From IMG/VR virus record IMGVR_UViG_3300033076_000210, positions 1 through 64,000 of that record: a stretch of DNA of 64,000 nt. One strand, written 5' to 3'. The notes under the pieces were generated by a model. That model saw only the letters and a program-made list of their open reading frames with translations, was not told where the DNA came from and ran no database searches. Positions 1-64,000 of the stretch are shown one piece after another; positions within the stretch are counted from its first letter, which is position 1; each line of letters begins with the position of its first letter. The translations under genes and the position numbers were made by a program. The DNA is from a virus (Duplodnaviria > Caudoviricetes).

Positions 1-199
1 CAGGGATAACACACATTTCTTTGCTGAACTTTTGAACAGGGCGAGTAGAAGGGCTAGGGTCAGCAAGCATGATCTTCACAGTAGCCGCACCATTACCTCG
101 AGCCTTGCCCAGCGCCTCAACCTTGTATACGTTGGCATAAAACGCAACAAAGTCGCCGACGCGAATCGGGCGATCAATAATGTCAGTGACTTCAATCAT
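1..199 (-). CDS. hypothetical phage protein (partial, runs off left edge)
   Basis: Open frame MIEVTDIIDRPIRVGDFVAFYANVYKV...; ATGA overlap with the stop of the upstream gene; not in ORF track. Confidence 0.65.
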   Translation of the reverse strand, partial: MIEVTDIIDRPIRVGDFVAFYANVYKVEALGKARGNGAATVKIMLADPSPSTRPVQKFSKEMCVIP

Positions 200-918
200 G
201 CGTATTCCTTGTCGCTGAGTGTTTTCCACATCTTGCGTTTCTCGTGATAGCGAGCCAAGCCAGGCCAGTCGCTAGCATAGATTTTAAATTCATAGCCCGG
301 GCATTGAATCCAAGTGTTAAACTCTTTGCTCATGCGTCCGCCCCCGCCCCCGCCTGTGCCAGTGTGAGCACGTTGACGACCTGTGCGGAATGTGCCTTTA
401 CTGAACAAGTCACTGCCAAGATACATGCCTTCAAGTTCTTTAGGCCATTCAACAACCCAATCAACCCGTCCGGTCCAACCTGGATAACCGCGAGGAGCAC
501 CTTCAACGCGGCCGCCCCAGTTCTCAACACCATCGTGCGGTGCGCTGTGACTGTTGCTAACTGAGTCGCTCCAACGCATGCTGTGAGTAATCTTCAAAAC
601 CTTTGGCACTGGCACAACTGGAGCGTTCTTGCCGCGACTAATTTTGGTACCAACACACTTCCAATCATGTGGGTCACCTTCTGCGGCCTCGGCCCAGAAC
701 AAGTGCTGGTTATCAATAACCATTTGGAACCAATCGTCAATGCTTTGCTCACGCTCATACAGTTCAGCCCAGAGTGCATCCTTTGCAGCCTCGGCAATTT
801 TCAGTTTGCGTTGAGAGTTGCGGTGACGTGCAAGTTTGCGCAGGTGGGCAGTATACTTTGATTTGTCTTCAAAGATCTTACCGTCCTCGTCGCACTTGTA
901 TGCTGTAATAATACTCAT
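196..918 (-). CDS. hypothetical phage protein
   Basis: Long ORF; start moved to MSIITAYKC (ATGA overlap with 915..1283). Confidence 0.75.
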   Translation of the reverse strand: MSIITAYKCDEDGKIFEDKSKYTAHLRKLARHRNSQRKLKIAEAAKDALWAELYEREQSIDDWFQMVIDNQHLFWAEAAEGDPHDWKCVGTKISRGKNAPVVPVPKVLKITHSMRWSDSVSNSHSAPHDGVENWGGRVEGAPRGYPGWTGRVDWVVEWPKELEGMYLGSDLFSKGTFRTGRQRAHTGTGGGGGGRMSKEFNTWIQCPGYEFKIYASDWPGLARYHEKRKMWKTLSDKEYA

Positions 919-1283
919 TCGCTGTCGTCCTTGTCGTCCCACAACTTAAATGCAGGACGTTTTGTTTTTGTTTTGACGATGCCCAGCAACTCTTTTTCTT
1001 CTTCACTGAGCTTGGCCAATGCAGCCGCTTTTTTAGCTTCGCGACGTTCTTTTGCTTCACGGGCTTCTTTGGCTTTGCGATCATCTTCTTTGTGACGGAG
1101 CCACCAGCCACGCACTTCATCATCACGCAACAACAGCATGTCTTCAATCTTGTTGTCTTCGAGTTCAGTCAGTGCCTTGCAGGCAATACGTGCCAGCATG
1201 TCGGCTTGCTTTTTAAGTTCGCGAATTTTGCGGCGATCATCGTCGCCCGAATCCCAACTATTATCATAACTTTGGCAGGGCAT
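915..1283 (-). CDS. hypothetical phage protein (coiled-coil)
   Basis: GAGGAGG RBS upstream; 122 aa. Confidence 0.75.
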   Translation of the reverse strand: MPCQSYDNSWDSGDDDRRKIRELKKQADMLARIACKALTELEDNKIEDMLLLRDDEVRGWWLRHKEDDRKAKEAREAKERREAKKAAALAKLSEEEKELLGIVKTKTKRPAFKLWDDKDDSE

Positions 1284-1285
1284 AA

Positions 1286-1711
1286 TTATTCCTCCTCGTC
1301 CTCAACAAAACAATCGTGTTCTTCGTCATATCCACCAGCAGTTTCAATCTGAACATGGCCAAAAATCAACAGTCCTTGATCTGCACTTACTTCAAATGGC
1401 TGATCAAATTCTACAATGGCACCCAGTTCTTCGATATTGTCATATGTGTTGTCGCGAATGTCTTCAACACGAATGCAACCAATAGAGCCAGAGTCCACTG
1501 AATGACTAGTGCCGATGTTTGAACGGTAAGTGCCATCGCCGTATGCGGTGCCGAAACTGGCAAAGCGACGACCATCTTTCAGCGTAAACTCACCTTCTAC
1601 GCCACGTGGTGGATGGTTGGCCGGAAAGAACAGTTCACAAACTTCGTCCCATTCGGGGTGCATAACATAGCACAAATCGCAAATCACATAACGTCCTGCG
1701 GGCATTGTCAT
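1286..1711 (-). CDS. hypothetical phage protein
   Basis: Start moved to MTMPAGRY, with AAGGA RBS, downstream of promoter 1742-1770. Confidence 0.75.
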   Translation of the reverse strand: MTMPAGRYVICDLCYVMHPEWDEVCELFFPANHPPRGVEGEFTLKDGRRFASFGTAYGDGTYRSNIGTSHSVDSGSIGCIRVEDIRDNTYDNIEELGAIVEFDQPFEVSADQGLLIFGHVQIETAGGYDEEHDCFVEDEEE

Positions 1712-1741
1712 ATCAAGTTCCTTTTGTTTGTCTATGTGTAT

Positions 1742-1770
1742 ATTATAGCAAATTGGGCATTTTTGGTCAA
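1742..1770 (-). promoter_or_regulatory. sigma70-type early promoter TTGACC-N17-TATAAT (extended -10 TGc)
   Basis: Near-consensus -35/-10 with 17-nt spacer. Confidence 0.85.
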
Positions 1771-1772
1771 AC

Positions 1773-1797
1773 AAAACCCGCCAATCAAGCGGGTTTT
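1773..1797. terminator. intrinsic terminator (possibly bidirectional)
   Basis: aaaacccgc-caatcaa-gcgggtttt hairpin with A/T tracts on both sides. Confidence 0.75.
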
Positions 1798-1825
1798 TAG
1801 GGTTACAAAATGTAATACTCAAGTA

Positions 1826-2095
1826 TTACTGCAAATCGCCCTTGAGTGTGTGCCACAGCTTGGGGTCAGTGCCCAAGTAGATGTGATACTTTTTGTAGTT
1901 GCGCCAACGGCTGAGCTTGTTTACACCATTTTCGATCCAACGAAAGAAATCGTCGCGGAACCAAAGTGGGTTAACGATTGCCAGCAGGATCAGCACTGCC
2001 ACTGGTGCAATAAAGACAGCAACAAAAGTCCAATGGAATGTCATTGCCAGGTAGTAGTTGCCTTCGCCAGGTCGGAGTTCGATTTCTTTGTTCAT
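1826..2095 (-). CDS. small membrane protein
   Basis: One hydrophobic segment (FVAVFIAPVAVLILLAIV); AAGGA RBS. Confidence 0.75.
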   Translation of the reverse strand: MNKEIELRPGEGNYYLAMTFHWTFVAVFIAPVAVLILLAIVNPLWFRDDFFRWIENGVNKLSRWRNYKKYHIYLGTDPKLWHTLKGDLQ

Positions 2096-2122
2096 GTTTG
2101 GGAATCCTTGTCGTGATGCTGT

Positions 2123-2151
2123 ATTGTAACAAACTTTTCTATAAAACGCAA
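2123..2151 (-). promoter_or_regulatory. sigma70-type promoter TTGCGT-N17-TACAAT
   Basis: Intergenic, 17-nt spacer. Confidence 0.55.
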
Positions 2152-2152
2152 G

Positions 2153-2467
2153 TTATTTTGGTGTATCAGTTTGCTCAGACAACTTGTCAAACAATGTTAA
2201 CTTTTCGTATGCTTCCAAAATAGTGTTGTACTCTTTGGCCATGACGTCAATGCGATCTTTAAGGTATTTGAGTTGCGACTTGTCAAAACCGCGAATTGCA
2301 TCAACTGCTTTGAACGCACCGGTCATGTCGTGTTCTGCGCCTACGCTAATCCAGTGCTCGTGCCACTCTTTGTCATAGCGGCCGCTGGCACCGTGCAGTC
2401 GTGCAATCTCCGCACTAGAGACCTCGCACATGATACGGTCTTGGGTAATTTGTGCAATGACTTTCAT
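2153..2467 (-). CDS. hypothetical phage protein
   Basis: Start moved to MKVIAQ (GGAG RBS, ATGA overlap). Confidence 0.7.
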   Translation of the reverse strand: MKVIAQITQDRIMCEVSSAEIARLHGASGRYDKEWHEHWISVGAEHDMTGAFKAVDAIRGFDKSQLKYLKDRIDVMAKEYNTILEAYEKLTLFDKLSEQTDTPK

Positions 2468-2739
2468 TTTACAATCTCCACTCGACCTTCGTCGATAAAT
2501 TTGTCCCAAGCCTGGCAACGATAGCCATTGCTAAAACTCTTGTAAACTGTGCCGTCTTTTTTGATTTTCTCAAAGTTGTAGCTTTGACGGCGAGGGTCTT
2601 CTTTATCTTTGCCGTAGCAAAAAGGAGCCCATATCATTTTGACACGATACAAGCCAGTCTTCCAGTCATCCTTTTTGTAGATGCCCGGAATAACTTCATT
2701 CAGTTTGCAAACATCACCAGCTTTGAGTTTGAATGTCAT
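2464..2739 (-). CDS. hypothetical phage protein
   Basis: Translationally coupled ORF. Confidence 0.7.
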   Translation of the reverse strand: MTFKLKAGDVCKLNEVIPGIYKKDDWKTGLYRVKMIWAPFCYGKDKEDPRRQSYNFEKIKKDGTVYKSFSNGYRCQAWDKFIDEGRVEIVK

Positions 2740-2975
2740 GCTACCACCTTCATGTTTGTCGAGCTACCATCCACACGCACACCACGTTGCTTGCCATCAA
2801 CTTCTTTAGCAATGTAATAGTGCCATTTTGTTTCAACTTCAATGCCCATCTTTGCAAGCACCAGTTCCAGCACATCAGCACGGTCAAGTTTCACGCCTGT
2901 CATCTCAACTTTAACGCCATCAATGTATGCGTCATAGTCACCCCAGGAACCTTTTTCAAGTGTAATCTTAGACAT
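2736..2975 (-). CDS. hypothetical phage protein
   Basis: AGGAG RBS, coupled ORF. Confidence 0.7.
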   Translation of the reverse strand: MSKITLEKGSWGDYDAYIDGVKVEMTGVKLDRADVLELVLAKMGIEVETKWHYYIAKEVDGKQRGVRVDGSSTNMKVVA

Positions 2976-2978
2976 ACG

Positions 2979-3164
2979 TTACTCCTTTTGTTCTTGCAGA
3001 TATTCCATCTCAACATGAAGTTCTACCAACAACTCGTTCATCTTTTCCACAATGTGGGTCCGTTTGCAAGTAGCCACTTTGAACTTATCAATCGCTTGTC
3101 CAATGTGAAACTGTGTCTCTGCCATTAGTTCAATTTGCTTTTGGAGAATTTCGTTGCGTGACAT
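2979..3164 (-). CDS. hypothetical phage protein
   Basis: Start moved to MSRNEILQK (AAGGA RBS). Confidence 0.6.
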   Translation of the reverse strand: MSRNEILQKQIELMAETQFHIGQAIDKFKVATCKRTHIVEKMNELLVELHVEMEYLQEQKE

Positions 3165-3165
3165 A

Positions 3166-3396
3166 TCAAGATTCCTTAGTTTCAGGTTTGTTACACAACC
3201 AGTAAACTTCGTTGATACCACAGAGTTTACAAGTACCACCTTCATGCTCATAACCTTTCAGAGCAGGACTAAAATCATGTTTACATTCCCAGCGATATGA
3301 TTTTAACTCACCAATCACAGCATCTTGCTCTGCCAACCGTTGTGCAATTTCACGGCGAGTTTTTTCAGCATAATTGATTTGGTCTAACAGTGTCAT
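3166..3396 (-). CDS. hypothetical protein with putative zinc-binding motif
   Basis: C-x-H...C-x2-C pattern; GAGGAG RBS. Confidence 0.65.
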   Translation of the reverse strand: MTLLDQINYAEKTRREIAQRLAEQDAVIGELKSYRWECKHDFSPALKGYEHEGGTCKLCGINEVYWLCNKPETKES

Positions 3397-3397
3397 T

Positions 3398-3535
3398 TTA
3401 GCTCTCCTCTACTTCTGTTGCGTAACCTTCTGATTCAAGCTCGTCAACAACTTCTTGCACAGAGGACTCTTCAACTGAACATTCCTCAACCATAAGCACA
3501 CCGCGTTTGTAGCCTTTGACGGTGTAAGTTTTCAT
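3398..3535 (-). CDS. small acidic hypothetical protein (45 aa)
   Basis: MKTYTVKGYKRGVLMVEECSV...; fills the gap exactly, ATGA overlap, AAGGA RBS; below ORF-track cutoff. Confidence 0.65.
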   Translation of the reverse strand: MKTYTVKGYKRGVLMVEECSVEESSVQEVVDELESEGYATEVEES

Positions 3536-3738
3536 TTTGATTCCTTTACCAGGCGATCCATTTCACGGTCAAATTCAACGATTGCCATAGTCTTGTACTT
3601 GAGTGCGCGGCGAGCCCAGCGGTTGCGTTCTTCTGTAGTTTCTGCTGCCTCGATAAATCCTGCCCAGGCATTGGCCTTTTCGATGGTGTCGAGAGTGTTG
3701 CCAATTGCGATGTAAAACATTGTTTCGGGTTTCATCAT
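3532..3738 (-). CDS. hypothetical phage protein
   Basis: AAGGAG RBS directly behind an early promoter. Confidence 0.7.
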   Translation of the reverse strand: MMKPETMFYIAIGNTLDTIEKANAWAGFIEAAETTEERNRWARRALKYKTMAIVEFDREMDRLVKESK

Positions 3739-3768
3739 CGTCAGCTCCTTTTGTTTCTTTGTAAGTGT

Positions 3769-3797
3769 ATTATAGCAAAACGGTAAATTTTGGTCAA
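3769..3797 (-). promoter_or_regulatory. sigma70-type early promoter TTGACC-N17-TATAAT
   Basis: Consensus, 17-nt spacer, extended -10. Confidence 0.85.
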
Positions 3798-3802
3798 CCG
3801 TT

Positions 3803-4129
3803 TTAGTGTGTGTTCAGAGCTGGATTGTATTGGGCAATCAGCTCGCGCTCACGTGCATGAGCAGGCTTGCGTCCACGCACAAATTCAACAATACCGTAGG
3901 TAAATGCATCAGCACCGTGTTCACGAATGCTGGCGCACAATGCCCATGATTTGTTTTCAGTGAGTGCGCGGCGAACATGCTTTTGCATACGAATGCGAAG
4001 TGCTCGGCGAACTTGCTGGCCGCAAACAGTAATACCAATGTATTGCTCTGCTGTCACTGTGTTGGTGATCACATACACAACATGCTTGGTATCTTGACGG
4101 CGTTTACGTGATTGCTTTTTAATTTCCAT
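3803..4129 (-). CDS. GIY-YIG family nuclease (stand-alone catalytic domain)
   Basis: VVYVITN...YIGIT, R..KH, E..LI and LN motifs; start moved to MEIKKQ. Confidence 0.75.
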   Translation of the reverse strand: MEIKKQSRKRRQDTKHVVYVITNTVTAEQYIGITVCGQQVRRALRIRMQKHVRRALTENKSWALCASIREHGADAFTYGIVEFVRGRKPAHARERELIAQYNPALNTH

Positions 4130-4135
4130 ACATGT

Positions 4136-4164
4136 ATTATAACCGAAATTGCATTTTCGGTCAA
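4136..4164 (-). promoter_or_regulatory. sigma70-type early promoter TTGACC-N17-TATAAT (leaderless transcript)
   Basis: Consensus; ATG 6 nt after the -10 box. Confidence 0.85.
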
Positions 4165-4199
4165 CCAAAAAGTAACACTACAAAAGTATTACTTTTTGG
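4165..4199. terminator. inverted repeat / probable terminator
   Basis: ccaaaaagtaa ... ttactttttgg arms. Confidence 0.5.
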
Positions 4200-4228
4200 G
4201 GTTGGAAAAATGTAAACTTTAGTTTACT

Positions 4229-4435
4229 TTAGCGAACTGCGCCTTCGTAGCGGGCAATTACATACCAGTCCGGGACTTCGGGCTTGTTGTTGTGCTCGTT
4301 GTTGTAATCTTCTGCATACTTACGAGCTTCTGCTTCGTTGTCAAAGTAGACATCGTCCCAGGGTTTTTGTCCCCAACCACGTTCATATTCAGTGAGCGAA
4401 ACGCGGAAACCAGTGGGTTTAGTAATACGGGGCAT
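4229..4435 (-). CDS. hypothetical phage protein
   Basis: AAGGAG RBS; EYERGWG motif. Confidence 0.75.
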   Translation of the reverse strand: MPRITKPTGFRVSLTEYERGWGQKPWDDVYFDNEAEARKYAEDYNNEHNNKPEVPDWYVIARYEGAVR

Positions 4436-4477
4436 TGTGGGCTCCTTTCTTCTGGGTTACTGGGATGGTGTAGTTAT

Positions 4478-4506
4478 AGTATAACCGATCACCAATTAAA
4501 GGTCAA
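4478..4506 (-). promoter_or_regulatory. sigma70-type early promoter TTGACC-N17-TATACT
   Basis: Near-consensus, 17-nt spacer. Confidence 0.8.
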
Positions 4507-4512
4507 CCGCTG

Positions 4513-6459
4513 TTAGATGATTTTTTGGCTTGCTGCCTCGGCTGCTGTGTACTGTCCAGAAGTGATCGAAATTTGCGGGCTTGGAACTACATCATCTACT
4601 ATGATGTCTGTACCCACTCCAGCGTTGCTTAACAACACCTGATTTCGAGCTTCGCGCATGGATGAAATAATAGCTTGCCCGCCCTGAGTTGATGTATTAG
4701 CAACAGATTCAAAGAACCAAGCAGCACCGCCAACTGAGGTGGCCAGGCCATATTGTCCAATATCAGTTGCTAACGATGTTGGCTGAATGCCCGGCACTAA
4801 ATCAGCAAATACTATGTTTGCCTGTGCTTGGGTCGATTGTTCAAGTGCTATCTGGGCAGCAATATTAGACCACGCGGAATTTGCCACAGTAACATTCGAA
4901 CTATTGTTAGCAATAATGTTACCAATCAATGAATACGCCGCAGGGATCAATCCTATGCCCGGTGTGCCAGGGCCAGTGAATGCTACGTTTCCGTCGCTAT
5001 AAGTTCCTTCTCCCGGGAGCCCACCCGGGATAACAATTGAATTTGCAACATCACCGTAGACACCGTCGATGACATTTTGCATCACTGTATAAACACCTGT
5101 AGTACTGTCAGTCAATGTATTCAATGTACCAGTGGATGTCATCGAAGTTAATATTGTATTAACCGTTGATAAATTTCCGTTAACTACCCAACCGCCTGCT
5201 GATCCTATTAAGTCCGCTAACAGTAATGTTCCGTTTTCGCCTGTGCCTGACCCGTAGGTGTTTAAAAAATAGTTACTAACATCAGTAGGCAACGGAGTAG
5301 TTAATTCATTGAGTAAATTTAATCCCTTGTTGCTTTCTAGTTCTAGTGTGGCTGCACCTAGGAATGGCGTTGTTGAACTAAAAATAGATTTAACCTGTTC
5401 TAGGCCGGCCTGGATAGCTTTGTTGGCCAAGGCCCAGTCTGGCGGAATAATTTTCTTCAACTGACTGTAGGTATTCTCAGCAGTCTGGTATCCTTGTAAT
5501 GGTGCCAGCACATTACTAGGTAATGTTGTTGCAAGGTTAGTGTTGACCTGGCCGGCCGAATTGATATAAATTCCACGAAGTCCGTTTACAGTTGGTGCCG
5601 TTAACGTGTTAAAACTGGTAGGGAACATCTTTACAGGATTTAGTAAATCAGCTAATGTAGTTAATCCTGCTGTTGATACTTTTAAAATGTACAAAATCTG
5701 TGCAAGCTGATTACCAGTTATGGTAGACATCACGTCAAACACAATTTTTTGTTCTTCGTCTGTCATTGTTATGTCGGACAGATTATACAATGTATCAGAG
5801 CTAATACCAGCATTTAACAATGCAGTATTAATAAATGCAGTTCCGCCGGATTGAAAATATATTTGTCGTAGTAGTGCCTGCGGACTGCCAAGATTAGGCA
5901 AGTTAGCAAGATCAATGCTATGTCCTAGGGCAACCAAGTCGGCTCCGAAATCTCGATAGGCCAATGAGATTTGACTCAGTCCACCAGTTATTGTGTTATC
6001 TGCAGATGTATATGTAGCGTTAGATGCAGTGTTGTTGGCGTTAACTGCACTGTTAATTAATTGATTAGTAACAGATATGTAACCATCTGCTTGGGCAAAC
6101 ACTTGTTCAAACTTGCCAAGGTCACCGCTGCCCATGATATTGTTGATTTCAGTTGATACTAAATTGGTGAATCCACCAATAGAGGTATTACCAAGACTAC
6201 CAATATATGCAGACGGGACTGCGTTAGTTAATGAAGGGAATACGTTGCCGGCTAAATTGCAGAGACTTGTTTCTACACTACCCGACAATACTGAATTCCC
6301 TGTAGATTTAACATTGGCAAATTGCACTACCGCAGCAAGACTGTTGTAGCTGGATAAATTGTTCAGGGCATTGGCATTGGCAGCGATAGGCACCCCTCCG
6401 ATATTGCCAAGGATCCCTGCGGCTGCGATTAAATTAACAGAACTTAGATATCCGGCCAT
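4513..6459 (-). CDS. putative virion (baseplate/tail-associated) protein
   Basis: 648 aa, N/S/T/G-rich, coupled to the PAAR gene. Confidence 0.55.
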   Translation of the reverse strand: MAGYLSSVNLIAAAGILGNIGGVPIAANANALNNLSSYNSLAAVVQFANVKSTGNSVLSGSVETSLCNLAGNVFPSLTNAVPSAYIGSLGNTSIGGFTNLVSTEINNIMGSGDLGKFEQVFAQADGYISVTNQLINSAVNANNTASNATYTSADNTITGGLSQISLAYRDFGADLVALGHSIDLANLPNLGSPQALLRQIYFQSGGTAFINTALLNAGISSDTLYNLSDITMTDEEQKIVFDVMSTITGNQLAQILYILKVSTAGLTTLADLLNPVKMFPTSFNTLTAPTVNGLRGIYINSAGQVNTNLATTLPSNVLAPLQGYQTAENTYSQLKKIIPPDWALANKAIQAGLEQVKSIFSSTTPFLGAATLELESNKGLNLLNELTTPLPTDVSNYFLNTYGSGTGENGTLLLADLIGSAGGWVVNGNLSTVNTILTSMTSTGTLNTLTDSTTGVYTVMQNVIDGVYGDVANSIVIPGGLPGEGTYSDGNVAFTGPGTPGIGLIPAAYSLIGNIIANNSSNVTVANSAWSNIAAQIALEQSTQAQANIVFADLVPGIQPTSLATDIGQYGLATSVGGAAWFFESVANTSTQGGQAIISSMREARNQVLLSNAGVGTDIIVDDVVPSPQISITSGQYTAAEAASQKII

Positions 6460-6758
6460 TACTTTGCCAATACATTAGTGCTGCCACCGGCACGTTTATG
6501 AGTTCTGCAACTGTCTTTTGCGCCAGTTAGCACCAGAGGTTGCCCATTGGCAAAAACCGTGGTTGAATTACCGGAGACTGCAACTACACCTATACAGTGT
6601 TGTGGTTGTTTTTTGCTACAGCCCACGTGCGGCGTAAACTTAGTAAATGGTTTCAATGCCGGACGACCATTGATAAGAACATTTGTGTGGCCGGGCCCAA
6701 GCGCAACTCCGCCACCAGAGTTAAAATCTCCCACACGCTGAACTGGTTTTCCCGGCAT
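6459..6758 (-). CDS. PAAR-repeat spike-tip protein (T4 gp5.4-like)
   Basis: PVQRVGD, INGRPA and ANGQPL repeats with H/C metal ligands. Confidence 0.8.
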   Translation of the reverse strand: MPGKPVQRVGDFNSGGGVALGPGHTNVLINGRPALKPFTKFTPHVGCSKKQPQHCIGVVAVSGNSTTVFANGQPLVLTGAKDSCRTHKRAGGSTNVLAK

Positions 6759-6762
6759 ACTG

Positions 6763-7068
6763 TTATCCCATTACAATTTTTTTATCTGGTATTCTGATAC
6801 CAGTAGTAGCTTCGATGTATTTCATCTTAACTGATTCGTCTGTAAGCGCATACATTGCGATACTAGAAATATTTATCTTGACTTTTTCGTCAGGGTTTGC
6901 AGTAAAAAGACTGGGGACAAGTCCAAGGCCTTGCGGTCCAGGTGCTACACTAACAGGAGTATCAATCTCAACGTGTCCGTCGTGTGTGTCTAGTACTTTG
7001 GCAATTAACTCTTCTCCAGAGTTTAATTTAAAAGTGTATACTGCATTGTTCATTACTATTAATTTCAT
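6763..7068 (-). CDS. conserved hypothetical phage protein (possible Sm-like fold)
   Basis: FKLNSGEELIAKV motif common in T4-like phages. Confidence 0.65.
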   Translation of the reverse strand: MKLIVMNNAVYTFKLNSGEELIAKVLDTHDGHVEIDTPVSVAPGPQGLGLVPSLFTANPDEKVKINISSIAMYALTDESVKMKYIEATTGIRIPDKKIVMG

Positions 7069-7079
7069 ATGTTCCTTAA

Positions 7080-7331
7080 TTATGTTGCGGTGCCAACTTT
7101 GGCTGCGAAATCTTCTGCTGTCATTCCTGCAAGACCTTGATAGCCCCCGGGAATATGTTGTGTTCCGTTGTAAATCTGTGGTACTGATCGGAAACCTGCA
7201 TCCATAAGCATCTGACGTGCATCAGTGTCCACAGAAATATCTATAGATTCGTAAGCAACTCCTCTGCTTTCGAGTAACTGTTTTGCCATATCGCAATACG
7301 GGCAGTTGGGTTTCGAATATACTTTAATCAT
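7080..7331 (-). CDS. grx: glutaredoxin
   Basis: CPYC active site, SVPQI, GGY; downstream of nrdAB. Confidence 0.92.
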   Translation of the reverse strand: MIKVYSKPNCPYCDMAKQLLESRGVAYESIDISVDTDARQMLMDAGFRSVPQIYNGTQHIPGGYQGLAGMTAEDFAAKVGTAT

Positions 7332-7350
7332 TTTATCTTCCTTTATAAAT

Positions 7351-7581
7351 TTAACTCCACTTCAACAAAAATGCTGTGAGCTCTCTACTGTTTCCAAATA
7401 CAACACTGTTGGGTTGCATCCAATAATCTCTGCGATCATCAACATCAATTTTACAGTTGAAATATTTTTCAAAATCCTCAAATATTGTGCATTGTTCCGG
7501 AACATTCAAATGCTCGCGCAACCAGATAGCAGCGTTTTCCAGCGCCAAATGGTTCCCCGGTAACACATTACTTACATCCAT
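7351..7581 (-). CDS. hypothetical protein (C-terminal F.LKW motif)
   Basis: Ends FLLKWS; start moved to MDVSNV. Confidence 0.65.
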   Translation of the reverse strand: MDVSNVLPGNHLALENAAIWLREHLNVPEQCTIFEDFEKYFNCKIDVDDRRDYWMQPNSVVFGNSRELTAFLLKWS

Positions 7582-7865
7582 TTCAGTGTCCACACTACAA
7601 TATCATCTCGGTTGGTAAATCCCCACCACTCTTTTTTATCATCTGAGCTGCTGCTGTAACAACGAACCTGACCTTTCAGTGTTGAGTTACACCACTGATA
7701 ATAGTCTGATTTAAATCTGTGGACGCCAATTGGTTTAACACACACAAACCATTGCGATGGAAGTTCCTGGCCTTCATCGGGGATCCACAGCGGACTAGCA
7801 TCATTGCCCAACCCCTCTTGCAATGCATTAAAGGTATGGGCAAACTCCTTGCGGGTTAAGATCAT
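7572..7865 (-). CDS. hypothetical protein (C-terminal LKW motif)
   Basis: Ends WTLKWM; coupled to nrdB stop. Confidence 0.7.
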   Translation of the reverse strand: MILTRKEFAHTFNALQEGLGNDASPLWIPDEGQELPSQWFVCVKPIGVHRFKSDYYQWCNSTLKGQVRCYSSSSDDKKEWWGFTNRDDIVVWTLKWM

Positions 7866-8962
7866 AGTTCCGGTAGTGCGTCGTAATCTAAGTTATCCGA
7901 CATAACGCCGATAACATAGTTAGTTGATTCGTTCTCCTGCAATGCAGTTTGTTTGTTGCTGGTGTTAACGTGTTTGTTGAACCAAGGAATCGGCGTTGAC
8001 TTAGGTGCCGGCGATTGATACTTGATACCAATTTCTTTGAGCGCACCCACTGCGGTGTAGTCCACAAAGTCTTTTAGAATTTGTGCGTTGAGACCAATCA
8101 CTGGTCCAAACTTGAACAAGTAATCTGCCCAGGCCTTTTCTTCTCCGATTACTTCCATGTATAGTTGATACACTTCAGCTTCGCACTGTTGTTTGATCTT
8201 TGCAAAGCGAGGATCTTCCTTGACCACTTGATTGATCAACCAGGCTGTCCAGTCCTTGTGTAGGATTTCGTCTTGAAGAATCAAGCTAATAATGTTACCA
8301 TTGCCAATAAAGATACGATTCTCAACCATTGCTAGACTTGTAGCAAAAGATACCATGAAGCGGAACGCTTCTAGAGCATAGCTTGCATGCAGAGCTAGGT
8401 AAATTGCTTTGAGATGTTCTTCTTCACTGACTTCAATGCCGAGTTCTACCTGGCAGTTAATCTTGTGCAGAGCATCGTAGTAATTGCCTACTGAACTGGC
8501 CATGTCCACAATCTCTTGAGTATCATGAATGGTGTTGAATACGTCCTTGGGCACGTTGTAGATGTTACGGATAATGTGACTGTAACTGCGGCTATGAATG
8601 TTTGTTTCAAAGAAGCCCCAGTTATACATCAATGATTCTAGTTCTGGGATAGAACAAACAGGTGTAAACACCTGTGTTGGGCCACGACCTTGTAAACTAT
8701 CCAATGCTGTTTGGCGTAACAAGTTTGATGTAAAGATATGCTTGACGGTGTCGCTTGCATCCTTGAAGTCTTGACTGTCCTTGGTCAACGAAACTTCCTC
8801 AGGTACCCAAAAGAATCCTCTAGCTTCTTGCTCAAACTTTGTTAGCTTGTTATATTTGACTTCTTCAAATCGCTGAATAGTCACTGGCCCTGCTGGGTCC
8901 AAGAACATCTTGCGACTCAGGTAGTCTGTCTTGGTGTTTAGATTGTATTGTGCTTTGCTCAT
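7862..8962 (-). CDS. nrdB: ribonucleotide reductase class Ia beta subunit
   Basis: FFWVPEE, LDSLQ, ETNIHSRSY (radical Tyr), LEAFRF, DEILH, QENE..NY; start MSKAQY with ATGA overlap. Confidence 0.96.
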   Translation of the reverse strand: MSKAQYNLNTKTDYLSRKMFLDPAGPVTIQRFEEVKYNKLTKFEQEARGFFWVPEEVSLTKDSQDFKDASDTVKHIFTSNLLRQTALDSLQGRGPTQVFTPVCSIPELESLMYNWGFFETNIHSRSYSHIIRNIYNVPKDVFNTIHDTQEIVDMASSVGNYYDALHKINCQVELGIEVSEEEHLKAIYLALHASYALEAFRFMVSFATSLAMVENRIFIGNGNIISLILQDEILHKDWTAWLINQVVKEDPRFAKIKQQCEAEVYQLYMEVIGEEKAWADYLFKFGPVIGLNAQILKDFVDYTAVGALKEIGIKYQSPAPKSTPIPWFNKHVNTSNKQTALQENESTNYVIGVMSDNLDYDALPEL

Positions 8963-10146
8963 AGTTTGCTCGTTATCATTTTTGTAACTGCTTTTGCAGT
9001 AACTGGACCAAGGGTCCACCCTAGATGACCATGTCCAGTATTGTAGAACACATTCATGACTTTGTTACTCTGTTTAACAATAGGCATCATGTTAGGAGTC
9101 ATGGGTCGTAGACATGCCCAGCTGGTATAATCATGTGTGTTTATGTTTGGAAAGTTAGTACGTACCCAACTTAACAAAGGGTCAATTCGATCTTTTCGAA
9201 TATCGTAGTTTTCACCAGCTAACTCTGCGGTGCCTGCTACACGGAAACGATTGCCCAGACTTGCTGTAACAATCTTGGCTTGATCATCTAATAGACTAAC
9301 ATGCGGTAGGTGTCGAGGATCAACGTTGTTAATAGTAATACTATAACCCTTGACTGGGTAAATGTCAATGGTGTCTCCTACTTCTTTGCCGATAGCAACA
9401 GAACCGACACCTGCACATACCACAACATTGTCAAACCCCTTAGACAAATACTCCATACCGTATGTTTCAATCACGGACGAATTGTATTTAAATTCTACGT
9501 TATACTTGTTAACCAATACTTTTTCAAGTTCATGACAAAACTTGTGGATGTCGCCTGTCCAGTCAGTGGAGGTCCAAGCGCCACCCACAATACCATCAAC
9601 TTTATCAAGTGCAGGGTCTAATGCTTTGGTTTGCATTGGGCCTAGAATATCCCAGTCAAGTCCATTGCTATTGTAAATTTCTTTGGCTTGCTTTGCAGAG
9701 TCAAAATACGCTGCATCTTTGTAGAAGTGTAATATCCCTGAAGCTGTTTGGTCAAACTTCAAATCTTCTTCGCGGATAATCTCTGCATACAAGTTACGAG
9801 ATTCAATTCCCATCTGGATTGTGGCTTCTGTATTCTTTTTGTAATCACCGTTAGCAGTATGATACAAGAACTTTGCAATCCATTTCCACTGTGCAATATC
9901 AAGCCTTGGACGAATCAAGAGAGGCGCATCTTTGGTGAACATCCACTTGAGACCTTTCTTGACGTTGGCCCACGTGGTCCAAACTTCCGAATTGCTCACT
10001 GAGATTTGGCCGCCATTGGCGTAACTAGTTCGCATAGCAGCATGCGGCTCTTGTTCAAACACAGTTACCCGGTGGCCTTCGCGAGCAAGATAATATGCTG
10101 TTGTAATACCGGTAATGCCGGCGCCAATTACTGCAACTGATTTCAT
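8959..10146 (-). CDS. dadA: D-amino acid dehydrogenase (FAD-dependent, DAO family)
   Basis: GAGITG, TSYANGGQIS, PVKGYS, RVAGTAE, WACLRPMTP, NTGHGHLGWTLG motifs. Confidence 0.9.
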   Translation of the reverse strand: MKSVAVIGAGITGITTAYYLAREGHRVTVFEQEPHAAMRTSYANGGQISVSNSEVWTTWANVKKGLKWMFTKDAPLLIRPRLDIAQWKWIAKFLYHTANGDYKKNTEATIQMGIESRNLYAEIIREEDLKFDQTASGILHFYKDAAYFDSAKQAKEIYNSNGLDWDILGPMQTKALDPALDKVDGIVGGAWTSTDWTGDIHKFCHELEKVLVNKYNVEFKYNSSVIETYGMEYLSKGFDNVVVCAGVGSVAIGKEVGDTIDIYPVKGYSITINNVDPRHLPHVSLLDDQAKIVTASLGNRFRVAGTAELAGENYDIRKDRIDPLLSWVRTNFPNINTHDYTSWACLRPMTPNMMPIVKQSNKVMNVFYNTGHGHLGWTLGPVTAKAVTKMITSKL

Positions 10147-12464
10147 AATTTGCAGCTTTCGCAATCATCTTCCATCATTTCGATATTGTGTGGTAAGTCT
10201 ACCAACGCTTCATCTTCTTTTTGTTTGCTACCAGCTTTGTTGATCAAGCTGTAGTAGAATGTCTTGATGCCCCAGTGATGTGCTAACATCAAGTTCTTGG
10301 CAATCAATGTAGTTGGCACTTTGCGATCTGCAAAGTGAGCAGGATTGTAGAATGTGTTAGTACTGATAGACTGATCAACATAGGCTTGAATAACTGCCGC
10401 AGTCTTCAAGTAACCATCACAATCTTGTTGTGCCCACATCAGTTGATATTTGTTTTTCAACTTGTGATACTCTGGAACAACTTGTGTTAGTGAACCTGCT
10501 TTGGATTCTTTAACAGTAATCAAGCTCATTGGCATTTCGATACCATTGGTTGAGTTGATAACAACTGAGCTAGATTCAACCGGAGCCACGGCCATCAGTG
10601 TGGCATTACGCACACCATATGCTCGCATATCAGCACGTAGCCCTTCCCAGTTTAGTTCAGGATCAAAATTTGTAAGCTCATTGACACCGGATGCACGGCG
10701 CTCCCAGGGGAACACGCCTCTTCCATACCACGTCTTGTCGCTATCCTTACAACGGCCGCGTTCTTTTGCAAGTTCCACGGTTGCTTCAGTAAGGTAATAA
10801 GCCTGGTGTTCCATCCAGGACTTAACTTCGGCCAAAGCGTCTGCGTCTCCATAGCTAAAGCTACGTTTGGCGTGCCAGTAAGCAAGGTTTGTAATACCGA
10901 TACCAAGTGGCTGAATCTCATCATTGGACAACTTGCTTTGGATTGAGAGGAAGTCCTGATAGTCGAGGATATTACAGAGTGAGCGTTGCAAAATACGGCA
11001 AGCACGGCGCATGTCCTCAGGATGGCGGAACGCACCCCAGTTGATTGAGCCCAAGGTGCATAAAGCAATACGACCCTCGGCGTCATCCAGGCGCTTGAAA
11101 GGTCTTGTAGGAAGGAGAATTTCACAGCAAAGATTTGATTGATAGATAGTGTGATACTCGGGGTCAAACGGACCCTGGTTCATCACGTTGTCGACAAATA
11201 CTAGATAAATGCGACCAGTGTCTGTTCGCTCCTTAAGAATGCCAGATTTGAAGACTTCTTCAGCAGAGATAGTTTTCTTCCGGAGATCAGATCTAGCTTC
11301 ATATTTGACATAAAGATCTTCAAATAGCTTAGTGTCGCGGTAAAATGCTTCATATAAGTCCGGTACCTCATTGGGGTCAAAGAAAGTGATATTTTCTTTG
11401 TTTTTAAATCGACGCCAGAAAAAAGCAGATAATACGACGCCGTAGTCCATGTGCCGGACTCGGGTTTCTTCGGTTCCCTGATTGTTCTTGAGCACAATGA
11501 GATCATCGAATTGATGATGCCAGATGGGATAGAAAACCGTAGCACTAGCATTGCGAATACCTCCTTGACTGCATGAACGTAAATCTCCGAACCATTTCTT
11601 TAAAAAGGGAATCATACCTGTGTGCATGATCTCGCCACCACGAATAGGCGAACCCAACGGACGTAAGCGACCAATCTCTAAACCAATGCCAGCACGTTTG
11701 CTGGCATACTTGGCCATCATCTCACCAGATGCGAAAATACTATCGAGATCATCATCGCTACGGATAAGAACACAACTACTGAACTGCTTAGTAGGAGTCC
11801 CCAGACCAGCAAGCACAGGAGTAGCGAGAGTGAAAAGGCCGTCCGAGGCGGCATTGTAGTATTCCTTGATATAGCGCATTCTTGCGCTGTTGGGTTCTTC
11901 CTTGTGGAATACCGTCGCCGCAGCGACTATGTATCGGATCTGTGGTGTTTCATAAATTTCTTTGGTAGCACGATTGCGAACAAGATACTTTTCGATTAGC
12001 TGCTCAATGGCTGCATAAGAATACTGCTCGTCCTTGGAGTGGTCCAACATGTCGTTCATACGGTTCCAGTCGTCTTGTGTATACCACTGCAACAACTCCG
12101 GTGTGTATAAACCAACTTCTACGTTTTTCTTAACGATTTCATATAGATGTGGAACTTCGTAATCACCGTATACGTCTTTGCGAAGCATGCTTAAACGCTG
12201 CTTGCCTGCTACATACTGATAGTTTACGTGTCCTACGTCGGGATTGGCTTCTACATCAATTAGATCAACAATTGCTCGCAGTGTAATACCGTCAATTTCT
12301 GCTGTGGTGATCCCATCGTAAAAATGCAACTGTGTTCTTATTTCAATCATTGACTGACTAACGTCTGCAATTCCCTGACACACTTTGGCAATTTGACTTT
12401 GCCATTTTTCCAAATTTAAAGGCTCTTTGCGCCCGCTTCTCTTCACTACTGTAATTTGCGTCAT
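10143..12464 (-). CDS. nrdA: ribonucleotide reductase class Ia alpha subunit
   Basis: N-terminal ATP cone (VVKRSG), QFSSCVL, SNLCCEI, KTFYY, C-terminal CESC. Confidence 0.97.
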   Translation of the reverse strand: MTQITVVKRSGRKEPLNLEKWQSQIAKVCQGIADVSQSMIEIRTQLHFYDGITTAEIDGITLRAIVDLIDVEANPDVGHVNYQYVAGKQRLSMLRKDVYGDYEVPHLYEIVKKNVEVGLYTPELLQWYTQDDWNRMNDMLDHSKDEQYSYAAIEQLIEKYLVRNRATKEIYETPQIRYIVAAATVFHKEEPNSARMRYIKEYYNAASDGLFTLATPVLAGLGTPTKQFSSCVLIRSDDDLDSIFASGEMMAKYASKRAGIGLEIGRLRPLGSPIRGGEIMHTGMIPFLKKWFGDLRSCSQGGIRNASATVFYPIWHHQFDDLIVLKNNQGTEETRVRHMDYGVVLSAFFWRRFKNKENITFFDPNEVPDLYEAFYRDTKLFEDLYVKYEARSDLRKKTISAEEVFKSGILKERTDTGRIYLVFVDNVMNQGPFDPEYHTIYQSNLCCEILLPTRPFKRLDDAEGRIALCTLGSINWGAFRHPEDMRRACRILQRSLCNILDYQDFLSIQSKLSNDEIQPLGIGITNLAYWHAKRSFSYGDADALAEVKSWMEHQAYYLTEATVELAKERGRCKDSDKTWYGRGVFPWERRASGVNELTNFDPELNWEGLRADMRAYGVRNATLMAVAPVESSSVVINSTNGIEMPMSLITVKESKAGSLTQVVPEYHKLKNKYQLMWAQQDCDGYLKTAAVIQAYVDQSISTNTFYNPAHFADRKVPTTLIAKNLMLAHHWGIKTFYYSLINKAGSKQKEDEALVDLPHNIEMMEDDCESCKL

Positions 12465-12474
12465 TTCTACTCTT

Positions 12475-12900
12475 TTAATTGTATTTTTGTTGCACTTGGG
12501 TTTGAGTCAAGTGCTGTTTGATTTCTAACTTGTGGTTGGTATTTACGACAGTGTCGGTGGCCCAATTCAATATATATTTTCTTTTGCAAACTAGGACTAA
12601 ATTGTCACCGTCTTGGGTTAAAACTAGTTCTGCATCGGTTAACTCAGGATGGTCCAGCAAGCTAATAGTATACAACATTCCTAGTCCTTTTGCAACATCA
12701 CAGTAGAAGTTGTCGTTCAAAAGTTCCCAGGGATCTGGCCAAGTTTCTCGATCGTCCCAGTGTAAATGGTATGCACGCCACGGTGCATGTCCCCACCAGG
12801 TGTTGATTTGAGCTAACGCAGTTTCTGCGTCTAGGTGTTGTATTTGTTTTCGTAGGTTTGCCCAGGCGTCAAGCCTGAGTTGAAAGGTTTTTGGCCACAT
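12475..12900 (-). CDS. hypothetical protein, possibly transglutaminase-like cysteine-protease (BTLCP) fold
   Basis: WPDPWEL...YCDVAKG...LVLV...YILN resembles the BTLCP pattern. Confidence 0.5.
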   Translation of the reverse strand: MWPKTFQLRLDAWANLRKQIQHLDAETALAQINTWWGHAPWRAYHLHWDDRETWPDPWELLNDNFYCDVAKGLGMLYTISLLDHPELTDAELVLTQDGDNLVLVCKRKYILNWATDTVVNTNHKLEIKQHLTQTQVQQKYN

Positions 12901-14495
12901 TAAACGCGGAATTTAGATATTGAATAAGCAAGAGATCCATCAATACTGGTATTAGTACTAGTGTATGCAATACTTACGACATCCCCGACCTGGGTAGCAG
13001 AAAAGATGATACCTACAGTTTCGTTTTCAACGTAGTCATCATCATAGGTTAATGTACCGCCACCTGTTGGTACAACTCTCAATGTGCCATGGCGCACACC
13101 AGTATCACGGGTGATACTGTAATTAATCGACACAGATCGATACAGTGTAGCATCAAATGTATAGAATGTTTCATCTGCTGTGCCATTTAGCAATGTTGTA
13201 ATCGGTTCTGTTTCAAGAACGTTGGGTCCAAGTTGAATTAGTTTACCGTTAACGAATCCAATACTGCCAGTTGTCCCAAGATCAACTCTAGGATAAATTG
13301 TAGCATAATCATCGCTGCGCTCAAACAAATCGCCAACACTGATATTATTCTCATTTGCAATTTTAATAACAGATGTCGCAGGACTTAGTGTTCCATTAAA
13401 GTGATTACCAACATCATAGAAAATATTGTATCCAGTGGCATTTAGTTCTACTGCACCGATATCAATACCTTCGGCATAGATGTTGTTGAAAAAATTATGA
13501 ACTATTCTGAATCCATTGGGCCCACCATTGGTTAGAGTATCTGTGCCCAACACAATGCCTTGATACAATGTATCAAATTTACCATTGCTGATTGTAACGC
13601 CTTGTGCGCCATCATTGGTGTTAATACCAAATGTTGTACCACTAAACCCACAACGATCAAATGTAATGTTGCTACAAATTAATGCTGGTGTGCTAGAAAA
13701 TCTAACGCCTGACATATTAACTGAGTCAGTAGTTAAATTTGATTGTGTCAATGGCCCCATGAAATTAACATTAGTAAATGTACAGTCAGTGGCATCCTCA
13801 ATTAAAAATACATCGCCGTAATTTTCTTCAACTGTTCTAAACCCTAGATTGTCGATAGTAATATATTTCGGAGTAGTTGCACCATTGGCGCCAATATTAG
13901 CACCAGTCTGTTGTAAACTATCTGCTGTTCTTGCTACATAAGCCCGAAACGCACTATCATCACCAGCGGCCATTTGTATCACTGAATTATCCGGGCCTTC
14001 GCCATACAGTGTGGCGTAAGTAGGTATATCAATGGTTTGATTTACTAGGTATACCCCAGCTGGGAAAAATAACGCACGACGAATTTGTGGGTTGACTTCT
14101 CGGCAATACAGTTGATACAATGCTCTGTTAATTGCATCAGTGTCGTCAGTTACTCCATCGCCTACTGCACCAAAGTCTTTAACTGATGCCCATTGATCCA
14201 GCCAGCTTTGTAGACTTTGCGAAACAGGTGTGTTTGCAGTTGGTCCTGTTTGTGCAGCATATCCTGTTGCAGCAATGCCGCTGTATGTATATGTAGTTTG
14301 GAATGATAAAATATCACTAAACTCAGTGAGAATTTCTGTATTCCCCACTGTAGGCGCACCATCGGCCAATGTACCATTGCCAATGAACAATCTACGCTCG
14401 TCTATGCTCCAACCTAATTCTGCACCGGCAAGCTGCGGTAAATCTATTTGTAAACCTTTACGGTTTGTTATTTGTGAAATCTGTACAATAGCCAC
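12900..14495 (-). CDS. tail fibre/tailspike-like protein with right-handed beta-helix
   Basis: N-terminal LAGAELGW..DERRLFIGNG attachment motif; SVKDFGAVGDGVTDDT...FFPAGVY pectate-lyase-3-like motif; GTG start. Confidence 0.8.
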   Translation of the reverse strand: MAIVQISQITNRKGLQIDLPQLAGAELGWSIDERRLFIGNGTLADGAPTVGNTEILTEFSDILSFQTTYTYSGIAATGYAAQTGPTANTPVSQSLQSWLDQWASVKDFGAVGDGVTDDTDAINRALYQLYCREVNPQIRRALFFPAGVYLVNQTIDIPTYATLYGEGPDNSVIQMAAGDDSAFRAYVARTADSLQQTGANIGANGATTPKYITIDNLGFRTVEENYGDVFLIEDATDCTFTNVNFMGPLTQSNLTTDSVNMSGVRFSSTPALICSNITFDRCGFSGTTFGINTNDGAQGVTISNGKFDTLYQGIVLGTDTLTNGGPNGFRIVHNFFNNIYAEGIDIGAVELNATGYNIFYDVGNHFNGTLSPATSVIKIANENNISVGDLFERSDDYATIYPRVDLGTTGSIGFVNGKLIQLGPNVLETEPITTLLNGTADETFYTFDATLYRSVSINYSITRDTGVRHGTLRVVPTGGGTLTYDDDYVENETVGIIFSATQVGDVVSIAYTSTNTSIDGSLAYSISKFRV

Positions 14496-14518
14496 TGTGA
14501 TATCCTTGATCTATCACA

Positions 14519-14524
14519 TATTTA
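14519..14524 (-). promoter_or_regulatory. late promoter core TAAATA
   Basis: T4 late-promoter-like core upstream of a structural gene. Confidence 0.55.
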
Positions 14525-15232
14525 GCGTGTTAGATAATAGAGCTCAACTCGTTTGTTCCACTCGTTTACCCAGTACTCAAACTCATCGCCTTCGATCACA
14601 AACTCTAGATATTCTGGTGTAGTGTAGGTCCCATCTTCTAGTAATTTAGGCTGCACAGCCATCATAATCACGCCAGTGTCAATGTTAGTGCCGTGTGTTT
14701 CGTTGTGTGCCAATGCATAAGCAGCAAGTTGGGTAAAATAATCACTGATGTGTTCTTTTTTCTTGACCCGATTACTTTGTTTAAAGTCAATAATAGCAGG
14801 TTTTCCTTTCCATTGCCCAATGCAGTCAGTAGTGCCTGCATATAACCCACTATAATACACAGGAACTTCTACGCCCCAAAATTCATCAACATTAACCAGT
14901 CCTTTAAGAATAACTTCAGCGGCCATAAACCAGCTGGGGTGAGCAAACGGGTTACCGGGCAACCCTTTCATATCTGACTGTAATGCATAGTGTTCTAGGT
15001 AAGCATGCATGCGAGTTCCGCGGTTGGCTGCTTCTGTAGTAATCTGCTGCGCTTGTTGTTCGCCCACACGCTTTTTCCAGTTAGCCAGGGCCTCTCGTGA
15101 TTCTTGAGATTTTGTTTTGTCAAGTATAGTAGTAACACTAGGGACCTTGCTTCCGTCAGGCAAGCAATAGTGTCGTTTGCCGTCGATAGTTTCGCGGCTG
15201 ATAGGAGCATAGTTGTAGCGTTGAGTAATCAT
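14522..15232 (-). CDS. PD-(D/E)XK exonuclease
   Basis: PSVTTIL, RGT.MH, YAGTTD, IIDFKQS, QLAAYA. Confidence 0.88.
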   Translation of the reverse strand: MITQRYNYAPISRETIDGKRHYCLPDGSKVPSVTTILDKTKSQESREALANWKKRVGEQQAQQITTEAANRGTRMHAYLEHYALQSDMKGLPGNPFAHPSWFMAAEVILKGLVNVDEFWGVEVPVYYSGLYAGTTDCIGQWKGKPAIIDFKQSNRVKKKEHISDYFTQLAAYALAHNETHGTNIDTGVIMMAVQPKLLEDGTYTTPEYLEFVIEGDEFEYWVNEWNKRVELYYLTR

Positions 15233-15819
15233 TGGTCTAAGTTTCGTTCATTAATATAAGTCATTGGGTTTAGGTTTCGCAACATTTGATTTTGTAGATC
15301 AATAATTTGCTGGGCCAGCTCGCGTTGTTCACGCATAAAATCTGTACCGTAGTCTATAGGAGTCGGTGCCGGTAGTTCTACTTTGCTAGTGATTTCGCTA
15401 CCGTCTCGTTCTACTGTACGTAGTCCATGTTTGGCCGCAAGATGTTGAATCTTTTGATTTTGCGTGATACAGTGCATAAACACATTGTGGATTCCATGTA
15501 TTTGTGCCCAAGGAATCATGTAACTCATTAATCGGTCGCCTATTCCTTGACCTTGTTGGTCACTATCTACACTTACTGCAAGTTCCCAATCGTTGCCTTC
15601 TCGCGCCAAGTGGCCAAACCCCACAATAATATTGTCTTTGCTAGCAGTAAACAAATGATGATCCTTTTGATTATACAAGATGCGCAGGATTAACTGATCA
15701 ATCTGTTCGTCTCGAACGTTGTAGCAGAATCGTGTGTATCGATCGCTAGGCGATAACTTCTTTAAGTGTTGGGCATAAACATCTAGCACCTTTGCAGATT
15801 TTTGTTCAATTTTAATCAT
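15229..15819 (-). CDS. GNAT family acetyltransferase
   Basis: LS..DRY.RF, ELAVSV...QGQGIG acetyl-CoA motif, N..I..LA.K.G. Confidence 0.85.
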   Translation of the reverse strand: MIKIEQKSAKVLDVYAQHLKKLSPSDRYTRFCYNVRDEQIDQLILRILYNQKDHHLFTASKDNIIVGFGHLAREGNDWELAVSVDSDQQGQGIGDRLMSYMIPWAQIHGIHNVFMHCITQNQKIQHLAAKHGLRTVERDGSEITSKVELPAPTPIDYGTDFMREQRELAQQIIDLQNQMLRNLNPMTYINERNLDQ

Positions 15820-15821
15820 AA

Positions 15822-16115
15822 TCAATAACTACCATAGCAGGTCCGTGTGGTTGTTACAGTACCATCGGGATTTTGAATTTGAGTCCATGGACTACAATTC
15901 TGTTGCTGTTGAATCAAGACCGGAGGTTGTTGGGTTACAATCACAGGAGGTACCGGACGAGCTAACTCGTAGCCAATTGCTCCGCCAATAATTACAGGAG
16001 CTACCCATCCCCAACTGTTGTTTTGTCGTTGCCAGTGGCCGTGGTGGTGATAGTGCCCATGGGCCCACGTGGCCGAGCTAAAAGTTAAAAGCAGAAAAAG
16101 AAAAAAGCGTTGCAT
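15822..16115 (-). CDS. exported His-rich small protein
   Basis: Signal peptide (..TWA/HG), HGHYHHHGHW, IIGGAIG motif, Cys pair; start moved to MQRFFLF. Confidence 0.7.
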   Translation of the reverse strand: MQRFFLFLLLTFSSATWAHGHYHHHGHWQRQNNSWGWVAPVIIGGAIGYELARPVPPVIVTQQPPVLIQQQQNCSPWTQIQNPDGTVTTTRTCYGSY

Positions 16116-16120
16116 ATAGT

Positions 16121-16149
16121 ATTGTACCATATTTAACGCTTTTAGTCAA
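16121..16149 (-). promoter_or_regulatory. sigma70-type promoter TTGACT-N17-TACAAT (leaderless)
   Basis: 17-nt spacer; ATG 5 nt after -10. Confidence 0.75.
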
Positions 16150-16169
16150 TGATTAGTTGACAGGTTTGA

Positions 16170-16517
16170 TTATTTCATTCCCCGGCGCATTGCTGCCTTG
16201 GCATTTTGGTTAACAATATCTTCTGCACGATCTACACTCATAGCAGTGGATTCTGGCTCGTCATTACCTTTAAAGCGAATGATGTCTGAATTTGGTTCCA
16301 TTGGTTCTAAAATATTGCTCAACGGTTCTTTTAAAACCAATTCGTCCAATATTTGATCATTGAGGTTGATTCCTAAATTCTTAGCTGAATTAATCAATGC
16401 TTGTTTACTGATTTGTTTTTTGGCGTTGGAATCTTCGGCTCGTCCTGCCAGGAAGTCTATTAGGGCAGATAATTTAACAGTGTTAACACCGCCCTCTGAG
16501 AACTCACGTATTAGCAT
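16170..16517 (-). CDS. hypothetical protein, probable head-internal protein
   Basis: N-terminal MLIREF motif. Confidence 0.65.
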   Translation of the reverse strand: MLIREFSEGGVNTVKLSALIDFLAGRAEDSNAKKQISKQALINSAKNLGINLNDQILDELVLKEPLSNILEPMEPNSDIIRFKGNDEPESTAMSVDRAEDIVNQNAKAAMRRGMK

Positions 16518-17233
16518 TATCTGCGTCCACGACCTAGATCAGCAGTGGCACCTGGAATGTTATCAGTTTCTAAATCTGCGTCTGCTGCAAGATCGTCGCC
16601 AACAGCAGCGTCCAAGTCAGCATCAGCAGCACCGAGGTCAGCAGCAGCATCTAACTCACCACCGGCACCAAGATCAACATCCATGCCTGCATCAACTGGA
16701 GCACCCATTTCTTGGCCGGTAACTACGCCAAGTGCAGCATCCATTTGTTGCTTGCCAGCTTGTAGATTTTGCATCAAGCCTGTTAGAGCAGCAGTAGCAT
16801 CATTGTTAAACTGGCTGGCCTGTTGCTGACCAACTTCGTTCTTGATACTGTCAACTAGTGCAGGAAGATCTTTGAATTGCATTGCTGAAACTTCTTCCAA
16901 CATCTTTTGCATTTTGTCTACCATGTCTTGTGCAGCAAGAACAACTTGAGCTTGTTGAACTTCGCTGGCTTCACGCAATACGTTAAGTTCGCGGAGTCTT
17001 GCAGCAAGTCCTTGCTCCATAACAACCAACTTCAAATATGTTGGGTTTTGTTCACTGCGGTGGAAAGATGGGTGACCGCGGTGTTCGCGGATTAAGTCTC
17101 GCACACGCTTTAACATAGTACGGGCGGTATTAGGCGACATACGGTCAAACTCTGCAGCTTGACCGAAATAACTTTCAAACACTTTAGCTGTTTGCTTTGA
17201 CTTTTGTGGCTGTGCCAGGTCGTGAAGTTTCAT
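16517..17233 (-). CDS. hypothetical protein, probable head-internal/scaffold-like protein
   Basis: Helical with acidic Ala/Asp-rich tail; LRE/A site; TAAATA at 17257-17262. Confidence 0.65.
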   Translation of the reverse strand: MKLHDLAQPQKSKQTAKVFESYFGQAAEFDRMSPNTARTMLKRVRDLIREHRGHPSFHRSEQNPTYLKLVVMEQGLAARLRELNVLREASEVQQAQVVLAAQDMVDKMQKMLEEVSAMQFKDLPALVDSIKNEVGQQQASQFNNDATAALTGLMQNLQAGKQQMDAALGVVTGQEMGAPVDAGMDVDLGAGGELDAAADLGAADADLDAAVGDDLAADADLETDNIPGATADLGRGRR

Positions 17234-17681
17234 TTTCAAATCCTTTTTGATGTAGATATTTAGCCCAATTTACACATTTATCAATTTGATTTTTTAGTTC
17301 TCTTTTGTGTATAATTTTAGGTTCTAATTTAATTTCGATGCTTTCTTTTAACACAGCATCACGAGTTTTGTTTGCAACACCGGCTCGTACAAAAATGTCA
17401 TTAGTAACATTAGATAGCATGTTGTCAAACAGTAATATGTCTCGCGCTAAGTTGTATCGACGGTATTTGTCGGCAATACACCAACTAATTGCAGTACGAG
17501 TACTACTAAACGACCCTTGTATATCATCATTGATGAATACCGAGCATTTTGAGTTATCAACAACAACAAGATATCGGTCAAACACCTGATACTCATTGTT
17601 ACCACTTTGCCAAATTATCGACGGCAAAATGTTTTTAAATTCGTCACGAACCAACTGGTCAAGTTCTTGCTGTCGTTTCAT
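17184..17681 (-). CDS. hypothetical phage protein
   Basis: Coupled ORF, 165 aa. Confidence 0.7.
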   Translation of the reverse strand: MKRQQELDQLVRDEFKNILPSIIWQSGNNEYQVFDRYLVVVDNSKCSVFINDDIQGSFSSTRTAISWCIADKYRRYNLARDILLFDNMLSNVTNDIFVRAGVANKTRDAVLKESIEIKLEPKIIHKRELKNQIDKCVNWAKYLHQKGFENETSRPGTATKVKANS

Positions 17682-17941
17682 TTTAATACGTAATGACTAA
17701 GTAACCAGCCTACTATGCCAATCAATGAGACAATGATACCTATGCCCCAATTGATCAATCGGTCGGTATTTTTGCTAGCCATTGTTTCCACTGAAGTTTT
17801 AACAGATGCAACAGATTCTGCAACATCTTCGATTTTTTCATCCATGCTGGATATTTTTTCCTCAAGGAAGCGGTAGCGTTGAGCGCATAGATCAACATGC
17901 GCTTCTAAACTTTTCTTTTCGATTTCTGTAGTTGTTGACAT
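17678..17941 (-). CDS. coiled-coil membrane protein (holin/XhlA-like candidate)
   Basis: Coiled coil followed by a single C-terminal TM helix. Confidence 0.5.
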   Translation of the reverse strand: MSTTTEIEKKSLEAHVDLCAQRYRFLEEKISSMDEKIEDVAESVASVKTSVETMASKNTDRLINWGIGIIVSLIGIVGWLLSHYVLK

Positions 17942-17943
17942 AA

Positions 17944-18366
17944 TCAATTATTTACCATAATTTCTGCAAACCAAATGTTCTGCTGGTTTCCTTCAGTGAC
18001 CAATACCGGAGACAACGCATACTCATCATCGAGTCCCATGATCATCGGTACACCATTGCAATCAGTTTTTAATATACCAAATACATCCTGTTCATTTTGG
18101 TAGATGCCTTCGGTCTCCACAGTAAATTCAAAACTCCAACGACCGTGATTTATTGTCGGAATAGTAATTTCGAAAATCTGTGTTCGCAATTGCAATAGTT
18201 GTTCGATGGTCTCAAAGTTTCGTTGTTGATTGCGAGATCTAGTCCATGTTGTTAAATCAGTAATAGATTGACCTGCACGATCCTGAAAAGGCAATTGCGA
18301 TGACCTGAAGTGGCCGGTAATTCCAGTTCTAGTAATATCAAAAAGTGTAGAGCAACGTATTTGCAT
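17944..18366 (-). CDS. hypothetical phage protein
   Basis: TLFDIT.TG, QQRN motifs; TAAATA at 18376-18381. Confidence 0.7.
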   Translation of the reverse strand: MQIRCSTLFDITRTGITGHFRSSQLPFQDRAGQSITDLTTWTRSRNQQRNFETIEQLLQLRTQIFEITIPTINHGRWSFEFTVETEGIYQNEQDVFGILKTDCNGVPMIMGLDDEYALSPVLVTEGNQQNIWFAEIMVNN

Positions 18367-18389
18367 AGGGCATGATATTTACGGCCAAT

Positions 18390-18416
18390 AAAAAACCCCG
18401 GAATAAATCCGAGGTT
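18390..18416 (-). terminator. intrinsic terminator
   Basis: Minus strand: aacctcgga-tttat-tccggggtt followed by U tract. Confidence 0.8.
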
Positions 18417-18435
18417 AGTATCAAACGATGTCTGA

Positions 18436-18825
18436 TTAGGTCGATAGCTTGAAGCCAGCGTTTGTGCATGATGCAAACTGGTTAACACCAGCAACACCTG
18501 CAACGTTAGCAGCAGCCAACGCAACTGTAGTGTTTGCAAAAGCACCAGTGTTGTAAACAGCAACGCTTAGAGCAGTGCCGTCAACTTGATACATAGCAAC
18601 AGTAGTTGTTTGTTGAATTGCTTGGATAGCGTTAGAAACAAAACCGTTAACGCCTTGTTGAGCAGCCATTGTGTTAGCTGCAACGAAACGGAAGAAGTCA
18701 AGCTTCGGACCAGCTGGTTGAACTGGTGAACCAGCAGTTGATGTAGCTGGTGCGATTGGACCATTTGCAGTGTCTAGTGCAAATACTGGTTGTACATCAC
18801 CATTAGCGCGGGTAAAATATGCCAT
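18436..18825 (-). CDS. probable abundant virion structural protein
   Basis: Own TAAATA promoter (18868-18873), AGGAG RBS and terminator; strongly biased codons (GCT/GTT/AAC/TTC). Confidence 0.6.
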   Translation of the reverse strand: MAYFTRANGDVQPVFALDTANGPIAPATSTAGSPVQPAGPKLDFFRFVAANTMAAQQGVNGFVSNAIQAIQQTTTVAMYQVDGTALSVAVYNTGAFANTTVALAAANVAGVAGVNQFASCTNAGFKLST

Positions 18826-18889
18826 TTTGATTATCTCCTAATAAATGAGTTTTTTTAACTCTACTTTTATTTATCAAACTGGCAAAAAA

Positions 18890-20806
18890 TTACTTCGTTG
18901 CGGTTGCTTTACGAGCTGGATCAGCAAAGCCGCCTGCTGTTCTACTGACTACTTTAGCACGGCCTGCAGGAGTTGCAAATACCCAGCCTTCTTGTCCGGG
19001 CTGTTGTAAATCCAACTGACGCTGTAGATCTATTTTGAGTTCATGTAGTTTGTTCCATATTGCAAATGCCACGCTCATGCCTAGTACATTAGATCGTGGA
19101 CTCTGTAAATATTCCACAATGTTGTTATACTTTCGTGGTGTGGTATTTGATTGTAGCCAGGCGCCAAAATTCTGCGGGGTAGCGCCAGAGTAATCTGTGC
19201 CTTTAAGGCTATGGATAAACTTTTCCATCAACGCAGGCAAGTCTGTAATTTGTGCAGCACGTAATTCAGCAGGATTTAGTAGTCCCTGTAATGCTTGTGC
19301 GTTTTCGCCGCGAGCATAACTGCTCAGTTCGCTCATGGTATTTCTATTGAGTTTTAAGTTTTGCAAGTTCTTTACTGTTGCGCCGGTTAGCATCAATCCT
19401 GGAACTTTTTTCAACTTGGATTCTGGGTCGCCAATGAACTGTTCGGTAGCATGTGGATCTTCCATGTAAGTATGAACAGCAATGCCAACTTGACTTTTGG
19501 CAATTTCCTGACCTAGTGGGCTAGTAAGTGGTATACGATATTGAATGCCGCCATGTGTGTTAGGTTGGAATACTGCATTACCTGCATCTTCAACCCAGGG
19601 ACGCTCAGGAAAATATAATAAATCGCCCTTCATGTATCCACGGAAATTTTTCGGCACAGCAGCTTCAAAGTAAGGCCAAATGTCTTGATATATTTTAGAT
19701 AGTTGACTGCGGTCAGAAGGTTTACCCTTGGCTGCTGACGCAGAATCTCTTTGCTTGAGAATCTGATCCATCATTTGCGGACTAGTAGCAAGGCCATTAT
19801 AACCCACAGCAGTTGCGCCAGCTTTGTCTGTGAGCACAAAGTTACCCTGAGGATCGCGCCCAAAAATCACAGCCGGTGATCCATCCCATTTGATTGTGGC
19901 ATATTGCTGTGTGTCCTGTGCTGTGTGCTTGATAATTTCTAATGCTTCTCGAGCTCCAGCTAGTCCTTTTTGCAGCACTAAATCTTCAATGTAAGGAATC
20001 CGTGGGTTCTTGGCTTCTGTTAGTTGTTCACTTTCAATCAGCGAATACATTCCTTGATTTACTAATCGATCGCGCAATCTTGCAAGAAATCCCACATCAC
20101 TTTCTTTAAGGTCAGGCTCACTGATCCCTTCACGTTTGAGATACTCACGGAAGTCTGCTAGTTTAGCATCCTTTTGTTGATCGTTTGCTAATGCAGAGTA
20201 AATGCTCTCAACATTCTTTAGATTTTCTTTTGTAGCCGACGGCCCCAGCAACACTTGAGCAACATAATCGGGATTCATGCCATTGGGCACAAGTTGATTA
20301 CTAGTTCGACTAAACATACCATTGGCGCCCACTTTGAGTCCTAAACTCTTGGCAATACTACTCATTAAAACGTTGCGGTTTACTCCCTTGTATTGCGAGT
20401 CTGTTCCCCCGGCATAAAAGAAGGTACCCCAATCTAGGTTAGGGAAAAACATAAAATCTGTTTGCACAAATCCGTTTTTAGCATTACCGCCAATGGGTGT
20501 TTTTAAATGTACTTCTCCGCCTTTTCTCACCCAGTCTCGTGGATCCTGTCCTTGGTTCTGAATAAACTGTGTCAACTTGGCTGCTAGCTCTTCTTTAGAC
20601 ACTTCGGAAATATCCACTGCAAGATCTAAATCTCCTGAAGTGGCTTTGCGTCCTGTTGATCCTAACCAACGTTCTTGTGGGAAATTCATTCCAGTTACTT
20701 GTTCAACCCAGCGAATAGTTGCAGGAACATCTGCTTGATTGATACGCTGTGTCAATGGTTGACCAGCAGCGTCTTTGAATACATTTCCACCTTCTAGTAA
20801 TTTCAT
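18890..20806 (-). CDS. two-domain protein: PolX/pol-beta-like nucleotidyltransferase plus ATP-dependent ligase-like domain
   Basis: GS..R...GDLD + VQTD; KWDG, KGDLLY, QEGWVF, RAKVV motifs. Confidence 0.7.
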   Translation of the reverse strand: MKLLEGGNVFKDAAGQPLTQRINQADVPATIRWVEQVTGMNFPQERWLGSTGRKATSGDLDLAVDISEVSKEELAAKLTQFIQNQGQDPRDWVRKGGEVHLKTPIGGNAKNGFVQTDFMFFPNLDWGTFFYAGGTDSQYKGVNRNVLMSSIAKSLGLKVGANGMFSRTSNQLVPNGMNPDYVAQVLLGPSATKENLKNVESIYSALANDQQKDAKLADFREYLKREGISEPDLKESDVGFLARLRDRLVNQGMYSLIESEQLTEAKNPRIPYIEDLVLQKGLAGAREALEIIKHTAQDTQQYATIKWDGSPAVIFGRDPQGNFVLTDKAGATAVGYNGLATSPQMMDQILKQRDSASAAKGKPSDRSQLSKIYQDIWPYFEAAVPKNFRGYMKGDLLYFPERPWVEDAGNAVFQPNTHGGIQYRIPLTSPLGQEIAKSQVGIAVHTYMEDPHATEQFIGDPESKLKKVPGLMLTGATVKNLQNLKLNRNTMSELSSYARGENAQALQGLLNPAELRAAQITDLPALMEKFIHSLKGTDYSGATPQNFGAWLQSNTTPRKYNNIVEYLQSPRSNVLGMSVAFAIWNKLHELKIDLQRQLDLQQPGQEGWVFATPAGRAKVVSRTAGGFADPARKATATK

Positions 20807-21483
20807 GTTTGTGCCCTTGCTGCGTTAGCAATTAATGCATCAAGTTTGGCTATTTCTGCGGCACCCGGCAGTCCTGGTTTTGGAGCGCCGCCAACAGTCG
20901 GTGCGGTTTGTGTAGTAGGTGCTGTTTGAGGAGTTGTCATTGCAGCCTGGGCCTTTGACAAATCAGTGGCCACTTGCACCATTCTAGCAGTTTCATCTGC
21001 TAAAAGATTGCTTAAAATTGCCTGCTGTAATGCATTTCGTCTTCTTGTGTCAGTATCTCCGCGATGTGCCACAAACTGATCAAAATATTCGCGAGTTTGA
21101 GTCTGAATGTTTGCATCCAATGCAGAAAACTTGTTGTTAAACAATGTTTTATTTGCCCAATTTAAAAATGCTGCCTTGTATTGATCATCAGTCAACGGCG
21201 TAGCACTTTTGGTCTGCAATGCAGCTATGGTTTGATTCCAATTGTCTAGATATTTCAATGCCTGTTGTTGTATTCCCTGATCACGAACAATTGCATCTTT
21301 GCGCTGTGCCAGTGGCATGTTAGCGTATCGAGGATCTTTCGAAAACCGAGCAGACAAGTCCTGAATCACTTGTCCACCAATTTGATCCCAGGCAGCAGCT
21401 ACCTGTGGATTGTTAAGTCCAAAAAAACTTTTTAAATCTTCATTTATTTTTTTAGGAGCTAATGTTAGTTCATGTATTAGCAT
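20803..21483 (-). CDS. hypothetical protein, probable head-internal protein
   Basis: MLIHE N-terminus, INE/D site. Confidence 0.65.
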   Translation of the reverse strand: MLIHELTLAPKKINEDLKSFFGLNNPQVAAAWDQIGGQVIQDLSARFSKDPRYANMPLAQRKDAIVRDQGIQQQALKYLDNWNQTIAALQTKSATPLTDDQYKAAFLNWANKTLFNNKFSALDANIQTQTREYFDQFVAHRGDTDTRRRNALQQAILSNLLADETARMVQVATDLSKAQAAMTTPQTAPTTQTAPTVGGAPKPGLPGAAEIAKLDALIANAARAQT

Positions 21484-21718
21484 CTGTGCGTCTCACTGTT
21501 CTTGTAAATTTACTTGGGTCACGCAATTTAATAGCATTCAGCAGTTTACGTTGCAGATTATCTGCTTGCTCTGGGGTATAACTAGAATCAATTTCTTCCA
21601 TGAGTCTGATTGCACTAGAAATAATATTGTTTGCACGGTTCTCAATGACGTGGCGGCGATCTTTCTCTACATACATTGAGTTTAGTTCTTCTAGCAAACT
21701 ACGAGTGTTCTTTTGCAT
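21470..21718 (-). CDS. hypothetical phage protein
   Basis: TAAATA at 21737-21742; helical 82 aa. Confidence 0.7.
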   Translation of the reverse strand: MQKNTRSLLEELNSMYVEKDRRHVIENRANNIISSAIRLMEEIDSSYTPEQADNLQRKLLNAIKLRDPSKFTRTVRRTDANT

Positions 21719-21762
21719 AATCTTGGGCCCTTGTGTTATTTATTAAAAGACTTGAACTTGAA

Positions 21763-22905
21763 TTAAAGGTATCGCTTGTACCATGTTAGAAACTCTGGAT
21801 ACGTGTCTCTCCAATTTTGGTTTCTAATTTGATCATGGGTGTTTAGATGATCGAGCATTTTTCTAATAGCAGATTCTTGATCTGTTGGTGCGTTTAGAAT
21901 ACGATTATGCACCCAATGCCCAGGCGGAACACTTAATAATGCATGTTCCTTGTATTCAGAGCTCATTGCAGCAAATGAGTACTCTCCCATACAGTCGTGA
22001 TAATTTATAGTTATTTTGTCACCATATATTGTCTCAGAGAAATTATCTTGTTGCCATTGGTCAAATTGTGTTATCCAAGCGGCTGTTAATACTCCCACTG
22101 TGCGCTCAACTCTAAGCAATCCGTTGTGAGGCAAATTAGTTCGAAACCATTCAAGATTATCAGTCATTTCTTTCCAATTTGCAGGCCATCTTTGATATTC
22201 CATCCTTGGCCCCAAATCATCCAAGCTGAAATAAATTTCCAACATCTTAAACTTTTCCCAAAATTTTAGAACAGTGTCCGACACTCGTGTAGTTGCATTT
22301 GAATGATACCATAACGATATCTGACTCAGATCTACTGTGTCTTGCAATTTTTCTAATACACGTAAATGTGTAAGGGACAAAAGCGGCTCCCCGCCCTGGA
22401 AATGAATTTGTTTAATATCATGTGTGGGCACTGTAGATAGCAAGTCAACTATGTTGCTATCAGTGGCCCGCACTTTAAATTTTTTACTGGATTCAAATTT
22501 ATCTTTAGTTTCTACGTGTCTCCAAAAGGTGCTTAATTCTGGACCGCATATTCTACACGCCAGATTGCAACTAAAATCAACTTGTAAATCTAATTCAATC
22601 ACTGATTGAGGGTTTTGCCAGTGCGTTCCTAGTCTGTCGTTCCAACTTTGGCGACGACTATAATTTCCGTTATTTTCAACTCGACGACATGCCGAACAGT
22701 TATCAGGGAGTTCGTGCCCTTTTAAATTTTCTATTCTTTCTTTTTGCAAATTATCGTTTAGCCAAAATTCATCCTGAATGTTTGAAGTAACTTCGTATTC
22801 AGTTCCGTACAAACAGCAAGGTTTGGCCATCCATTTTCTCTTAGCGGTTTGATATTTTAACCACATACCTCCTTGCAAGTCAGCACAGTATTTAGAATTA
22901 TCCAT
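21763..22905 (-). CDS. radical SAM protein with N-terminal Twitch/SPASM-like cysteines
   Basis: CNLACRIC (CxxxCxxC), GGEPLL, N-terminal PCC...CxxC. Confidence 0.88.
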   Translation of the reverse strand: MDNSKYCADLQGGMWLKYQTAKRKWMAKPCCLYGTEYEVTSNIQDEFWLNDNLQKERIENLKGHELPDNCSACRRVENNGNYSRRQSWNDRLGTHWQNPQSVIELDLQVDFSCNLACRICGPELSTFWRHVETKDKFESSKKFKVRATDSNIVDLLSTVPTHDIKQIHFQGGEPLLSLTHLRVLEKLQDTVDLSQISLWYHSNATTRVSDTVLKFWEKFKMLEIYFSLDDLGPRMEYQRWPANWKEMTDNLEWFRTNLPHNGLLRVERTVGVLTAAWITQFDQWQQDNFSETIYGDKITINYHDCMGEYSFAAMSSEYKEHALLSVPPGHWVHNRILNAPTDQESAIRKMLDHLNTHDQIRNQNWRDTYPEFLTWYKRYL

Positions 22906-24355
22906 TGGTTTTAATCTGTCCTAGTAGCTGCTTGAGTTTGGCGCTTTGCACATCTGCTGTGATCCCAGCAGGCTCCTGCGGACCTTTTTCCCAAGCAGGC
23001 GTGCCAGTTGCACGTTCAAACTTGGGTGCAGTCGATTCATCTGTAGTTTTTGCGCTCATATTAGACTTGGCCTTGATTTGATCCATGAACGAGCTTGTGG
23101 GTCGTCTGTTAGCGCCTTCGCCGTCTTCGCCGCCCTCGTCTGTAATACGCATGGTTTCCATGTTGTATTCCAAGTCGATCTTTTGACCAACACCGGTGGA
23201 ACTACGTGACTTCATACACTGAATTTGATACTTGCCACGCTCTTTCATTGCACGACTTGTAAAGATACCAAACACGTTATCTGCTGTGTTGATCTTGGAG
23301 ATACCACCAGAAATGTGTGAGTGATCAAATTCAACTTCTTCTACAGCACTACGGTTCAACTGCGATGCAGTAACCATTAGTATTCCAAGTTCCTTGGCCA
23401 AGTTACGCAGTTCTTCTGAAACATATTTGTCCTTAACGAACAAGTCGTTGGGACTAACTTTGGCGCTAACAGGCATCAACAAGTCCAGGTAGTCAACCAT
23501 CATAAAGTCTACTTTCTTACCTGTTTGAATTTGGAACTCTTTCAAAAACGCACGAATGTCGTTAATGTTGCTTTGCGCCGGTAATCCTTTAACTTGGTAT
23601 GTACCTGACTTCTTGGCAACTAACTTGACTTTGAGTTCAGCAGTATCCATGTCACGTCGAATGTCCTTGGTGCTCATATTAGTTAACATAGCATCAGTTC
23701 TCAGTGATGTTAGTTCTTCGGAAAGTTCTAGTGTAATATATACGCCGTTGAGTCCTTGCTGTAGCCAGTTTAGCGCAATGTTCATCATGACCAATGACTT
23801 ACCTGAGCCCGATCCACCTGCAAAGATGTTTAGTTCACCGCGACTAAATCCGCCATACAACAATCTATCCAGTTGCGGCCAGCCTGTACTTACTTGTCCG
23901 CCCGAGTTAAAGTATTTTTCAATACGAGCCTTGGGATCAGCAAAGTAGTCTGTACCCATGTCTTTGGTGAGTGATATTTGTACTGCATCTTTGATTAATT
24001 TTTCAACTGGTTCAAAGTCACCTTTTTCCAACAAGTCAGCTGACTTTAAAATTGCACGTTCTAGTTCTTGACGTTTAGTGAACGATTCAAACTCAGTCAT
24101 AAACCATTCAAAGTGACCTTCGTTTAAGTCTGGTACATGAGACAAAGTCACACCGCATGCTGCTGCAATCTGTGAACGATCTGGCATGGTCTTGAATTTG
24201 TCGCTGTGTTCTTTGATAAACTCAGCAGCCGGTCTTAAATTCTTGGCAAAGTTTTCTGGGTTGTAGATATTCTGCACACGCACATAGCTCTGTGCATCTT
24301 CTAGCATCATTTCCAGAAATAACTTCTGAACATCAGTGTTGTAGTCTTTTAACAA
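22898..24355 (-). CDS. gp41: replicative DNA helicase (T4 gp41/DnaB-like)
   Basis: GGSGSGKS Walker A, VDYLD, TASQLNR, KSR. Confidence 0.93.
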   Translation of the reverse strand: MLKDYNTDVQKLFLEMMLEDAQSYVRVQNIYNPENFAKNLRPAAEFIKEHSDKFKTMPDRSQIAAACGVTLSHVPDLNEGHFEWFMTEFESFTKRQELERAILKSADLLEKGDFEPVEKLIKDAVQISLTKDMGTDYFADPKARIEKYFNSGGQVSTGWPQLDRLLYGGFSRGELNIFAGGSGSGKSLVMMNIALNWLQQGLNGVYITLELSEELTSLRTDAMLTNMSTKDIRRDMDTAELKVKLVAKKSGTYQVKGLPAQSNINDIRAFLKEFQIQTGKKVDFMMVDYLDLLMPVSAKVSPNDLFVKDKYVSEELRNLAKELGILMVTASQLNRSAVEEVEFDHSHISGGISKINTADNVFGIFTSRAMKERGKYQIQCMKSRSSTGVGQKIDLEYNMETMRITDEGGEDGEGANRRPTSSFMDQIKAKSNMSAKTTDESTAPKFERATGTPAWEKGPQEPAGITADVQSAKLKQLLGQIKTNG

Positions 24356-25304
24356 GTTGTTTCTTTCTTAATTCAATTTTAATTTTGCTGGTTTCGCGTG
24401 CTTGCATTATAGTTAGCAAGGCTGAGAGTTTGCCATAGTGCTTTACAGCATCGTTTACGTCTTTAACATGCTCGGGCCATTCTGGAATACTTACGCTCCA
24501 CCCTAGCTCAACTGCTCGGTCTATTAGTTCCAGTCCTGCGTTATCCTGATCTGGCACAACAATAACTTCTCTGCCCAAGTTGCGTATCAATCTAGCTTGT
24601 AGATCACTTACAGTGTTGTGCATTACTGCTAGACCATCAATTGACAGCGCATCGAAAATACCCTCGACTACAATCGCATACTGCCAATTATCATGTTGAA
24701 ACTCTGTGCCAAACACATATCCTGGTTGCATGTGATTGATATACTTGGGAACCTTGTCATCTAAAAATCTAGCAGTCCATCCTACAATTTTACCGTCGTA
24801 AGTAAATGGAATAGTGACATGCGGTCTAACCCAATGTATCCCGTCTGTGCGGATAGTTGTCATTGCCGGGAAATCCTCGGGCACACATCGGCTTCTCAAG
24901 TACTTCCAGTAAAAAGGATGTTCTTCTGTGATTAGCTCACTAGCCGGCGGGAAATCATCAAACTCTTTGAAGTCTATATCCGCCAGTGTGTTCATTGTAC
25001 GAGCACGATCATCCAGGATACCATGTATGCTACGATGACGTAGACTTTCTAGGTTTAGCTGGTTAACTTCTGATTCTGGAACGTTAAGTAGTTCCAAGAA
25101 CATTTTGGCCTTGTAGCTTACCGGGCGACCTAATACAAAACTAGCAGTTCGGTTACAGTTAAAGCAATGATAGCTCCATCCTGCTTCGTTTACTTTAAGG
25201 CCGCCGCGTTGTCGTTTATCGTCGCAACAGGGCGCATTAAAACTTATCCATCCCGATGGAGTTTGTTTTCGTTTAGCGGGCAAGTAAGCATGGATATCTA
25301 GCAT
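24333..25304 (-). CDS. gp61: DNA primase (T4 gp61-like)
   Basis: Zn finger (PCC...HCFNC), TOPRIM VEGIFDA, PDQD, KDVND. Confidence 0.9.
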   Translation of the reverse strand: MLDIHAYLPAKRKQTPSGWISFNAPCCDDKRQRGGLKVNEAGWSYHCFNCNRTASFVLGRPVSYKAKMFLELLNVPESEVNQLNLESLRHRSIHGILDDRARTMNTLADIDFKEFDDFPPASELITEEHPFYWKYLRSRCVPEDFPAMTTIRTDGIHWVRPHVTIPFTYDGKIVGWTARFLDDKVPKYINHMQPGYVFGTEFQHDNWQYAIVVEGIFDALSIDGLAVMHNTVSDLQARLIRNLGREVIVVPDQDNAGLELIDRAVELGWSVSIPEWPEHVKDVNDAVKHYGKLSALLTIMQARETSKIKIELRKKQLVKRLQH

Positions 25305-25313
25305 CACGCTAGT

Positions 25314-26045
25314 TTAACATACATCAATGAGATTAATCAAGTGATCTCGGATGATTGTATGTCCAATTTCATTTGGGTGCCCGTCTGCACAGATTAGTTC
25401 TCTGTTTCGATTTCCCGGATGGTCCCTAAAAAACATAGTCCAACTCATTCCAGGCTCGGGTAGTGTGGGAATATTAGGCACAGGGCGTTCACCTGGCATG
25501 ATGTTGAACTGCAACATTTTTAAATTATTTCTTGCTGCGATTCCATCAAAAAACAAAACTGCATGCTGATAGTTAAGTTTACTCAACGCTTCACAATCAG
25601 TTAGAGTCATTTGGTATTTTATCATTGTGGCAAAATCATCAGGTACCACACTGCTACCAAAGTTAACCCAAGTACTGTGAACAAATTTGTTCCAAGGCGG
25701 ATCAATAGAGTAGTGTTTGTGATTGGGATTGTAATGAGTAATTCTATCCGAATTTGTTAGTGCAATGAGCACTAGGCATTCATCAAGTGGCAGTGTTTCA
25801 TTGTCCAGCCACCATTGGAATGTCCATTCTGTGCTTGTTAAACTACCGCCAGGAATACCAAAATTTTCAACAGGCACATTATAGTGCTCGCCAAGTTGGC
25901 CTAGGAAACAATGTTTCAGCCTATAGGCAAAATTCTGATCGTCGCTGTAATGTCCATTGGGATTTTTGGCTAGGTATTCAGGATCAATTAATTCGTCCCC
26001 GTACATCCATGAGTCGCCAAACCCTACTATTTTCTTAAATTGCAT
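25314..26045 (-). CDS. SGNH/GDSL-fold hydrolase-like protein
   Basis: GDSW, NFGIPGGS, DGHPNEIGH blocks. Confidence 0.75.
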   Translation of the reverse strand: MQFKKIVGFGDSWMYGDELIDPEYLAKNPNGHYSDDQNFAYRLKHCFLGQLGEHYNVPVENFGIPGGSLTSTEWTFQWWLDNETLPLDECLVLIALTNSDRITHYNPNHKHYSIDPPWNKFVHSTWVNFGSSVVPDDFATMIKYQMTLTDCEALSKLNYQHAVLFFDGIAARNNLKMLQFNIMPGERPVPNIPTLPEPGMSWTMFFRDHPGNRNRELICADGHPNEIGHTIIRDHLINLIDVC

Positions 26046-27157
26046 TACCTATATAGTATGTTTGTCACTCGGCCTGTAGAAATTATAACCGTAGCTGCTA
26101 TGTTAGTAGGCGGAATTGGTCTATAGCCTGCGCCGCCGTTAATGATATTAATAGAAGTAAGTTCGCCATTGCCGCCAATTGTGGCTTCTGCAATAGCCCC
26201 GGCACCGTCACCAATGATTTCAACCAAAGGTGGTGCCAAATATCCAAATCCTTGATAGGTAATTGTAGTACCAGTGATTACCCCATTTGTTGCCTGTGCA
26301 GTCGCTAGTGCTGCTGAGCCAACTGAATTGTTTAGTCCCGTAGTAAACACAGAATTGTTAAACGCCAATCTCAGCAAAGGATAATATCCAACTACATGAT
26401 GGTGCACCGTTCCGGTTTTGTTGAGGTATTGAACGCTTTCACTAACATTGTACCAAGGGCTTTGATAGTTTTCAGCTGCTTGCACTTTAATAGACCCAGT
26501 GTACCCAAGTAAATCTAGTTGTATGCTTGTAACAGGACCGGTTGGCACAATAAACGAACTGTAGTATTCGGTATTGATAATAGGGCTATAAGTGTTGATT
26601 GGTGCGCCTGGTTGCAATGCCCAGTCTGGATATGTAGCAGGTGCGCCGCCGCCTGCTGATCCTGCTTGTGCTGATATGTTAACAGTGGGAATTGTACATA
26701 CTGCGCTGGGAAAGAATTCTGGGTAAACAGAATCTTGAATATCAACGTCTGCTCGAGCACCTGCTTGTGCATCTACAAACACTGCTTCGGTTAAATTTCC
26801 CGAGTAGCGTGTGATTGAGTAACTGGCCGGTTGTGCTCGTATGGCATCGAGTGCCTCTGAAGTTAGGGTAACCTTGGCTCTGCCATAAGGGGCATTGAGT
26901 ATGGTCATTTCAGTTTCGTTCATTAAAGCAGCCCCTGCTTGATCAACAAGTCTGAATGTAAAGCTGCTGCCAGTGATGTTTACGGGTTTTTCATCTTGAT
27001 TGATAAACTCAAACAATATGACATTGTCAACACCTTTGTTGATTGTTAGTTTTTTTGCGTACACAGGATTATACCTCATTGTAAAATACCCACCGCCGGT
27101 GTCGATTAATAATACTCGGGTTTTTTGCTGATAAAGGTAGGCGGTGGTGCTATACAT
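26045..27157 (-). CDS. virion structural protein (baseplate/tail-associated)
   Basis: C-terminal I...G.GY repeats typical of T4-like baseplate proteins; TAAATA at 27165-27170. Confidence 0.65.
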   Translation of the reverse strand: MYSTTAYLYQQKTRVLLIDTGGGYFTMRYNPVYAKKLTINKGVDNVILFEFINQDEKPVNITGSSFTFRLVDQAGAALMNETEMTILNAPYGRAKVTLTSEALDAIRAQPASYSITRYSGNLTEAVFVDAQAGARADVDIQDSVYPEFFPSAVCTIPTVNISAQAGSAGGGAPATYPDWALQPGAPINTYSPIINTEYYSSFIVPTGPVTSIQLDLLGYTGSIKVQAAENYQSPWYNVSESVQYLNKTGTVHHHVVGYYPLLRLAFNNSVFTTGLNNSVGSAALATAQATNGVITGTTITYQGFGYLAPPLVEIIGDGAGAIAEATIGGNGELTSINIINGGAGYRPIPPTNIAATVIISTGRVTNILYR

Positions 27158-27204
27158 AATTTAATATTTATCGTATTGTTTACTGCTTACCAATTTGCGT
27201 TTGG

Positions 27205-27212
27205 TATAAATA
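27205..27212 (+). promoter_or_regulatory. late promoter TATAAATA
   Basis: Exact T4 late consensus upstream of the plus-strand gene. Confidence 0.7.
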
Positions 27213-27229
27213 TCCTGAATAAAACATTT

Positions 27230-27607
27230 ATGGGCAACGATATCTTTAATAAACTAGCAGACAAATACCCCTTTATAACCCTATGCGTCTACGCCGGGAA
27301 CGAGTACCTGGGAATTGTGCAAAATCGTGATGATGCTATTACTACAATCTATGATTTCGGCAGTATACAAGATGTTGTCTTAAAGCGCCAATTCCTAGAC
27401 TTGGCAAATGTTTGGTGGTGGGAAAGCAATCGAAGTATACCTATCAACATATTCCTCAAAGAAGAATGGGCCCCGTTTCGTTCCTATACTCGCACATTTG
27501 CCAACAAAGATTTAGAAATTTTACACGGGCCTGTCTGTAGCCTTAACGAAATCGCTCGTAAGAAGAGCAAGCGCAAGTCGATCACACTGGTTCGTCGACT
27601 TGATTGA
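27230..27607 (+). CDS. conserved hypothetical phage protein
   Basis: Start moved to MGNDIF; WWWESNRSIPINIFL motif; basic C-terminus. Confidence 0.75.
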   Translation: MGNDIFNKLADKYPFITLCVYAGNEYLGIVQNRDDAITTIYDFGSIQDVVLKRQFLDLANVWWWESNRSIPINIFLKEEWAPFRSYTRTFANKDLEILHGPVCSLNEIARKKSKRKSITLVRRLD

Positions 27608-28160
27608 GTAGATTCATATGCAGTGATACTAAAGCTGCATAAGATATCGCATGTGCTTTTTTAAACGTGTAACCACGTGATTCATCCCCGTCCCAAACTG
27701 TAGCAAACACGTCTGCCCAGGGCCGATGTTGCAAGTGGGCTTTACCAGGGCGAATAATTGAGATGAACGCTGCCATACGTTGTATAGAATCTGGCTTCAT
27801 TTCTTTTAGCAGTTCTGTATAATTTCCAATGTGAACCAATTGCGTGGCCCACTCAGAATCAGTCCATAATCGTTGCCATGGCGGTGTGGCTGCAAGCATT
27901 TGCTCATAGTGTTCTGGGCTTTGTATCAGCTTGTAAACATGCATGTTCAAAAAGTCAATTTTAAAGTAGCCTCGCTGTTCTGCTGTTTGATAATCAATAG
28001 CGGCACATTCATGCACTGGGTCCCAGGGAATGTCTGTAACATACACACCAGAATTATGGCGTCTAACTTTGCCATCTACTGTTTGTCGTGCTGGTGTGTG
28101 CTGAATCAGTTTCAGCACAGTATCTCTGTCAGCAAAGTCTAGGTCAATATCTGCGCTCAT
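27582..28160 (-). CDS. dnaE: miniature DNA polymerase III alpha (C-family palm/fingers core only)
   Basis: DIDLDF, RHNSGV, GYFKIDFL, IIRPGK, YTFKKAHAISYA match DnaE motifs in order. Confidence 0.82.
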   Translation of the reverse strand: MSADIDLDFADRDTVLKLIQHTPARQTVDGKVRRHNSGVYVTDIPWDPVHECAAIDYQTAEQRGYFKIDFLNMHVYKLIQSPEHYEQMLAATPPWQRLWTDSEWATQLVHIGNYTELLKEMKPDSIQRMAAFISIIRPGKAHLQHRPWADVFATVWDGDESRGYTFKKAHAISYAALVSLHMNLLNQVDEPV

Positions 28161-28498
28161 TCTTGCACCAATGCTGCTACAATTTGAACTTGTTCTTGGG
28201 CACGTTGTAAAGCCTCGATGGCATCTTGCAATGCAGGATTAGTTTTGGCCAATTCTTTGAGTCGTTTTTCTTCTGCCATCTTTTCGTTTGCCCAGCGAAT
28301 AGCTGCCTGAGCGCTTAGATCCAATTCTACTGTAGGATACGCCCCGCTCATTGTAACCCAGTGATTCCCGTCATAGACTTCAAACCCGTTATTATAACGG
28401 ATCATTCCTGCACTAGGACGACTCATATCAATCCACGGTGCTCCGGTTCCGCTGCCAATAATGTTGATTCCTGGTCCGGGCATTATATTATTAATCAT
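28157..28498 (-). CDS. hypothetical phage protein
   Basis: GMIRYN..FEVYDG.W motif; coupled on both sides. Confidence 0.7.
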   Translation of the reverse strand: MINNIMPGPGINIIGSGTGAPWIDMSRPSAGMIRYNNGFEVYDGNHWVTMSGAYPTVELDLSAQAAIRWANEKMAEEKRLKELAKTNPALQDAIEALQRAQEQVQIVAALVQE

Positions 28499-29172
28499 CA
28501 CCAACCTGCCTTTTTTAAAATATCCCGTGCATACTCTTGGTCTGCTGGATAATCATGAAATTTCTTGTGCCACACATCTGCATTGATGTAGGGCCATACT
28601 ATAGCCAACTGTTCTTCGCTGGCTTCTGCTAAAAACTTTTGTCCCGATTCGGAATTGTAAATTACCCAAGGACTTAATCTGCCTGTAGTAATAGCATAAC
28701 AAACAGCATTGGGATTACCATAGCGCACACAATCCTGTGCAGGATTGCCTTGTTTGTCTGCCCAGTCAATTGAATATTCCATGGCACGAACCAATGCATC
28801 ATCTACGGCTTCAGTGGGCAAATACCACAACAAGTATTCTGTGTAAAATCTATCACTGGTCCACTTGTCAATTTTCTTTTGAGATTTTAACAACCAGTTC
28901 ATGAACTGTGTGGGATTGATTGCGCGGATGTCAACACAATATCGACCGAACTTCACAAACGCAAGATAGTAAGAGCTTTCGGCAAAGTCCTGATACGTTT
29001 TCAGCTTGGCAGAACCTTGCATCATTTCGTAAAATTTGATGTATGCCATAAAGCCAAGACGCACGCCTGGCTCATCTCGATTCAAGTGGCGACGTTTGGG
29101 TTCACACAAGTGAACTTCCAACGTAGATTCTTTGGCAAATGTCTTCTTACAAAAATTGCAAGTAAATGTCAT
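28498..29172 (-). CDS. hypothetical protein with N-terminal C2HC zinc finger
   Basis: CNFCKKTF...HLC. Confidence 0.7.
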   Translation of the reverse strand: MTFTCNFCKKTFAKESTLEVHLCEPKRRHLNRDEPGVRLGFMAYIKFYEMMQGSAKLKTYQDFAESSYYLAFVKFGRYCVDIRAINPTQFMNWLLKSQKKIDKWTSDRFYTEYLLWYLPTEAVDDALVRAMEYSIDWADKQGNPAQDCVRYGNPNAVCYAITTGRLSPWVIYNSESGQKFLAEASEEQLAIVWPYINADVWHKKFHDYPADQEYARDILKKAGW

Positions 29173-29612
29173 TTCTCTCGACCGTGTTGTTTGACGTAAG
29201 CGTCTAGTTCTTTTTTAGTAGTAATTGTGGCCAACAACTCAATCTCATCATCTTTGTATGTTGGAAATAGTTCAGCTAACTGCTTCTTTATACCCGACGC
29301 ACCAGGTTCTTTCTTCTTGGGCGCAATCCATTGATGACGTTGAGATCCTAGACCTGGGCTTACTGTTGTGGCCAAGAGCCATTGTAGTTTAGGATGTTTT
29401 CCCACGTTGAAGAAATGTTTGTTGAGTCGCTCGTTTGTGGCAATCACATAAAACTCTTGCAAATCTCTGCTGCCTTGCACACTCGACCCCCATCTCACCA
29501 TTAGGTATGTAGAGAACTTTTTCTTTTCTTCAGGTGTTAAGTCGTCATAGAAAGATCTAACCTTGTGGTCAAACACCTTCATCTCATTGGCAATGTTTAA
29601 TTTGTCACTCAT
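29169..29612 (-). CDS. putative clamp-loader small subunit (T4 gp62-like)
   Basis: F..YLM.RW.S...NE.LN...H.KLQW pattern; size and replication context. Confidence 0.55.
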   Translation of the reverse strand: MSDKLNIANEMKVFDHKVRSFYDDLTPEEKKKFSTYLMVRWGSSVQGSRDLQEFYVIATNERLNKHFFNVGKHPKLQWLLATTVSPGLGSQRHQWIAPKKKEPGASGIKKQLAELFPTYKDDEIELLATITTKKELDAYVKQHGREK

Positions 29613-29856
29613 GTTTCTTTTTTAGATTATACATTACAAATAGTTGGTCCAGCAACTCTCTCATGCCCGGATCCGACTCGCACATTTTTACGACTTCGTT
29701 TAGTTCCGATAACATTCGGTTAGTAGATGCAGAAATGTGCCCATCGTCGGTTTCGTAACCAACTACGCGGCGTTTGGTTTCGCCAAACTCTCGTCCGTAA
29801 ATAACGTTGCCGACACGTTCGTAGATGTAAGTTGCACCTGGTTTAAGACTGCCCAT
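29605..29856 (-). CDS. hypothetical phage protein
   Basis: YIYER...YGRE.G motif. Confidence 0.7.
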   Translation of the reverse strand: MGSLKPGATYIYERVGNVIYGREFGETKRRVVGYETDDGHISASTNRMLSELNEVVKMCESDPGMRELLDQLFVMYNLKKKHE

Positions 29857-29986
29857 CTCTGTAGCCCCACTGACGTAACACCCAGGCTTGAAAGCGTCGA
29901 AGTTCTTCTTCGTCGGCTGGATAGCTTTCTAAGTAGATTGCTATCATACGTTTTATTAAATCAATTAGTTCAGGTTCGTTAAACAT
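29843..29986 (-). CDS. small hypothetical protein (47 aa)
   Basis: MFNEPELIDLIKRMIAIYLESYP...; TAATG overlap, fills the gap. Confidence 0.6.
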   Translation of the reverse strand: MFNEPELIDLIKRMIAIYLESYPADEEELRRFQAWVLRQWGYRDGQS

Positions 29987-30486
29987 TACCAGGCCTTGTT
30001 ATAATCTACAATTTCACAATTGCGGCTAATGTCTTTGACAAAGTAAACACATTGTGGCTTGTCACCTTCTGTGATAGGGACACACAGCATCTGTCCGTTT
30101 TTAAGTTTAGGTGCATACCATGTAACTTCTTGATATACATCCAGGATTTCAATGTCGGGAAAACTAGGCCGGAAACTACTAAGTGGATTGAATTCAAACA
30201 CTTTAAATCCACGATCATTGATGCTTGTAAGTGGGAGTATTTCAAGGTCACCTAAGTCTGGTTCACCTATTAGTATCTGCCAGTCCATGGGCATTTTAAT
30301 TCTTTGCTGACCTATTTGTAATACCAGGGCAGGGGCCGTAAAACTTTCTAAAAAGATAAGTGGGATATATTGATAATCTGGATCAGCTGGTGTGGAGTTG
30401 TCAAGGATAGCAAAACGCATGTCATCAACTTCTTCCGGCAAGTGGTCCAAATCAAAACTGTTATTGTCTAATGTAAGGATTCGCAT
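29986..30486 (-). CDS. conserved hypothetical phage protein (possible degenerate Hint fold)
   Basis: 166 aa, beta-rich; leaderless behind promoter 30493-30521. Confidence 0.7.
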   Translation of the reverse strand: MRILTLDNNSFDLDHLPEEVDDMRFAILDNSTPADPDYQYIPLIFLESFTAPALVLQIGQQRIKMPMDWQILIGEPDLGDLEILPLTSINDRGFKVFEFNPLSSFRPSFPDIEILDVYQEVTWYAPKLKNGQMLCVPITEGDKPQCVYFVKDISRNCEIVDYNKAW

Positions 30487-30492
30487 GTTGTT

Positions 30493-30521
30493 ATAATACT
30501 AAATTTTAACTCAAAAGTCAA
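30493..30521 (-). promoter_or_regulatory. sigma70-type promoter TTGACT-N17-TATTAT (leaderless)
   Basis: 17-nt spacer; ATG 6 nt after -10. Confidence 0.7.
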
Positions 30522-31126
30522 TGGGTTTGTAAAATTTCTCTGACTTCTTGGGCAAATCTTTTTTGCCACTCCGGATCATCTGTGTGAAATCCAGGACTCG
30601 CTTTGTATTTAGGATACGCAGAAAGATTAGTCGCAGTCATCTTGTGTAAGAACTCTCCTAGTATTTTATTAACCCACGGATCACTAGGGTAAGGAAGCTG
30701 GGCATAATTATTAAATAACCCGCCCAGAGTCCAGGCATATGGTATATGGTTACGTTCTAACAATGACAACATGCCGGCTGCAACACTACATTCTTTTATC
30801 ATTTGCATTTCTGCAGGCACATGAATACGATACGCATCTGCTACTTGTCTCTGTTCACTAGTGGTATTAGTTGGGTCGTTGCCGGTAGTTATTATACCAT
30901 TAGCCAAGAACTCCAACCGCCCTGGGAAAGAAAATCCCAGCACCACAAGATCAGGATCTTGTTCCAGTCCTTGATAAAATTTATGAGCAATAATACCATT
31001 ACTAGCACCTGACTGGGAATTCATTATGATATCATATTCCTGCAACATTTCGCTCCAATGTTGTCCTGGATATATAAAATCAGGCTTCATAAAGCTGTCG
31101 CCGACTACTAACAACTTCTTTTTCAT
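30518..31126 (-). CDS. SGNH-fold hydrolase-like protein
   Basis: VVGDSF, SQSGASN, GFH; ATGA overlap with uvsW. Confidence 0.65.
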   Translation of the reverse strand: MKKKLLVVGDSFMKPDFIYPGQHWSEMLQEYDIIMNSQSGASNGIIAHKFYQGLEQDPDLVVLGFSFPGRLEFLANGIITTGNDPTNTTSEQRQVADAYRIHVPAEMQMIKECSVAAGMLSLLERNHIPYAWTLGGLFNNYAQLPYPSDPWVNKILGEFLHKMTATNLSAYPKYKASPGFHTDDPEWQKRFAQEVREILQTH

Positions 31127-32592
31127 TTGACTTTCATCCACTCAAGTTTTTCTTGTGTGAATGGGTAGTTGGCTTCTCGATAAAATGCTTTGCGCTTGGT
31201 TAAATGTCGTTTGGCAAATTTACATGTTGATGTCAAGTCCCAGATTTCCACATGGTCTTTATCTTCTGCTTTACGAATTCCACGACCGATTGACTGAATA
31301 ACTCTAACAAAACTCTTGCCAGGCTCCACAAGAACAAGATTAAAAATACGGGGGATATTAATACCAACAGCAGCCACTCCATAAGTGGCCACAATAATTT
31401 TGTCACTCGATTCAGCAACTTCTGCATACTCTGCTTTCCTTGTTTTTCCTTTGGTTGCACCAGATACAAACACAGCACGCTCTCCTAATCGGCTCACAAG
31501 TTCTTGACCCGCAGACACTCTATCCACAAGCACTAATGTGTTACCAGTTTCGTTTACTTTGCGTATTAGCTCGGCCATTGTATCTAATCGTCCCGATTCT
31601 TCTAATAGATACTTTAGTTCACTTTGATAATTTGAATACTCAACGTGATCCTGTAGTTGAACAATGTTCACATGACACTGTGCTAAAACACCCTGTTGTT
31701 GCAATTCATTTGCCGATAGCTTGCCTACCACAGGACCAAGACTGACTAACAGTGCCTGGCTTTCAAACTTTTCTTTAGGTACAGTTCCAGTAAGTCCCCA
31801 ACGCAATGGGATCTTGGCCATAACTCCAGTGAGCAGAGTTTTAAGAGCTTCTGCTTTGGCCATATGCACTTCGTCTACAATAACGCATACAACGTCTTCA
31901 ATGAAATCCATGATTGTAAAGTCGGCGATGCCTGTGTTAGTATTTTTTAGCAATACATTTAAACTTTGCCACGTACAGATGGTATGTGTCTTGCCAAACT
32001 CTTTACGATCTCCATAAAACACACCAACATCAAGCCCAAGGTTAACATAATCTGCTTCTGTTTGTTCCACAAGACTTTTATTAGGAACAATAACAATACT
32101 ACGACCGTAAGGCTCAATTTTTGAACTCAAGGCGGCGGTCATAATTGTTTTGCCTGCGCCTGTAGCAACTTCCTGAATGCATTGGGGATTTTCTAAAAAG
32201 TTGTTGATAATTTCTTCTTGGTAGTCACGTAATACAATTGGCTGACCCACTGCTGGATGGCCTTTGGGCCACACTTTGTGAGCAAACGTAGTTTCTTCCA
32301 CTGGAGTAAAATCAAATGCTACAGAGTAGTCACGCTGATCATCAAGTTCAATGTCGTAATTAAACTTTTCCAGTATAGGAATAATTTCCGGCAATAGATT
32401 TGTATAAGTGCTACCACCAAGTTGAAAGTATGCTACCTTGCCATCCCAGCGACCAAGTCGAACTGCTGGCATGTAACGTGCTGCTGGGTTTTCATATTTA
32501 AATGCGTTAACAAGAGACTTGCGAGCATCTAAATCGAGCCCTTCAATCTTAATGTTAACTTCGTCTTTGATTACTATCGTTGCTGTTTTCAT
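31123..32592 (-). CDS. uvsW: UvsW-like SF2 DNA helicase
   Basis: WDGK, LRDYQ, ATGAGKT, DEVH, GLTGT, QSIGRG.R. Confidence 0.92.
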   Translation of the reverse strand: MKTATIVIKDEVNIKIEGLDLDARKSLVNAFKYENPAARYMPAVRLGRWDGKVAYFQLGGSTYTNLLPEIIPILEKFNYDIELDDQRDYSVAFDFTPVEETTFAHKVWPKGHPAVGQPIVLRDYQEEIINNFLENPQCIQEVATGAGKTIMTAALSSKIEPYGRSIVIVPNKSLVEQTEADYVNLGLDVGVFYGDRKEFGKTHTICTWQSLNVLLKNTNTGIADFTIMDFIEDVVCVIVDEVHMAKAEALKTLLTGVMAKIPLRWGLTGTVPKEKFESQALLVSLGPVVGKLSANELQQQGVLAQCHVNIVQLQDHVEYSNYQSELKYLLEESGRLDTMAELIRKVNETGNTLVLVDRVSAGQELVSRLGERAVFVSGATKGKTRKAEYAEVAESSDKIIVATYGVAAVGINIPRIFNLVLVEPGKSFVRVIQSIGRGIRKAEDKDHVEIWDLTSTCKFAKRHLTKRKAFYREANYPFTQEKLEWMKVK

Positions 32593-33443
32593 TGTATTTC
32601 TACCCGACTAACCCATTGCCGAGTTGCTATTTCTTGTAAAAGAGTTTCTCTGCTGCCTGTGTAAATTAAATCAGCAACAGGAAATCGTAATGGTTGTGCC
32701 TTTGCATTATACACGCTGGTAATGTTTTTTGCAAGAAAAAACTCTTGATGTTCATCAATATAACGTTGTATTCGTCCGTATTTTTCACTTAGATTGCGTT
32801 CACGGAACTGTACATTAAAATCGGCGCTGTAATGACTAAAGGGGCGGAATGCATCGTCGGAAATATACTCATCGTTGTCCTGTTCAAGATCCTCAACAGT
32901 CTTGCCTATTTCGCAATAGTTTAGATAAACAGTTCCAAACTCAATTTGCCAAGTACCGTATGTGCTTTGTAACTGTTCCGATAGTCGATGTGTTTTAGGC
33001 ATGCCATACCATGTGCATACAAAGCGAGGACTGAGAGGTTGCATTGCGGTTTCGCATCTATGAACTGCTATGTTTAATTCCGCAATAGCACGCCTAGCAG
33101 TCTCGTCGGCGGTTTGCCAATATTCCGATGTTTGCTGATCCAACAGCCCGTGATGAATCTCAAATATGTTGTGCAAATAATTCAAACAGTCTTGGGTCCA
33201 CTCAAACGGTCTGGTAATTAGAGGGCGATGTGCATTTATTGTATCAATGCATTGCTTGATGAAAACTTCAGCGCGGTGTTGCTCTTGTTCAAGGGTGTCG
33301 AAGCCATAAAATCTGTCAGGATGATCAAGTGGCCAGCTGTCTTTTTGTTGCATGCGTTCTCGCCAAAGGTCTGCAACAGGAGTTTTTCTTATTTGGAATT
33401 CAAGTGTTAAAGGATCAGTAGTTCCTAATGTAATAGAAAGCAT
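32589..33443 (-). CDS. hypothetical phage protein
   Basis: LNYLH.IFE and LN.AVH.CE repeats, Y.E.GK motif. Confidence 0.75.
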   Translation of the reverse strand: MLSITLGTTDPLTLEFQIRKTPVADLWRERMQQKDSWPLDHPDRFYGFDTLEQEQHRAEVFIKQCIDTINAHRPLITRPFEWTQDCLNYLHNIFEIHHGLLDQQTSEYWQTADETARRAIAELNIAVHRCETAMQPLSPRFVCTWYGMPKTHRLSEQLQSTYGTWQIEFGTVYLNYCEIGKTVEDLEQDNDEYISDDAFRPFSHYSADFNVQFRERNLSEKYGRIQRYIDEHQEFFLAKNITSVYNAKAQPLRFPVADLIYTGSRETLLQEIATRQWVSRVEIQ

Positions 33444-33449
33444 CGTAGT

Positions 33450-33478
33450 AGTATATACTTACCACAACAAAAAGTCAA
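33450..33478 (-). promoter_or_regulatory. sigma70-type promoter TTGACT-N17-TATACT (leaderless)
   Basis: 17-nt spacer; ATG 6 nt after -10; -35 overlaps the terminator U tract. Confidence 0.75.
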
Positions 33479-33503
33479 AAAAACAGGCTCCAAAGAGCCT
33501 GTT
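33477..33503 (-). terminator. intrinsic terminator
   Basis: aacaggctc-tttg-gagcctgtt followed by U tract on the minus strand. Confidence 0.85.
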
Positions 33504-33508
33504 GTAAA

Positions 33509-33528
33509 TGAACCGTTTTCACGATTCA
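33509..33528 (-). other. RNA hairpin with GAAA tetraloop in 3' UTR
   Basis: ugaaucgu-GAAA-acgguuca, 8-bp stem with one G-U pair. Confidence 0.6.
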
Positions 33529-33546
33529 GGAGCTAACCAAAACACC

Positions 33547-33696
33547 TCAAACAATCAAATCCATTGCGGCTGCAAAGTTTGCCGCACTTATAACAAGGGC
33601 GGCCCAGCCAATCCCGTTTCTTTCTGCTTCAAAATGATCTTTGGCCTGTTCCCACAACCACCAAGCAAAGAACAAGTTAAGAAAAAGAGCCAACAT
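33547..33696 (-). CDS. small membrane protein (49 aa)
   Basis: Two hydrophobic segments; TAATG overlap; start moved to MLALFLN. Confidence 0.6.
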   Translation of the reverse strand: MLALFLNLFFAWWLWEQAKDHFEAERNGIGWAALVISAANFAAAMDLIV

Positions 33697-33800
33697 TACA
33701 GTATCGCAATCAAAAAAATCAAAAATGCCCAACCAGGATTGCCGGTCATCAGTGCAAACAGTGCCAGTATAGTTCCAAAGAATGCCCGATCACTGCCCAT
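33696..33800 (-). CDS. small membrane protein (34 aa)
   Basis: MGSDRAFFGTILALFALMTGNPGWAFLIFLIAIL; AGGAG RBS. Confidence 0.6.
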   Translation of the reverse strand: MGSDRAFFGTILALFALMTGNPGWAFLIFLIAIL

Positions 33801-34047
33801 GAATTTTCAACTCCTGTGAGCATCGAACACCCTTGCCAAATTCATCAAGTATCTGACGAGTGCTGTCCTGTGTAATAACAAACTTGTAACCTTCGATACA
33901 ACGACTTTCAGTTACTCCATTGATACCAATACTGATGTTGCTGTTGCCAGACATTGAGGTTCCTGCACCTACAATGACCATAACAAAAATCGCAAAGATC
34001 ACAATAGCAACCATCAGTTCAATTAAAGTAAATCCACGTTGTTTCAT
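33790..34047 (-). CDS. type IV pilin-like peptide (class III signal peptide)
   Basis: MKQRG/FTLIELMVAIVIFAIFV prepilin-peptidase cleavage/N-methylation motif; C-terminal Cys pair. Confidence 0.8.
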   Translation of the reverse strand: MKQRGFTLIELMVAIVIFAIFVMVIVGAGTSMSGNSNISIGINGVTESRCIEGYKFVITQDSTRQILDEFGKGVRCSQELKIHGQ

Positions 34048-34102
34048 TGTTGTTCCTTATCGGAGGGGTCTTATTGACATTGCCCCTACGCACACTGCGG
34101 GG

Positions 34103-34258
34103 TTAACCTTCTTCTATTTCGTCTGCGATATCTGCTACTGTGTTGGCAACATCTTGCAACTCGCCTGACACATCGTCGTATTCGGCACGGCTGTTGACTA
34201 CTTCTTGAATTAAAGCATGAGCCTGGGCCAGCTTGGTAATTTGTTCGTATTTGTCCAT
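34103..34258 (-). CDS. small acidic hypothetical protein
   Basis: Start moved to MDKYEQI. Confidence 0.6.
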   Translation of the reverse strand: MDKYEQITKLAQAHALIQEVVNSRAEYDDVSGELQDVANTVADIADEIEEG

Positions 34259-34262
34259 GATA

Positions 34263-34421
34263 CTACCCGTTAAATCCAATTTGATCTTCAAACAATGCCA
34301 GCAAGTCTTCGTCGGTCATTAAGTCCAATTCAGACACCACATGCTCATCTTCGTTGCTGTCGATGATAATTTTACCATCAAACGAACACTCTTGCAATCG
34401 TTTAATAACTAGTTCACGCAC
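34263..34421 (-). CDS. small acidic hypothetical protein
   Basis: GTG start (MRELVIKR), GGAG RBS, overlaps the upstream stop. Confidence 0.55.
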   Translation of the reverse strand: MRELVIKRLQECSFDGKIIIDSNEDEHVVSELDLMTDEDLLALFEDQIGFNG

Positions 34422-34530
34422 CGTAATACTCCAATGACTTGATTGTAAACCCTGCTTCTTCTTGTTCATCTGCTTCGAATTTTGTATCAACAGAGTAAAG
34501 ATACAAATCACCATCCCAAATTTCAAACAT
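34414..34530 (-). CDS. small acidic hypothetical protein (38 aa)
   Basis: MFEIWDGDLYLYSVDTKFEADE...; AGGAG RBS; not in ORF track. Confidence 0.6.
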   Translation of the reverse strand: MFEIWDGDLYLYSVDTKFEADEQEEAGFTIKSLEYYGA

Positions 34531-34531
34531 A

Positions 34532-35560
34532 TTAAACTCCTTGTGGTTTCATGCAAGTTGTTTCTGCAAGACGCTTCCAGTTAGTAACTGACATCTTACG
34601 CAAGTCTGCAATCTTCAGCGCCATACGCAAACTCATTTCACGCAAACGTGTCTTGTTGGTGTCCATGAAGTCAATGATCTCGTCTTGCACACACTTATCA
34701 AAATCGTAGTTTGCAAACAATTCGCCGTCTGCGGCAATTTGCTTGATACGCAACACTTTGTCACGCATGGTGTCCAAGGTCAAGTCCAAGTAGTGGCAAC
34801 GACTTTGGAGAGCGTCCAAGTGATCGCGCAACTTTTGCGACTTCATGTTGTCAAACTTCAAGTTGGTAATGAAGATCACGGAGCCTTTGAACTCGAAGCT
34901 GTCAGGAATGCCTTCACGACGCAAAGTGCTTGACTCAGACAACCAGGAGATTTTGCGTTTCTTTCCGGAGTCCAAAGCTCCTTTGAGTAAGTTAAGCGAT
35001 ACGTCATCGAGCAAAATGCTATCGCAGTCATCGAAAACAACCACGCAATTCGTATCTGAATATTTGTATAGAGTTTGGTAAAGCCCGATCGGCGTCGCAC
35101 TACCCTTAACGACTTCGGCACGAAGTCGTTTACCCGCCAACTTATCAAATAGACATGCTTTGTCAATTTCTTGCTCCACACCAAATGATTTACCAACGCC
35201 CGGTGGGCCCGACACAATCATAGCACGAATGTCACCTGTAACTGACGCTTTGGTCATTTCATGCAGAATGTCAAAACGTTCACGAATACGGCTCATTGCT
35301 TCTTCGTCAGTTTCTTGGGGGCGAGCAGGTTGCTCGAGTTTGATTACATTGTCTTGTGCCATTGAACTAGTATACTCAACATCTTCGATGCTGTCAACAC
35401 GCACACGAATCGTATCTGGGCAGTTAGGGAAAGTGCCGTCATTGCGAACAGTGACATAGTTGCCTTTGGCACCTGTTTGAAAACCTGCTACCAGCGAAAA
35501 CACTTGATTAGCGACTACCTTGTTGCGATACTCGCCACGCACAATACGAACTGAACTCAT
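34532..35560 (-). CDS. AAA+ family ATPase
   Basis: SGPPGVGKS Walker A, VVFDDCD Walker B, IFITN sensor 1, ALQSR Arg finger. Confidence 0.88.
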   Translation of the reverse strand: MSSVRIVRGEYRNKVVANQVFSLVAGFQTGAKGNYVTVRNDGTFPNCPDTIRVRVDSIEDVEYTSSMAQDNVIKLEQPARPQETDEEAMSRIRERFDILHEMTKASVTGDIRAMIVSGPPGVGKSFGVEQEIDKACLFDKLAGKRLRAEVVKGSATPIGLYQTLYKYSDTNCVVVFDDCDSILLDDVSLNLLKGALDSGKKRKISWLSESSTLRREGIPDSFEFKGSVIFITNLKFDNMKSQKLRDHLDALQSRCHYLDLTLDTMRDKVLRIKQIAADGELFANYDFDKCVQDEIIDFMDTNKTRLREMSLRMALKIADLRKMSVTNWKRLAETTCMKPQGV

Positions 35561-35603
35561 TTTAGCTCCAAAAGTTAGGTTGTTGTTTTGTTGTTATGCG
35601 TAT

Positions 35604-35632
35604 ATTATAGCAAAACGGGATTTATTGGTCAA
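35604..35632 (-). promoter_or_regulatory. sigma70-type early promoter TTGACC-N17-TATAAT
   Basis: Consensus, extended -10. Confidence 0.85.
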
Positions 35633-35771
35633 CCGTCTCAACGGTTTCTTGTGTTTCTAGCACCTGTTGCGTAATTACAACACCACCGTATGCTGCCTGA
35701 AATTGCTCTGCTACTACTTGCAAGAAAAAAGTTAATACTTTACCGTTACGTGTAATCAGAGTGTATTTCAT
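35622..35771 (-). CDS. small hypothetical protein (49 aa)
   Basis: MKYTLITRNGKVLTFFLQVVAEQFQAAYGG...; AAGGA RBS behind an early promoter. Confidence 0.65.
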   Translation of the reverse strand: MKYTLITRNGKVLTFFLQVVAEQFQAAYGGVVITQQVLETQETVETVDQ

Positions 35772-35798
35772 GTGTTCCTTTTTGCTCTCTATGTAACT

Positions 35799-35827
35799 AT
35801 TATAGCAAATTGGGAATTTTTGGTCAA
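35799..35827 (-). promoter_or_regulatory. sigma70-type early promoter TTGACC-N17-TATAAT
   Basis: 29/30 nt identical to 1741-1770. Confidence 0.85.
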
Positions 35828-35828
35828 G

Positions 35829-35852
35829 AAAAACCCTGCTATCAGCAGGGTT
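35829..35852 (-). terminator. intrinsic terminator
   Basis: aaccctgct-gat-agcagggtt plus U tract on the minus strand. Confidence 0.8.
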
Positions 35853-35869
35853 ATGTAAGCATTATTTTG

Positions 35870-36361
35870 TTATTCTAAACCGGGCACAATTGTTATATTT
35901 TCTACAAATGTACCATCTGCAGGCAATCTCCACCACCATTGCCCAGTTAAGTTGCCGTGTTCAACTGGGGGTTGCAACACGTCATTGATGTAAGTATTTC
36001 CAAATTGAGTAGAAGGAAATCCAATATATCCATTGGGACCCGACGAAACAATAGTCACATTTCCTACATTTCCTACAACCTCTTCTACCGGAGTGTAGTT
36101 AGCCTGGTTAAATGCTACTAATAAATCAGCATTGTTGTCTATTGCAATTTCAAGTACCTGGTTGCCTGAGAATGCCACTTCGGCATTCCATGAAAATAGC
36201 TCGTTAGTAACAGTATACGCTGCATTCGGCAATTCAGGAAAAGATTCATTTAATGTAACCACAGGTCCTTGATATATCACAACATTGTTAATCTTTGCTG
36301 TAATGTTTGCAGGCTGTTCTCCGTATGCAATACCGAATTGTTTAAAGGTGCGTGTAGTCAT
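35870..36361 (-). CDS. hypothetical (probable late/structural) protein
   Basis: TAAATA at 36382-36387, GGAG RBS, beta-rich. Confidence 0.6.
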   Translation of the reverse strand: MTTRTFKQFGIAYGEQPANITAKINNVVIYQGPVVTLNESFPELPNAAYTVTNELFSWNAEVAFSGNQVLEIAIDNNADLLVAFNQANYTPVEEVVGNVGNVTIVSSGPNGYIGFPSTQFGNTYINDVLQPPVEHGNLTGQWWWRLPADGTFVENITIVPGLE

Positions 36362-36397
36362 AATGTATTCTCCAATGCTATTATTTATCCAGGAATA

Positions 36398-37159
36398 TCA
36401 TTTCCAATGTTGCAATATCACTGGGTCCTGTACTTCTGCAGGGTTGGGTTTTCCGTGAAATACTAATACCCCGGCGCCCCCGAGTTTGGTACCTATTCCA
36501 GGGTCTAGATGCTGTCTACGTTTAAAATCCCAGCCGCCGTCAAGGCATTCCCACTTCCAACTGCGTATCAGTCGTTCATCTAGAAAGAATCGTCGATCCT
36601 GTGTTATCACATCGCTTAAAAAGTCCTGATCTCCCGGATACCGTCGTTGCAATAAATTAAAGTCTTGCTCGCGAAATTGCCTCCACACATCAGCAAACTT
36701 AGTGGTATCCCACCACATCACACTACTATTGATTCCTGTGTGCTGTGGCCGCCACAATCGTTTAAAATCTCTAGGAGCCCAAAAATAGTCAGTAGTCTGA
36801 TGTGTGATCCAATCTATGTTATCAGTAATCACTACGTCTAGATCGAAATACAACAGCGGCCCTTGATAATGTTTGTGATTAAACAGTTGTAGTTTGTACC
36901 ACCAAGCCTTCCTAGGCCCAGTCACTCCAATATCTTTCAATTCATGTTTAACCATGTGTGCCGGAACTTTACGGTCCGGCTCTGTGTAGACGTGCAGTCG
37001 TATACCACGACTTAGATGCCGGCTCAACATGTTATAAAGGCGATCAACATAATCCCAAGAGTATGCAGTGCCATGAATCACGCAGGCACATTGAACTGGG
37101 CCCTGCGGTAGTTGCCCTGCTGCTTCTGCTAAGGCTTTAAGCCTATCCTTCTTACCCAT
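36398..37159 (-). CDS. GT-A glycosyltransferase (GT8-like)
   Basis: WWYKLQLF, YFDLDVVI (DxD), NSSVM, GDQDF, VFHGKPNP. Confidence 0.85.
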   Translation of the reverse strand: MGKKDRLKALAEAAGQLPQGPVQCACVIHGTAYSWDYVDRLYNMLSRHLSRGIRLHVYTEPDRKVPAHMVKHELKDIGVTGPRKAWWYKLQLFNHKHYQGPLLYFDLDVVITDNIDWITHQTTDYFWAPRDFKRLWRPQHTGINSSVMWWDTTKFADVWRQFREQDFNLLQRRYPGDQDFLSDVITQDRRFFLDERLIRSWKWECLDGGWDFKRRQHLDPGIGTKLGGAGVLVFHGKPNPAEVQDPVILQHWK

Positions 37160-37920
37160 GTTCCACTTTCAATTTCATTTAATGTATATTCTGTATGGCA
37201 AATATCTATCAACCATTGTTCTTTATCTACCACATTGTAGGCTAAACTGCTTGAGTCTACTATTACTGGAACACCTGCAATGGTTGCTTGTATTCCCGGA
37301 CCTGAATTATAATTTATCACTGCATCAAAGTTCCAGTGCATATCAAAGCTGTCGTATGTGTTAGCCAACCGTTTAGGTTGTTCCCATACAACATGTGCAG
37401 GGAAGCGGCTTTGATTTAATGAGCAGCGAGGATGGGGCCGAATTACAACCTGCTTGTCAATGTTTTCAATTTGTTTTAGGTACCAGGTTTCTTGATCTAC
37501 ACCTTCAAGTTGTAGACTGCGATTGTGTTGTCCTGCCACAAGCACACGCCCGTGATTTAATGGATTAGTCTGTAATGATATGCCTAACTTTTTGGGACGA
37601 TCAGGATCTTGATCAAGTAAATTCCCGTAATAGCCATGTGATGTAATATTGTTCAATGCAATCTTCCAGGTAACTCCACGATTCAACGCACCTACTTCAA
37701 TGCACACAACAGAACGCCCTTTACTGCGATAATAACGGTGGACGTCTTGATTTGCTGCCATTCTGCCGTTCCATAGTACAGACCAAATCACAGCAATATC
37801 AGCATCGTAACTGTTAGGTTCAATTCGAAATCCGGCATTTTCTAATGCATTCATAACCGCAGAAATAACTGGGCCCGAATTTAGAGCGCATTGCAAAGGA
37901 AAATAGGTCACGGTTGTCAT
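37129..37920 (-). CDS. KpsS/KpsC-like GT-B glycosyltransferase
   Basis: IEVG, RPHP, NSGPGIQATIAGVP; start moved to MTTVTYF. Confidence 0.7.
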   Translation of the reverse strand: MTTVTYFPLQCALNSGPVISAVMNALENAGFRIEPNSYDADIAVIWSVLWNGRMAANQDVHRYYRSKGRSVVCIEVGALNRGVTWKIALNNITSHGYYGNLLDQDPDRPKKLGISLQTNPLNHGRVLVAGQHNRSLQLEGVDQETWYLKQIENIDKQVVIRPHPRCSLNQSRFPAHVVWEQPKRLANTYDSFDMHWNFDAVINYNSGPGIQATIAGVPVIVDSSSLAYNVVDKEQWLIDICHTEYTLNEIESGTWVRRIGLKP

Positions 37921-37935
37921 TAATAAATATTCCAC

Positions 37936-38760
37936 ATGAGATACACAGTAATTACCACATTTCACCAGGCCGGGTTAGAACAATATGGCCAAAGAATGAT
38001 CGACACTTTTGAACAATTTTGGCCTGCCGAAGTTGACCTAATTGTGTTGGCAGAAAACTGCGCACCGCGGACCACAAGACCAAATACAAAGGTTGTTGAT
38101 ATATTAGCAGCAAGTCCAGATCTACGTGCGTTTGTAGAACGACACAAAAACAATCCACTTGCACACGGGCAAGCAGGGCCACCCGATGTGTTTAATCCCA
38201 AGAAACAGTTTAGGTGGGATGCTGTTCGTTTTTGCTATAAAGTATTTGCTAAGTCTGTAGCAGCTGATATGATCGAGTCTGGATGGATGATATGGATCGA
38301 CGCTGATTCAGTTACCCATACCCCAGTGACCATGCAAGCACTAAGCACAGTTTGTCCTTCAAACACTATGGTCAGCTATTTGGGTCGAGGGGAAAAATAT
38401 CATTCAGAGTGTGGCTGGGTTGCTTATAATTTAGACGCACCCGAGTGCAGACAATTTGTTCGTGATTTTGTTAACATGTATAACAACGATGCAATTTTTC
38501 AAGAGCGTGAATGGCACGATAGCTACATTTTTGATGTGCTGAGAAAACAAATTCAAAGTCGTTGCAGGTTCCATAACTTAAATCCCAGTTGGGAAGACAA
38601 GGGACTTGCAGGGCACCCGTTTATTAATTCAGAGTTAGGCAAGTATATGGATCATGTTAAAGGTGATCGCAAAGTGCAAGGGCATTCAAAGCCAAAAGAA
38701 GTTGTTCTACATCAAGACCATCCTTACTGGCAAAACGTATTAAGAAAAGGACGCAAATAA
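37936..38760 (+). CDS. GT-A glycosyltransferase-like protein
   Basis: RFCYKVFA, WIDADS (DxD), WHDSY, DHVKG; TAAATA at 37924-37929. Confidence 0.75.
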   Translation: MRYTVITTFHQAGLEQYGQRMIDTFEQFWPAEVDLIVLAENCAPRTTRPNTKVVDILAASPDLRAFVERHKNNPLAHGQAGPPDVFNPKKQFRWDAVRFCYKVFAKSVAADMIESGWMIWIDADSVTHTPVTMQALSTVCPSNTMVSYLGRGEKYHSECGWVAYNLDAPECRQFVRDFVNMYNNDAIFQEREWHDSYIFDVLRKQIQSRCRFHNLNPSWEDKGLAGHPFINSELGKYMDHVKGDRKVQGHSKPKEVVLHQDHPYWQNVLRKGRK

Positions 38761-39404
38761 TGTATCAATCACACGGATGGTGGTTCCCGGACCAAGACAC
38801 GCATTTTGCAGGAATGTTAGAAAAGAATATTAAAAAGGGCGGCGGTCCAGTTTATCAAGAACCTGTTCGTAAAGTCAGCATAGGGCTTTGTGATCGTAAA
38901 GGACTTGCACTAGATATTGGCGCAAACGTTGGGCTTTGGAGCAAGGATCTATGCGAATCCTTTGAACAAGTTATTGCGTTTGAACCTGTTGCCGACTTTA
39001 GATCTTGTTTGCTAAAGAACGTAGTCGCATCTAACTTTGAAGTTTGTGCTTGTGCATTAGGCGAAAGTGATACTCATATCAACATGATTATTACTGCCGA
39101 GAATACCGGTCACAGCCATGTCGATACTTCGAGTATTGGCGCAGGCTCTATTCCAATGTATAGATTAGATAGTTTAAACTTGCCCCAAATTGATTATATC
39201 AAGATTGATTGTGAAGGATACGAAAATACAATCCTCAGAGGTGCCAAAGAAACTATCCTAAAGTATAAACCTATCATGGTTGTGGAACACAAAAAGCACA
39301 AGGATGTAGGGCACACAGACACAGCACAAGCATTGGACACCCTGGTCAGCTGGGGTGCAAAAATCTTGACTTCGGTCAAGAACGACTATGTGTTAGGTTG
39401 GTAA
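38760..39404 (+). CDS. FkbM-family SAM methyltransferase
   Basis: DIGANVG, AFEP, IKIDCEGYE...LRGA. Confidence 0.9.
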   Translation: MYQSHGWWFPDQDTHFAGMLEKNIKKGGGPVYQEPVRKVSIGLCDRKGLALDIGANVGLWSKDLCESFEQVIAFEPVADFRSCLLKNVVASNFEVCACALGESDTHINMIITAENTGHSHVDTSSIGAGSIPMYRLDSLNLPQIDYIKIDCEGYENTILRGAKETILKYKPIMVVEHKKHKDVGHTDTAQALDTLVSWGAKILTSVKNDYVLGW

Positions 39405-40280
39405 AAACGGTTTAAACTTTTTATAGATTAACCCAGCTCTACTCTCATTATCTGTCCAGTGAGCTGCTGATAAGTCCCAAATCCATTGATCTCTTACCGG
39501 GGTCAATGGATTTTCAATTTGTGTTAAGTCTGTGTTAGCAACTTGCCAGGCCACACAATCAGGATCTGTTGCAAATACAGGTACACCCGCAAGTATAGAT
39601 GCAACACAGCTCGAGCTATTAAAAAATACACTAGCCCAGGCGTTTTGTAAATCTTGCTGTAGAGTAGACCCTTGACTAAATCGCACATTTGGGATTGAAT
39701 CAAATAGGTTTGTCTGCATAGGGTTTTTTGGATGCGGTCTAACAATAACAGGCCTATTGGTTATTTTTCTAATTTTTTGTACGGTATCTAATGCCCACTG
39801 GTTCATATTGACACCTTTCATGGACCAGCCCCCGTCACGTTGTCCACATACTAAAATATGATTACCGTTGTTACGCCAAGGCAGCAACTCAAGATTTAAC
39901 TGTTGCTTTATTTGATTCCATTTCTCGGGCCCGCTGTTTTTGTTAGCATACTCGTCAGTATTATAGTATACACCATCCAAACTATAACGTAGGAAAATAC
40001 TTGTAGGGTCTGCAAATTTAAAACAACTGCCGTCAATGCTCATTACTTTTTGACTAGCAATTACATCCTTGCGAAGTTGTATGTGCGGTCCTTTGATGCT
40101 TTGGCCCACCCATCCCAAAATAACACCAAGCCGAGCAGGAACAACTTGTGTTCTAGTTTGCAATGTTGTATTCAGGCCAAGTGTAGTAGCACCTTGGGCA
40201 AATGCTGTTAATACTTCGACTTTTCTATCTCGATCTGCAATTCTCGGAAGACTGCTGAGATACACTGCTACATCATACAT
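39393..40280 (-). CDS. KpsS/KpsC-like GT-B glycosyltransferase
   Basis: RPHP, NSSSCVASILAGVP. Confidence 0.7.
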   Translation of the reverse strand: MYDVAVYLSSLPRIADRDRKVEVLTAFAQGATTLGLNTTLQTRTQVVPARLGVILGWVGQSIKGPHIQLRKDVIASQKVMSIDGSCFKFADPTSIFLRYSLDGVYYNTDEYANKNSGPEKWNQIKQQLNLELLPWRNNGNHILVCGQRDGGWSMKGVNMNQWALDTVQKIRKITNRPVIVRPHPKNPMQTNLFDSIPNVRFSQGSTLQQDLQNAWASVFFNSSSCVASILAGVPVFATDPDCVAWQVANTDLTQIENPLTPVRDQWIWDLSAAHWTDNESRAGLIYKKFKPFLPT

Positions 40281-41346
40281 GATATTTCTCTATTATCTTC
40301 CAAGCTGTGCCATTTTGCATTTCTTTTTTAGTAAACTGACTGTATGTTAACGCACACAACCAATCACCAATAGGGCCACGATACAAGTTGTTTATGTCTG
40401 ATATTTGTGTTCTTGCAACCGGAGTACTGATATGGGTGTTTAATGTAATAATCGGAACTCCGGCCCAGACAGATTCAATTGCCGCAGCACTAGAGTCTGA
40501 GATTACACAATAATAATCATCTGACGACATAAGAAGATCGTATACCGAGTTTCGAGTTTTGCGATCCATATCTTTAACACGATATTCAACTGGACGGTCG
40601 GTATAATTAACCAATTCACTTGTAATTTTGTCTCGCCATGTATTTCGATCTGTGTTTAACATGCGGTAGTGAGAATCGCTGCTTTCTACTACTAATATTT
40701 TGGTCCCTTTGGTTCTCCACGGTTGCGGTGTATGTTCCAGTAGTGTTAGTCTGTCAGCTGGGAAATTTAAATGCGATAAACTTTGATGTATGTGGTTGTG
40801 ACACAATCTATGCCAAGGCTTGCCTTTTGCTGCAATAAAGTTAGTATATCCTGCGTCAGTAAACCAAAACTCGCTGCCTGCAAGTAATCTAGCCTTAATA
40901 GATTCCTCGTTGTTGATAACATTTCGAATTATAGTAGGGTCTGCAAAGTTAGTATCGTCAACAATGTATTTGACATCAGTTGATATATGTCTTGCAACAT
41001 TTTTTATAAATCCATTATGTGTAGGATCTGCATACCAAGCTAGTAATTGAGATGTGCTTATGCCAGACGACGGGTATTTGCTAGCTAACCAATTTATCAG
41101 AGATCGATATTGCTTTTTATAATCAATTACCAAACGGTCTGTATGCTGCTCAAGGCATCGACGAATTAAATTATTAACCTCTGCAAAGTTTATATCTAAT
41201 AGACAAGTCTTGTCCAACCTCTTTTGAACTTTGTCGATATACTCATCAAGCTCGCGGTAATTAATACCTTCTTTTTTGTAAGAGTGTATTAAAATTTGTT
41301 TTGCTAGAGGCTCTACTAGTTCTTCTCGATTAACTATTACTTGCAT
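40273..41346 (-). CDS. KpsS/KpsC-like GT-B glycosyltransferase with N-terminal extension
   Basis: TDAGY, SSAAAIESVWAGVP, YSQF..EM.NG; start moved to MQVIVN. Confidence 0.65.
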   Translation of the reverse strand: MQVIVNREELVEPLAKQILIHSYKKEGINYRELDEYIDKVQKRLDKTCLLDINFAEVNNLIRRCLEQHTDRLVIDYKKQYRSLINWLASKYPSSGISTSQLLAWYADPTHNGFIKNVARHISTDVKYIVDDTNFADPTIIRNVINNEESIKARLLAGSEFWFTDAGYTNFIAAKGKPWHRLCHNHIHQSLSHLNFPADRLTLLEHTPQPWRTKGTKILVVESSDSHYRMLNTDRNTWRDKITSELVNYTDRPVEYRVKDMDRKTRNSVYDLLMSSDDYYCVISDSSAAAIESVWAGVPIITLNTHISTPVARTQISDINNLYRGPIGDWLCALTYSQFTKKEMQNGTAWKIIEKYHV

Positions 41347-42121
41347 AATTTTCCTGCAACATCCTCCAGGCAATACCTTTGCGCATTTCTGCTAATGTAA
41401 ATTGATTATAACTCAGCCAACACAACAACTTTTCAACTTCCTGGTAATCAATATCGTCCAAGCAGTCAATCTTTTCAATTGGCTGGCTAAGTTGCGTTAC
41501 TGAACTAGGACCCAAACTAACCACTGGTATACCATGTTGAACTGATTCAGTTCCGCAGTTGCTAGTCCATAACACAACAGCACTAACATCATTTTGCAAC
41601 GCATCAGCAAATGTGTCTGTAAACACCCGCACTTGCCTACTAGGCGGACGATGTCTAATTTCAATCGGTCTGTCTGTGTATTGTTTTATTAATTCTACAG
41701 TGTTTTGTATCCATTGCTCCGGGGCAGGCAACTGATAACAACTACACACCTTGGGATCCGGTGGCACAATCAAAATTTTTTTACCTCGACGATATTGATT
41801 TCTGTCTATTGGTAACCGAGCTAGTCGACGATTATCCTTAGGCTGTATACTGTAGATGTTTTGATGATTGTTTTTAGTGACACGAAACCAATACTTGTCT
41901 TTGATATTTCCCAGGTACCCAGTGTCAATATACCACCAATCAAGATTGTGGGTTTGTGCCTGTGTTCTAGCAAGACTCTTGCTTATACCCGAAATGGCCA
42001 TGGGAATGGATGTGTTCGATAACACTTCTTCATCGGTGGCCATACGACCGCCAAGATATTCAACAAAAGGACCTACCCATTTTGCTTTCTTGGCGTATCC
42101 AAGCATAGGTGTATCACTCAT
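41330..42121 (-). CDS. KpsS/KpsC-like GT-B glycosyltransferase
   Basis: IDTGY, RHRP, SNCGTESVQHGIP, YNQF..EM. Confidence 0.65.
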   Translation of the reverse strand: MSDTPMLGYAKKAKWVGPFVEYLGGRMATDEEVLSNTSIPMAISGISKSLARTQAQTHNLDWWYIDTGYLGNIKDKYWFRVTKNNHQNIYSIQPKDNRRLARLPIDRNQYRRGKKILIVPPDPKVCSCYQLPAPEQWIQNTVELIKQYTDRPIEIRHRPPSRQVRVFTDTFADALQNDVSAVVLWTSNCGTESVQHGIPVVSLGPSSVTQLSQPIEKIDCLDDIDYQEVEKLLCWLSYNQFTLAEMRKGIAWRMLQENYASNS

Positions 42122-42926
42122 TAAGGATTTTCCAGGCTGTTCCGTTGCTCATTTCTTCAAATGTGAACTGACTATAACTTAGGTGTCTAAGCCATGCGTC
42201 TCGTTCGTCAATTGTTGGAATTCGCGGAGATTCAATTTCATTTAATGATTGACTGCATAACATACCAGCAGCATTAGGGCCAAGAGTAATTGCAGGCTTG
42301 CCAAGAATTAATGCTTCCACTGCTGCTACACTATTGTATGTTACTAGACAATGGATATCATCGGCTAGTGCCTCTTCGATTGTGTCGTTTTTTAATCGTT
42401 CGGTACGTGGACGTTTGTCTCTAATTACAATCGGACGATCGGTGTATTTTTTAATTTCAGCAACAGTTTCCGCGATCCACTGTTGTTGATCTATATTCCA
42501 TAGACTAAAACTTTTAGAACTAGGCGGAGCTAATAATATTTTTTTACCCGATGTGAATGGTTTTACATTTACGTGGCACGGAGCTAACCTGTCTGCAGGA
42601 CGATCAATTAATGCCCTAATGTCATGCACATGATCTTTGATAATTCTAAACCAAACTTTGCTGCGAAGATTTCCAAAATACCCGTTGTCAATATAATAGA
42701 ATGTTCTTTCTGTGCGCCAGCATTCCTGCACCATTGATTGAAATTTCATTCCTCGAATACACAATGGATTAGTAACACCGGGCTGAAAGGCCTGTTGTCC
42801 GCTGACTGATACACCGTTACAGCCATCACGAAATCTATCAATGAATGCCGATTGTCTTTCCTTAACAGGATGGTCGTGTACTTTGCGGTTTATGCATAGC
42901 ACTTGCCCTGGTACTAGGTCAGTCAT
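42114..42926 (-). CDS. KpsS/KpsC-like GT-B glycosyltransferase
   Basis: IDNGY, NSVAAVEALILGKP, YSQF..EM; start moved to MTDLVPG. Confidence 0.7.
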   Translation of the reverse strand: MTDLVPGQVLCINRKVHDHPVKERQSAFIDRFRDGCNGVSVSGQQAFQPGVTNPLCIRGMKFQSMVQECWRTERTFYYIDNGYFGNLRSKVWFRIIKDHVHDIRALIDRPADRLAPCHVNVKPFTSGKKILLAPPSSKSFSLWNIDQQQWIAETVAEIKKYTDRPIVIRDKRPRTERLKNDTIEEALADDIHCLVTYNSVAAVEALILGKPAITLGPNAAGMLCSQSLNEIESPRIPTIDERDAWLRHLSYSQFTFEEMSNGTAWKILNE

Positions 42927-43618
42927 TGAATATCTTTCCGTTGTACACAATAGTCAGCAAGCATGTGCTCTCGGTGCCATTCGTCCCCTTGCGGTGTATT
43001 AGCAAACTCGTGGAAGCACGGAGTTCCTAGAGTATAATGCAATAATTTAGCATCAGGGTTTGGCCCAAACTCATCCGGTAACCAGTTCCATTCCTTAGGC
43101 AACTCAAAGATGCGGTCATCTTCAATCCATGTAAATCTATGTAGTTCTGCGCCAGTGGATTTTTCAATAAACTCAGGTGTTAGCTTGCGATTAGGGTGAG
43201 AGTTACAATTCCATATTATAACGCTCGACCAATTTTTGCGAGGATAGTCTTCGTTTTTTGCACCAAGATACTTCTCTGTCATTCGAGTTTTGTAATTGTG
43301 CTTGACCACAGCAACGTCCCAATAGACTGTTTCATTGGTCAGATTCCATAATTTTACAATGTCATCTCGAACAATCATATCGCCATCGATAAAAATTGCT
43401 TTGCCGGTGTATTCCATTAGGTGCGGTACAAGGAATCTACTGTAGATAAAATGATTTGATCCATCGGTATGTGTTTCAGTATAGTCCTCAAACAAGTTCA
43501 ATGCTAAAGGAATAATAGCAACGGGCTTGGATGCATGTCTAATAATTGAGTTAGCGCATGTGTGGTATGCTACAGCTTCTCTTGGATCGTATCCGATAAA
43601 AATTGGGATTGGTTTCAT
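42923..43618 (-). CDS. GT-A glycosyltransferase (GT8-like)
   Basis: IFIGYDPRE, SRFLVP, FIDGDM, YPRKNWSS, HYTLGTP. Confidence 0.85.
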   Translation of the reverse strand: MKPIPIFIGYDPREAVAYHTCANSIIRHASKPVAIIPLALNLFEDYTETHTDGSNHFIYSRFLVPHLMEYTGKAIFIDGDMIVRDDIVKLWNLTNETVYWDVAVVKHNYKTRMTEKYLGAKNEDYPRKNWSSVIIWNCNSHPNRKLTPEFIEKSTGAELHRFTWIEDDRIFELPKEWNWLPDEFGPNPDAKLLHYTLGTPCFHEFANTPQGDEWHREHMLADYCVQRKDIQ

Positions 43619-44367
43619 TTGCGTTCTATATCTTCCTCAATACATTGCTTGCCGTATTGTATTTCAACTACCTTAACGGGTAAATCAAAAGGGTTAGTTA
43701 GTTGGTGCCACTCACGAATAGGCACTTTGTATTCATCGTGGGGTGTCAACGTCACTCGGGGCAACGCATATCCATTGCTCATCTGACTGTTTACAACAGC
43801 ACTACCTTCGCTAACAATCCAATATTCAGCGCGGCTTTGATGTCGTTGCATGCTTAAACTACATCCTGGATTAACTGTAAGTTCTTTGACTTTCATACCC
43901 GGGACTTCATGTAGCACACGATAGTAACCCCAATCTCGATAAGTTTTAGGCGCCTTCCAGTCTTCAAGAATCCAACTAGAGCTGTTCTTTTTATCCTCGC
44001 CGCCGACCCCAAACACAAACTCGACGTCGTCGAACACCATTTCGGGAATGTTGTCTGCTGTTCTGTCTCCGCCATTGGCAAAGATTATTTTAGCATCAGG
44101 ATACATTTGCTTCACTAATGCAATGGCATCGCAAGCAGAGTTATCTGAGTCGTTGAATAAAACGCAATCATCAACTGATTTTAAATTAGCAACTATTGCC
44201 ATACGCTCATGCACTGGCATAAAAGAACGGCCTTTTTTACGTTGCAACCAGGCATCGCTGTTAACTCCGACAATTAGTTTATCACCTAACAGTTTTGCTG
44301 CGTTAAAATAAGCAATGTGACCACTGTGTAGCGGATCAAACCCGCCTGTAACAATTACAATTTTCAT
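43615..44367 (-). CDS. cytidylyltransferase (HIGH/TagD-RfaE type) fused to mannose-6-phosphate isomerase-type cupin
   Basis: GGFDPLHSGH, ANGGDR, KNSSS; SLSMQRH..RAEYW, WHQL.N, EIQYG...EEDIER. Confidence 0.88.
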   Translation of the reverse strand: MKIVIVTGGFDPLHSGHIAYFNAAKLLGDKLIVGVNSDAWLQRKKGRSFMPVHERMAIVANLKSVDDCVLFNDSDNSACDAIALVKQMYPDAKIIFANGGDRTADNIPEMVFDDVEFVFGVGGEDKKNSSSWILEDWKAPKTYRDWGYYRVLHEVPGMKVKELTVNPGCSLSMQRHQSRAEYWIVSEGSAVVNSQMSNGYALPRVTLTPHDEYKVPIREWHQLTNPFDLPVKVVEIQYGKQCIEEDIERK

Positions 44368-44375
44368 GCCAATAT

Positions 44376-45158
44376 TTATTGGTGTATTTGATACTGTTCT
44401 ACTAAATCGGCAGGTACAGTAGTGTCAAATTCTGCTCTGTTGAATTGGCTCCAACAGATATGTTCCCACCATGCCGCACGATCAGGATACCGAGGATTGG
44501 CTAGATTCTCTATACCTCCCATTAGTAAAGTTGTCAGTGAGTTATCTACTGTGTACGCAGGCACACCTAACAAACAAGATTCAACACAGGCCATAGTACG
44601 TTCGCCTACTACAGCATAGGCCCCAGCTGCTTGTTCTTGAAATGTTTCAAATCTAGAGAATTTAGCGCCAACCTTTTTACGCCATTTAATTGGGCCGGTC
44701 CAATAAGGACTTATTGCATCTGTAATGCGCTGTCTAAACGCATCCATGTTTTCACCAGTGCGTTCAGTTAAGATCGCTTCCACTGGCTGTATAGCCAATA
44801 CATATTCTCCGGGTGTTGTTCGCCATGATTGATGAATAGGATAAGGAAATAAATGCGACCTAGTATAAGGAACTTGGCGCATGTTCATATTATGATGACC
44901 GTTGTAGGTTACCCTGCGTGTTTCTCGTCGAGGTGTGTCCGGTCCCCAATAACCGTATTCTATTTCAATGTACGGACGCCCTTCGGCTATGTATTCTGTT
45001 AAAGGACTCCACCAAGGAGCATAATGACTACTGATTAAGATATAGTCATCGGGAACTTTGGCAACAGTTGAAAATTCTTTGAGTCCTTTTTTGCGCCACG
45101 GAGTCAATGTCCATTTGGCATGTTCTCCGGGCATGTCATGTGCATAAGCGTATTTCAC
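44376..45158 (-). CDS. divergent KpsS/KpsC-like GT-B protein
   Basis: IEYGY, ACVESCLLGVP, WSQF...E; GTGA overlap start. Confidence 0.6.
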   Translation of the reverse strand: MKYAYAHDMPGEHAKWTLTPWRKKGLKEFSTVAKVPDDYILISSHYAPWWSPLTEYIAEGRPYIEIEYGYWGPDTPRRETRRVTYNGHHNMNMRQVPYTRSHLFPYPIHQSWRTTPGEYVLAIQPVEAILTERTGENMDAFRQRITDAISPYWTGPIKWRKKVGAKFSRFETFQEQAAGAYAVVGERTMACVESCLLGVPAYTVDNSLTTLLMGGIENLANPRYPDRAAWWEHICWSQFNRAEFDTTVPADLVEQYQIHQ

Positions 45159-45910
45159 TGCTGCCCATACCATGTTAAACTTTTATCTAGCCATGGTAAT
45201 ACCAATTCATCTTGTATTACATATCCGTGACGTTGTACGCTAGCTGCTGCTGTTTCTGGCAACAATCCCCGGTCTGCAAGTTGGTACCAGGTAGTGTGAA
45301 GATCTTGTGGTTCAATCTCACTGCGATACACTACTACATGCAGCCATGGATCCATAGCTGCTTTCTTAAAGAAACCACACGAGCAGTCCCACCCAGTAAC
45401 TGCTAACATGTGCATGAGATTAACAAGGCTATAATGATAGTAGCTGCCGTTGGGCTGCATAAAGGACATCCGTCGATGTTCAATATTTGTAGTTTGGGGA
45501 ACAGTTAAACATAGCATAGCTCCCGGCTCAGCAATGTTCCACCATAGTTTCAATGTGTCAAGTGGGCGCAATGCATATTGAAAACTGTCGTGGCACCATA
45601 ACACATCGTATTTTTTCTTCTTGGGCGTGAATACTTGATGCTCAAAATCATTACGCTGATACACAATGTTTGAGTATTTCCTGGCCATTGGCATGTTGTC
45701 TGCTAGATCTAGTGCAGTACAGCTGATATTCAGCGGTTCTGGATTTTCATCTCGTGTGGTTCGTGTTGCCCACCATTCAATATCCAATCCAGAGCCGCAA
45801 CCTAGATCAATTAATGTGTCAATACTAGCCATAAAATCGTCATGCTCGTATAGCCAGTTTAAAGTTTCTAAACTGTGAGCATGACTTTCTTCGGGGTTTC
45901 TAAAAAACAT
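45155..45910 (-). CDS. class I SAM-dependent methyltransferase
   Basis: IDLGCGSG; start moved to MFFRNP (TAATG overlap with uvsY). Confidence 0.8.
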   Translation of the reverse strand: MFFRNPEESHAHSLETLNWLYEHDDFMASIDTLIDLGCGSGLDIEWWATRTTRDENPEPLNISCTALDLADNMPMARKYSNIVYQRNDFEHQVFTPKKKKYDVLWCHDSFQYALRPLDTLKLWWNIAEPGAMLCLTVPQTTNIEHRRMSFMQPNGSYYHYSLVNLMHMLAVTGWDCSCGFFKKAAMDPWLHVVVYRSEIEPQDLHTTWYQLADRGLLPETAAASVQRHGYVIQDELVLPWLDKSLTWYGQQ

Positions 45911-46362
45911 TATACTGAGATATCTTCCATACCAGCTGTGCGTAATCTCACAATGTGTCCCATTTGCCACTGCTTGGTTTCGAGACCCTTGAGAATACCC
46001 AACCACTTGTTTCTCAACAATGCAACTTCGTTGATAATAGTCTCGAAGTCGACTACTTCGTCCTCGCCATCTACATACTTTTCAGCATCTCTTGACGTTA
46101 GAGCACGAGCGTAGGCTTCGAGATATTTTTGGAAATGTTTTCTACGAATCTTACGTAGTTGAATGTTAAGAAAGTTTAACACCGCTTCAATCTCTTGTAA
46201 TTGATTAAAGCGATGTTCTGTTAATCCGGGCAATTCTTTGATGTTGCGTTCGACTAATCCCCCGATACGACAGTCAGATTTAGCGGTTGTTAGTTCATTC
46301 TCGTAGTGCTGAATGAAATCAGGAATATTTCCTAAATCGGCTACTACACGGCTATACCACAT
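45910..46362 (-). CDS. uvsY: UvsY-like recombination mediator
   Basis: Helical ~150 aa, KYVDGEDE, KQWQM...LR.AG; adjacent to uvsX. Confidence 0.7.
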   Translation of the reverse strand: MWYSRVVADLGNIPDFIQHYENELTTAKSDCRIGGLVERNIKELPGLTEHRFNQLQEIEAVLNFLNIQLRKIRRKHFQKYLEAYARALTSRDAEKYVDGEDEVVDFETIINEVALLRNKWLGILKGLETKQWQMGHIVRLRTAGMEDISV

Positions 46363-46601
46363 TAGTCTTCCCAGTCAATGTCGTCCTCAGATTCCTCGTC
46401 GAACTCTTCCTGATCACTGTTGATATATGATGCGATTGCTAGTTTGATATCTTTGTCGCCTGCAAAGGCTGTTTTAATATCTTCTGGATCGCAATCATTG
46501 TCAACTAGCACACTCACAAGATTTTCTGCGGCTTCACCACGATCTACAACGTTAATATAACGTTTTAGTTCATCCCAAATTACGCTTGCCATTTGCTCCA
46601 T
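46362..46601 (-). CDS. hypothetical acidic protein
   Basis: Coupled on both sides. Confidence 0.7.
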   Translation of the reverse strand: MEQMASVIWDELKRYINVVDRGEAAENLVSVLVDNDCDPEDIKTAFAGDKDIKLAIASYINSDQEEFDEESEDDIDWED

Positions 46602-47656
46602 TATTCGGCATCCTCCTCAACAGTAGTTACCTCTTCTTTCTGATTCTTGAAATCTTCCATAACTTTGTCGAGACATCCTTCGTCGTTCTTTTCCCATGCC
46701 TTGCGGAACTTCTTGATGATTTCACCGTCACTGAGTGTAAACACCAAGCTATTGCCTTCACGCTTGAGCATTTCTTTCTTTTCAATCAAGTCAACAAGAC
46801 CCGAGTATGGACTCATACCTGTTGTATAAGGAATCTTGACTTGAACGCCTTCAAATGGCTTGGCATAGCGTGTTTTCATGATCTTACATGCAGCACGAAT
46901 ACCGTTAACGTCCGACACTTTGTTGCCGTCCTCGTCCTCTTTGAGCTTGAGTTTCTTCATAGCAACAACAATTGAGCTAGCGTAGATAAAGCCTTGACCG
47001 CCGGAGATTTTGTCATCTGGGTCAAACATATCTTGACTTGCATAGGTGTGGTTAGTAGCAACTAAACCAACGTTGTATGCGCCAAACATGTTTACACAGT
47101 TACGAACCAGTGCTGTCAGTGCTTTGGGCTTGCGACCCAAGTCACCTTTTAAGTCACCTGCATCAAACTGGTTAATGTCAGTTGGGGTCAACAACATACC
47201 CAATGAGTCAATGACAAACAACACCTTGGGGCGATCTGCTTCTGCCAGTGCTTTGTAATCGCTCATGAATGTGGAAATTGTTTTAGCAACGTCATCGATC
47301 ATGGCCATGCTCAATTTAAGCAACTTGCTTTCACTTGTGTCAACACCGAGTGCTTTGAGCCAATCCTCGTCAAGAGCGTTTTCAGAGTCAACTAGCACAA
47401 CAAAGATACCTTGTTCTTGTGCATGTTTAACAATATTGCCCGAGCAGATGTATGATTTACCTGCGCCAGAGTCGCCAGCAAACACAGTAACTTTACCCAG
47501 GGGGATTCCACGGTTGAAATCGCCAGAGATCAAATAGTTTAAGGCATAGTTGCCTGTTGAGATCCAATCTGTTGGATCGTTGAAGCCAATGCTTAGGCCG
47601 TCAATGCTTTTTGTAATTTCCTTACGGAACTTTGAGACGTCAAATGGTTTTGCCAT
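46601..47656 (-). CDS. uvsX: UvsX/RecA-like recombinase
   Basis: ISTGNYALN, AGDSGAGKS, VIDSLG, NHTY, SGGQG. Confidence 0.93.
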   Translation of the reverse strand: MAKPFDVSKFRKEITKSIDGLSIGFNDPTDWISTGNYALNYLISGDFNRGIPLGKVTVFAGDSGAGKSYICSGNIVKHAQEQGIFVVLVDSENALDEDWLKALGVDTSESKLLKLSMAMIDDVAKTISTFMSDYKALAEADRPKVLFVIDSLGMLLTPTDINQFDAGDLKGDLGRKPKALTALVRNCVNMFGAYNVGLVATNHTYASQDMFDPDDKISGGQGFIYASSIVVAMKKLKLKEDEDGNKVSDVNGIRAACKIMKTRYAKPFEGVQVKIPYTTGMSPYSGLVDLIEKKEMLKREGNSLVFTLSDGEIIKKFRKAWEKNDEGCLDKVMEDFKNQKEEVTTVEEDAE

Positions 47657-47681
47657 ATATTACCTATGTATAAAGAAAGGA

Positions 47682-47703
47682 ACACACGGGTTGCCCCGTG
47701 TGT
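47682..47703 (-). terminator. hairpin/terminator after gp32
   Basis: acacacggg-GCAA-cccgtgtgt with pyrimidine tail. Confidence 0.65.
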
Positions 47704-47714
47704 GTTTTTGCTGA

Positions 47715-48716
47715 TTACTTCTGTTGACGGCTACGAATCATAGCCAAGATGTCTTCGGCCTTTTGTGTAGGCGCTGCTGGTTTAGCAACTGGTGCTGCTG
47801 CTTCAGCAGGTTCATCTTCCCAAGCAGGTGTTTCTGCCTTAGGTGCTGCGGTAGGGGCAGGTGCTGCCTTTGCTACTGGAGCAGGAGTGTCTTCATCTGC
47901 GGATGCTGTGCTACCACCTGGTGCTTGAACACCAGCAGGACGGAAGTATTGACCCCAGCGTTCTGTGTCGTATGGCTGGCCATCAACTGATGCTTCAAAC
48001 ATCTCTTTGATCACACGCAGTTCAACATCGCCTGGGCGCTTGGGCAAGAATGTGCTCAAGTCAAACAACCCGTGTGCTTCAACAGCGGCTTGTTCTGCTT
48101 CTGTCAGTGCAGATTCTTTACGTGCCCACTTTGAAGTAGAGTAGTCAGCATAACCACCTTTTTGTGTTTTGCTGATACGGAAGTCCAAACCACGCAATGC
48201 GTCTGTTGGCAATTCTTCTGTTTCTGGATCCATCAATACAGCTTTGATAGTTGCAAACAACTGTGGGCCAATGATGAACTTGCGGATTGGATTGTCTGGT
48301 GTAGTGTCATCAGCAATTGGGTTCTCGCGAACAAAGCCTTGCATGATGTAGCTACGCTTTTTCCAGTACTTGCGACCCATTTCTTCAAGGCTCTTGTCCT
48401 TGAACCATGTGCGAACTTCTGCCAAGATTGGGCAAGAGTTTGGTTCCCACATTTCAACGCATGGTACCTGAACCATGACTTGCTTCGAGTCCATTTCGCC
48501 TTTGATGCCAGCGAAAGGTAATCGAATCATTTGACGTTCGACCCAGAAAAATGTGTTCTTTGAATTTCCGTCTGGAAGAAAACGGAGTGTTGCGGATTGA
48601 CCTTCTTCCATGTTCCAGTGAGGGTAAATTGATTTATCACCACCACCTGCGGATTGCCCGCCTTGTTTGTTTTCTGCTGCCTGTAAACGTGCGCGAATTT
48701 CTGCTAAAGATGCCAT
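47715..48716 (-). CDS. gp32: single-stranded DNA-binding protein (T4 gp32-like)
   Basis: LRFLPD, CP, YWKKRSY, G.DF.I.K..KGGYADYSTS. Confidence 0.9.
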   Translation of the reverse strand: MASLAEIRARLQAAENKQGGQSAGGGDKSIYPHWNMEEGQSATLRFLPDGNSKNTFFWVERQMIRLPFAGIKGEMDSKQVMVQVPCVEMWEPNSCPILAEVRTWFKDKSLEEMGRKYWKKRSYIMQGFVRENPIADDTTPDNPIRKFIIGPQLFATIKAVLMDPETEELPTDALRGLDFRISKTQKGGYADYSTSKWARKESALTEAEQAAVEAHGLFDLSTFLPKRPGDVELRVIKEMFEASVDGQPYDTERWGQYFRPAGVQAPGGSTASADEDTPAPVAKAAPAPTAAPKAETPAWEDEPAEAAAPVAKPAAPTQKAEDILAMIRSRQQK

Positions 48717-48794
48717 AGTATATTCTCCTTAAAAATGTTGCCTATGTATATGCTTGTTATCTAATTTTAGATGCTGCCTGTGCATACAAGTTGT

Positions 48795-48824
48795 ATTGTA
48801 TACTAGTTTATTTAGCAGAGTCAA
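48795..48824 (-). promoter_or_regulatory. promoter for gp32 (TTGACT-N18-TACAAT with embedded TAAATA)
   Basis: Motif inspection. Confidence 0.55.
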
Positions 48825-48837
48825 TGAGAAAGGCAAT

Positions 48838-49476
48838 TTATTTTTGCCTGATTTCGATGTAGTAGATTTGAGTATAATGGTCAGGCGTGTAGTGAGCCGA
48901 GCTGTTGAACACATCGGTTATTTCAAGTCCTGCTGCTGCGATAAAAGGTGCAAAGTCTTGCTCTCTGTTTAGTGACCCTGCTTGATTCTCTTGCAACAAG
49001 ACGATACCATTGGGCAATAGGTGTTGTCCAATGTTGGCAAAGAACTCTTGATGTGCTGCCCAATTCTGGTCCACTGCAATGCGTCGATAGTTATCATCAC
49101 CCGGGCATTCAAGAAAATGCGGGGGGTTGGCTACAACCAAATCAAACTGTTCGTAGTTGGGTAGATCAGCAATTAGCCCTGTAGCATAAGCAGCCACATT
49201 AGATAGTTGATGTATTTTTGCAGTCTCTTTAACTCGCTTGATAGCGTCTGGATAAATGTCACTAACACACAAGCTCTTACATAGCCCATGATCCAAAATA
49301 CTGTACCCAATAAATGCAGGCCCAGCACACCATTCATAACAGCATTCGAAAACTCTGTTTGGATACCGCTGTTTGATAACGGTTGTGTATTCCTGGCCAA
49401 ACCAAGTGCCGCCACCGTCCATCCAACTGTCGTGTTGCACTCTGTATTGATTAGGTCCTGTTGTGATAAATTCCAT
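48838..49476 (-). CDS. SAM-dependent methyltransferase (NPP-type)
   Basis: EWCAGPAFIG, DLVVANPPHF. Confidence 0.8.
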   Translation of the reverse strand: MEFITTGPNQYRVQHDSWMDGGGTWFGQEYTTVIKQRYPNRVFECCYEWCAGPAFIGYSILDHGLCKSLCVSDIYPDAIKRVKETAKIHQLSNVAAYATGLIADLPNYEQFDLVVANPPHFLECPGDDNYRRIAVDQNWAAHQEFFANIGQHLLPNGIVLLQENQAGSLNREQDFAPFIAAAGLEITDVFNSSAHYTPDHYTQIYYIEIRQK

Positions 49477-50240
49477 TATAGTCTTTCTGGTCTATTGGGC
49501 TCGCGCCACATTTGTGTTTTGTCTCGGGCATGCCAGTACCATTCGGTCATCCATTCTTTGGTTTCTTCCCGGAGTCGCCCAGGGGCAACTAATTCAAAAT
49601 ACTCAACATGCTCTTCCGGTGTAGGATGAAAGTCTCGTTGACTAGAATCAAAATTGTCCGGAATGCCCGGGCGACTAGTCCACCACGAGCCACCAAAGAT
49701 TGTTTCTTGGACACTAGGTCCAATTATATCTAACGTATCTTTGTAGAAGTTTAATACGTCCTGTGTCTCTGCGTTAGGCTGTGCAGGATTGTTGCCGTGG
49801 CCAGTAGACTCATTAGTTAAGGTCATAGGAACCATGCTTAAAAATCTGTATTTGCAACCCCAGTGATCTAGTAAGTGTTTTGCTGCTGTAATGTTAGCAA
49901 GATCTCTAATTAAGTAACCACGTTCGTCGGCAAACTTCTTTACATACTCTGCAGGCATAGTACTTCCGGCCGACCAATAGATGTTACCACCTTCTAGCCA
50001 ACGTCCATCCACATAGCGATCTTCTCTGCTGGTGTTGGTCCACATAATCCAAACTTCATCATCGGGGCCAAGTTTATTTCGTTGATTGCATTCGGTCAGG
50101 CTCCAGAGTATGTAGCTGTTGCCGGCGCCACAGAGACCCCAATTTTCAAAATGCTCGAACTCTCTGCCAAGGGCATCTGCCCAAGTAGGCCAACGCCAGT
50201 ATTGTGTAAAGCTGCATCCTAATGTGTATAGTCTAGACAT
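49476..50240 (-). CDS. SGNH-fold hydrolase-like protein
   Basis: LGCSFT, NWGLCGAGN, DFHPTPEEH; start moved to MSRLYTLG. Confidence 0.7.
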   Translation of the reverse strand: MSRLYTLGCSFTQYWRWPTWADALGREFEHFENWGLCGAGNSYILWSLTECNQRNKLGPDDEVWIMWTNTSREDRYVDGRWLEGGNIYWSAGSTMPAEYVKKFADERGYLIRDLANITAAKHLLDHWGCKYRFLSMVPMTLTNESTGHGNNPAQPNAETQDVLNFYKDTLDIIGPSVQETIFGGSWWTSRPGIPDNFDSSQRDFHPTPEEHVEYFELVAPGRLREETKEWMTEWYWHARDKTQMWREPNRPERL

Positions 50241-51072
50241 GGTGTTTTCCAAAATTATGTAGCCACTGCCATTGTAACTCTGGCACAGGCATGTATTTTT
50301 CAAACCAATATTGACTTGTATACCAGTCCTTAACAGATGAATGCTCAAAGTTGCTGGCCACACATCGTCCAATCGGTAACGGCGAGTGATAGTATCTATG
50401 ACGGTATACTTCAATGAGTTGGAATTCACTCATGACCATAGTGTTAGAATAAGGATCAAACGCTACTAATTTATTCTGCTCAAATAGTTCTAAATGATAT
50501 TCAAATACTGATTTATTGTGACGTTGTTCTATGTGTGCTCTTAGTCCTGTTAACAAATCTCTAGTTAACGGTCTAAATGGCACCGAACTCATGCACCAGT
50601 ATTCATCTTTGTTGACTACCCAAGGTTCTGTTGTTCCTAACATGTCAGCAACATACATTCGATTTCCTACATTGATAGGATCTGGGTCCTTGCTTACTGT
50701 GGCGCTAATAGCGTCAATTCTAATTGGTTCTTTAAACACAACATCAGCATCAACTAGCAACCAACGATCACCAGATACAAACTGGTCAAGATAAAGTTTA
50801 ACTAACTGCTGTCTAAACCACCCCCCAGTTTTTACACGATCCATTCCTGCAAAATCACTAAACCTATGAAATGTTATATTAGTATCAGGAAAAATTTGTC
50901 GTATGTATTGTTCACAGTCTCCTGGGTAACTAGGCCAATGCTGCGTGTCAAAGTCATCAATGATAATGTCAATAGGAAAGCCTGCGGCATATTGTTGTAT
51001 GCTCTGCAGGCATCGTATCTGGGAAAAAAAGTATCCAGCGAAAGTGGTTAAAACAATTCTATCAATATTCAC
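50233..51072 (-). CDS. putative GT-A glycosyltransferase
   Basis: GWFRQQLVKL, LLVDADVVF (DxD), SEF. Confidence 0.65.
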   Translation of the reverse strand: MNIDRIVLTTFAGYFFSQIRCLQSIQQYAAGFPIDIIIDDFDTQHWPSYPGDCEQYIRQIFPDTNITFHRFSDFAGMDRVKTGGWFRQQLVKLYLDQFVSGDRWLLVDADVVFKEPIRIDAISATVSKDPDPINVGNRMYVADMLGTTEPWVVNKDEYWCMSSVPFRPLTRDLLTGLRAHIEQRHNKSVFEYHLELFEQNKLVAFDPYSNTMVMSEFQLIEVYRHRYYHSPLPIGRCVASNFEHSSVKDWYTSQYWFEKYMPVPELQWQWLHNFGKHHV

Positions 51073-51075
51073 GCA

Positions 51076-52755
51076 TTACTTACCATGCGCTAACTTCTTG
51101 AGTTGACTTACTGCGTCACTTTCTTCTAGCCCAAAGTTGGTCCAGTTTCCGGTGTATTCCATGATTCCGCATTCTTCTAGCTTGTGCTTGGGGCAGTATT
51201 CACCGGCTTCGGTCATGTTGCATTGCGCTTCTGATATGTCGTCTTGCAAGGCATATTCTAATTCGGATGTATGTATCGACCCACTATTAACATCGTGTAT
51301 CAATCTATCGCGGTCTGCATTTGGCTCAACCTTGGCAATATATTCATCAATTAAATCCAATGTCTCTTGGGGCAAGGGGCCGGCTGAACCTTCTTCCACG
51401 CTTTGTGGTAGTTGTTCGTCGCCTGCAACTTCTTGTCCTAATTCCTCTGCATCAGCAGTAGGCTCACTGGGTTCTTCAGGATTGGTTGTTTGCAACTGAC
51501 CCAGCACTGCTTGAACGTCAGGGCTTTGGCCGGAAAGTTCTTCCATGCGAGTCAATACCACGCTTCGTGCATCTGCATCAGCGTTGGCATCAGCTAGCTC
51601 TTGTAGTTGATCAAACAGCACGTCATCGCCCAGGATGTCATAGAGTTGTTCTGTGGCATTGGTTGCATCAGCACCTACAGGAAATTCCTTGCTCATTAAG
51701 TCAACCAAGGTTTGTTTTTGTTCTGGTGTTTCTGGCAAGGCCCATGTGCCTTCCACTAGGTTGTTGATCCACGATTCGAAAATTTGTGCTTCTTTCATTG
51801 CGTTGGCTTCCTGTGTAATGCGAGCCAACAACGGCAACGCTTCTTCAATTCTGTGATCAATTGTTTGTTCTACAAACAAGCTCTTGAGATCTTCTACTAC
51901 CAAGTTGCCTTCGTTGATTTCGTTGGGCTTCCATGATTCAAAGTAGGCTTGATATCCACGATTTGTTCCCAAGTGCTTGAGAACTGAGTGCATGTTCTTG
52001 TAGTAAGAATTGGTTTGCTCTACTAGATTTTTGGTATCGCCTTCTAAAACTCGATTAGCGTTGGCTCTACGGAAACGGCTCAACACAGATAGTTCTTCGA
52101 CAATTTCGTTGATGTGTTGTGCGCGAGCATCGTAGGGATTGCCACCTTGGCGCACATGCTCTAGCATGGCTTTGGCAGCAGTTAGGCTACGGCTCTTTAA
52201 TTTAAAACGTTCACGATCAGCAGTTTCAATGTAAATGCATTCAATGAAACGAAAACGTGCTTCGTCTTCGGTTAGTGACTTGCTGTGTTTGATTACTATG
52301 CGAGCTTCTGTAGGCTGGCCATTCCAGCTGATGTTGCCCTTGCCTTGCCAAGATTCGTGTAAGCCTTCTTTGATTGCTGCTTGTCCTTGCTTGGTATACT
52401 TTAGTTTGGTAATGTTTTCCGGGGTAAATGTCATGAAGTTCTTGGTTGCAAAGTTTTTCATTTGTGTCAAGAACTCAAACCATTCTGTTTTGTCTTCGGT
52501 TTCCATGCCGCGGCCAATGTTGTCCCCAAAGAACATAGTTAAGTCTTTGTCATTTCCTAACAATATCACAACAGAACCGTAGTTGCGACCGGATTCCGGA
52601 ACATAATCAAATCGAAATTCATCTGCTTCCCCGATGTCGGGGTTTCCTTGATCGTCGACTGGTGCTCGTCCAGTTCTGCTGTCCAAGGACTGGATGTCAA
52701 AGTTCTTGGTTACCAGTAGGTCGTATAGGTTTTTGCTCGTTGATTGATTAGACAT
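51076..52755 (-). CDS. putative virion/head protein
   Basis: Follows terminase; TAAATA at 52763-52768; several [LIV]xE/G-type sites. Confidence 0.55.
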   Translation of the reverse strand: MSNQSTSKNLYDLLVTKNFDIQSLDSRTGRAPVDDQGNPDIGEADEFRFDYVPESGRNYGSVVILLGNDKDLTMFFGDNIGRGMETEDKTEWFEFLTQMKNFATKNFMTFTPENITKLKYTKQGQAAIKEGLHESWQGKGNISWNGQPTEARIVIKHSKSLTEDEARFRFIECIYIETADRERFKLKSRSLTAAKAMLEHVRQGGNPYDARAQHINEIVEELSVLSRFRRANANRVLEGDTKNLVEQTNSYYKNMHSVLKHLGTNRGYQAYFESWKPNEINEGNLVVEDLKSLFVEQTIDHRIEEALPLLARITQEANAMKEAQIFESWINNLVEGTWALPETPEQKQTLVDLMSKEFPVGADATNATEQLYDILGDDVLFDQLQELADANADADARSVVLTRMEELSGQSPDVQAVLGQLQTTNPEEPSEPTADAEELGQEVAGDEQLPQSVEEGSAGPLPQETLDLIDEYIAKVEPNADRDRLIHDVNSGSIHTSELEYALQDDISEAQCNMTEAGEYCPKHKLEECGIMEYTGNWTNFGLEESDAVSQLKKLAHGK

Positions 52756-52765
52756 AGTAGTATAT

Positions 52766-54334
52766 TTATCGCATCACAATGAAAGGCATGGGCTCTATCA
52801 TTACATCGCCGTGGTCCCTCATTTGATTATCCATTTCTGTGTGATAGCTCTGTAATAGCTGCATCATGCGAACAACAAGTAGTGTAGCCATTACCAAATC
52901 GTCTGTTTCCCCGGGTTTGGCAGCATAACTGGTTCCGTGGGCAACAAATGTTTTAAGTTCAGATATCAAGGGCTTGCTGTGTATCTTCATCTTCTTGGAT
53001 TCAACTAACACTTTGAGCTTGTTACACGCTGTAATTTTAGCTTTGTTTGTGGTGTTAAATCCCTTGCGCCAGCGACGATTAGATGATTGTGTTGTTGTGC
53101 CATCACTCAGGAAGTAACCTTCGATGTTTTCTTCCCCGTATTCTGAGATACTGATCAGTGCTGCTTCACCAATGGTGTTGTTTTCCACAGAGTAGTAGAT
53201 AGAGTTCTTGTCATCAACAATGCTGTTGATATGTTTGATGATATCAGCCATGATACGAATCTGCGTAGGAATATCTGTGCGGTTATGACGCCATTCCCCG
53301 ATCTGTGTTGTAGTGTTGGCTTCAAAGATTTGTATAGCAGCAGGATCGCCGCCTGTGCCCAAACTGGGATCCAAGGCAACACAGTAATACTTGCCAGGCT
53401 CGGGCTTTTTATACCAACGCACTTGCCCTGTTTTGTGATCAGGTTCCACGCCTTCTAAATCAATCAGTGTGGTAGGAGCAATCAGTGTTTCATCGTTAAT
53501 AATGAATTCGCAGCCAATTTCTCTGCGGAAACGATCTGTTCCCAACTGGGCTTCCATATCCCGACCCCATTGCTCGTCACGGTCTGGGTGTTCTTGCCAA
53601 TAAGCACGATAGGCTTTGAAACCATTTTTGCCTACTTCTGTTGGGTTGCCATAATCATCTTCGCACTTGTTGGCCAACTTCCAAATAAACGCAAACTGAT
53701 CTTCGTCTGAGTTGGGGGTTGATGTAATAATAGCTTTACCTCCTGTGGCCAAGGTAGGACTGATAGAAGTCCAGAACTCTTTGGCAATACCAGGGCGAAC
53801 GAACGCAAATTCGTCAGCGTATAACAGTGTAATAGACATACCACGCCCGGTATTTTCAGTTGTTGTTGCCGAAACAATGCGGGACCCGTTTTCAAAGTCT
53901 ATGCTGCCCTTGTTGTAGCTCACAACACCAGCACGAATGTGATCAGGACACAGTTCATACGCAAAGCGAATACGCTGCATGATTTCCTGTGCGCCTGTGT
54001 ATTTGTGTGCAGCAATAAGAATTGTAGAATCTGGAACAAACATAGCAAACCACAACAAGTAACCTGCTGCTGATGTTGATTTGCCTGTTTGTCGTGGCAT
54101 CAAGGAGATCGAATAACGATAGTTGTGATATGTGTGTATCAGCTTCTTTTGATACTCGTAGGGATGATACAACATCTTGCCACGTGTGGGATGTTGAATG
54201 TAAAAGAAGTTATCCATGAAGTATTCTGGGCCAGTTTCCTGGTCAGCACACATCATAAAATCCTGTAACTGTTCTTCTGTGTAGACCTGCTTTTTATGCG
54301 GGGCCTTGACTAATACGCCTTCTAAAGTGCTCAT
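52766..54334 (-). CDS. gp17: terminase large subunit (T4 gp17-like)
   Basis: PRQTGKST, LLYADEFAF, ITSTPN, FRRE..CEF, ALDPS.G.G.D, DDLVMA. Confidence 0.95.
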   Translation of the reverse strand: MSTLEGVLVKAPHKKQVYTEEQLQDFMMCADQETGPEYFMDNFFYIQHPTRGKMLYHPYEYQKKLIHTYHNYRYSISLMPRQTGKSTSAAGYLLWFAMFVPDSTILIAAHKYTGAQEIMQRIRFAYELCPDHIRAGVVSYNKGSIDFENGSRIVSATTTENTGRGMSITLLYADEFAFVRPGIAKEFWTSISPTLATGGKAIITSTPNSDEDQFAFIWKLANKCEDDYGNPTEVGKNGFKAYRAYWQEHPDRDEQWGRDMEAQLGTDRFRREIGCEFIINDETLIAPTTLIDLEGVEPDHKTGQVRWYKKPEPGKYYCVALDPSLGTGGDPAAIQIFEANTTTQIGEWRHNRTDIPTQIRIMADIIKHINSIVDDKNSIYYSVENNTIGEAALISISEYGEENIEGYFLSDGTTTQSSNRRWRKGFNTTNKAKITACNKLKVLVESKKMKIHSKPLISELKTFVAHGTSYAAKPGETDDLVMATLLVVRMMQLLQSYHTEMDNQMRDHGDVMIEPMPFIVMR

Positions 54335-54348
54335 GGCTGTATTTAATG

Positions 54349-54615
54349 TTATTTAGATTGGTTAAACGCAAACCAAGCCGGTGTTCCGGGACGGATGCCC
54401 AGGCGTTTTGCTTCGTCTCTAAGTTGGAAATGTTGATCTGCTATTTGCTGACGCTTGTGTGCATCGTATGCTGCTGTCACTGATGCAGGGGTTAGTGTGC
54501 CCAGTGTGCCTTGTCCTTGTAAAGCAAAAAGAGGATCGCTGGGGTCTAAGTAGCAATCCTCGTTGGAGTCGGTGTATTGTAAGCTGGCAGTAGAAAAACG
54601 AATTTCTTTTGTCAT
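54349..54615 (-). CDS. hypothetical phage protein
   Basis: GIRPGTPAWF motif; coupled. Confidence 0.7.
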   Translation of the reverse strand: MTKEIRFSTASLQYTDSNEDCYLDPSDPLFALQGQGTLGTLTPASVTAAYDAHKRQQIADQHFQLRDEAKRLGIRPGTPAWFAFNQSK

Positions 54616-55319
54616 TTACCGACGTTGAAGCGAATACCTGTGGCTTGTTCTACTGCTGCAACAGGGACCTGATATTTGGGCAAGTCTTGAACAGGCAGTG
54701 CTGCGTTTGGCATTAAGTAAGCCATTGCTTGCTTTGAGTTCTTTTCGTAGATGATCTTGTATAAGCGAGTTGGGATACCCAGGCCGTTGCCAGTAGTAGG
54801 ATAGCCTTGGTCAAAAATGCCACCGGAAACAATATAAAAGTCCCCACCTTTGGAGGCCCAGTCTCTTTCCCATGTCTCTAACTGCTTCCAGATGCCACGA
54901 TTGTTGTTGGCAACTTGGGCCACCATGTTGCTCAAGAAAAAACTTTCTGACATGATTTGATCATTGGTTGTGTTGTTGCCAGCAGGTGCCATGTGTCCAC
55001 GGTCATGTGTCTTACCAACTGTGGCATAGTCTTGTAAGGTAGCTTGGCACTGCTGGAATACTTGTGGGTCAGCGCGGAAGTTGTCTTTGCGTTTGGCAGG
55101 TCCGGTCATTGACTCACGAGTTAGGTGTTCAAACACTGCAACAGGTGCTTTAACTGAACAGCGATGAATCACTGCATAGTTTGTTTTGCACAGTTCCTGA
55201 TCACCTGGTTGTGCAGCATAGGCCACAGGTCCGTTAGGCAAGAACTGTGGGCATTGTTGTGCAATCTGTGCCAGCGCAGATAGTGGTAAAAAGAAGAGTG
55301 TTATTATTAGTTTTTTCAT
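54612..55319 (-). CDS. DNA/RNA non-specific endonuclease (NucA/Serratia family) with signal peptide
   Basis: DRGHMAP, F.LSNM..Q...NRGIW..LE, IPT.LYK; MKKLIITLFFLPLSALA leader. Confidence 0.9.
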   Translation of the reverse strand: MKKLIITLFFLPLSALAQIAQQCPQFLPNGPVAYAAQPGDQELCKTNYAVIHRCSVKAPVAVFEHLTRESMTGPAKRKDNFRADPQVFQQCQATLQDYATVGKTHDRGHMAPAGNNTTNDQIMSESFFLSNMVAQVANNNRGIWKQLETWERDWASKGGDFYIVSGGIFDQGYPTTGNGLGIPTRLYKIIYEKNSKQAMAYLMPNAALPVQDLPKYQVPVAAVEQATGIRFNVGK

Positions 55320-55320
55320 A

Positions 55321-57285
55321 TTAAGCCCATGTTCCTACACTAGTGTCAGCACCTGCCGGGCCAACTGGGTAGATAAAAATCCCGCTGCGTGGTTGAACAC
55401 TACAACTGGTGTTTGGCGCGGCACTAAATGCCACCTGGAAGTTTACAGTTGATGCAGTGTTAACATCAATATATCCTTTGATCAATACCCGAGCATAGCT
55501 AACACTTATTGGCATAGCCGCGGTGATCGGAACTCCTGTGTCAAATCCCGAAGTAATGTAATTAAACATCTGGCTTCCGGAAGCCACTGATGCAACGGTT
55601 GCAGTAACACTACTGTTCACTGTGTAAAAATGAGAGAATAGACTACCAGCAGTTAGGGCCAGGCCGTAATTAATCGTAGGTTGATTTGATCCCGAGCCGT
55701 TCTTAGCAAAGTAAGCGTTGATTTCATAAAAGTAACGAGTATTTGCTGATAGGTCAACTGTTTTACCAAACAAACTTTGTGCTGCTGTTGTGCCAGCAGT
55801 TAAGTTTCTTGCAGCATTGAGAACAAAAGTTTGCTGAGCTGGGATAACACCGCGTTCTAGTCCTTGTGGCACACCAACAAACACAGTGCCATCGTAACTT
55901 ACGCCACCGGTAACTGGAACAGTTGGTAGAGCACCTGCTGTAAATTGCAACGGTGTCTGTGTTGTAGTCCCTGCAGGTAGATTCACCCAAGCGTTTGACA
56001 TTACCATGCCATCGTTAAATACCGCAGTAGTCGGAGTTAATGTTAATGCAGTTGCTTGCGTAGTTGATCCGTCTGGAATAGCCTTAAAAACAATCTTACC
56101 TGGGCGACTTGTATCTGAGAATGTGCCAGCAGCTTGAAATTCGATATGTGATGCATATACACCCCCATACCCAGTGGTACCCCAACCTGCTGCACCAATT
56201 TTTCCCAGTGCATCATTGTTTTGGACTGCTGCCGGAACGGCCAGATTACCACGGGCAGCACGCATAGTAAACTCAGGCCCTGTTACTGCGCTGGCAACAT
56301 TACCATAACCATCGTAAATTATCAATGGTGTTTTGTTATCTTGGCCAGTAAACTGTGCTACAACGTTGGCTAACACCGGGCGACGGGTGTTTCCGTTTTG
56401 ATTATTAGTTACAGTAAGAACAGCAATATTACTAGCATTGCCGGTGTCAATGATACTTACACGCCCAGTTGTTTGTAAGTTATTTGCATAGATAGTATCA
56501 CCGTTGACATACGCTGCACGAGTAATAGTAGTTGAGTTTAGTGGTGTGGTCCAAAATTCAATTTGACTACCGTAATTTGATGTAGTAGCATCTCCGTGTT
56601 GAACAAAGTCAACTCTAGCTGTACTGATTGCCGGCCATCCGGTGTTGCTTAGTGTTGGCGTAGCACCGACACGAGAAATAATTTCCCCGGCAAGGATTCC
56701 AGTTGGGCTATCCACTGTACCATTATATCTACGCCCAATGTAGGCAGAATAAGCACCGTTGCCATCGTTGTAAATACGACTTGGATCTGCATCTTGACCA
56801 GTGATGTGCAGTAATACGCCAGTGTTTTGTGGGTTACTTTCAGTGCCTGTGCTGCTACCAATAATATTAACACCGCTGGTATATCCCGACATTGGAGCTA
56901 ATATAGTAACGTCTCCAGTTGAGGCTATATCAAACGACGGTGCTGCACTGAGATTGCCTGATGCATGCACATGTAATGCTCCGCCGACGTTAACTTGGCT
57001 ACCAGGAAGTAAATTAATATTACAATTACCCCCGTTGCAATCTATATCAATATCAGCATCTGGGACAGATGTTGTAATTGTAGTGTTGTTAAAGACAAAA
57101 TTAGCAATAGCAATGTTTGCCAAATTGCCAATTAAGTTAATCGGCAAGCCACCGGGGGTAACTCCGTCACTGATTCGTAATGTCCCTGAATCAGGATAAT
57201 AAAATATTCTGTTTACTTGGCCTACGTATTGACTGGGGTCAATATTTTTTGTTCTTGTGGCCCATAGCTCCATTGTGTCTGCCAT
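55321..57285 (-). CDS. tail fibre / receptor-binding protein
   Basis: LRISDGVTPGG N-terminal motif; T/G/N/S-rich; internal duplicated module. Confidence 0.7.
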   Translation of the reverse strand: MADTMELWATRTKNIDPSQYVGQVNRIFYYPDSGTLRISDGVTPGGLPINLIGNLANIAIANFVFNNTTITTSVPDADIDIDCNGGNCNINLLPGSQVNVGGALHVHASGNLSAAPSFDIASTGDVTILAPMSGYTSGVNIIGSSTGTESNPQNTGVLLHITGQDADPSRIYNDGNGAYSAYIGRRYNGTVDSPTGILAGEIISRVGATPTLSNTGWPAISTARVDFVQHGDATTSNYGSQIEFWTTPLNSTTITRAAYVNGDTIYANNLQTTGRVSIIDTGNASNIAVLTVTNNQNGNTRRPVLANVVAQFTGQDNKTPLIIYDGYGNVASAVTGPEFTMRAARGNLAVPAAVQNNDALGKIGAAGWGTTGYGGVYASHIEFQAAGTFSDTSRPGKIVFKAIPDGSTTQATALTLTPTTAVFNDGMVMSNAWVNLPAGTTTQTPLQFTAGALPTVPVTGGVSYDGTVFVGVPQGLERGVIPAQQTFVLNAARNLTAGTTAAQSLFGKTVDLSANTRYFYEINAYFAKNGSGSNQPTINYGLALTAGSLFSHFYTVNSSVTATVASVASGSQMFNYITSGFDTGVPITAAMPISVSYARVLIKGYIDVNTASTVNFQVAFSAAPNTSCSVQPRSGIFIYPVGPAGADTSVGTWA

Positions 57286-57296
57286 AGCAGTTCTCC

Positions 57297-57695
57297 TTAA
57301 CTATCTAATGGCTCGTCGTCGCTCATTTCATTGCGGATTAAAGCGTTTACTCCAGCAGCACGTTTCATCGATTCTAATGCAGCAGTTTCTTCTTCGCTCA
57401 TGGGAGTTGTTTTATAATTGCTGGCTTCGGGATCTTCTTCAACATTGTCTTCGCTGTAGATGTTTTCAACACCAACTGCACGTTTTAACAATTCTAATTT
57501 TAACTGTAGCGGTGGAACTTGTTTGGTATCAGGTTGCTTGACCAACTCCTTGCCAGTTTCGTCACGCATTACAACGTCAGGATTATTAACACCACTAGAA
57601 GCACCTAGTGGCTCGTCTCCGGGTTCTGCACCACTGGCTTGACTGTTGATCAAGTCAGCAAGTTTACGCATTAAATCTACTTCATTAATTTTCAT
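57297..57695 (-). CDS. probable head-internal protein
   Basis: MKINE N-terminus, PPLQ.KLELLK. Confidence 0.6.
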   Translation of the reverse strand: MKINEVDLMRKLADLINSQASGAEPGDEPLGASSGVNNPDVVMRDETGKELVKQPDTKQVPPLQLKLELLKRAVGVENIYSEDNVEEDPEASNYKTTPMSEEETAALESMKRAAGVNALIRNEMSDDEPLDS

Positions 57696-58078
57696 CTTGG
57701 ATATCCTCGAAATGCTTTTACAGGGCTCTTTGTGCCTGTTGTATTAGGTTCTTCGCTGTCAGCAGTACTAATTAATTTCTTGCCGCCAGGAGTGTCTGTC
57801 ATCTTGAGTGCAGCATCAATAATTTCAGCGATGCCATGGTTAAATCCCGATACAATAGCATGTTCTCCGAATGCTGTTTCTGCTGTCCACTCTGGCATGT
57901 GCGGGTTCACATCGTCTTTGCGATATTCACTGCGGGCTCGCGCCATGGCTACCCCAAATCTATAACTCTTGTATGGATCAGCAGCACTCAAGCCCGGCAG
58001 AGTGTAGGCATCACGCATGGGCTCTTTTGTCTCGGGTGGCAATTCACGTTGCTCACGAATGAACTCACGGGCTCTCAT
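57692..58078 (-). CDS. probable head-internal protein (paralog of 58075..58449)
   Basis: MRAREFIRE...KSPVKAFRGYPR. Confidence 0.65.
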   Translation of the reverse strand: MRAREFIREQRELPPETKEPMRDAYTLPGLSAADPYKSYRFGVAMARARSEYRKDDVNPHMPEWTAETAFGEHAIVSGFNHGIAEIIDAALKMTDTPGGKKLISTADSEEPNTTGTKSPVKAFRGYPR

Positions 58079-58449
58079 CGCGGATACCCCTTGAATCCCT
58101 TGATAGGACTTTTATTGTTAACTGCTGGATGTTCTTTACTTTCTAAGTCGCCGTCGTTGAGATCATGTGTTTCGCTGCCCACTGCCTTGAATGCTTGCTT
58201 GAGCATTTTTTGTTCTTCTTTGGTATATGGCTGTGCTGTATTGTATTTGCCAATCCAGCTGGCCTGATCCATGTCTAAAGGAGCATCAGTGCCGTCTGCA
58301 CATGCAGCGGCCATCATAACACGATTGAGTTCATAGGTGCGATCGTAACCGCCTGGATCACGAAACTTGTGAAGGCCAACGGTAGAATCTTGATAGACTC
58401 GACGTATTTTGCCTTCTTGCTTCTCGACTATAAACTCACGTGCTCGCAT
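58075..58449 (-). CDS. probable head-internal protein (paralog of 57692..58078)
   Basis: MRAREFIVE...KSPIKGFKGYPR. Confidence 0.65.
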   Translation of the reverse strand: MRAREFIVEKQEGKIRRVYQDSTVGLHKFRDPGGYDRTYELNRVMMAAACADGTDAPLDMDQASWIGKYNTAQPYTKEEQKMLKQAFKAVGSETHDLNDGDLESKEHPAVNNKSPIKGFKGYPR

Positions 58450-58745
58450 TATTCGCCTACGTAACTTCCGCCGCCTTGAACACCAGCTGTGCCAGAACTT
58501 GCTGTGCCAGATTCGGCAGCAGTGAAGTTTGAACCAGTAATAGTAAGGTAGTTGCCTACACCTACATACTTGTATTCAGTTGCGTAAGCAGGAACGCTGA
58601 CAGCGTTTGAGTAAATGCTGCTGGTAAAGTCAGGAGCAAGCCAAACTTGATACGTCACAGCAGTGTTGCCTGTTGAGATTTCTACTTTGTCAGTGGCCCA
58701 AACAACGTTGGCCACTGAGGTATAAACATTTGCTTGACTTGCCAT
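58449..58745 (-). CDS. small virion structural protein candidate
   Basis: Beta-rich, T/S/G/A-rich, in late operon. Confidence 0.55.
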   Translation of the reverse strand: MASQANVYTSVANVVWATDKVEISTGNTAVTYQVWLAPDFTSSIYSNAVSVPAYATEYKYVGVGNYLTITGSNFTAAESGTASSGTAGVQGGGSYVGE

Positions 58746-58747
58746 GA

Positions 58748-60574
58748 TTAGCCCTTAAATGATTTTAGTTCTGCATACAACTTCATGCCAAGGTCTGTGC
58801 CTTCGGCCATGACGCCTTGACGTTGATCTTGACGGTTGAACGGAGCACCAACAGTTTGACCAGTTGACTTAGGACCATTTAATCCGCCTGAGTATAAACG
58901 CATTTCAGGATCGTTTTCGTCAGTTGTTACTTGATCTGTAGGCCAGTCAGGTTGATTCTCATCTAACTCTTCTTCGCTACCACACGAGCAAGGGCTGGTT
59001 TCGCAACCACAACCGTGATCTTCCTCTTGTGCTGCCATACCTGCTAAGTTCAACAATTGTGCCAATTGTTCTGCTGCTTCGCCTTCTGCGCTGACAGTGA
59101 TGTTCTTGCGTGGCTCGCCGTTTTCGTCCATGCTCATGTTCACTGACACATTCATTGATTCGGCGATCATATCTTCTAATTCACGGTTGATGCTGTCATA
59201 AATGCCTTTGCCAACAATGCCACCTTTTTTGGCTTTGCCGCCTGCTGCTGGAGCTACGGAACCTGCTGTTGTAGTTTCTTCAGTCTTTTCCTTTTTGTTA
59301 GGAAGACCTTTTTCTTTTGTAGAAGCAAACTTTTTCAATTCGCCTTTGGGCATTTTGGCCATTTCTTTAGAAGCGCCTTTTAGCTTGCTTTTAGGAATCT
59401 CACCTTTTTGAGCAGCATGGGCAATACCAGCGGCTTTGCGTTGAGCTTTGCTTACAGCTTCTTCTTCAACGCCGCCTTGCAGTTCGCGATTCTTTTGTTG
59501 CAATGTATCGTCGATATCACTACGACGACGCATGTTGCTACCGATGTTAGAAATACCGCCTTGCATGTGCTTCTTCAAGAAGTTGTTGGCCATCTTTTGT
59601 GCAGCTAACAACTGGTCACGAGTTGTGCATGATGCAATAACTTTGCTCAACTTAACTAAGTCGCTGCCTTCACTTGATTCTTCTTTGACTTTTTCCTTAC
59701 GGCCGCCTTTGTGCTTGTAAGCCTTGGCTGTGACACGCTCTGGTGCTTTGTCTGTTTTCTTAGGACGACCACGACCGCGCTTTTCGCCGTCAGCTGGTTT
59801 GTCATCATCTGCGCCCACTGAGTAACCTGTGTTGGGGTCAGTGCGACGAGTTACTCTACGACCTGTGCCTGTGTCTTCGATATCATGCTTGGCACCGTGG
59901 GTAATTTCACCCTTCTTGGTCTTTTCGCGAGTGTCCTTGGCATACTTGAGCATGTCGTCCCACCCTTCGTCGATGTCGCTGTTGTCAGTAAATTCTTTTC
60001 CGCCTACTTTAAACTTGCCGCCTTTGGGTGTTTTGGCTAATGCACCAGTAAATGCATTGCCTTCGTCTGCTACTTGTTGTTTGCCACGCAATGCGTTCTT
60101 CATTGCTTCAGCAGCAACGTCGCCTAACATTTCATCAACTTCCTTTTTAGCGCCGGCAATCTTGTCAGCGAAAGTGATCTTGTCTTTGGGTTCGGCAATA
60201 GCAGCAAACTTCTTTTGCTTGGGTGTCATTGGGATTCCACCTTCTTCTGCCATTGGTAACTGCCCAGATGTTGGTTTTGCGCCTGCCATTGTAGTCTGTT
60301 GTCCAGGTTGTTGTGGTGGCACTTTGCCGGTTACAGGAACGCCAGCTTTCTTTTGCAAATCTTTGATCATGTCTTCGTCTGATCCATGACCTAATGTGCT
60401 ACCAATTGCTTGAAGTGCTGCTTGAGCCCCAGACTTGACAGTGTCAACAAATCCTTCGTCTACTTCTTGTGTGCGCTGTTTTGGCATTGCACGTTCATTA
60501 AGTTGACCATGTTTAAGTTCTGGCTTCTCACGAATGGCATCGAGAGTTTTGTTTAAGTTGTAAAAAAATGTCAT
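58748..60574 (-). CDS. modular head-internal polyprotein with DUF3008-like module and AT-hook-like motif
   Basis: AVSKAQRKAAG...KGASKEM...FASTKEKGLP; KRGRGRPKK; many [LIVM]xE sites. Confidence 0.6.
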   Translation of the reverse strand: MTFFYNLNKTLDAIREKPELKHGQLNERAMPKQRTQEVDEGFVDTVKSGAQAALQAIGSTLGHGSDEDMIKDLQKKAGVPVTGKVPPQQPGQQTTMAGAKPTSGQLPMAEEGGIPMTPKQKKFAAIAEPKDKITFADKIAGAKKEVDEMLGDVAAEAMKNALRGKQQVADEGNAFTGALAKTPKGGKFKVGGKEFTDNSDIDEGWDDMLKYAKDTREKTKKGEITHGAKHDIEDTGTGRRVTRRTDPNTGYSVGADDDKPADGEKRGRGRPKKTDKAPERVTAKAYKHKGGRKEKVKEESSEGSDLVKLSKVIASCTTRDQLLAAQKMANNFLKKHMQGGISNIGSNMRRRSDIDDTLQQKNRELQGGVEEEAVSKAQRKAAGIAHAAQKGEIPKSKLKGASKEMAKMPKGELKKFASTKEKGLPNKKEKTEETTTAGSVAPAAGGKAKKGGIVGKGIYDSINRELEDMIAESMNVSVNMSMDENGEPRKNITVSAEGEAAEQLAQLLNLAGMAAQEEDHGCGCETSPCSCGSEEELDENQPDWPTDQVTTDENDPEMRLYSGGLNGPKSTGQTVGAPFNRQDQRQGVMAEGTDLGMKLYAELKSFKG

Positions 60575-60580
60575 TTTGAA

Positions 60581-61189
60581 TTATCCTCGTGGGTTACGGC
60601 CAGTTGCTGGCTTAGGTGGACGCTTGACTGTGCTCATTGGGCTGTTTTTGCCTTGTGGTAAGTCATTTGTAGTTTCTGCGGGTTTGGTTTTTTCGCCAGC
60701 AATAGTGAAATCTGAACGGTAAGCATTTTTAAGGACTGCATGATCGTATGGGCCAGTTGCATAATCTTTGCTCAACGCTTTTTGTTTTGCATCAGGTGCA
60801 GGGAAATCAGTATCGTCGATTAATTCTTTGTTTTGATCTTCGATATCAATGCGTTCTTCTTGATTATTGTCAGAATAATTAGGAGTTTGCATCAACACAC
60901 GGTTTGGGTCCATGCCCAATAACTGTGCAATTTGACGAATTTGTGCATCGATCGCAGGATAACGGAATTCTACATCCACTGTGCTTACACGTTCATTACT
61001 GAATGCAGGAAAGTCCGGTGTTCTTGCTTGGATAGGTGTGGTTTTTACATCACCTACTTTAACTGGATCAAATTGATCCAACTTTGCTTTAAAGTCTTTG
61101 TAAAAATTGCCTGGTAAGTCACCGGCGAATTTGATGCGATAAGAGTATGTTCTTTCGCTTTCGATTAGATAATCTCTGAAGTGTTTCAT
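60581..61189 (-). CDS. hypothetical virion protein
   Basis: MKHFRDYLIES N-terminus; TAAATA at 61207-61212. Confidence 0.65.
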   Translation of the reverse strand: MKHFRDYLIESERTYSYRIKFAGDLPGNFYKDFKAKLDQFDPVKVGDVKTTPIQARTPDFPAFSNERVSTVDVEFRYPAIDAQIRQIAQLLGMDPNRVLMQTPNYSDNNQEERIDIEDQNKELIDDTDFPAPDAKQKALSKDYATGPYDHAVLKNAYRSDFTIAGEKTKPAETTNDLPQGKNSPMSTVKRPPKPATGRNPRG

Positions 61190-61215
61190 GTCAGTTCCCT
61201 ATGCAATATTTATGC

Positions 61216-61710
61216 TTATTTAGATTTTTGGTCTCTACCGGCCAGTAGGCGTTCCAGTAAGTCGTTACGGTTTAATACCTGGCCTTGTGCTGTTTCTGTA
61301 GGGCCTTCTTCGCTTTGTAAGTCACGATCCAACTTTAATTTCTTCATTTGGAGATCGATCATCTTGAGTTTTTTGTTCATTTTGGCTGTCTTTGCAGATA
61401 GTGCATGCCCTAGCATTGTGCCAGCTACGCCGAAAATTTCAGCAGCAAATCGACTATCAACATTCATGCCCAGGTCTGATAAGTCATTAAAACTCTTTTT
61501 GGCCATGTCTGCAATTTCATCAAGCTCCACATCGGATCTATCCACATCGGATACGCCCGACAATGCAGCATCAATTTTGTCAATGGTGTTGTCAACATTG
61601 GCAATAATTGTTTGTGTGTCTTCAATGGTGAGATTGCTGTGATCAATCAAGTGATCGCCGATAGATTCGCTCGGCGGAAGGTCAAACAGGTCCTCTAATT
61701 TTTTGGTCAT
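61216..61710 (-). CDS. putative terminase small subunit (gp16-like)
   Basis: Helical/coiled-coil 164 aa, C-terminal RNDLL motif, TAAATA at 61715-61720. Confidence 0.45.
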   Translation of the reverse strand: MTKKLEDLFDLPPSESIGDHLIDHSNLTIEDTQTIIANVDNTIDKIDAALSGVSDVDRSDVELDEIADMAKKSFNDLSDLGMNVDSRFAAEIFGVAGTMLGHALSAKTAKMNKKLKMIDLQMKKLKLDRDLQSEEGPTETAQGQVLNRNDLLERLLAGRDQKSK

Positions 61711-61725
61711 ACCCTATTTATGGGT

Positions 61726-62157
61726 TTAAGCACGACCGTTATGAAACATGTCTTTTTCTGTAATGACTCGGAAGGTTAACCCTTGGCGACGGCACCAAGC
61801 AGTAGCAGCCTCCCATTTAGCATAGTTTACCGCTACAATAGCTCGTTCTTTGCTGCTTTGATTTTCTGTAATAGCACTTTGACCGCTTGGCTTGATTTCA
61901 ATCACTTCGGCTTTAACTGTATTGTTTTTAGTTCTATACACAACTAAAAAGTCCGGAACATAAATGGTTTGTTTACCACTTAGCGGATTACGGTAAGGTA
62001 TGTTAATGCTTTCGCTAGCCCATTGCAACACATGGTCGTTAGTATCACAAAAGCGCATAAATGCCAACTCCCACCCAGATCGGTATCTAGGCACACCTTT
62101 ACCAACATACTTGGCAGTGTTAGTAACATTGTAAGGTCCCTGCGCCCACTTAGACAT
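61726..62157 (-). CDS. gp4: head completion nuclease (T4 gp4-like)
   Basis: YRSGWE, WASE..IPY, YVPDF, IEIKP, N.AKWEAA, F.VITE. Confidence 0.88.
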   Translation of the reverse strand: MSKWAQGPYNVTNTAKYVGKGVPRYRSGWELAFMRFCDTNDHVLQWASESINIPYRNPLSGKQTIYVPDFLVVYRTKNNTVKAEVIEIKPSGQSAITENQSSKERAIVAVNYAKWEAATAWCRRQGLTFRVITEKDMFHNGRA

Positions 62158-62516
62158 TATTGTCTCACATTTCTAGCAGCCCAGTAATTAGGCGATACAG
62201 GTGTTAAGATACCCAACATAGTAGCAGGACTTTGCACAGAGTTTAAATAGTATGCCAGACTTAATGTGAGTTGTGGGCCAGTTTGCCCTTCAACTTGTTG
62301 TAACATAGTCACTGCACTAACACCAGCTGCTTGCGCAGCTCTAAACCAAGCTACTGTAAAATTCTGAGCCTGTTCGGTTGTGTTAAACACACTGTTGAAG
62401 TAACTCCACACAATGTCATACTCTGCCGCAGGAATATCTTCGGCATAATTGTAAAATTGATCAAAAATTCTAACTGTTTGATCAATACTGGGGTTAGCTG
62501 CATTAATAGTGCCCAT
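62157..62516 (-). CDS. hypothetical virion protein
   Basis: Coupled ORF in tail/head operon. Confidence 0.65.
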   Translation of the reverse strand: MGTINAANPSIDQTVRIFDQFYNYAEDIPAAEYDIVWSYFNSVFNTTEQAQNFTVAWFRAAQAAGVSAVTMLQQVEGQTGPQLTLSLAYYLNSVQSPATMLGILTPVSPNYWAARNVRQ

Positions 62517-62518
62517 GA

Positions 62519-63742
62519 TTATGACCTTGTTGTTCTAATTTCGTTAGCTAATCTTGTAGTAAGATCTGAGGTTGTGGGTACTGCGCCTCTTGCAGCGGTA
62601 GATTTTGCAGTTGGAAAGAATATGCCGTCAAGAATACCATTTTGTCCCGCGGTACCAATCACAGCTTTCTGCGCTGCTGGCAATGCGCCTTTAGCGATTG
62701 TTTTAGCGCCTGCTTGTACTTCATTGTTGAAGATACTCTTTAGGTTCTTATCTTTGTAAGTGTTATAGGCTGCAGATGCTTTTTGTGCAGCACCAATTAA
62801 TCCAGCAACACCGCCAGATGCCAAATCTTCAGCAATGCCTAACCCAGCATCAATAAGACCACCTTGGCCTAATACAGTTCCATTTTGTGCAGGGTTAGTA
62901 ATACCACTTTGGTGATTGTCGTAATATGCAGAATCTGCAAATCCAACAACGTTAGGGTCTGGTCTAACATTGCCAATTGCGCCGGTACCGTACTTTACAG
63001 TTTCGTAACGCAAGGTCATTCTATGACTCATAGTGGCATTACCTTGTGCATAGTCATAGGTATCGTGTTGCCATTCAGTTATCATTGGATTGATCAATAC
63101 GTAGCTGGCCCACTTGTGTTGGTCCATACCAAAAATTCGTATGTCTCTAAAGAAAGGCTTTTTGCCGCTGCGACCTACACTGGTAATATCTTTACCGTCA
63201 GTATAACTTTCGCCAATATAACCCCAATCGTTTACTGATCTACTAGCATCATAAGTGTCTCTAGCATTGTAATCAAACGCTGTCGGGGTTGCTACTAATG
63301 GCCCTAGATTGCCGTTGTTAGGCGAGAGATTATCGTACTTTTGACTAGGATCTTTGTAATAATAGGTATAGTAGGTATACCACATGTTACGAATTAAATC
63401 GCCGCCATCGTCGTGGAATTCAAATTGTACTGGATTATAATCAATCTTTGTTTGAATCAATCTCTTTCGATTATATTGATTCATTGTTTCTACACCAATT
63501 TGATAATTTGGCAACTGAACATTCTTGACCATTAACCCAATGGTAGCAATGTCCTGATTATTAAACGCCGATCCCAGTAACGGAACATAAGCAGTGTTAA
63601 TAGTAAAGAACACATGAAATAAGAATTTGCTCCGTGGAGCAAATTCATAACCATTGGTTAAAAAGGTTTTAGAGGCATGGGCATAATCGCTTACGCCTTC
63701 ACCTGGACCAAACCCTTTTAAAAAGTCTTGTCCGAATGCCAT
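62519..63742 (-). CDS. tail-tube-fold baseplate/tube initiator protein (gp19/gp54-like)
   Basis: V.LP......NQYNRKR....I.Y.PV..EFHDD pattern; follows the tail tube gene. Confidence 0.65.
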   Translation of the reverse strand: MAFGQDFLKGFGPGEGVSDYAHASKTFLTNGYEFAPRSKFLFHVFFTINTAYVPLLGSAFNNQDIATIGLMVKNVQLPNYQIGVETMNQYNRKRLIQTKIDYNPVQFEFHDDGGDLIRNMWYTYYTYYYKDPSQKYDNLSPNNGNLGPLVATPTAFDYNARDTYDASRSVNDWGYIGESYTDGKDITSVGRSGKKPFFRDIRIFGMDQHKWASYVLINPMITEWQHDTYDYAQGNATMSHRMTLRYETVKYGTGAIGNVRPDPNVVGFADSAYYDNHQSGITNPAQNGTVLGQGGLIDAGLGIAEDLASGGVAGLIGAAQKASAAYNTYKDKNLKSIFNNEVQAGAKTIAKGALPAAQKAVIGTAGQNGILDGIFFPTAKSTAARGAVPTTSDLTTRLANEIRTTRS

Positions 63743-63744
63743 TA

Positions 63745-63999
63745 TTAACCAGTAGCTACATCGTTGACAGTTCGGCCAATAGGTTGTCCAACGCCAACTG
63801 AAACGCCAGAAGTGGATGTTTGAACAGCATTGTCAAATCTAATAGTCATCGAGACAGTAACAGGCTCACTAGAACCATAGTTCATGTCACCATAATTGAC
63901 TTCACTGAGATAGCAACCATAGATTTCCCAAGTTTCTAAGACCTGCACAGTATCACCATTGCCGCCGTCGAGTATTTCAAATTGAGTTACAAACTTGTA
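63745..63999 (-). CDS. gp19: tail tube protein (T4 gp19-like), partial
   Basis: FEILDGG...ETWEIYGCY...NYG...Y.SSEPVTVSMTIRFDNA; frame open to the right edge. Confidence 0.8.
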   Translation of the reverse strand, partial: YKFVTQFEILDGGNGDTVQVLETWEIYGCYLSEVNYGDMNYGSSEPVTVSMTIRFDNAVQTSTSGVSVGVGQPIGRTVNDVATG

Positions 64000-64000
64000 A

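Follow-up and report, generated by a model that had tools for sequence, protein, structure and literature searches.

A DadA-like flavoenzyme gene between nrdA and nrdB of an uncultured jumbo phage belongs to a widespread and mobile viral gene family

The window, meaning the whole stretch of 64,000 nucleotides that was analyzed, represents 28% of an IMG/VR jumbo phage genome of about 335 kb, and partner genes of those described here could lie beyond it. Genes for TerL, a tail tube protein and UvsX-like and DnaB-like proteins are present within the window. Reading of the open reading frames revealed the order nrdA, a gene for a DadA-like FAD-dependent oxidoreductase (hereafter DAO) and nrdB, all on the minus strand. 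The gene nrdA (10143..12464) encodes the large subunit of a class Ia ribonucleotide reductase (RNR; 773 aa) with an ATP-cone, the RNR all-alpha domain and the RNR barrel (Pfam ATP-cone, Ribonuc_red_lgN and Ribonuc_red_lgC; 360 bits), which is 60% identical to NrdA of Xanthomonas phage BUDD and 86% identical to that of the complete relative G001. DAO (8959..10146, start ATG at 10146) encodes 395 aa. The small subunit gene nrdB (7862..8962, start ATG at 8962; PF00268, 142 bits) encodes 366 aa with 40% identity to E. coli NrdB, and comparison with the latter showed that equivalents of D84, E115, H118, Y122, E204, E238, H241 and Y356 are retained. Judged by these residues, NrdB is of the ordinary class Ia type with a full ligand set and the radical tyrosine. 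A glutaredoxin gene (7080..7331, minus strand, 83 aa; PF00462, 70 bits; cluster 4) comes after nrdB here and in most related loci; glutaredoxin is the usual reductant partner of RNR. Neither a small flavodoxin (NrdI) nor a 2Fe-2S ferredoxin (YfaE) was recognized downstream of nrdB. Upstream of nrdA lies a conserved 141-aa ORF without assigned function (12475..12900, minus strand), which had no match in Pfam, PHROG or NCBIfam and whose homologs sit before nrdA in related loci, including those of the complete genomes G001 and G002.

Direct reading of the sequence places an ATGA at each end of DAO on the minus strand, combining the nrdA stop TGA with the DAO start ATG (10143..10146) and the DAO stop TGA with the nrdB start ATG (8959..8962). 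This confirms an earlier note on this DNA, which had described a full-length DadA-like flavoenzyme overlapping both RNR genes. The same type of DAO/nrdB junction recurs in most other nrdA-DAO-nrdB loci, and no strong Shine-Dalgarno motif was seen upstream of the DAO start ATG at 10146. The note had also proposed that translation is coupled to RNR. Among the 101 same-strand junctions of this contig, 18 are 4-nt overlaps and 46 overlap by any length. As overlapping junctions are the default of this genome, the two ATGA overlaps reflect tight packing and probably co-translation, and not a special tie to RNR. A near-consensus sigma-70-like site inside DAO (9368-9340, 11 of 12 matches) was considered as a new nrdB promoter and rejected, since the codons for the conserved IDIYPVKGYS motif generate it incidentally and copies located between nrdA and nrdB show no enrichment of it.

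The DAO protein is covered by PF01266 from residue 4 to 389 of 395 (208 bits). Its best NCBIfam models are two DadA models, NF009074 for D-amino acid dehydrogenase (456 bits, a near miss of the cut-off of 494) and NF001933 (332 bits, under the threshold of 383). The lead of the DadA models over the model for the glycine oxidase ThiO (TIGR02352; 109.8 bits, below its cut-off of 250.8) exceeds 300 bits, and scores of less than 35 bits were obtained with sarcosine oxidase models. In a BLASTP alignment with E. coli DadA the two proteins are collinear over their full length, with 30% identity in 402 columns (E 4e-64, residues 4-394 against 3-401); they share the motifs GxGxxG, YPxKGYS, LRPMTP and NTGHG-LGWT as well as the GR2/DAO fold, whereas the phage protein ends without a counterpart of the C-terminal tail of about 30 aa that E. 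coli DadA has. G8, G10 and G13 of the N-terminal FAD-binding GxGxxG motif are, together with K266, G267, R302, R347 and G376, invariant in 61 homologs, and R347 aligns with the arginine of the IRP motif of glycine oxidase. A PDB sequence search matched only glycine oxidases and similar enzymes, and the glycine oxidases matched solely in the C-terminal half (E 1e-12). An AlphaFold2 model (pLDDT 96.2) exhibits the two-domain GR2/DAO fold, for which sarcosine oxidase beta, glycine oxidase and proline dehydrogenase were the top matches in the PDB. Both PDB searches, by sequence and by fold, confirm the superfamily assignment without distinguishing between possible substrates.

Taken at the level of its sequence, DAO is an intact full-length DadA-like flavoenzyme. 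As the scores for NF009074 and NF001933 both miss the curated cut-offs, which sets the protein apart from the DadA-type proteins of NF009074/PRK12409, it is named DadA-like and not an equivalog. We know of no characterized enzyme from its subclade, be it of cells or of viruses. With such a subclade and a score below the cut-off, specificity for D-amino acids is an extrapolation. Surveys of the gene neighborhood in the window and in 80 viral and 39 cellular loci showed no alanine racemase gene (dadX-like) next to DAO, and no other D-amino-acid gene adjoins it in phages or cellular relatives. The partnership with dadX is not universal in the DadA family; yet the phage gene differs from E. coli dadA of the dadAX operon in lacking this partner, in residing in a lytic-type jumbo phage and in belonging to a separate viral clade.

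DAO is present on 143 IMG/VR contigs (53-76% identity), and at least 120 metagenome protein clusters share at least 69% identity with it. The carriers appear to be uncultured jumbo phages from aquatic habitats that form a family with genomes of about 350 kb. Among isolated phages, a megablast search with the locus yielded no match, a tblastn search of 50,697 phage records at E 1e-5 yielded no homolog except four Acinetobacter-labeled records annotated as dadA, and the isolated phages with related NrdA (BUDD, RSP15 and Moby) do not contain DAO. A comparison with cellular DadA, as the earlier note had advised, placed all viral copies in one clade (FastTree support 99, IQ-TREE SH-aLRT 98) beside SAR86 and Pelagibacterales/alphaproteobacterial enzymes. 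These DadA-like proteins of SAR86, Pelagibacterales and marine Alphaproteobacteria are the closest cellular relatives, sister groups with 42-52% identity over the whole length, and we know of no characterized substrate for any of them. The median dN/dS of DAO is 0.086 over 50 pairs, close to that of NrdB (0.055 in the single comparable pair), which indicates, as judged from these substitution rates, that the gene is under purifying selection. DAO thus lies in a phage genome, has cellular homologs and is selected and conserved in related phages, the attributes of an auxiliary metabolic gene.

The location of the gene varies strongly among relatives. A survey of the nrdA-X-nrdB synteny found DAO between the two RNR genes in 13 contigs distributed across several NrdB lineages, and other cargo or none elsewhere; most viral copies lie outside this slot. 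About 35 contigs have DAO flanked by a queD-like and a queE-like gene, with folE nearby, and this arrangement takes a basal position in the DAO tree. The contigs with a slot-borne copy, in which folE was searched, are fragments of 9-28% of a genome. Other neighbors are genes for 5′-nucleotidase (NT5C), serine hydroxymethyltransferase (SHMT), ThyX, AdoHcy hydrolase, TerC/porin, Bax1-I membrane proteins and MazG-like proteins. The cellular relatives are stand-alone genes with neighbors unrelated to those in phages (FTR1 permease, HAD hydrolase, DCC1-like protein, glyoxalase), and their neighborhoods gave no functional clue. In the complete relatives G001 and G002, nrdA adjoins nrdB with no DAO at the junction, and in G001 DAO is about 118 kb away from the RNR genes. 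Depending on the relative, the slot is empty or occupied by DAO, by a class II aldolase, by a 2OG oxygenase, or by a superoxide dismutase (SOD) together with an HNH endonuclease and an aldolase. An AU test rejected the grouping of slot-borne alleles in one clade (p 1e-9), and the DAO and NrdB trees conflict, as the DAO copies of L030 and L038 are sisters while their NrdB proteins are not. The comparison drawn in the earlier note with phage T4, where the homing endonuclease gene mobE occupies this slot, is apt, since in one relative (L006) an HNH endonuclease does so. Like the mobE slot of T4 and the hyperplastic regions of T4-like phages, the nrdA/nrdB junction carries variable, laterally exchanged inserts; the cargo here is, in contrast, a metabolic enzyme, and the DAO ORF has neither a nuclease domain nor flanking non-coding DNA.

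These data also bear on the suggestion of the earlier note that the enzyme serves RNR. The scenario that DAO provides the reductant or reactive oxygen used to assemble or maintain the metal-radical cofactor of NrdB could draw on the ATGA coupling on both flanks, on the recurrence of the nrdA-DAO-nrdB order across several NrdB lineages and on SOD being found in the slot of L006. It is nonetheless extremely unlikely. NrdB has the ligands and radical tyrosine of an ordinary class Ia protein, and small subunits of this class assemble by themselves in the presence of Fe(II) and O2. DAO is missing from this locus in close relatives whose RNR is 81-86% identical, the slot-borne alleles do not form a clade, and the two-domain GR2/DAO fold is neither flavodoxin-like as that of NrdI nor ferredoxin-like as that of YfaE. 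With nrdA and nrdB adjacent in G001 and G002, DAO far away in G001 and unrelated cargo in the slot of others, a functional link of DAO to RNR is not supported, and its position is probably incidental. Neither is the position a peculiarity of a single genome with an unselected gene, an outcome which the earlier note had raised against its own idea and which 143 contigs and a dN/dS of about 0.09 contradict.

The explanation that we consider somewhat more probable than all others combined is that DAO is a functional amino-acid dehydrogenase of the DadA type, dependent on FAD and free-standing, encoded by a mobile auxiliary metabolic gene whose position has no functional meaning. As the selected gene occupies many other places in relatives, it would be a metabolic add-on rather than a helper of the reductase. 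By homology, the enzyme is predicted to convert a small alpha-amino acid, for which D-alanine or some other neutral D-amino acid is the likeliest candidate and glycine a possible one, to the imino or 2-oxo acid and ammonium, with electrons passing via FAD to an acceptor; that of DadA is a quinone. The benefit would be a supply of carbon skeletons, nitrogen and respiratory electrons for the infected cell during phage replication. The nrdA/nrdB junction would be a hypervariable cargo slot between conserved genes, in which the DAO ORF landed or was exchanged in several lineages, and a slot-borne copy would be read together with RNR because this genome packs its genes with overlapping stop and start codons.

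The same fold and chemistry could also act on a substrate other than a D-amino acid, such as glycine, an N-methyl amino acid, an opine or another small amine, in a stand-alone catabolic or detoxifying step. The NF009074 score just short of the DadA equivalog cut-off and the closest solved folds (sarcosine oxidase beta, glycine oxidase, proline dehydrogenase) are in line with this idea, which appears unlikely in view of the scores of the ThiO and sarcosine oxidase models given above. Glycine, a by-product of SHMT, would be an attractive substrate where DAO abuts the SHMT gene; yet this adjacency is limited to three contigs (L019, L023 and L081) and SHMT is absent from the complete genomes G001 and G002, for which reason the glycine idea based on this linkage was dropped. 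Many independent DAO neighborhoods (nrdAB, NT5C, thyX, SHMT, queDE, MazG-like) are nucleotide- or DNA-related, and this could represent a real link rather than shared early or middle expression alone. A recruitment of DAO to the metabolism of DNA precursors or to DNA modification, with glycine or another intermediate derived from amino acids as its substrate, would explain the repeated independent insertion at nrdA/nrdB, queD/queE, thyX, SHMT and 5′-nucleotidase genes, and we regard it as rather unlikely. Its variant in DNA-precursor supply, whether by removal of glycine that pulls the one-carbon flux of SHMT and thymidylate synthesis or by ammonium for nucleotide synthesis, is quite unlikely: the independent contexts argue for it, but copies are also found next to genes for AdoHcy hydrolase, TerC and porin, or Bax1-I, cargo genes simply accumulate in such regions as well, no pathway known to us requires this chemistry and the cellular relatives stand alone.

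In Pseudomonas phages M6 and PaMx11 (gp47), the hypermodification of thymidine involves flavin-dependent lyases that belong to the DAO superfamily (PMC8989533; PMC11472151), and DAO, being phage-encoded and of the same broad superfamily, might likewise tailor a hypermodified DNA base, either a 7-deazaguanine or an amino-acid-decorated thymidine. The frequent and basal queD/queE context near folE would suit such a function. However, a pathway enzyme would be expected to stay with its pathway, whereas DAO is far from queDE in many phages including this one, with RNR, glutaredoxin and structural genes and no hypermodification genes as neighbors in the window. A preQ0 DNA pathway was rejected, as QueC and Pfam-TGT had no match in G000-G003 (a DpdA too divergent for the model may have been missed) and the scores of the queD- and queE-like proteins fall well short of the family cut-offs. 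DAO is, moreover, much closer to cellular DadA than to these lyases, with about 50% identity to stand-alone cellular enzymes, its PDB sequence matches are confined to glycine oxidases and the like, and no isolated phage was matched at E 1e-5 apart from the four Acinetobacter-labeled records; a hypermodification role is very unlikely. Even less probable is that depletion of D-alanine, and with it D-glutamate, starves peptidoglycan synthesis and thereby weakens the wall or arrests host growth. DadA-type enzymes do consume D-alanine, as known from E. coli dadAX, and DAO is part of a block of nucleotide-metabolism genes whose expression presumably precedes lysis, but no lysis genes are linked to DAO in any context, a host racemase would restore D-alanine, and strong conservation over diverse contexts lends this role no specific support.

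With the free-standing dehydrogenase as the preferred reading, DAO represents a widespread mobile auxiliary gene of jumbo phages, and a search of the literature yielded no paper describing it or a virus-encoded D-amino-acid dehydrogenase route. In lakes and oceans, D-amino acids from peptidoglycan are a large reservoir of dissolved organic nitrogen. Should DAO be an active D-amino-acid dehydrogenase, it would constitute a virus-encoded route by which this reservoir is turned, in the course of infection, into ammonium, 2-oxo acids and electrons for respiration. Junctions within conserved gene pairs such as nrdA/nrdB and queD/queE act as landing pads, at which jumbo phages swap single-ORF cargo without flanking non-coding DNA.

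The DadA-like flavoenzyme gene (DAO gene; 395 aa, ATG at 10146, end at 8959) is located between nrdA (10143-12464) and nrdB (ATG at 8962 to 7862), and both the ORF listing and direct reading of the sequence place all three genes co-oriented on the minus strand. According to Pfam, nrdA encodes the ATP-cone and large-subunit domains of ribonucleotide reductase (RNR), nrdB the RNR small chain, and the ORF in between a full-length DAO domain (PF01266, 208 bits). As described in the earlier note, this ORF is joined to both neighbors by ATGA overlaps, which direct reading confirmed. However, taken as a sign of a special tie to RNR this coupling is weaker than it appears, as stop-start overlap is the default packing of this genome: 46 of the 101 same-strand junctions in the contig overlap (18 by 4 nt, 16 by 1 nt, 12 otherwise). 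Around RNR, virion and nucleotide-metabolism genes are mixed in a single co-oriented block, which is unusual. A 99-aa PAAR-motif protein (6459-6758) is encoded downstream of the RNR genes and a 531-aa pectate-lyase-like tailspike or depolymerase (12900-14495) just upstream of the run from orf141 to nrdA, both on the same strand.

The top NCBIfam models for the DAO protein were two D-amino-acid dehydrogenase families, with scores below their cut-offs (NF009074, 456 bits against 494; NF001933, 332 bits against 383). The glycine oxidase ThiO model came third (110 bits), and the remaining models scored far lower. By BLASTP, residues 4-394 align with residues 3-401 of E. coli K-12 DadA (30% identity, E = 4e-64), and the two proteins share the motifs YP-KGYS, LRPMTP and NTGHG-LGWT. 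Invariant in an alignment of 61 homologues are the FAD-associated G8, G10 and G13 as well as S41, N44, P264, K266, G267, R302, R347 and G376. R347 aligns with the arginine of the IRP motif in Geobacillus glycine oxidase, the residue that binds the substrate carboxylate (Arg302 in B. subtilis ThiO); this fits an alpha-amino acid as substrate. The AlphaFold2 model is very confident (pLDDT 96.2, pTM 0.94), and Foldseek retrieved with it the two-domain DAO/GR2 fold of sarcosine oxidase beta, glycine oxidase, proline dehydrogenase and D-arginine dehydrogenase. The predicted fold thus confirms the superfamily and leaves the substrate undiscriminated. A PDB sequence search found no solved structure of a close homologue.

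Relatives of the DAO gene are encoded on 143 IMG/VR contigs (53-76% identity for the best 80 of them), and a large metagenome protein set contains at least 120 clusters with 69-95% identity. The nearest cellular genes, from SAR86, Pelagibacterales and other marine Alphaproteobacteria, are 42-52% identical. A match from a Crocinitomicaceae MAG (60% identity) has a phage-type neighborhood and probably comes from a phage contig that was binned wrongly. In trees rooted on E. coli DadA (FastTree, 175 sequences; IQ-TREE mixture model, 66 sequences), all viral sequences and four unnamed representatives from metagenomes make up one clade (support 99 in the first tree, SH-aLRT 98 in the second), and one of these four directly follows thyX on a phage-like contig. 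In both trees this clade sits in a polytomy with SAR86-type and alphaproteobacterial clades. The median pairwise dN/dS of the viral genes is 0.086 (50 pairs), and NrdB gave 0.055 in the single pair in which both genes were measurable. With a single viral clade, a wide spread and a low dN/dS, the DAO gene has long been resident and under selection in this phage group, which excludes a recent accident or a pseudogene.

The source, an IMG/VR virus record whose first 64 kb are the window, is 93.9 kb long with a CheckV completeness of 28%, which implies a jumbo phage with a genome of about 335 kb. Its large terminase, encoded in the window, shares 52% identity with the one from Pseudomonas jumbo phage PA5oct. 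The window further encodes a tail tube protein, a UvsX-like recombinase and helicases of the DnaB-like and other types, and the gene for a 380-aa radical SAM protein (21763-22905) adjoins the DnaB-like helicase gene. NrdA is 60% identical to that of Xanthomonas phage BUDD and 53-57% to those of Ralstonia phage RSP15 and the Stenotrophomonas Moby group. None of these isolates carries the DAO gene at nrdA/nrdB, where the two genes are adjacent or separated by an ORF of 57-59 aa. Among 50,697 deposited phage records only four, Acinetobacter-labelled and annotated dadA, matched the DAO protein (32-44% identity).

For the position survey, genes were called in all loci and clustered, and recurrent neighbors were annotated. 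The nrdA-DAO-nrdB order recurs in 13 contigs including the window, but most DAO copies lie elsewhere. About 35 contigs carry the gene between queD/PTPS-like and queE-like radical SAM genes, with folE, cytidylyltransferase, glycosyltransferase and epimerase genes nearby, and the DAO copies that branch most basally in the tree belong to this group. In about 11 contigs it follows nrdB, glutaredoxin, two further genes and a 5′-nucleotidase, and precedes an Hc1-like protein and NifU. Rarer positions are between PTPS-like and KDO8P-synthase-like genes (L063-L067, L076, L080), beside SHMT (L019, L023, L081), after thyX (L129), and beside genes for AdoHcy hydrolase (L058), TerC and porin (L079, L083), a Bax1-I membrane protein (L061) or a MazG-like protein (L045). 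In two complete related genomes, G001 (352 kb; NrdA 86%, DAO 72% identical) and G002 (355 kb; 69% and 64%), nrdA and nrdB are directly adjacent, and in G001 the DAO gene lies in the queD/queE context about 118 kb away, which settles the linkage question against RNR.

Some of these contexts deserve mention in their own right. The cluster of folE, queD-like, DAO and queE-like genes with cytidylyltransferase, GT1 glycosyltransferase and epimerase (L012, L022, L040 and about 30 other loci; G001:C1:212018-217600) may represent an unusually composed 7-deazaguanine or pterin pathway. A profile search of the complete relatives gave no QueC or Pfam-TGT matches, the latter model being one that a divergent DpdA may escape. 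A divergent member of the viral DAO clade (P0128, 48% identical; L129:325-2117) overlaps the end of thyX on a short phage-like contig. The histone H1-like Hc1 protein (PF07432, 69 bits; 66 aa, L029:3709-3909; cluster 25, present at about 17 loci) is encoded right after DAO in the 5′-nucleotidase context, with the NifU-like scaffold gene a few genes further.

The junction between nrdA and nrdB itself holds varying content. Besides DAO, it contains a class II aldolase (L050, L053, L071, L074), DAO plus this aldolase (L044), a 2OG-Fe(II) oxygenase plus DAO (L069), Fe/Mn SOD, HNH_3 homing-type endonuclease and class II aldolase in a row (L006:1391-3085), DAO with part of an SHMT gene ahead of it at the end of the contig (L081, a locus without nrdA), or, in some relatives, nothing. 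The 216-aa aldolase/MtnB-like gene, for which the best NCBIfam match is a weak one to methylthioribulose-1-phosphate dehydratase, is an apparent second mobile cargo: some phages have it in this slot, others beside DAO in the queD context (L034, L041, L043, L044, L050, L051, L053, L071 and L074 taken together), and in L004 it directly precedes nrdB. On the NrdB tree, a minimum of six changes is needed to explain DAO in the slot, and well-supported branches force two of these; on the DAO tree a single clade of slot-borne alleles is rejected (AU test, p = 1e-9). DAO from L030 (slot) and from L038/G002 (queD context) are sisters, whereas their NrdB proteins fall into different clades. The ORF has therefore undergone insertion or exchange repeatedly, and what moves is little more than the ORF itself. 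Its stop and the ATG of the next gene overlap in most contexts, and no conserved flanking non-coding sequence was visible across contexts. DAO behaves like the cargo of a hyperplastic region held between conserved genes, analogous to the T4 slot in which mobE stands between nrdA and nrdB. The L006 arrangement, with its HNH_3 endonuclease, directly parallels T4 mobE and may drive the exchange of cargo here.

Taken together, the results show the identity, fold, selection and mobility of the DAO gene, and it is reasonably probable, judging from homology, that it serves as an auxiliary metabolic gene for a free-standing amino-acid dehydrogenase of the DadA type. Substrate, electron acceptor and benefit are inferred here: a small D-amino acid (glycine being a further possibility) would be oxidatively deaminated to the 2-oxo acid and ammonium, the electrons would pass to the respiratory chain, and the gene would be expressed along with the nucleotide-metabolism block in which it has come to lie. 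The strongest competitor to this reading is that the enzyme acts on some other small amine. A genuine tie to DNA-precursor metabolism ranks behind it, followed by a role in base hypermodification and, less likely still, by starvation of the cell wall for D-Ala.

Direct support of RNR, as the earlier note had considered, is the least likely explanation. NrdB of the window shares 40% identity with its E. coli counterpart and is an ordinary class Ia small subunit, in which the Asp/Glu/His ligands and both the radical and the C-terminal tyrosine are conserved. Proteins of this class assemble their own cofactor out of Fe(II) and O2. Downstream of nrdB a glutaredoxin is encoded, and nothing suggests that NrdB needs a DAO-fold flavoenzyme. 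At 8570-8600 nrdB encodes one extra residue between the equivalents of E. coli E115 and H118 (FETNIHS; SET-IHS in E. coli), which is shared with L001, L002, L003, BUDD, RSP15 and Moby and absent from L019 and E. coli; it would alter the usual ExxH metal-site spacing unless the alignment shifts.

Host-like metabolic enzymes in phages are a known kind of thing, and full-text literature searches found no paper describing a DadA of lytic phages. The most striking part of the original observation, a functional marriage with RNR, is unsupported. The DAO gene is a widespread, selected and apparently undescribed viral gene, and it is its pattern of mobility that is instructive.

Follow-up and report, generated by a model that had tools for sequence, protein, structure and literature searches.

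Eukaryotic cells and giant eukaryotic viruses (ASFV, PgV) are known to possess fill-and-seal pairs composed of a family X DNA polymerase (PolX) and a ligase. In bacteria polymerase, ligase and phosphoesterase of NHEJ are united in LigD, the polymerase of which has the archaeo-eukaryotic primase fold, while its ligase contains an OB domain. Enzymes that phages are known to inject make up a short list of RNA polymerases, Alt and anti-restriction proteins. In Phaeocystis globosa virus 16T the two enzymes are fused in PgVPolX, whose polymerase, lyase and ligase activities cooperate (PMC5537341), and for RlaP (PF10127), paired with RNA ligases in bacteria and jumbo phages, restoration of nucleotides before sealing was proposed (PMC7824862, PMC12776372). 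The rules that govern capsid-targeting leaders of phage T4 and their processing by the prohead protease gp21 are summarised in PMC9026906. Our literature searches found no description of a PolX and ligase fill-and-seal pair in a bacteriophage.

A preliminary description of the DNA analysed here, a stretch of 64,000 nucleotides (the window) from a giant uncultured phage, suggested such a pair in a single gene: a PolX-like polymerase joined to a ligase-like domain, packaged into the virion and divided there by a prohead protease. The gene at positions 18890..20806 is genuine, and its 638 codons plus stop form a single open reading frame, as had been indicated; it lies on the minus strand, which was previously left unstated. 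A nucleotide search matched no phage record, and metagenomic homologues of the protein number in the thousands. All residues quoted as catalytic occupy the places assigned to them (G49-S50...G58-D59-L60-D61, D117, K306-W-D-G, KGDLLY at 393–398, E606-G-W-V-F and R616-A-K-V-V), and the same is true for the candidate processing sites LLE/G6, LKE/S236, LIE/S259 and LTE/A265. Since G49, G52, S57, G58, D59, D61, Q115 and D117 in the first half and K306, D308, G309, D395, E606, G607, K618 and R622 in the second one are near-invariant among representatives sharing no more than 50% identity, the quoted residues are not due to chance. The two domain families are linked: they occur on their own, side by side, or fused with either one in front. 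Both are large phage-only families left unnamed in databases: the N-terminal domain has no Pfam family, and the C-terminal one is DUF6267.

Fold searches were run on AlphaFold models with pLDDT 91 and 89.6, and structures were compared without bias against 48,161 PDB representatives. For residues 1–200 ranks 1–9 of 48,161 all belonged to family X polymerases, including Pol beta (Z 10.4, rmsd 3.2, 165 residues aligned), Thermus PolX (9.8), Pol lambda (9.6), TdT (9.4) and ASFV Pol X (Z 9.2, rmsd 3.4, 158 of 176 residues aligned), and the top 50 matches registered by Foldseek were PolX without exception. Other members of the Pol-beta superfamily (TUTases, CutA, Trf4, CD-NTases, OAS and MenT) reached Z-scores not higher than 6.7 and aligned over the palm only (83–92 residues). 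The thumb directly follows the palm, and residues 1–200 can be aligned through residue 335 of Pol beta and with the whole of ASFV Pol X. Approximately 20 residues precede the palm, and the 8-kDa dRP-lyase domain and the helix-hairpin-helix fingers are absent; ASFV Pol X likewise has neither. The nucleotide-binding loop with the first two catalytic carboxylates, G49-S50...G58-D59-L60-D61, is encoded at 20624..20662 and the third carboxylate, D117, at 20456-20458 (both on the minus strand); this GS...DxD...D set is near-invariant and its positions fit the predicted secondary structure. Thus, according to the models, residues 6–230 (20117..20791, minus strand) are a stripped-down family X-type polymerase fold consisting of palm, thumb and C-terminal helices, and the PolX-like assignment given to this half earlier is borne out by fold searches together with the conserved residues. 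The proposed thumb motif was compared at the level of fold: residues 139–165 lie inside the part aligned to the thumb of Pol beta. Sequence-based methods gave no matches for this half, either in a Pfam scan or in a search of PDB. In 24 homologues of the N-terminal domain the Pfam scan revealed no shared family (DNA_pol_B_thumb appeared in 1 of 24, E 0.15), RlaP PF10127 was not matched at E up to 10 by these homologues or by the 638-residue protein, and the N-terminal domain gave no Pfam match to CCA-adding enzymes.

The second half, residues 265–638 (18893..20014, minus strand), scores 84.8 bits (E 1e-23) with Pfam DUF6267 (PF19782), the gathering threshold of which is 27, and its model has a covalent nucleotidyltransferase (ligase) fold. 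Motif I, K306-W-D-G (19880..19891, minus strand), contains the lysine predicted to accept AMP, and its K, D and G are kept in 33–34 of 34 sequences. Motifs III, IIIa, IV and V follow in order and are near-invariant (G394-D395-L-L, F413-x-P-N, E606-G607 and K618-x-V-x-R622; the last two, E606-G607-W-V and K618-V-V-S-R622, at 18941..18991 on the minus strand), these motif numbers being assigned by order and pattern, not by residue-level superposition. Motif IV is preceded by a helical insert about 110 residues long (approximately 488–601). Beyond motif V the chain continues for no more than some 16 residues, and the OB-fold domain with motif VI is absent. With the model of this domain on its own, ATP-dependent ligases occupied all of the first 15 ranks among 48,161 PDB representatives, at Z 5.3–6.7 (REL1 6.7, DNA ligases about 6, T4 Rnl2 5.8), and the LigD ligase 1vs0 gave 4.4. 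In the whole model the ligase half scored 7.7 with NgrRnl, 7.1 with Trl1, 7.0 with REL1, 6.8 with Rnl2 and 6.4 with LigIII, and Foldseek returned a list consisting almost entirely of ligases at E about 0.01. Z-scores of 5–7.7 are modest, since unrelated folds can reach them, which counts against the account proposed below, as does the fact that sequence methods place neither half. Ligase families were not recognised in the C-terminal half by either Pfam or PDB sequence and profile searches, and PDB searches, whether started from the protein itself or from the profile of either domain, yielded chance matches only. The ligase-like fold ascribed to this half is supported by matches to almost exclusively ATP-dependent RNA and DNA ligases and by conservation of motifs I, III, IV and V; on the strength of the models, DUF6267 is probably a hitherto unrecognised ligase-type enzyme of divergent ATP type.

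The fusion gene is the third in an operon of the minus strand. The first gene (21470..21718, 82 codons) matches phrog_11854 (E 1.3e-17), a family with the PHROG annotation 'virion structural protein', and has homologues in the equivalent position in Phosso, Atu_ph07 and all close relatives; comparison with PA5oct gp230 revealed no similarity. The second one (20803..21483, 226 codons) has no assigned function and begins with a leader-like N-terminus (MLIHEL...INE/D); its stop codon and the start codon of the fusion overlap as ATGA. A late-promoter-like element ATAAATA, matching T4 TATAAATA in 7 of 8 positions, was found at 21737..21743 (minus strand) inside the 44-nt spacer that follows a radical-SAM gene, 18 nt 5' of the first ATG. 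[A/C]TAAATA stands about 20 nt upstream of the first operon gene both in the window and in every one of 59 related loci, while flanking sequence varies. Another ATAAATA (18868..18874, minus strand) heads the next operon, which includes a homologue (16517-17239) of the PA5oct virion protein gp237 detected by mass spectrometry. Overall, 11 copies of ATAAATA were counted against 13.4 expected, and the exact TATAAATA occurs once; some of the ATAAATA copies include the TAA stop codon that immediately precedes the next ATG. Evidence for the promoter consists in its position and cross-genome conservation only. The late operon suggested previously is therefore upheld by the conserved position, but not by motif frequency, which does not exceed chance.

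Sites of the (L/I)xE type, which the preliminary description had noted at the N-terminus and in the linker, turned out to be kept family-wide at both domain borders. Residues 1–5, MKLLE (20792..20806, minus strand), form a minimal leader ending in (L/I)xE just before G6, and such a site stands immediately before GGN(V/I)FK in 82 of 83 family representatives (1.2 expected). All 20 internal polymerase domains are among these 82, and P3 is exclusively L or I throughout. The linker between the domains, residues 231–264 (20015..20116, minus strand), contains the sites LKE/S, LIE/S and LTE/A, a conserved amphipathic helix (FLARLRDRLVNQGM) and a stretch of low confidence at 250–266. Of 88 ligase domains, 75 (6.4 expected) have [LIVM]xE 3–7 residues ahead of their start, followed by A, G or S in P1'. 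Homologues from Phosso, Atu_ph07 and PA5oct begin at M-G-G or M-S-G, so that hxE is dispensable for the fold; related sequences are not independent, and hxE may still have a structural role. The leader of the 638-residue protein, with its 5 residues, is shorter than the 10-residue capsid-targeting sequence of T4, while stand-alone homologues have longer T4-like leaders (M-K/R-h-x-E-h...h-x-E). The T4-type protease context, also suggested earlier, was confirmed in close relatives: of 5 related records 4 encode Peptidase_S77, among them a complete 364-kb genome and the record whose homologue is 89% identical. It was not found on the window's own record, a 94-kb fragment with an estimated completeness of 28%. 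Genome-wide enrichment of leaders was also considered and rejected: [LI]xE occurs in the first 20 residues of about 21 of 121 ORFs (manual count), which is close to the roughly 15% expected by chance (hand estimate), so there is no leader enrichment on this record.

Phosso, Atu_ph07 and PA5oct have a KxDG ligase-like gene at or near the PolX-like one; PA5oct gp228 aligned with the DUF6267 profile on motifs IV–V (86% probability), and gene 446 of Phosso gave no alignment with it. The N-domain homologue of PA5oct (25% identity) is annotated as 'structural protein, ESI-MS/MS', such virion detection being described in PMC7318152. Detection in that proteome lacks specificity, because it also includes seven 'virion-unrelated enzymes', and the annotation of the ligase-like gp228 bears no mass-spectrometry mark. 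For MIJ3 the proteome comprises four major proteins only. DUF6267 without the polymerase half occurs in many marine T4-like cyanophages and pelagiphages, and in cyanophage S-RSM4 its gene carries no structural label, though one of the neighbouring genes does.

Taken together, the models suggest that the fusion protein is probably a PolX-like plus ligase-type enzyme, a fill-and-seal kit for broken nucleic acid. We infer enzymatic activity, substrate, cleavage, packaging and injection as follows. Residues 6–230 combine a thumb with a palm whose GS/DxD/D metal site is intact, and would extend a 3'-OH end by one nucleotide or a few; residues 265–638 would transfer AMP first onto K306 and then to a 5'-phosphate, with subsequent sealing of the break, so that the two halves may jointly fill and seal nucleic-acid breaks. 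It is likely that both work on polynucleotide ends. As for the substrate, we lean slightly towards DNA; the lack of an OB domain and slightly better matches with RNA ligases count against it. Synthesis would be late, from the operon headed by a virion-protein gene. Since such a gene heads the operon and (L/I)xE precedes each domain, cleavage in the head and injection appear the most likely fate: a T4-type prohead protease would cut the chain into two enzymes inside the head, and both would enter the cell with DNA. That the protein is both loaded into the head and cut we propose tentatively and at somewhat less than even chances. The most specific form, in which a polyprotein cut at (L/I)xE yields a mini-PolX with free Gly-Gly N-terminus and a ligase of a new family, which are injected and mend nicks, gaps or host nuclease-induced breaks in the incoming DNA ahead of all phage gene expression, is doubtful. 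The whole account, from two enzymes and fill-and-seal activity through late synthesis to head loading, cutting and injection, falls just short of an even chance. Thus, the preliminary reading is supported in part: the folds, the late-promoter context, the border sites, the prohead protease of relatives and, indirectly, the virion annotation of the PA5oct homologue speak for it, while the own leader of only 5 residues, instead of the 10 in T4, the limited specificity of the PA5oct proteome, the unmarked gp228 and the S-RSM4 gene with no structural label weaken it. The defence against restriction or CRISPR that it proposed would be a putative further role.

The same fill-and-seal enzyme could also remain in the cytoplasm, where, as a late or replication-linked protein, it would mend replicated concatemeric DNA at gaps and nicks ahead of packaging, or help with lagging-strand or recombination intermediates, hxE being structural or otherwise used. 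Genes for primase and DnaB adjoin the fusion gene in the window, primase and DnaB or gp41 stand beside its homologues in Phosso, Atu_ph07, HTVC008M and S-RSM4, and a PD-(D/E)XK exonuclease gene is located nearby. This adjacency, seen in the window and four phages, fits a cytoplasmic role in replication or repair equally well. The 5-residue leader and the S-RSM4 homologue with no structural label point in the same direction. However, an additional cytoplasmic ligase would meet a canonical one: ATP DNA ligase of 461–462 residues is encoded in the complete relative and in the closest one. For this reason the idea that DUF6267 substitutes for a missing replicative DNA ligase was rejected for this lineage. 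NAD-type ligases were searched for in the relatives and not found, and a search for the Endonuclease IV family gave sub-threshold matches only. Besides, (L/I)xE at both borders combined with M-G-G starts is hard to explain for a protein that stays in the cytoplasm, and its operon is headed by a gene of a virion-structural family behind a late-type promoter. We consider this cytoplasmic reading unlikely.

Repair of RNA ends, in which the polymerase-like half would restore 3' nucleotides of cleaved tRNAs or other RNAs and the ligase reseal them, countering anticodon nucleases, has the RlaP pairs as a precedent (PMC7824862, PMC12776372). All DNA ligases have the OB domain missing here, and top matches of the ligase half lean to RNA ligases; however, the differences in Z between RNA and DNA ligases are below 1 and amount to ties. 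In the complete relative G001 a DNA ligase is encoded separately, and no Rnl1 or Rnl2 gene was found, though the negative for Rnl1 has little weight, as that search matched no control genome. Fusions with HAD-type NT5C phosphatase domains exist in some homologues; no polynucleotide kinase module was seen in the long ones. The match of the N-terminal domain to family X DNA polymerases, in turn, extends to the thumb, RNA-specific nucleotidyltransferases being far weaker, and Pfam gives it no match to RlaP or CCA-adding enzymes. We regard RNA repair as distinctly unlikely. A role in a nucleotide-cofactor or small-molecule pathway, for instance NAD-related counter-defence, is highly improbable: in at least 16 of about 40 long homologues DUF6267 is indeed followed by a GxFxPxHxGH (NMNAT- or cytidylyltransferase-like) module, some have NT5C, and HTVC008M has a cytidylyltransferase gene nearby, but the window protein lacks this third module, its N-terminal fold is specifically that of PolX with a thumb, unlike small-molecule nucleotidyltransferases, and the full set of ligase motifs I–V is conserved.

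Naming of the two folds provides a testable function for thousands of phage proteins listed as 'hypothetical'. If head loading is true, a pair of repair enzymes would join the short list of those injected by phages, pointing to a new way to survive host nucleases, and the fusion, as a head-loaded polyprotein, would amount to DNA repair delivered by the virion, a system that to our knowledge is not known for any phage.

Among the described systems, RlaP pairs resemble this locus in genomic coupling of a Pol-beta-superfamily nucleotidyltransferase to a ligase, but here the N-terminal domain is PolX-like with a thumb and does not match PF10127, and its partner is DUF6267 rather than Rnl1, Rnl2 or RtcB. 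LigD likewise combines a gap-filling polymerase and an ATP-dependent ligase in one break-repair protein; its phage counterpart differs in having a PolX-like polymerase half instead of the primase fold and a ligase half with no OB domain. T4 internal proteins and Alt share with the fusion the (L/I)xE border with a small residue after the cut, relatives have Peptidase_S77, and leaders of stand-alone homologues resemble the 10-residue T4 targeting sequence, while the own leader takes 5 residues and processing is predicted here from sequence; we know of no polymerase-ligase pair among T4 head proteins. PgVPolX, encoded by a giant virus, also carries a Pol-beta-like core and a ligase domain on one chain, but its ligase is of NAD+-dependent type and its full Pol-beta core with dRP lyase is recognisable, whereas the phage protein, whose activity is predicted, combines an ATP-type ligase fold with a helical insert and a polymerase without the 8-kDa domain. 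ASFV Pol X (174 residues), which works with ASFV DNA ligase, is likewise a viral family X polymerase reduced to palm and thumb and has a ligase as its partner in fill-and-seal repair; there is no detectable sequence similarity with it, and on the phage side the ligase is fused, lacks the OB domain and belongs to the uncharacterised family DUF6267, the host is bacterial, expression would be late, and the enzymes may be loaded into the head.

The gene at 18890–20806 is a single ORF of 638 aa, which confirms the preliminary description, and it lies on the minus strand. Its start and the stop of the upstream gene overlap in ATGA. The word-indexed search found 3,739 relatives of the encoded fusion protein, the best 120 of which reach down to 60% identity, while 1,146 matches, 215 of them below 1e-30, were registered by exhaustive search in 1.84 billion cluster representatives. 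This ORF is a real gene. The contig of origin is viral, 93.9 kb long, with completeness estimated as 28% of a jumbo phage genome, and it carries genes for RNR, DnaB, primase, UvsX, gp32-like SSB, terminase and tail proteins. Since related contigs reach 364 kb and have terminal repeats, its source is a jumbo myovirus. The complete 364-kb relative G001, bounded by direct terminal repeats, codes for its own fusion protein (57% identical to that of the window), a canonical ATP DNA ligase and a T4-type prohead protease; in the genomes examined the fusion occurs once per genome. The sole Pfam match of the protein is DUF6267 (residues about 270–622, E 1e-23); the same scan gave nothing for the N-half, and one of 24 N-domain homologues gave no common family. 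Its PHROGs match is a family of unknown function, a search of all PDB sequences with the fusion protein and with the profile of each half gave chance matches only, and a full-text search of the literature returned no mention of DUF6267 or PF19782.

The AlphaFold model of the whole protein (44-sequence alignment, mean pLDDT 91) has two domains separated by a low-confidence linker at residues 250–266. The top 50 Foldseek matches of the N-domain are family X polymerases throughout, and so, without exception, are ranks 1–9 in a wide fold search among 48,161 representatives, which was independent of Foldseek. Here ASFV Pol X scored Z 9.2 over 158 of its 176 residues, while TUTases, CutA, Trf4, CD-NTases, OAS and MenT did not exceed Z 6.7 and aligned only in the palm (83–92 residues). 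In a second structural comparison Pol beta gave Z 10.5 (rmsd 3.2 Å, 164 residues), model residues 11–200 aligning with its residues 139–335, that is with palm and thumb. Given these uniform top ranks and the palm and thumb alignment, the N-domain as modelled is a minimal PolX-type fold, reduced just like ASFV Pol X, with neither an 8-kDa nor a fingers domain.

Modelled alone, the C-domain has pLDDT 89.6. Foldseek matched it with weak E-values only (0.01 or worse), yet nearly every entry of the list is a DNA or RNA ligase; in the wide search all of the top 15 are ATP-dependent ligases, with Z of 6.7 for REL1, about 6 for several DNA ligases and 5.8 for T4 Rnl2. The run with the whole model gave 7.7 for NgrRnl, 7.1 for Trl1 and 7.0 for REL1. 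These values are inconclusive by themselves; because of the uniform match list and the conserved motif set, the assignment of the modelled C-domain to the ligase fold is sound. In this domain a helical stretch of about 110 residues is inserted ahead of motif IV, and no OB domain follows motif V. Among representatives at most 50% identical, G49, G52, S57, G58, D59, D61, H100, Q115, D117 and R144 are near-invariant in the N-half, as are K306, D308, G309, R317, D327, K328, D395, F413, P415, N416, Y423, H445, K591, E606, G607, K618 and R622 in the C-half, so that judging from the alignment both active sites look intact. The PolX-like and ligase-like folds previously proposed for the two halves are both supported.

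The genes run in the order primase, DnaB, radical SAM, 82-aa gene, 226-aa gene and fusion; then come small genes and the gene of a 240-aa homologue of PA5oct gp237. Relatives keep this order around the fusion, and a helicase or primase neighbour is also found in Phosso, Atu_ph07, HTVC008M and S-RSM4. The radical-SAM protein (21763–22905, minus strand), lying between DnaB and the late operon, is 336–429 aa long in some relatives and missing in others. The PHROG match of the 82-aa gene is annotated as a virion structural protein. ATAAATA stands 18 nt ahead of the start of this gene, and [A/C]TAAATA occupies the same distance in 59 of 59 related loci, with varying surroundings. The whole contig has 14 copies of ATAAATA on the coding strand, most of them just 5' of gene starts (tail and structural genes among them), and 3 on the opposite strand. 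Since their total is not above chance and some copies overlap stop codons, the element is termed late-promoter-like. Elsewhere, at 14522–15825 (minus strand), a PD-(D/E)XK exonuclease and a GNAT acetyltransferase are flanked by virion-protein genes on one side and by a pectate-lyase-type tailspike on the other; at the corresponding place of the mass-spectrometry-positive gene block of PA5oct lies a 'putative exonuclease'.

Putative sites of the type that the T4 prohead protease cuts after Glu mark both domain borders. In 82 of 83 N-domains having at least three upstream residues (L/I)xE directly precedes the conserved GGN(V/I)FK, against 1.2 expected for these related, not independent, sequences; P3 is restricted to L (67) or I (15), any residue is allowed at P2, and P1 is E. 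The 20 N-domains internal to longer proteins follow the same rule without exception. At the C-domain border [LIVM]xE, followed by A, G or S, ends 3–7 residues ahead of the first conserved helix in 75 of 88 sequences, likewise related (6.4 expected), and LTE|A265 of the window falls into this column, where model confidence is low. Homologues of Phosso, Atu_ph07 and PA5oct begin with M-G-G or M-S-G and have no leader (in Phosso no in-frame start was found upstream), so hxE is probably not part of the N-domain fold. Leaders of stand-alone forms, M-K/R-h-x-E-h...h-x-E, resemble the 10-residue capsid-targeting sequence of T4, for which targeting and processing positions have been summarised (PMC9026906); that of the fusion protein has five residues only. 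Leaders like those of the stand-alone forms are seen in four late neighbours, all on the minus strand: the 226-aa (20803–21483, MLIHEL...INE|D), 115-aa (16170–16517, MLIREFSE|GG) and 202-aa (60581–61189, virion-structural PHROG, MKHFRDYLIE|S) proteins and the 240-aa homologue of mass-spectrometry-detected gp237 (16517–17239, MKMKLHDLA...VFE|S). Genome-wide, N-terminal [LI]xE is no commoner than chance. Of five related records four encode Peptidase_S77, the T4-type prohead protease, with the complete genome and the closest relative among these four; on the window's own fragment, estimated as 28% complete, it was not found.

The PA5oct homologue of the N-domain (25% identity, pairwise E 9e-11) is annotated 'structural protein, ESI-MS/MS'. 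Since seven 'virion-unrelated enzymes' are among the 93 virion-associated products of this phage (PMC7318152), its detection is suggestive rather than specific. PA5oct gp228 bears no such mark, and the DUF6267 gene of S-RSM4 has no structural label, which one of its neighbours has. Based on the late, virion-linked context and conserved border sites, it seems plausible, if somewhat doubtful, that the predicted fusion protein is loaded into the head and cleaved; a purpose in restriction or CRISPR repair is speculation.

Both domains are also found on their own, in proteins about 240 and about 370 aa long, stand-alone DUF6267 being widespread in T4-like cyanophages and present in pelagiphage HTVC008M. 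Fusions occur in either order, the domains are also met within chains as long as 1,300 aa, and many long homologues add an HxGH module (NMNAT or cytidylyltransferase-like), some an NT5C/HAD phosphatase. With at least 16 homologues longer than 700 aa (within P0147–P0261) carrying GxFxPxHxGH of archaeal-NMNAT or cytidylyltransferase-like type after DUF6267, PolX-like, DUF6267 and a third module form a recurrent three-enzyme architecture. One long homologue has NT5C with DUF5661, another DUF2608. The linker helix FLARLRDRLVNQGM (residues 240–253; 20039–20080, minus strand) is kept in fused forms and recurs in some stand-alone proteins, C-terminally in those of the N-domain and N-terminally in those of the C-domain; a similar amphipathic W-F/Y...L helix ends other N-domain proteins of the stand-alone kind. 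The linker helix may serve interaction or targeting. At or near the PolX-like gene, Phosso (L002:3806–5041), Atu_ph07 (L093:4013–4987) and PA5oct (gp228, L001:3300–4640) have a distinct 'hypothetical' gene with KxDG, which lies near the N-terminus (EKLDGS, TEKIDGY). Profile comparison aligned DUF6267 motifs IV–V with the EGYV...VKIVDK stretch of gp228 (86% probability), and these genes appear to form another ligase-like family of jumbo phages, a second one that lacks annotation.

As a predicted substrate DNA is slightly preferred over RNA. It is favoured by the PolX fold of the N-half, thumb included, and by linkage of the fusion gene to replication genes, with ASFV and PgVPolX (PMC5537341) as precedents by analogy. 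The less preferred RNA would agree with the OB-less ligase half, its marginally better match to RNA ligases, HAD phosphatase fusions in some homologues and a separate canonical DNA ligase in the complete relative, where no Rnl1 or Rnl2 was found by searches that for Rnl1 were silent in controls too; here RlaP with RNA ligase may serve as the analogous precedent (PMC7824862, PMC12776372). Systems of this kind, in which PolX and ligase fill and seal, are already known; new are the families, their host range in phages, the architecture and a possible route of delivery.

Follow-up and report, generated by a model that had tools for sequence, protein, structure and literature searches.

A phage-only family of mini-pilins with a conserved cysteine-paired head, found in the early region of a T4-related jumbo phage

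Introduction

Type IV pili are major receptors for phages and drive motility, DNA uptake and adhesion, and phage proteins that rewire them shape both phage–phage competition and host behaviour. One such protein is prophage FimU (P-FimU) of the F10-like phages of Pseudomonas aeruginosa, which is built into pili and blocks phages that bind the pilus tip (Sztanko et al., Cell Rep 2026, PMC12952977); it is the one experimentally proven phage pilin that we found in the literature. Protection against pilus-binding phages by a phage-encoded pilin has been shown by experiment for P-FimU (PMC12952977), which lends some support to an earlier sequence-only reading of the locus studied here, in which a dominant-negative pilin may jam host pilus or T2SS assembly or titrate the peptidase. 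The same study describes PilA-like and truncated (~60-residue) PilA proteins in six virulent Pseudomonas phages as N-terminal helices only, and its text proposes that they are either incorporated into pili without phage-binding sites or inhibit assembly (PMC12952977). A different route is taken by Tip (D3112) and Aqs1 (DMS3), which are described as disabling type IV pili through inhibition of the pilus assembly ATPase PilB and as excluding competing phages (PMC13436744).

Here, we analysed an early operon in a window of 64,000 nucleotides (positions 1 to 64,000 of IMG/VR record IMGVR_UViG_3300033076_000210), whose contig represents ~28% of an uncultured, roughly 350-kb jumbo phage related to T4. 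The operon encodes an 85-residue protein with a type IV prepilin signal, hereafter the mini-pilin (33790..34047, minus strand). In the following we describe its sequence and predicted structure, its distribution and its genomic context, and compare it with the systems above.

Results

The mini-pilin gene is part of a minus-strand unit in which two near-consensus sigma-70 promoters are followed by eight genes and a terminator (all features below lie on the minus strand). An intrinsic terminator of the preceding unit (35832..35852; a 9-bp stem with five GC pairs, then a T-run) lies just upstream, and another closes the operon (33482..33503; again a 9-bp stem with five GC pairs and a T-run), beyond which the next promoter is found (33478->33450). 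Both operon promoters, P1 (35799..35827, read 35827->35799) and P2 (35604..35632, read 35632->35604 and overlapping the 3′ end of the first gene), have the form TTGACC-17-TATAAT, match the consensus at 11 of 12 positions and carry a TG extension of the −10 element. Within the window, TTGACC-N17-TATAAT occurs in five exact copies, and a one-mismatch search returned six with at most one mismatch, compared to 0.31 expected. All of the elements listed in the sequence-only reading (promoters, eight genes and terminator) are present on this strand, and the promoter matches bear out its early operon in the sense of an early-type (sigma-70) transcription unit. Early-type promoters also lie upstream in ~32 of 46 other pilin loci, and the TATAAATA late motif was found within 2.5 kb upstream in none of the 46. 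Because of these early-type promoters and the lack of an upstream late motif in the 46 loci, a lysis role for the mini-pilin was judged unlikely.

The first gene, g49 (35622..35771; 49 aa, function not assigned), matches no Pfam or PHROG family, and its reading frame is conserved in 13 of 80 related loci. Next comes an AAA/P-loop ATPase of 342 aa (34532..35560; Walker A GPPGVGKS), which gives only weak, generic AAA matches in Pfam but aligns over residues 1–338 with the T4 NrdC.10 family (phrog_1250, E 5e-83). By tblastn it matches genes of 1,307 cultured phages, and the matches in T2, Bp7, IME08 and CC31 carry the annotation nrdC.10. There is no match to PF00437 (T2SSE) in the ATPase or in the rest of the window's 93.9-kb record. 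Judged by these profile and tblastn matches, the ATPase is a member of the widespread T4 NrdC.10 family and is unrelated to pili; a PilB/GspE-type pilus motor was ruled out on the grounds of the family assignment and the absence of a PF00437 match. Three short acidic proteins follow, each with a pI of 4.1: s38 (34414..34530; 38 aa), which is present in 67 of 80 related loci, a 52-aa protein (34263..34421) whose GTG start overlaps the s38 stop and has GGAG 7 nt upstream, and s51 (34103..34258; 51 aa), with homologues in loci L002–L007 and L082. A GC-rich spacer of 55 nt (34048..34102), which reads as a CCCC...GGGG hairpin plus the ribosome-binding site of the pilin gene, separates s51 from the mini-pilin. 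Downstream, a hydrophobic 34-aa protein, m34 (33696..33800; GRAVY 1.46), is translationally coupled to the pilin gene, whose end its start overlaps by 11 nt, and the ATG of a hydrophobic 49-aa protein, m49 (33547..33696; GRAVY 0.77), overlaps the m34 stop by 1 nt.

Based on Pfam and TIGRFAM profiles, family alignments and an AF2 model, the mini-pilin consists of the leader MKQRG, a G|F cleavage site, Glu+5, a hydrophobic helix and a 40-residue head. It scores 39.5 bits against Pfam N_methyl (PF07963; cut-off 21.2) and 36.4 bits against TIGR02532 (cut-off 16.3), and with both curated cut-offs passed and the leader reading MKQRG|FTLIE with Glu+5, the class III (prepilin) signal seen in the sequence-only reading is genuine. 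The N-terminus has the hallmarks of type IV pilins, namely Gly−1 as the last residue of a short basic leader, a hydrophobic +1 residue and Glu+5 inside an alpha1-N segment of ~20 hydrophobic residues, and in a sequence search of the PDB its best matches were type IVa major pilins (E 5e-10 to 3e-7), with GspG at 6e-5. Against the NCBIfam equivalogs (GspG/H/I/J, ComGE/GF and PpdD), the mini-pilin remained far below all cut-offs and was covered at the N-terminus only, as with GspI (21.4 versus a cut-off of 44.35), GspG (20.6 versus 88.85) and GspH (residues 3–36 only, 23.1 versus 80). Across the close subfamily the leader has five to six residues, and Gly−1 and Glu+5 are each found in 118 of 120 clusters, which fits processing and docking with pilin subunits; the remainder of the helix is variable. 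In the wider family, the type IVa hallmarks Gly14 and Pro22 are kept in 52% and 34%, respectively, while the window's subfamily has lost both of these residues, which are typical of assembling type IVa pilins.

The head (residues 38–76) holds 18 of the 21 invariant columns of the family alignment, and both of its cysteines (C50 and C76) are retained without exception across 77 diverse members. The previous description of the protein as having almost no globular head holds insofar as the head is small (~40 residues) but is misleading, because the head is the best-conserved part of the family; as judged from the alignment, the mini-pilin is not a headless mimic. An AF2 model built from the 77-sequence alignment (pLDDT 83) predicts a helix at residues 8–33 and four strands at 37–65, so that the head reads as a beta-meander, with no alpha1-C; 31 close sequences alone gave a poor model (pLDDT 64). 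Fold searches with the head returned nothing above noise in the PDB, in viral models or among 48,161 PDB representatives (Foldseek and VIA-align; best Z 3.8), and its sequence matched no PDB entry and no named Atlas cluster. The strong constraint on the head and on Glu+5 counts against a simple overload, in which massive early synthesis of prepilin would titrate PilD or clog membrane insertion and cause general, rather than pilus-specific, envelope stress: neither feature would be needed for that. While an operon behind two near-consensus promoters would suit this explanation, and unprocessed prepilins are described as toxic in Synechocystis lacking PilD (PMC8546353), we consider it very improbable.

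The mini-pilin family comprises ~150 or more clusters at 50% identity. Only one cultured member, in Synechococcus phage BUCT-ZZ01 (UTS52068.1), was recovered by tblastn of cultured phages with the pilin and a divergent member, a search in which the low-complexity filter hides N-terminal matches, and at the DNA level megablast found nothing similar to the operon among 50,697 phage records. All genomic contexts inspected were phage, and ESM Atlas clusters with the mini-pilin are 92–100% viral. A bacterial genome scan over 185,579 species with two head motifs, for which the diverse family alignment is too variable, yielded no true match; its lone match (L092) is spurious, lying in high-GC DNA with no pilin ORF. 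A head profile detected 0 of 401 Pseudomonadota genomes compared to 5 of 5 phage positive controls. Across these sequence collections, the family is seen only in phages. Its distribution is patchy, with the gene missing from two near-complete relatives, and it occupies two different hot spots, as might be expected of a hitch-hiking gene of no important function in a plastic early region. However, ~150 or more clusters have kept the motifs, with both cysteines invariant, and each genome carries a single intact copy, all of which makes hitch-hiking very unlikely.

Comparison of related loci also bears on whether the operon works as a unit. One could picture its ATPase, mini-pilin and two small membrane proteins as a single phage-encoded machine, a minimal device for secretion or filament formation. 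In favour of this, the genes for the pilin, m34 and m49 overlap one another here, and 16 of the 47 loci that carry the pilin have it immediately after the ATPase. In 24 of the 47, however, the pilin adjoins a Band_7 gene with no ATPase nearby, and only 1 of 80 ATPase-anchored loci contains the pilin. Moreover, the slot between ATPase and helicase varies from 302 to 3,302 bp across loci, the ATPase belongs to a family spread over the cultured phages noted above and is not a T2SSE/PilB-type motor, and no NrdC.10-type ATPase was present among the genes scanned beside the BUCT-ZZ01 pilin gene. Given these observations, a single machine seems highly improbable. A role for the small membrane proteins in aiding the pilin, as suggested by the sequence-only reading, likewise finds no comparative support: m34 and m49 lie downstream of the pilin in 7 and 2 of the 47 pilin loci, respectively, 19 of 80 ATPase-linked loci contain m34 (in most cases with no pilin) and 15 of 80 contain m49, and many relatives have the m34–m49 pair but no pilin. 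The ATPase, the acidic proteins and the small membrane proteins are best seen as usual inhabitants of the early region, not as partners that the mini-pilin requires. In other loci its commonest neighbour is the Band_7 gene, which is absent from the window's 93.9-kb record.

The head is not always carried by a pilin helix. In ~24 of 150 wider-family clusters (~16%), it is attached instead to a generic membrane anchor, a Sec signal or a lipobox, which would not be predicted if the protein were purely an alpha-helix poison, and ~10 further clusters of the ~150 have lost Gly−1; most members without Gly−1 retain Glu+5. Such swaps speak for a periplasmic effector that is independent of pili, in which the prepilin signal would be one of several interchangeable tethers holding the head at the periplasmic face of the inner membrane. 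There, the head would bind either some conserved component of the envelope or part of an incoming phage, and its function would resemble that of the T4 superinfection-exclusion proteins Sp and Imm, or of RI, which times lysis. Sp (spackle) and Imm are small envelope proteins that T4 expresses early; they have a membrane anchor or signal as well as a periplasmic portion. This explanation fits the conservation of the head as a unit, the invariant cysteine pair, which suits a periplasmic domain, and the Atlas clusters in which only 12% or 0% of members match N_methyl and which are still viral. It is also consistent with envelope-protein neighbours (m34 and m49 here; a Band_7 lipoprotein and a 58-aa protein with two TM segments adjoining the pilin in 22–24 of 47 loci) and with early expression, inferred from the promoters and shared with T4 imm and sp. 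On the other hand, Glu+5 is not needed for anchoring or cleavage and yet is nearly universal in the close clusters and persists in most members without Gly−1, the wider family keeps Gly14 and Pro22 in part, and Sp, Imm and RI show no resemblance to the mini-pilin in sequence or fold and are not among its PHROG matches. A pilus-independent effector is therefore possible but, in our estimation, on the unlikely side.

Finally, we searched the phage genomes for the machinery that a pilin would need. The window's 93.9-kb record has no PF01478 and no real PF00437, and three complete or near-complete pilin-bearing genomes (374 kb, 331 kb and BUCT-ZZ01) contain neither PF01478 nor PF00482, with one N_methyl gene each. 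These results confirm the lack of pilus assembly genes noted previously for the window and extend it to complete relatives. With no peptidase or platform gene in the phage genomes, the mini-pilin must rely on the peptidase and machinery of the host. That the phage builds a pilus of its own was rejected, as peptidase, platform and T2SSE ATPase are all missing.

Discussion

Based on sequence and genomic context, the mini-pilin most likely serves to interfere early with the type IV filaments of the host, or to remodel them, a tentative assignment to which we give slightly less than an even chance. Host RNA polymerase would transcribe the gene straight after infection, and the host prepilin peptidase (PilD) would cleave the product after Gly−1, leaving the mature protein anchored in the inner membrane, its head exposed to the periplasm and the two cysteines in a predicted disulfide. 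Glu+5 and the helix would then dock it into the host's type IV filament machinery, either a pilus or a type II secretion pseudopilus, where it may cap or block the filament or be built into it. Either way, the cell surface would be altered, and productive adsorption would be lost for pilus-dependent competitors or for progeny of the phage itself. The specific activity would be carried by the conserved head and not by the helix.

Several observations sit uneasily with a filament role. The clusters with a non-pilin anchor, together with those lacking Gly−1, indicate that entry into the pilus is not universally required. The fold searches linked the head to none of the known pilin heads, and Gly14 and Pro22 are lost in the very subfamily found in the window. 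That the head is conserved among phages whose hosts are unrelated (a cyanobacterium in one case, the hosts of jumbo phages in the other) would also be odd if its target were the hypervariable host pilin. A broader, and rather doubtful, possibility is that phages invented the family as a portable periplasmic effector domain of 40 residues with a cysteine pair, which is delivered mostly via the host prepilin pathway and otherwise by ordinary anchors or signal peptides, and which may target some conserved element of the type IV filament machinery or of the envelope. If so, its members would be broad-host, early-acting factors for surface takeover or superinfection exclusion, unlike host-derived pilin copies, in hosts ranging from cyanobacteria to those of freshwater jumbo phages. 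The host of BUCT-ZZ01 is Synechococcus elongatus PCC 7942, a genetically tractable cyanobacterium that is naturally transformable through type IV pili. With a cultured member and a tractable host, the mechanism is directly testable.

The idea of tampering with host pili has already been published for other phage pilin look-alikes. Like P-FimU, the mini-pilin is phage-encoded, resembles a type IV pilin and, from the gene content of the phages, depends on the host pilus machinery. However, P-FimU is homologous over its full length to a minor pilin of the host and is expressed from prophages, whereas the mini-pilin has only 85 residues, no full-length similarity to FimU (its GspH-like head is not matched) and a head for which no bacterial counterpart was found; its phages, T4-like jumbo phages and a T4-like cyanophage, have lytic-looking gene content and carry it in early operons. 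The PilA-like proteins of virulent phages are closer in being short and in coming from non-temperate phages, and the assembly inhibition proposed for them is the same idea that the sequence-only reading put forward for the mini-pilin (PMC12952977). As far as the truncated PilA proteins are described there, the mini-pilin is set apart by its conserved 40-residue head with two invariant cysteines, in a family that is mostly environmental and spans hundreds of clusters. Tip and Aqs1 are described as cytoplasmic PilB binders (PMC13436744), in contrast to a predicted membrane or periplasmic pilin look-alike. For T4 Sp and Imm, no homology was detected and the class III signal is lacking. Like the type IVa major pilins PilA and PilE and the short PilA-N of Geobacter, the mini-pilin has a short, basic leader with Gly as its last residue, followed by F+1, E+5 and a hydrophobic alpha1-N, but it has no amphipathic alpha1-C, no alpha-beta roll of normal size and no linked assembly genes, and its head matches no solved pilin. 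Compared to all of these, what appears to be new is a large, previously undescribed, phage-only family of environmental origin, whose conserved part is a novel head rather than the pilin helix.

A phage-restricted mini-pilin family with a conserved head

The 85-aa prepilin-like protein of the window (gene 33790-34047, minus strand; hereafter the mini-pilin) clears the curated thresholds for both Pfam N_methyl and TIGR02532; its scores for all specific pseudopilin and minor-pilin equivalogs lie far under the respective cut-offs. Against solved structures, the N-terminal helix alone is matched, with type IVa major pilins as the best hits. The protein belongs to a large family: 708 clusters (90% identity) match at E ≤ 0.001, and the best 120 of these are 81-120 aa long with 58-98% identity over almost the whole length. 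When 1.84 billion representatives were searched exhaustively with a profile, 143 clusters (50% identity) were returned at E < 1e-10, with the head spanned in nearly all of the best 150 clusters listed; some of the 555 clusters at E < 1e-3 may be ordinary pilins matched through the helix alone.

The sequence-only reading had credited the protein with almost no globular head, but this region holds 18 of the 21 columns that are invariant in the close alignment and is not vestigial. Its consensus is S-x-G-x-N-G-x-T-E-S-R-C-I-E-G-Y-K-F...R-Q-I-L-D-E-F-G-K-G-V-R-C, and the two cysteines are invariant among 77 diverse members. Within the close subfamily, Gly-1 and Glu+5 (numbered from the G|F cleavage site) are each present in 118 of 120 clusters, the leader has 5-6 residues and the remaining helix is variable. 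An AlphaFold2 model from a diverse alignment (pLDDT 83) predicts a helix (residues 8-33) followed by a beta-meander of four strands (37-65), for which no fold library searched gave a meaningful match. Helices of the wider family resemble those of type IVa major pilins (Gly14 in 52%, Pro22 in 34%); both residues are replaced in the window's subfamily.

All inspected contexts of the family are phage: 44 IMG/VR loci, a P22-portal phage, and three contigs of 374 kb (carrying GroES/GroEL), 136 kb (rIIB) and 270 kb (T4 RNA ligase). Its ESM Atlas clusters are 92-100% viral. Searches with two head motifs in one genome from each of 185,579 prokaryote species gave no true match, and a head-only profile had no matches in 401 sampled Pseudomonadota genomes while in the five phage records that served as positive controls it recovered one copy apiece. 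Among 50,697 cultured phage records, only Synechococcus phage BUCT-ZZ01 (Kyanoviridae; host S. elongatus PCC 7942) carries a member, an 83-aa 'hypothetical protein'. Two relatives of the window's phage with near-complete genomes lack the mini-pilin, which is therefore an accessory gene; that it is a functionless passenger we regard as most improbable. As had been noted for the window, pilus assembly genes are lacking: complete or near-complete pilin-bearing genomes contain exactly one N_methyl gene each and neither a prepilin peptidase nor a platform protein, so any processing or assembly must rely on host proteins.

A plastic early operon in a jumbo phage

The window covers the opening 64 kb of an IMG/VR virus record of 93.9 kb with an estimated completeness of 28% (CheckV), and relatives found through its ATPase gene reach 340-374 kb, which identifies the source as an uncultured jumbo phage. 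T4-like genes occur both in the window, with an NrdC.10-type ATPase and a helicase, and on related or other pilin-bearing contigs, with rIIB, T4-type RNA ligase and GroES/GroEL.

The early operon described from the sequence is real and well delimited, with every listed part present on the minus strand. Behind a terminator that ends the previous unit (35852-35832) lie two TTGACC-17-TATAAT promoters with TG extensions (35827->35799 and 35632->35604), followed in order by a 49-aa gene (35622-35771), the 342-aa ATPase (34532-35560), three acidic proteins, all of pI 4.1, of 38 aa (34414-34530), 52 aa (34263-34421) and 51 aa (34103-34258), a 55-nt spacer, the mini-pilin gene, overlapping genes for hydrophobic proteins of 34 aa (33696-33800) and 49 aa (33547-33696), and a closing terminator (33503-33482). 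The spacer (34048-34102), the one long gap in an operon whose genes otherwise overlap, is GC-rich and carries a CCCCGCA...GGGG hairpin just before the ribosome-binding site of the mini-pilin gene; it could be a processing or attenuation site. Directly after the closing terminator, a promoter-like site (TTGACT-17-TATACT, 33450-33478, minus strand) sets the downstream 284-aa gene and the helicase apart as a unit of their own.

The motif TTGACC-N17-TATAAT has five exact copies in the window, all on the minus strand (1742-1770, 3769-3797, 4136-4164, 35604-35632 and 35799-35827) and mostly of the form TTGACCAAAAAT...TTTGCTATAAT; a search tolerating one mismatch gives six matches where 0.31 would be expected. 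The same promoter type precedes the ATPase in relatives, and these sites look like a conserved early-promoter family of the phage clade. Among the 46 other pilin loci, about 32 have a near-consensus sigma-70 promoter on the same strand 0.2-1.9 kb upstream and in none does the T4 late motif TATAAATA occur within 2.5 kb upstream, so early-type expression seems general.

The ATPase belongs to phrog_1250, which it matches over its full length (E 5e-83), and has tblastn matches in 1,307 cultured phages; its counterpart in T2, Bp7, IME08 and CC31 is annotated nrdC.10, of unknown function. Domain searches rejected a PilB/GspE-type motor. Across 80 related loci anchored on the ATPase, the distance to the helicase varies from 302 to 3,302 bp. 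This slot (32592-34532 in the window, and its equivalent in L002-L081) is a hot spot of gene turnover in which the order of small genes is shuffled. The acidic 38-aa protein occurs in 67 of the 80 loci, the 34-aa hydrophobic protein in 19, the 49-aa one in 15 and the mini-pilin in one, so the hydrophobic pair usually occurs without the pilin. This overlapping pair (33547-33800), which matched no PHROG or Pfam family, stays together in at least 13 relatives lacking the pilin, often right after the ATPase. The operon is a plastic T4-type early region, not a fixed functional cassette. The neighbours of the pilin are not evident partners, the proposal that the small membrane proteins aid it finds no comparative support in this survey, and a single machine of ATPase, pilin and small peptides is highly unlikely.

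Two recurrent contexts and a portable head

We compared 47 pilin-bearing loci, including the window. In 16, the NrdC.10 ATPase lies upstream of the pilin, with the 34-aa hydrophobic gene next in seven and the 49-aa gene next only in the window and L081. In another 24, the pilin is preceded by a 58-aa two-TM protein, a Band_7 (SPFH) lipoprotein and sometimes a 90-aa protein, in that order, and is often followed by an 87-aa protein. The Band_7 module (22-24 of the 47 loci; L101:2866-4527, L113:2750-4543 and 22 others) encodes a lipoprotein with the signal ...LATGC, and the SPFH scaffold and the mini-pilin may be functionally linked. No phage-encoded partner is shared by all pilin loci.

Sorting the 150 best clusters by eye, we found the canonical G-F-T-L-I-E motif in about 100, loss of Gly-1 with Glu+5 kept in about ten, and the same head on a generic hydrophobic anchor, a Sec-type signal peptide or a lipobox in about 24. 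Two long forms, P0227 (517 aa; L091:3793-5346) and P0216 (406 aa), share a large N-terminal domain of 300-440 residues that precedes the canonical motif and family head; either their leader is extraordinarily long or they are uncleaved bitopic fusions. One long form is encoded immediately upstream of the genes for the small terminase and P22-type portal in a smaller phage. Given the swapped anchors and long forms, the head is a portable conserved unit for which the pilin N-terminus is the commonest vehicle, not the sole one.

Possible routes of action

The mini-pilin's identity, conservation, phage restriction, orphan status and early-type promoters are established. The host prepilin peptidase PilD would cut after Gly-1; the mature protein would then be held in the inner membrane and expose its head to the periplasm, with a probable disulfide between the two cysteines. 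Titration of the peptidase itself is a very doubtful role. Glu+5 is dispensable for anchoring and cleavage yet conserved, which argues for docking with pilin subunits or the assembly platform. We therefore tentatively favour entry of the mini-pilin into the host type IV filament pathway. The filament might then be blocked or capped, as in the dominant-negative role first proposed, or incorporation might change the pilus as a receptor, as in prophage-encoded FimU (PMC12952977). The swapped anchors and envelope-protein neighbours speak for the main rival, an effector akin to T4 Sp, Imm or RI that would work in the periplasm independently of pili; Glu+5 conservation speaks against this reading, which is rather unlikely. 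The sequence-only interpretation is thus plausible in outline, with its emphasis wrong on both the head and the neighbours.

Comparison with known systems

Inhibition of type IV pili by phages is established, with Tip and Aqs1 acting on PilB (PMC13436744). In Sztanko et al. (PMC12952977), prophage FimU is incorporated into pili, PilA-like proteins are reported in four types of virulent phages, truncated PilA forms of ~60 residues are described in six Pseudomonas phages, and the same two mechanisms, blocked assembly or incorporation, are proposed for the virulent-phage proteins. The concept of phage pilin interference is consequently not new, and the general idea of a phage pilin acting on host pili already has experimental precedent. 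Our literature searches found no published description of the mini-pilin family, which is large and unstudied, and testable through one cultured phage on a model cyanobacterium. What is new is the family itself, with its size, phage restriction, alternative anchors and two recurrent genomic contexts, and a conserved head for which we found no bacterial counterpart.
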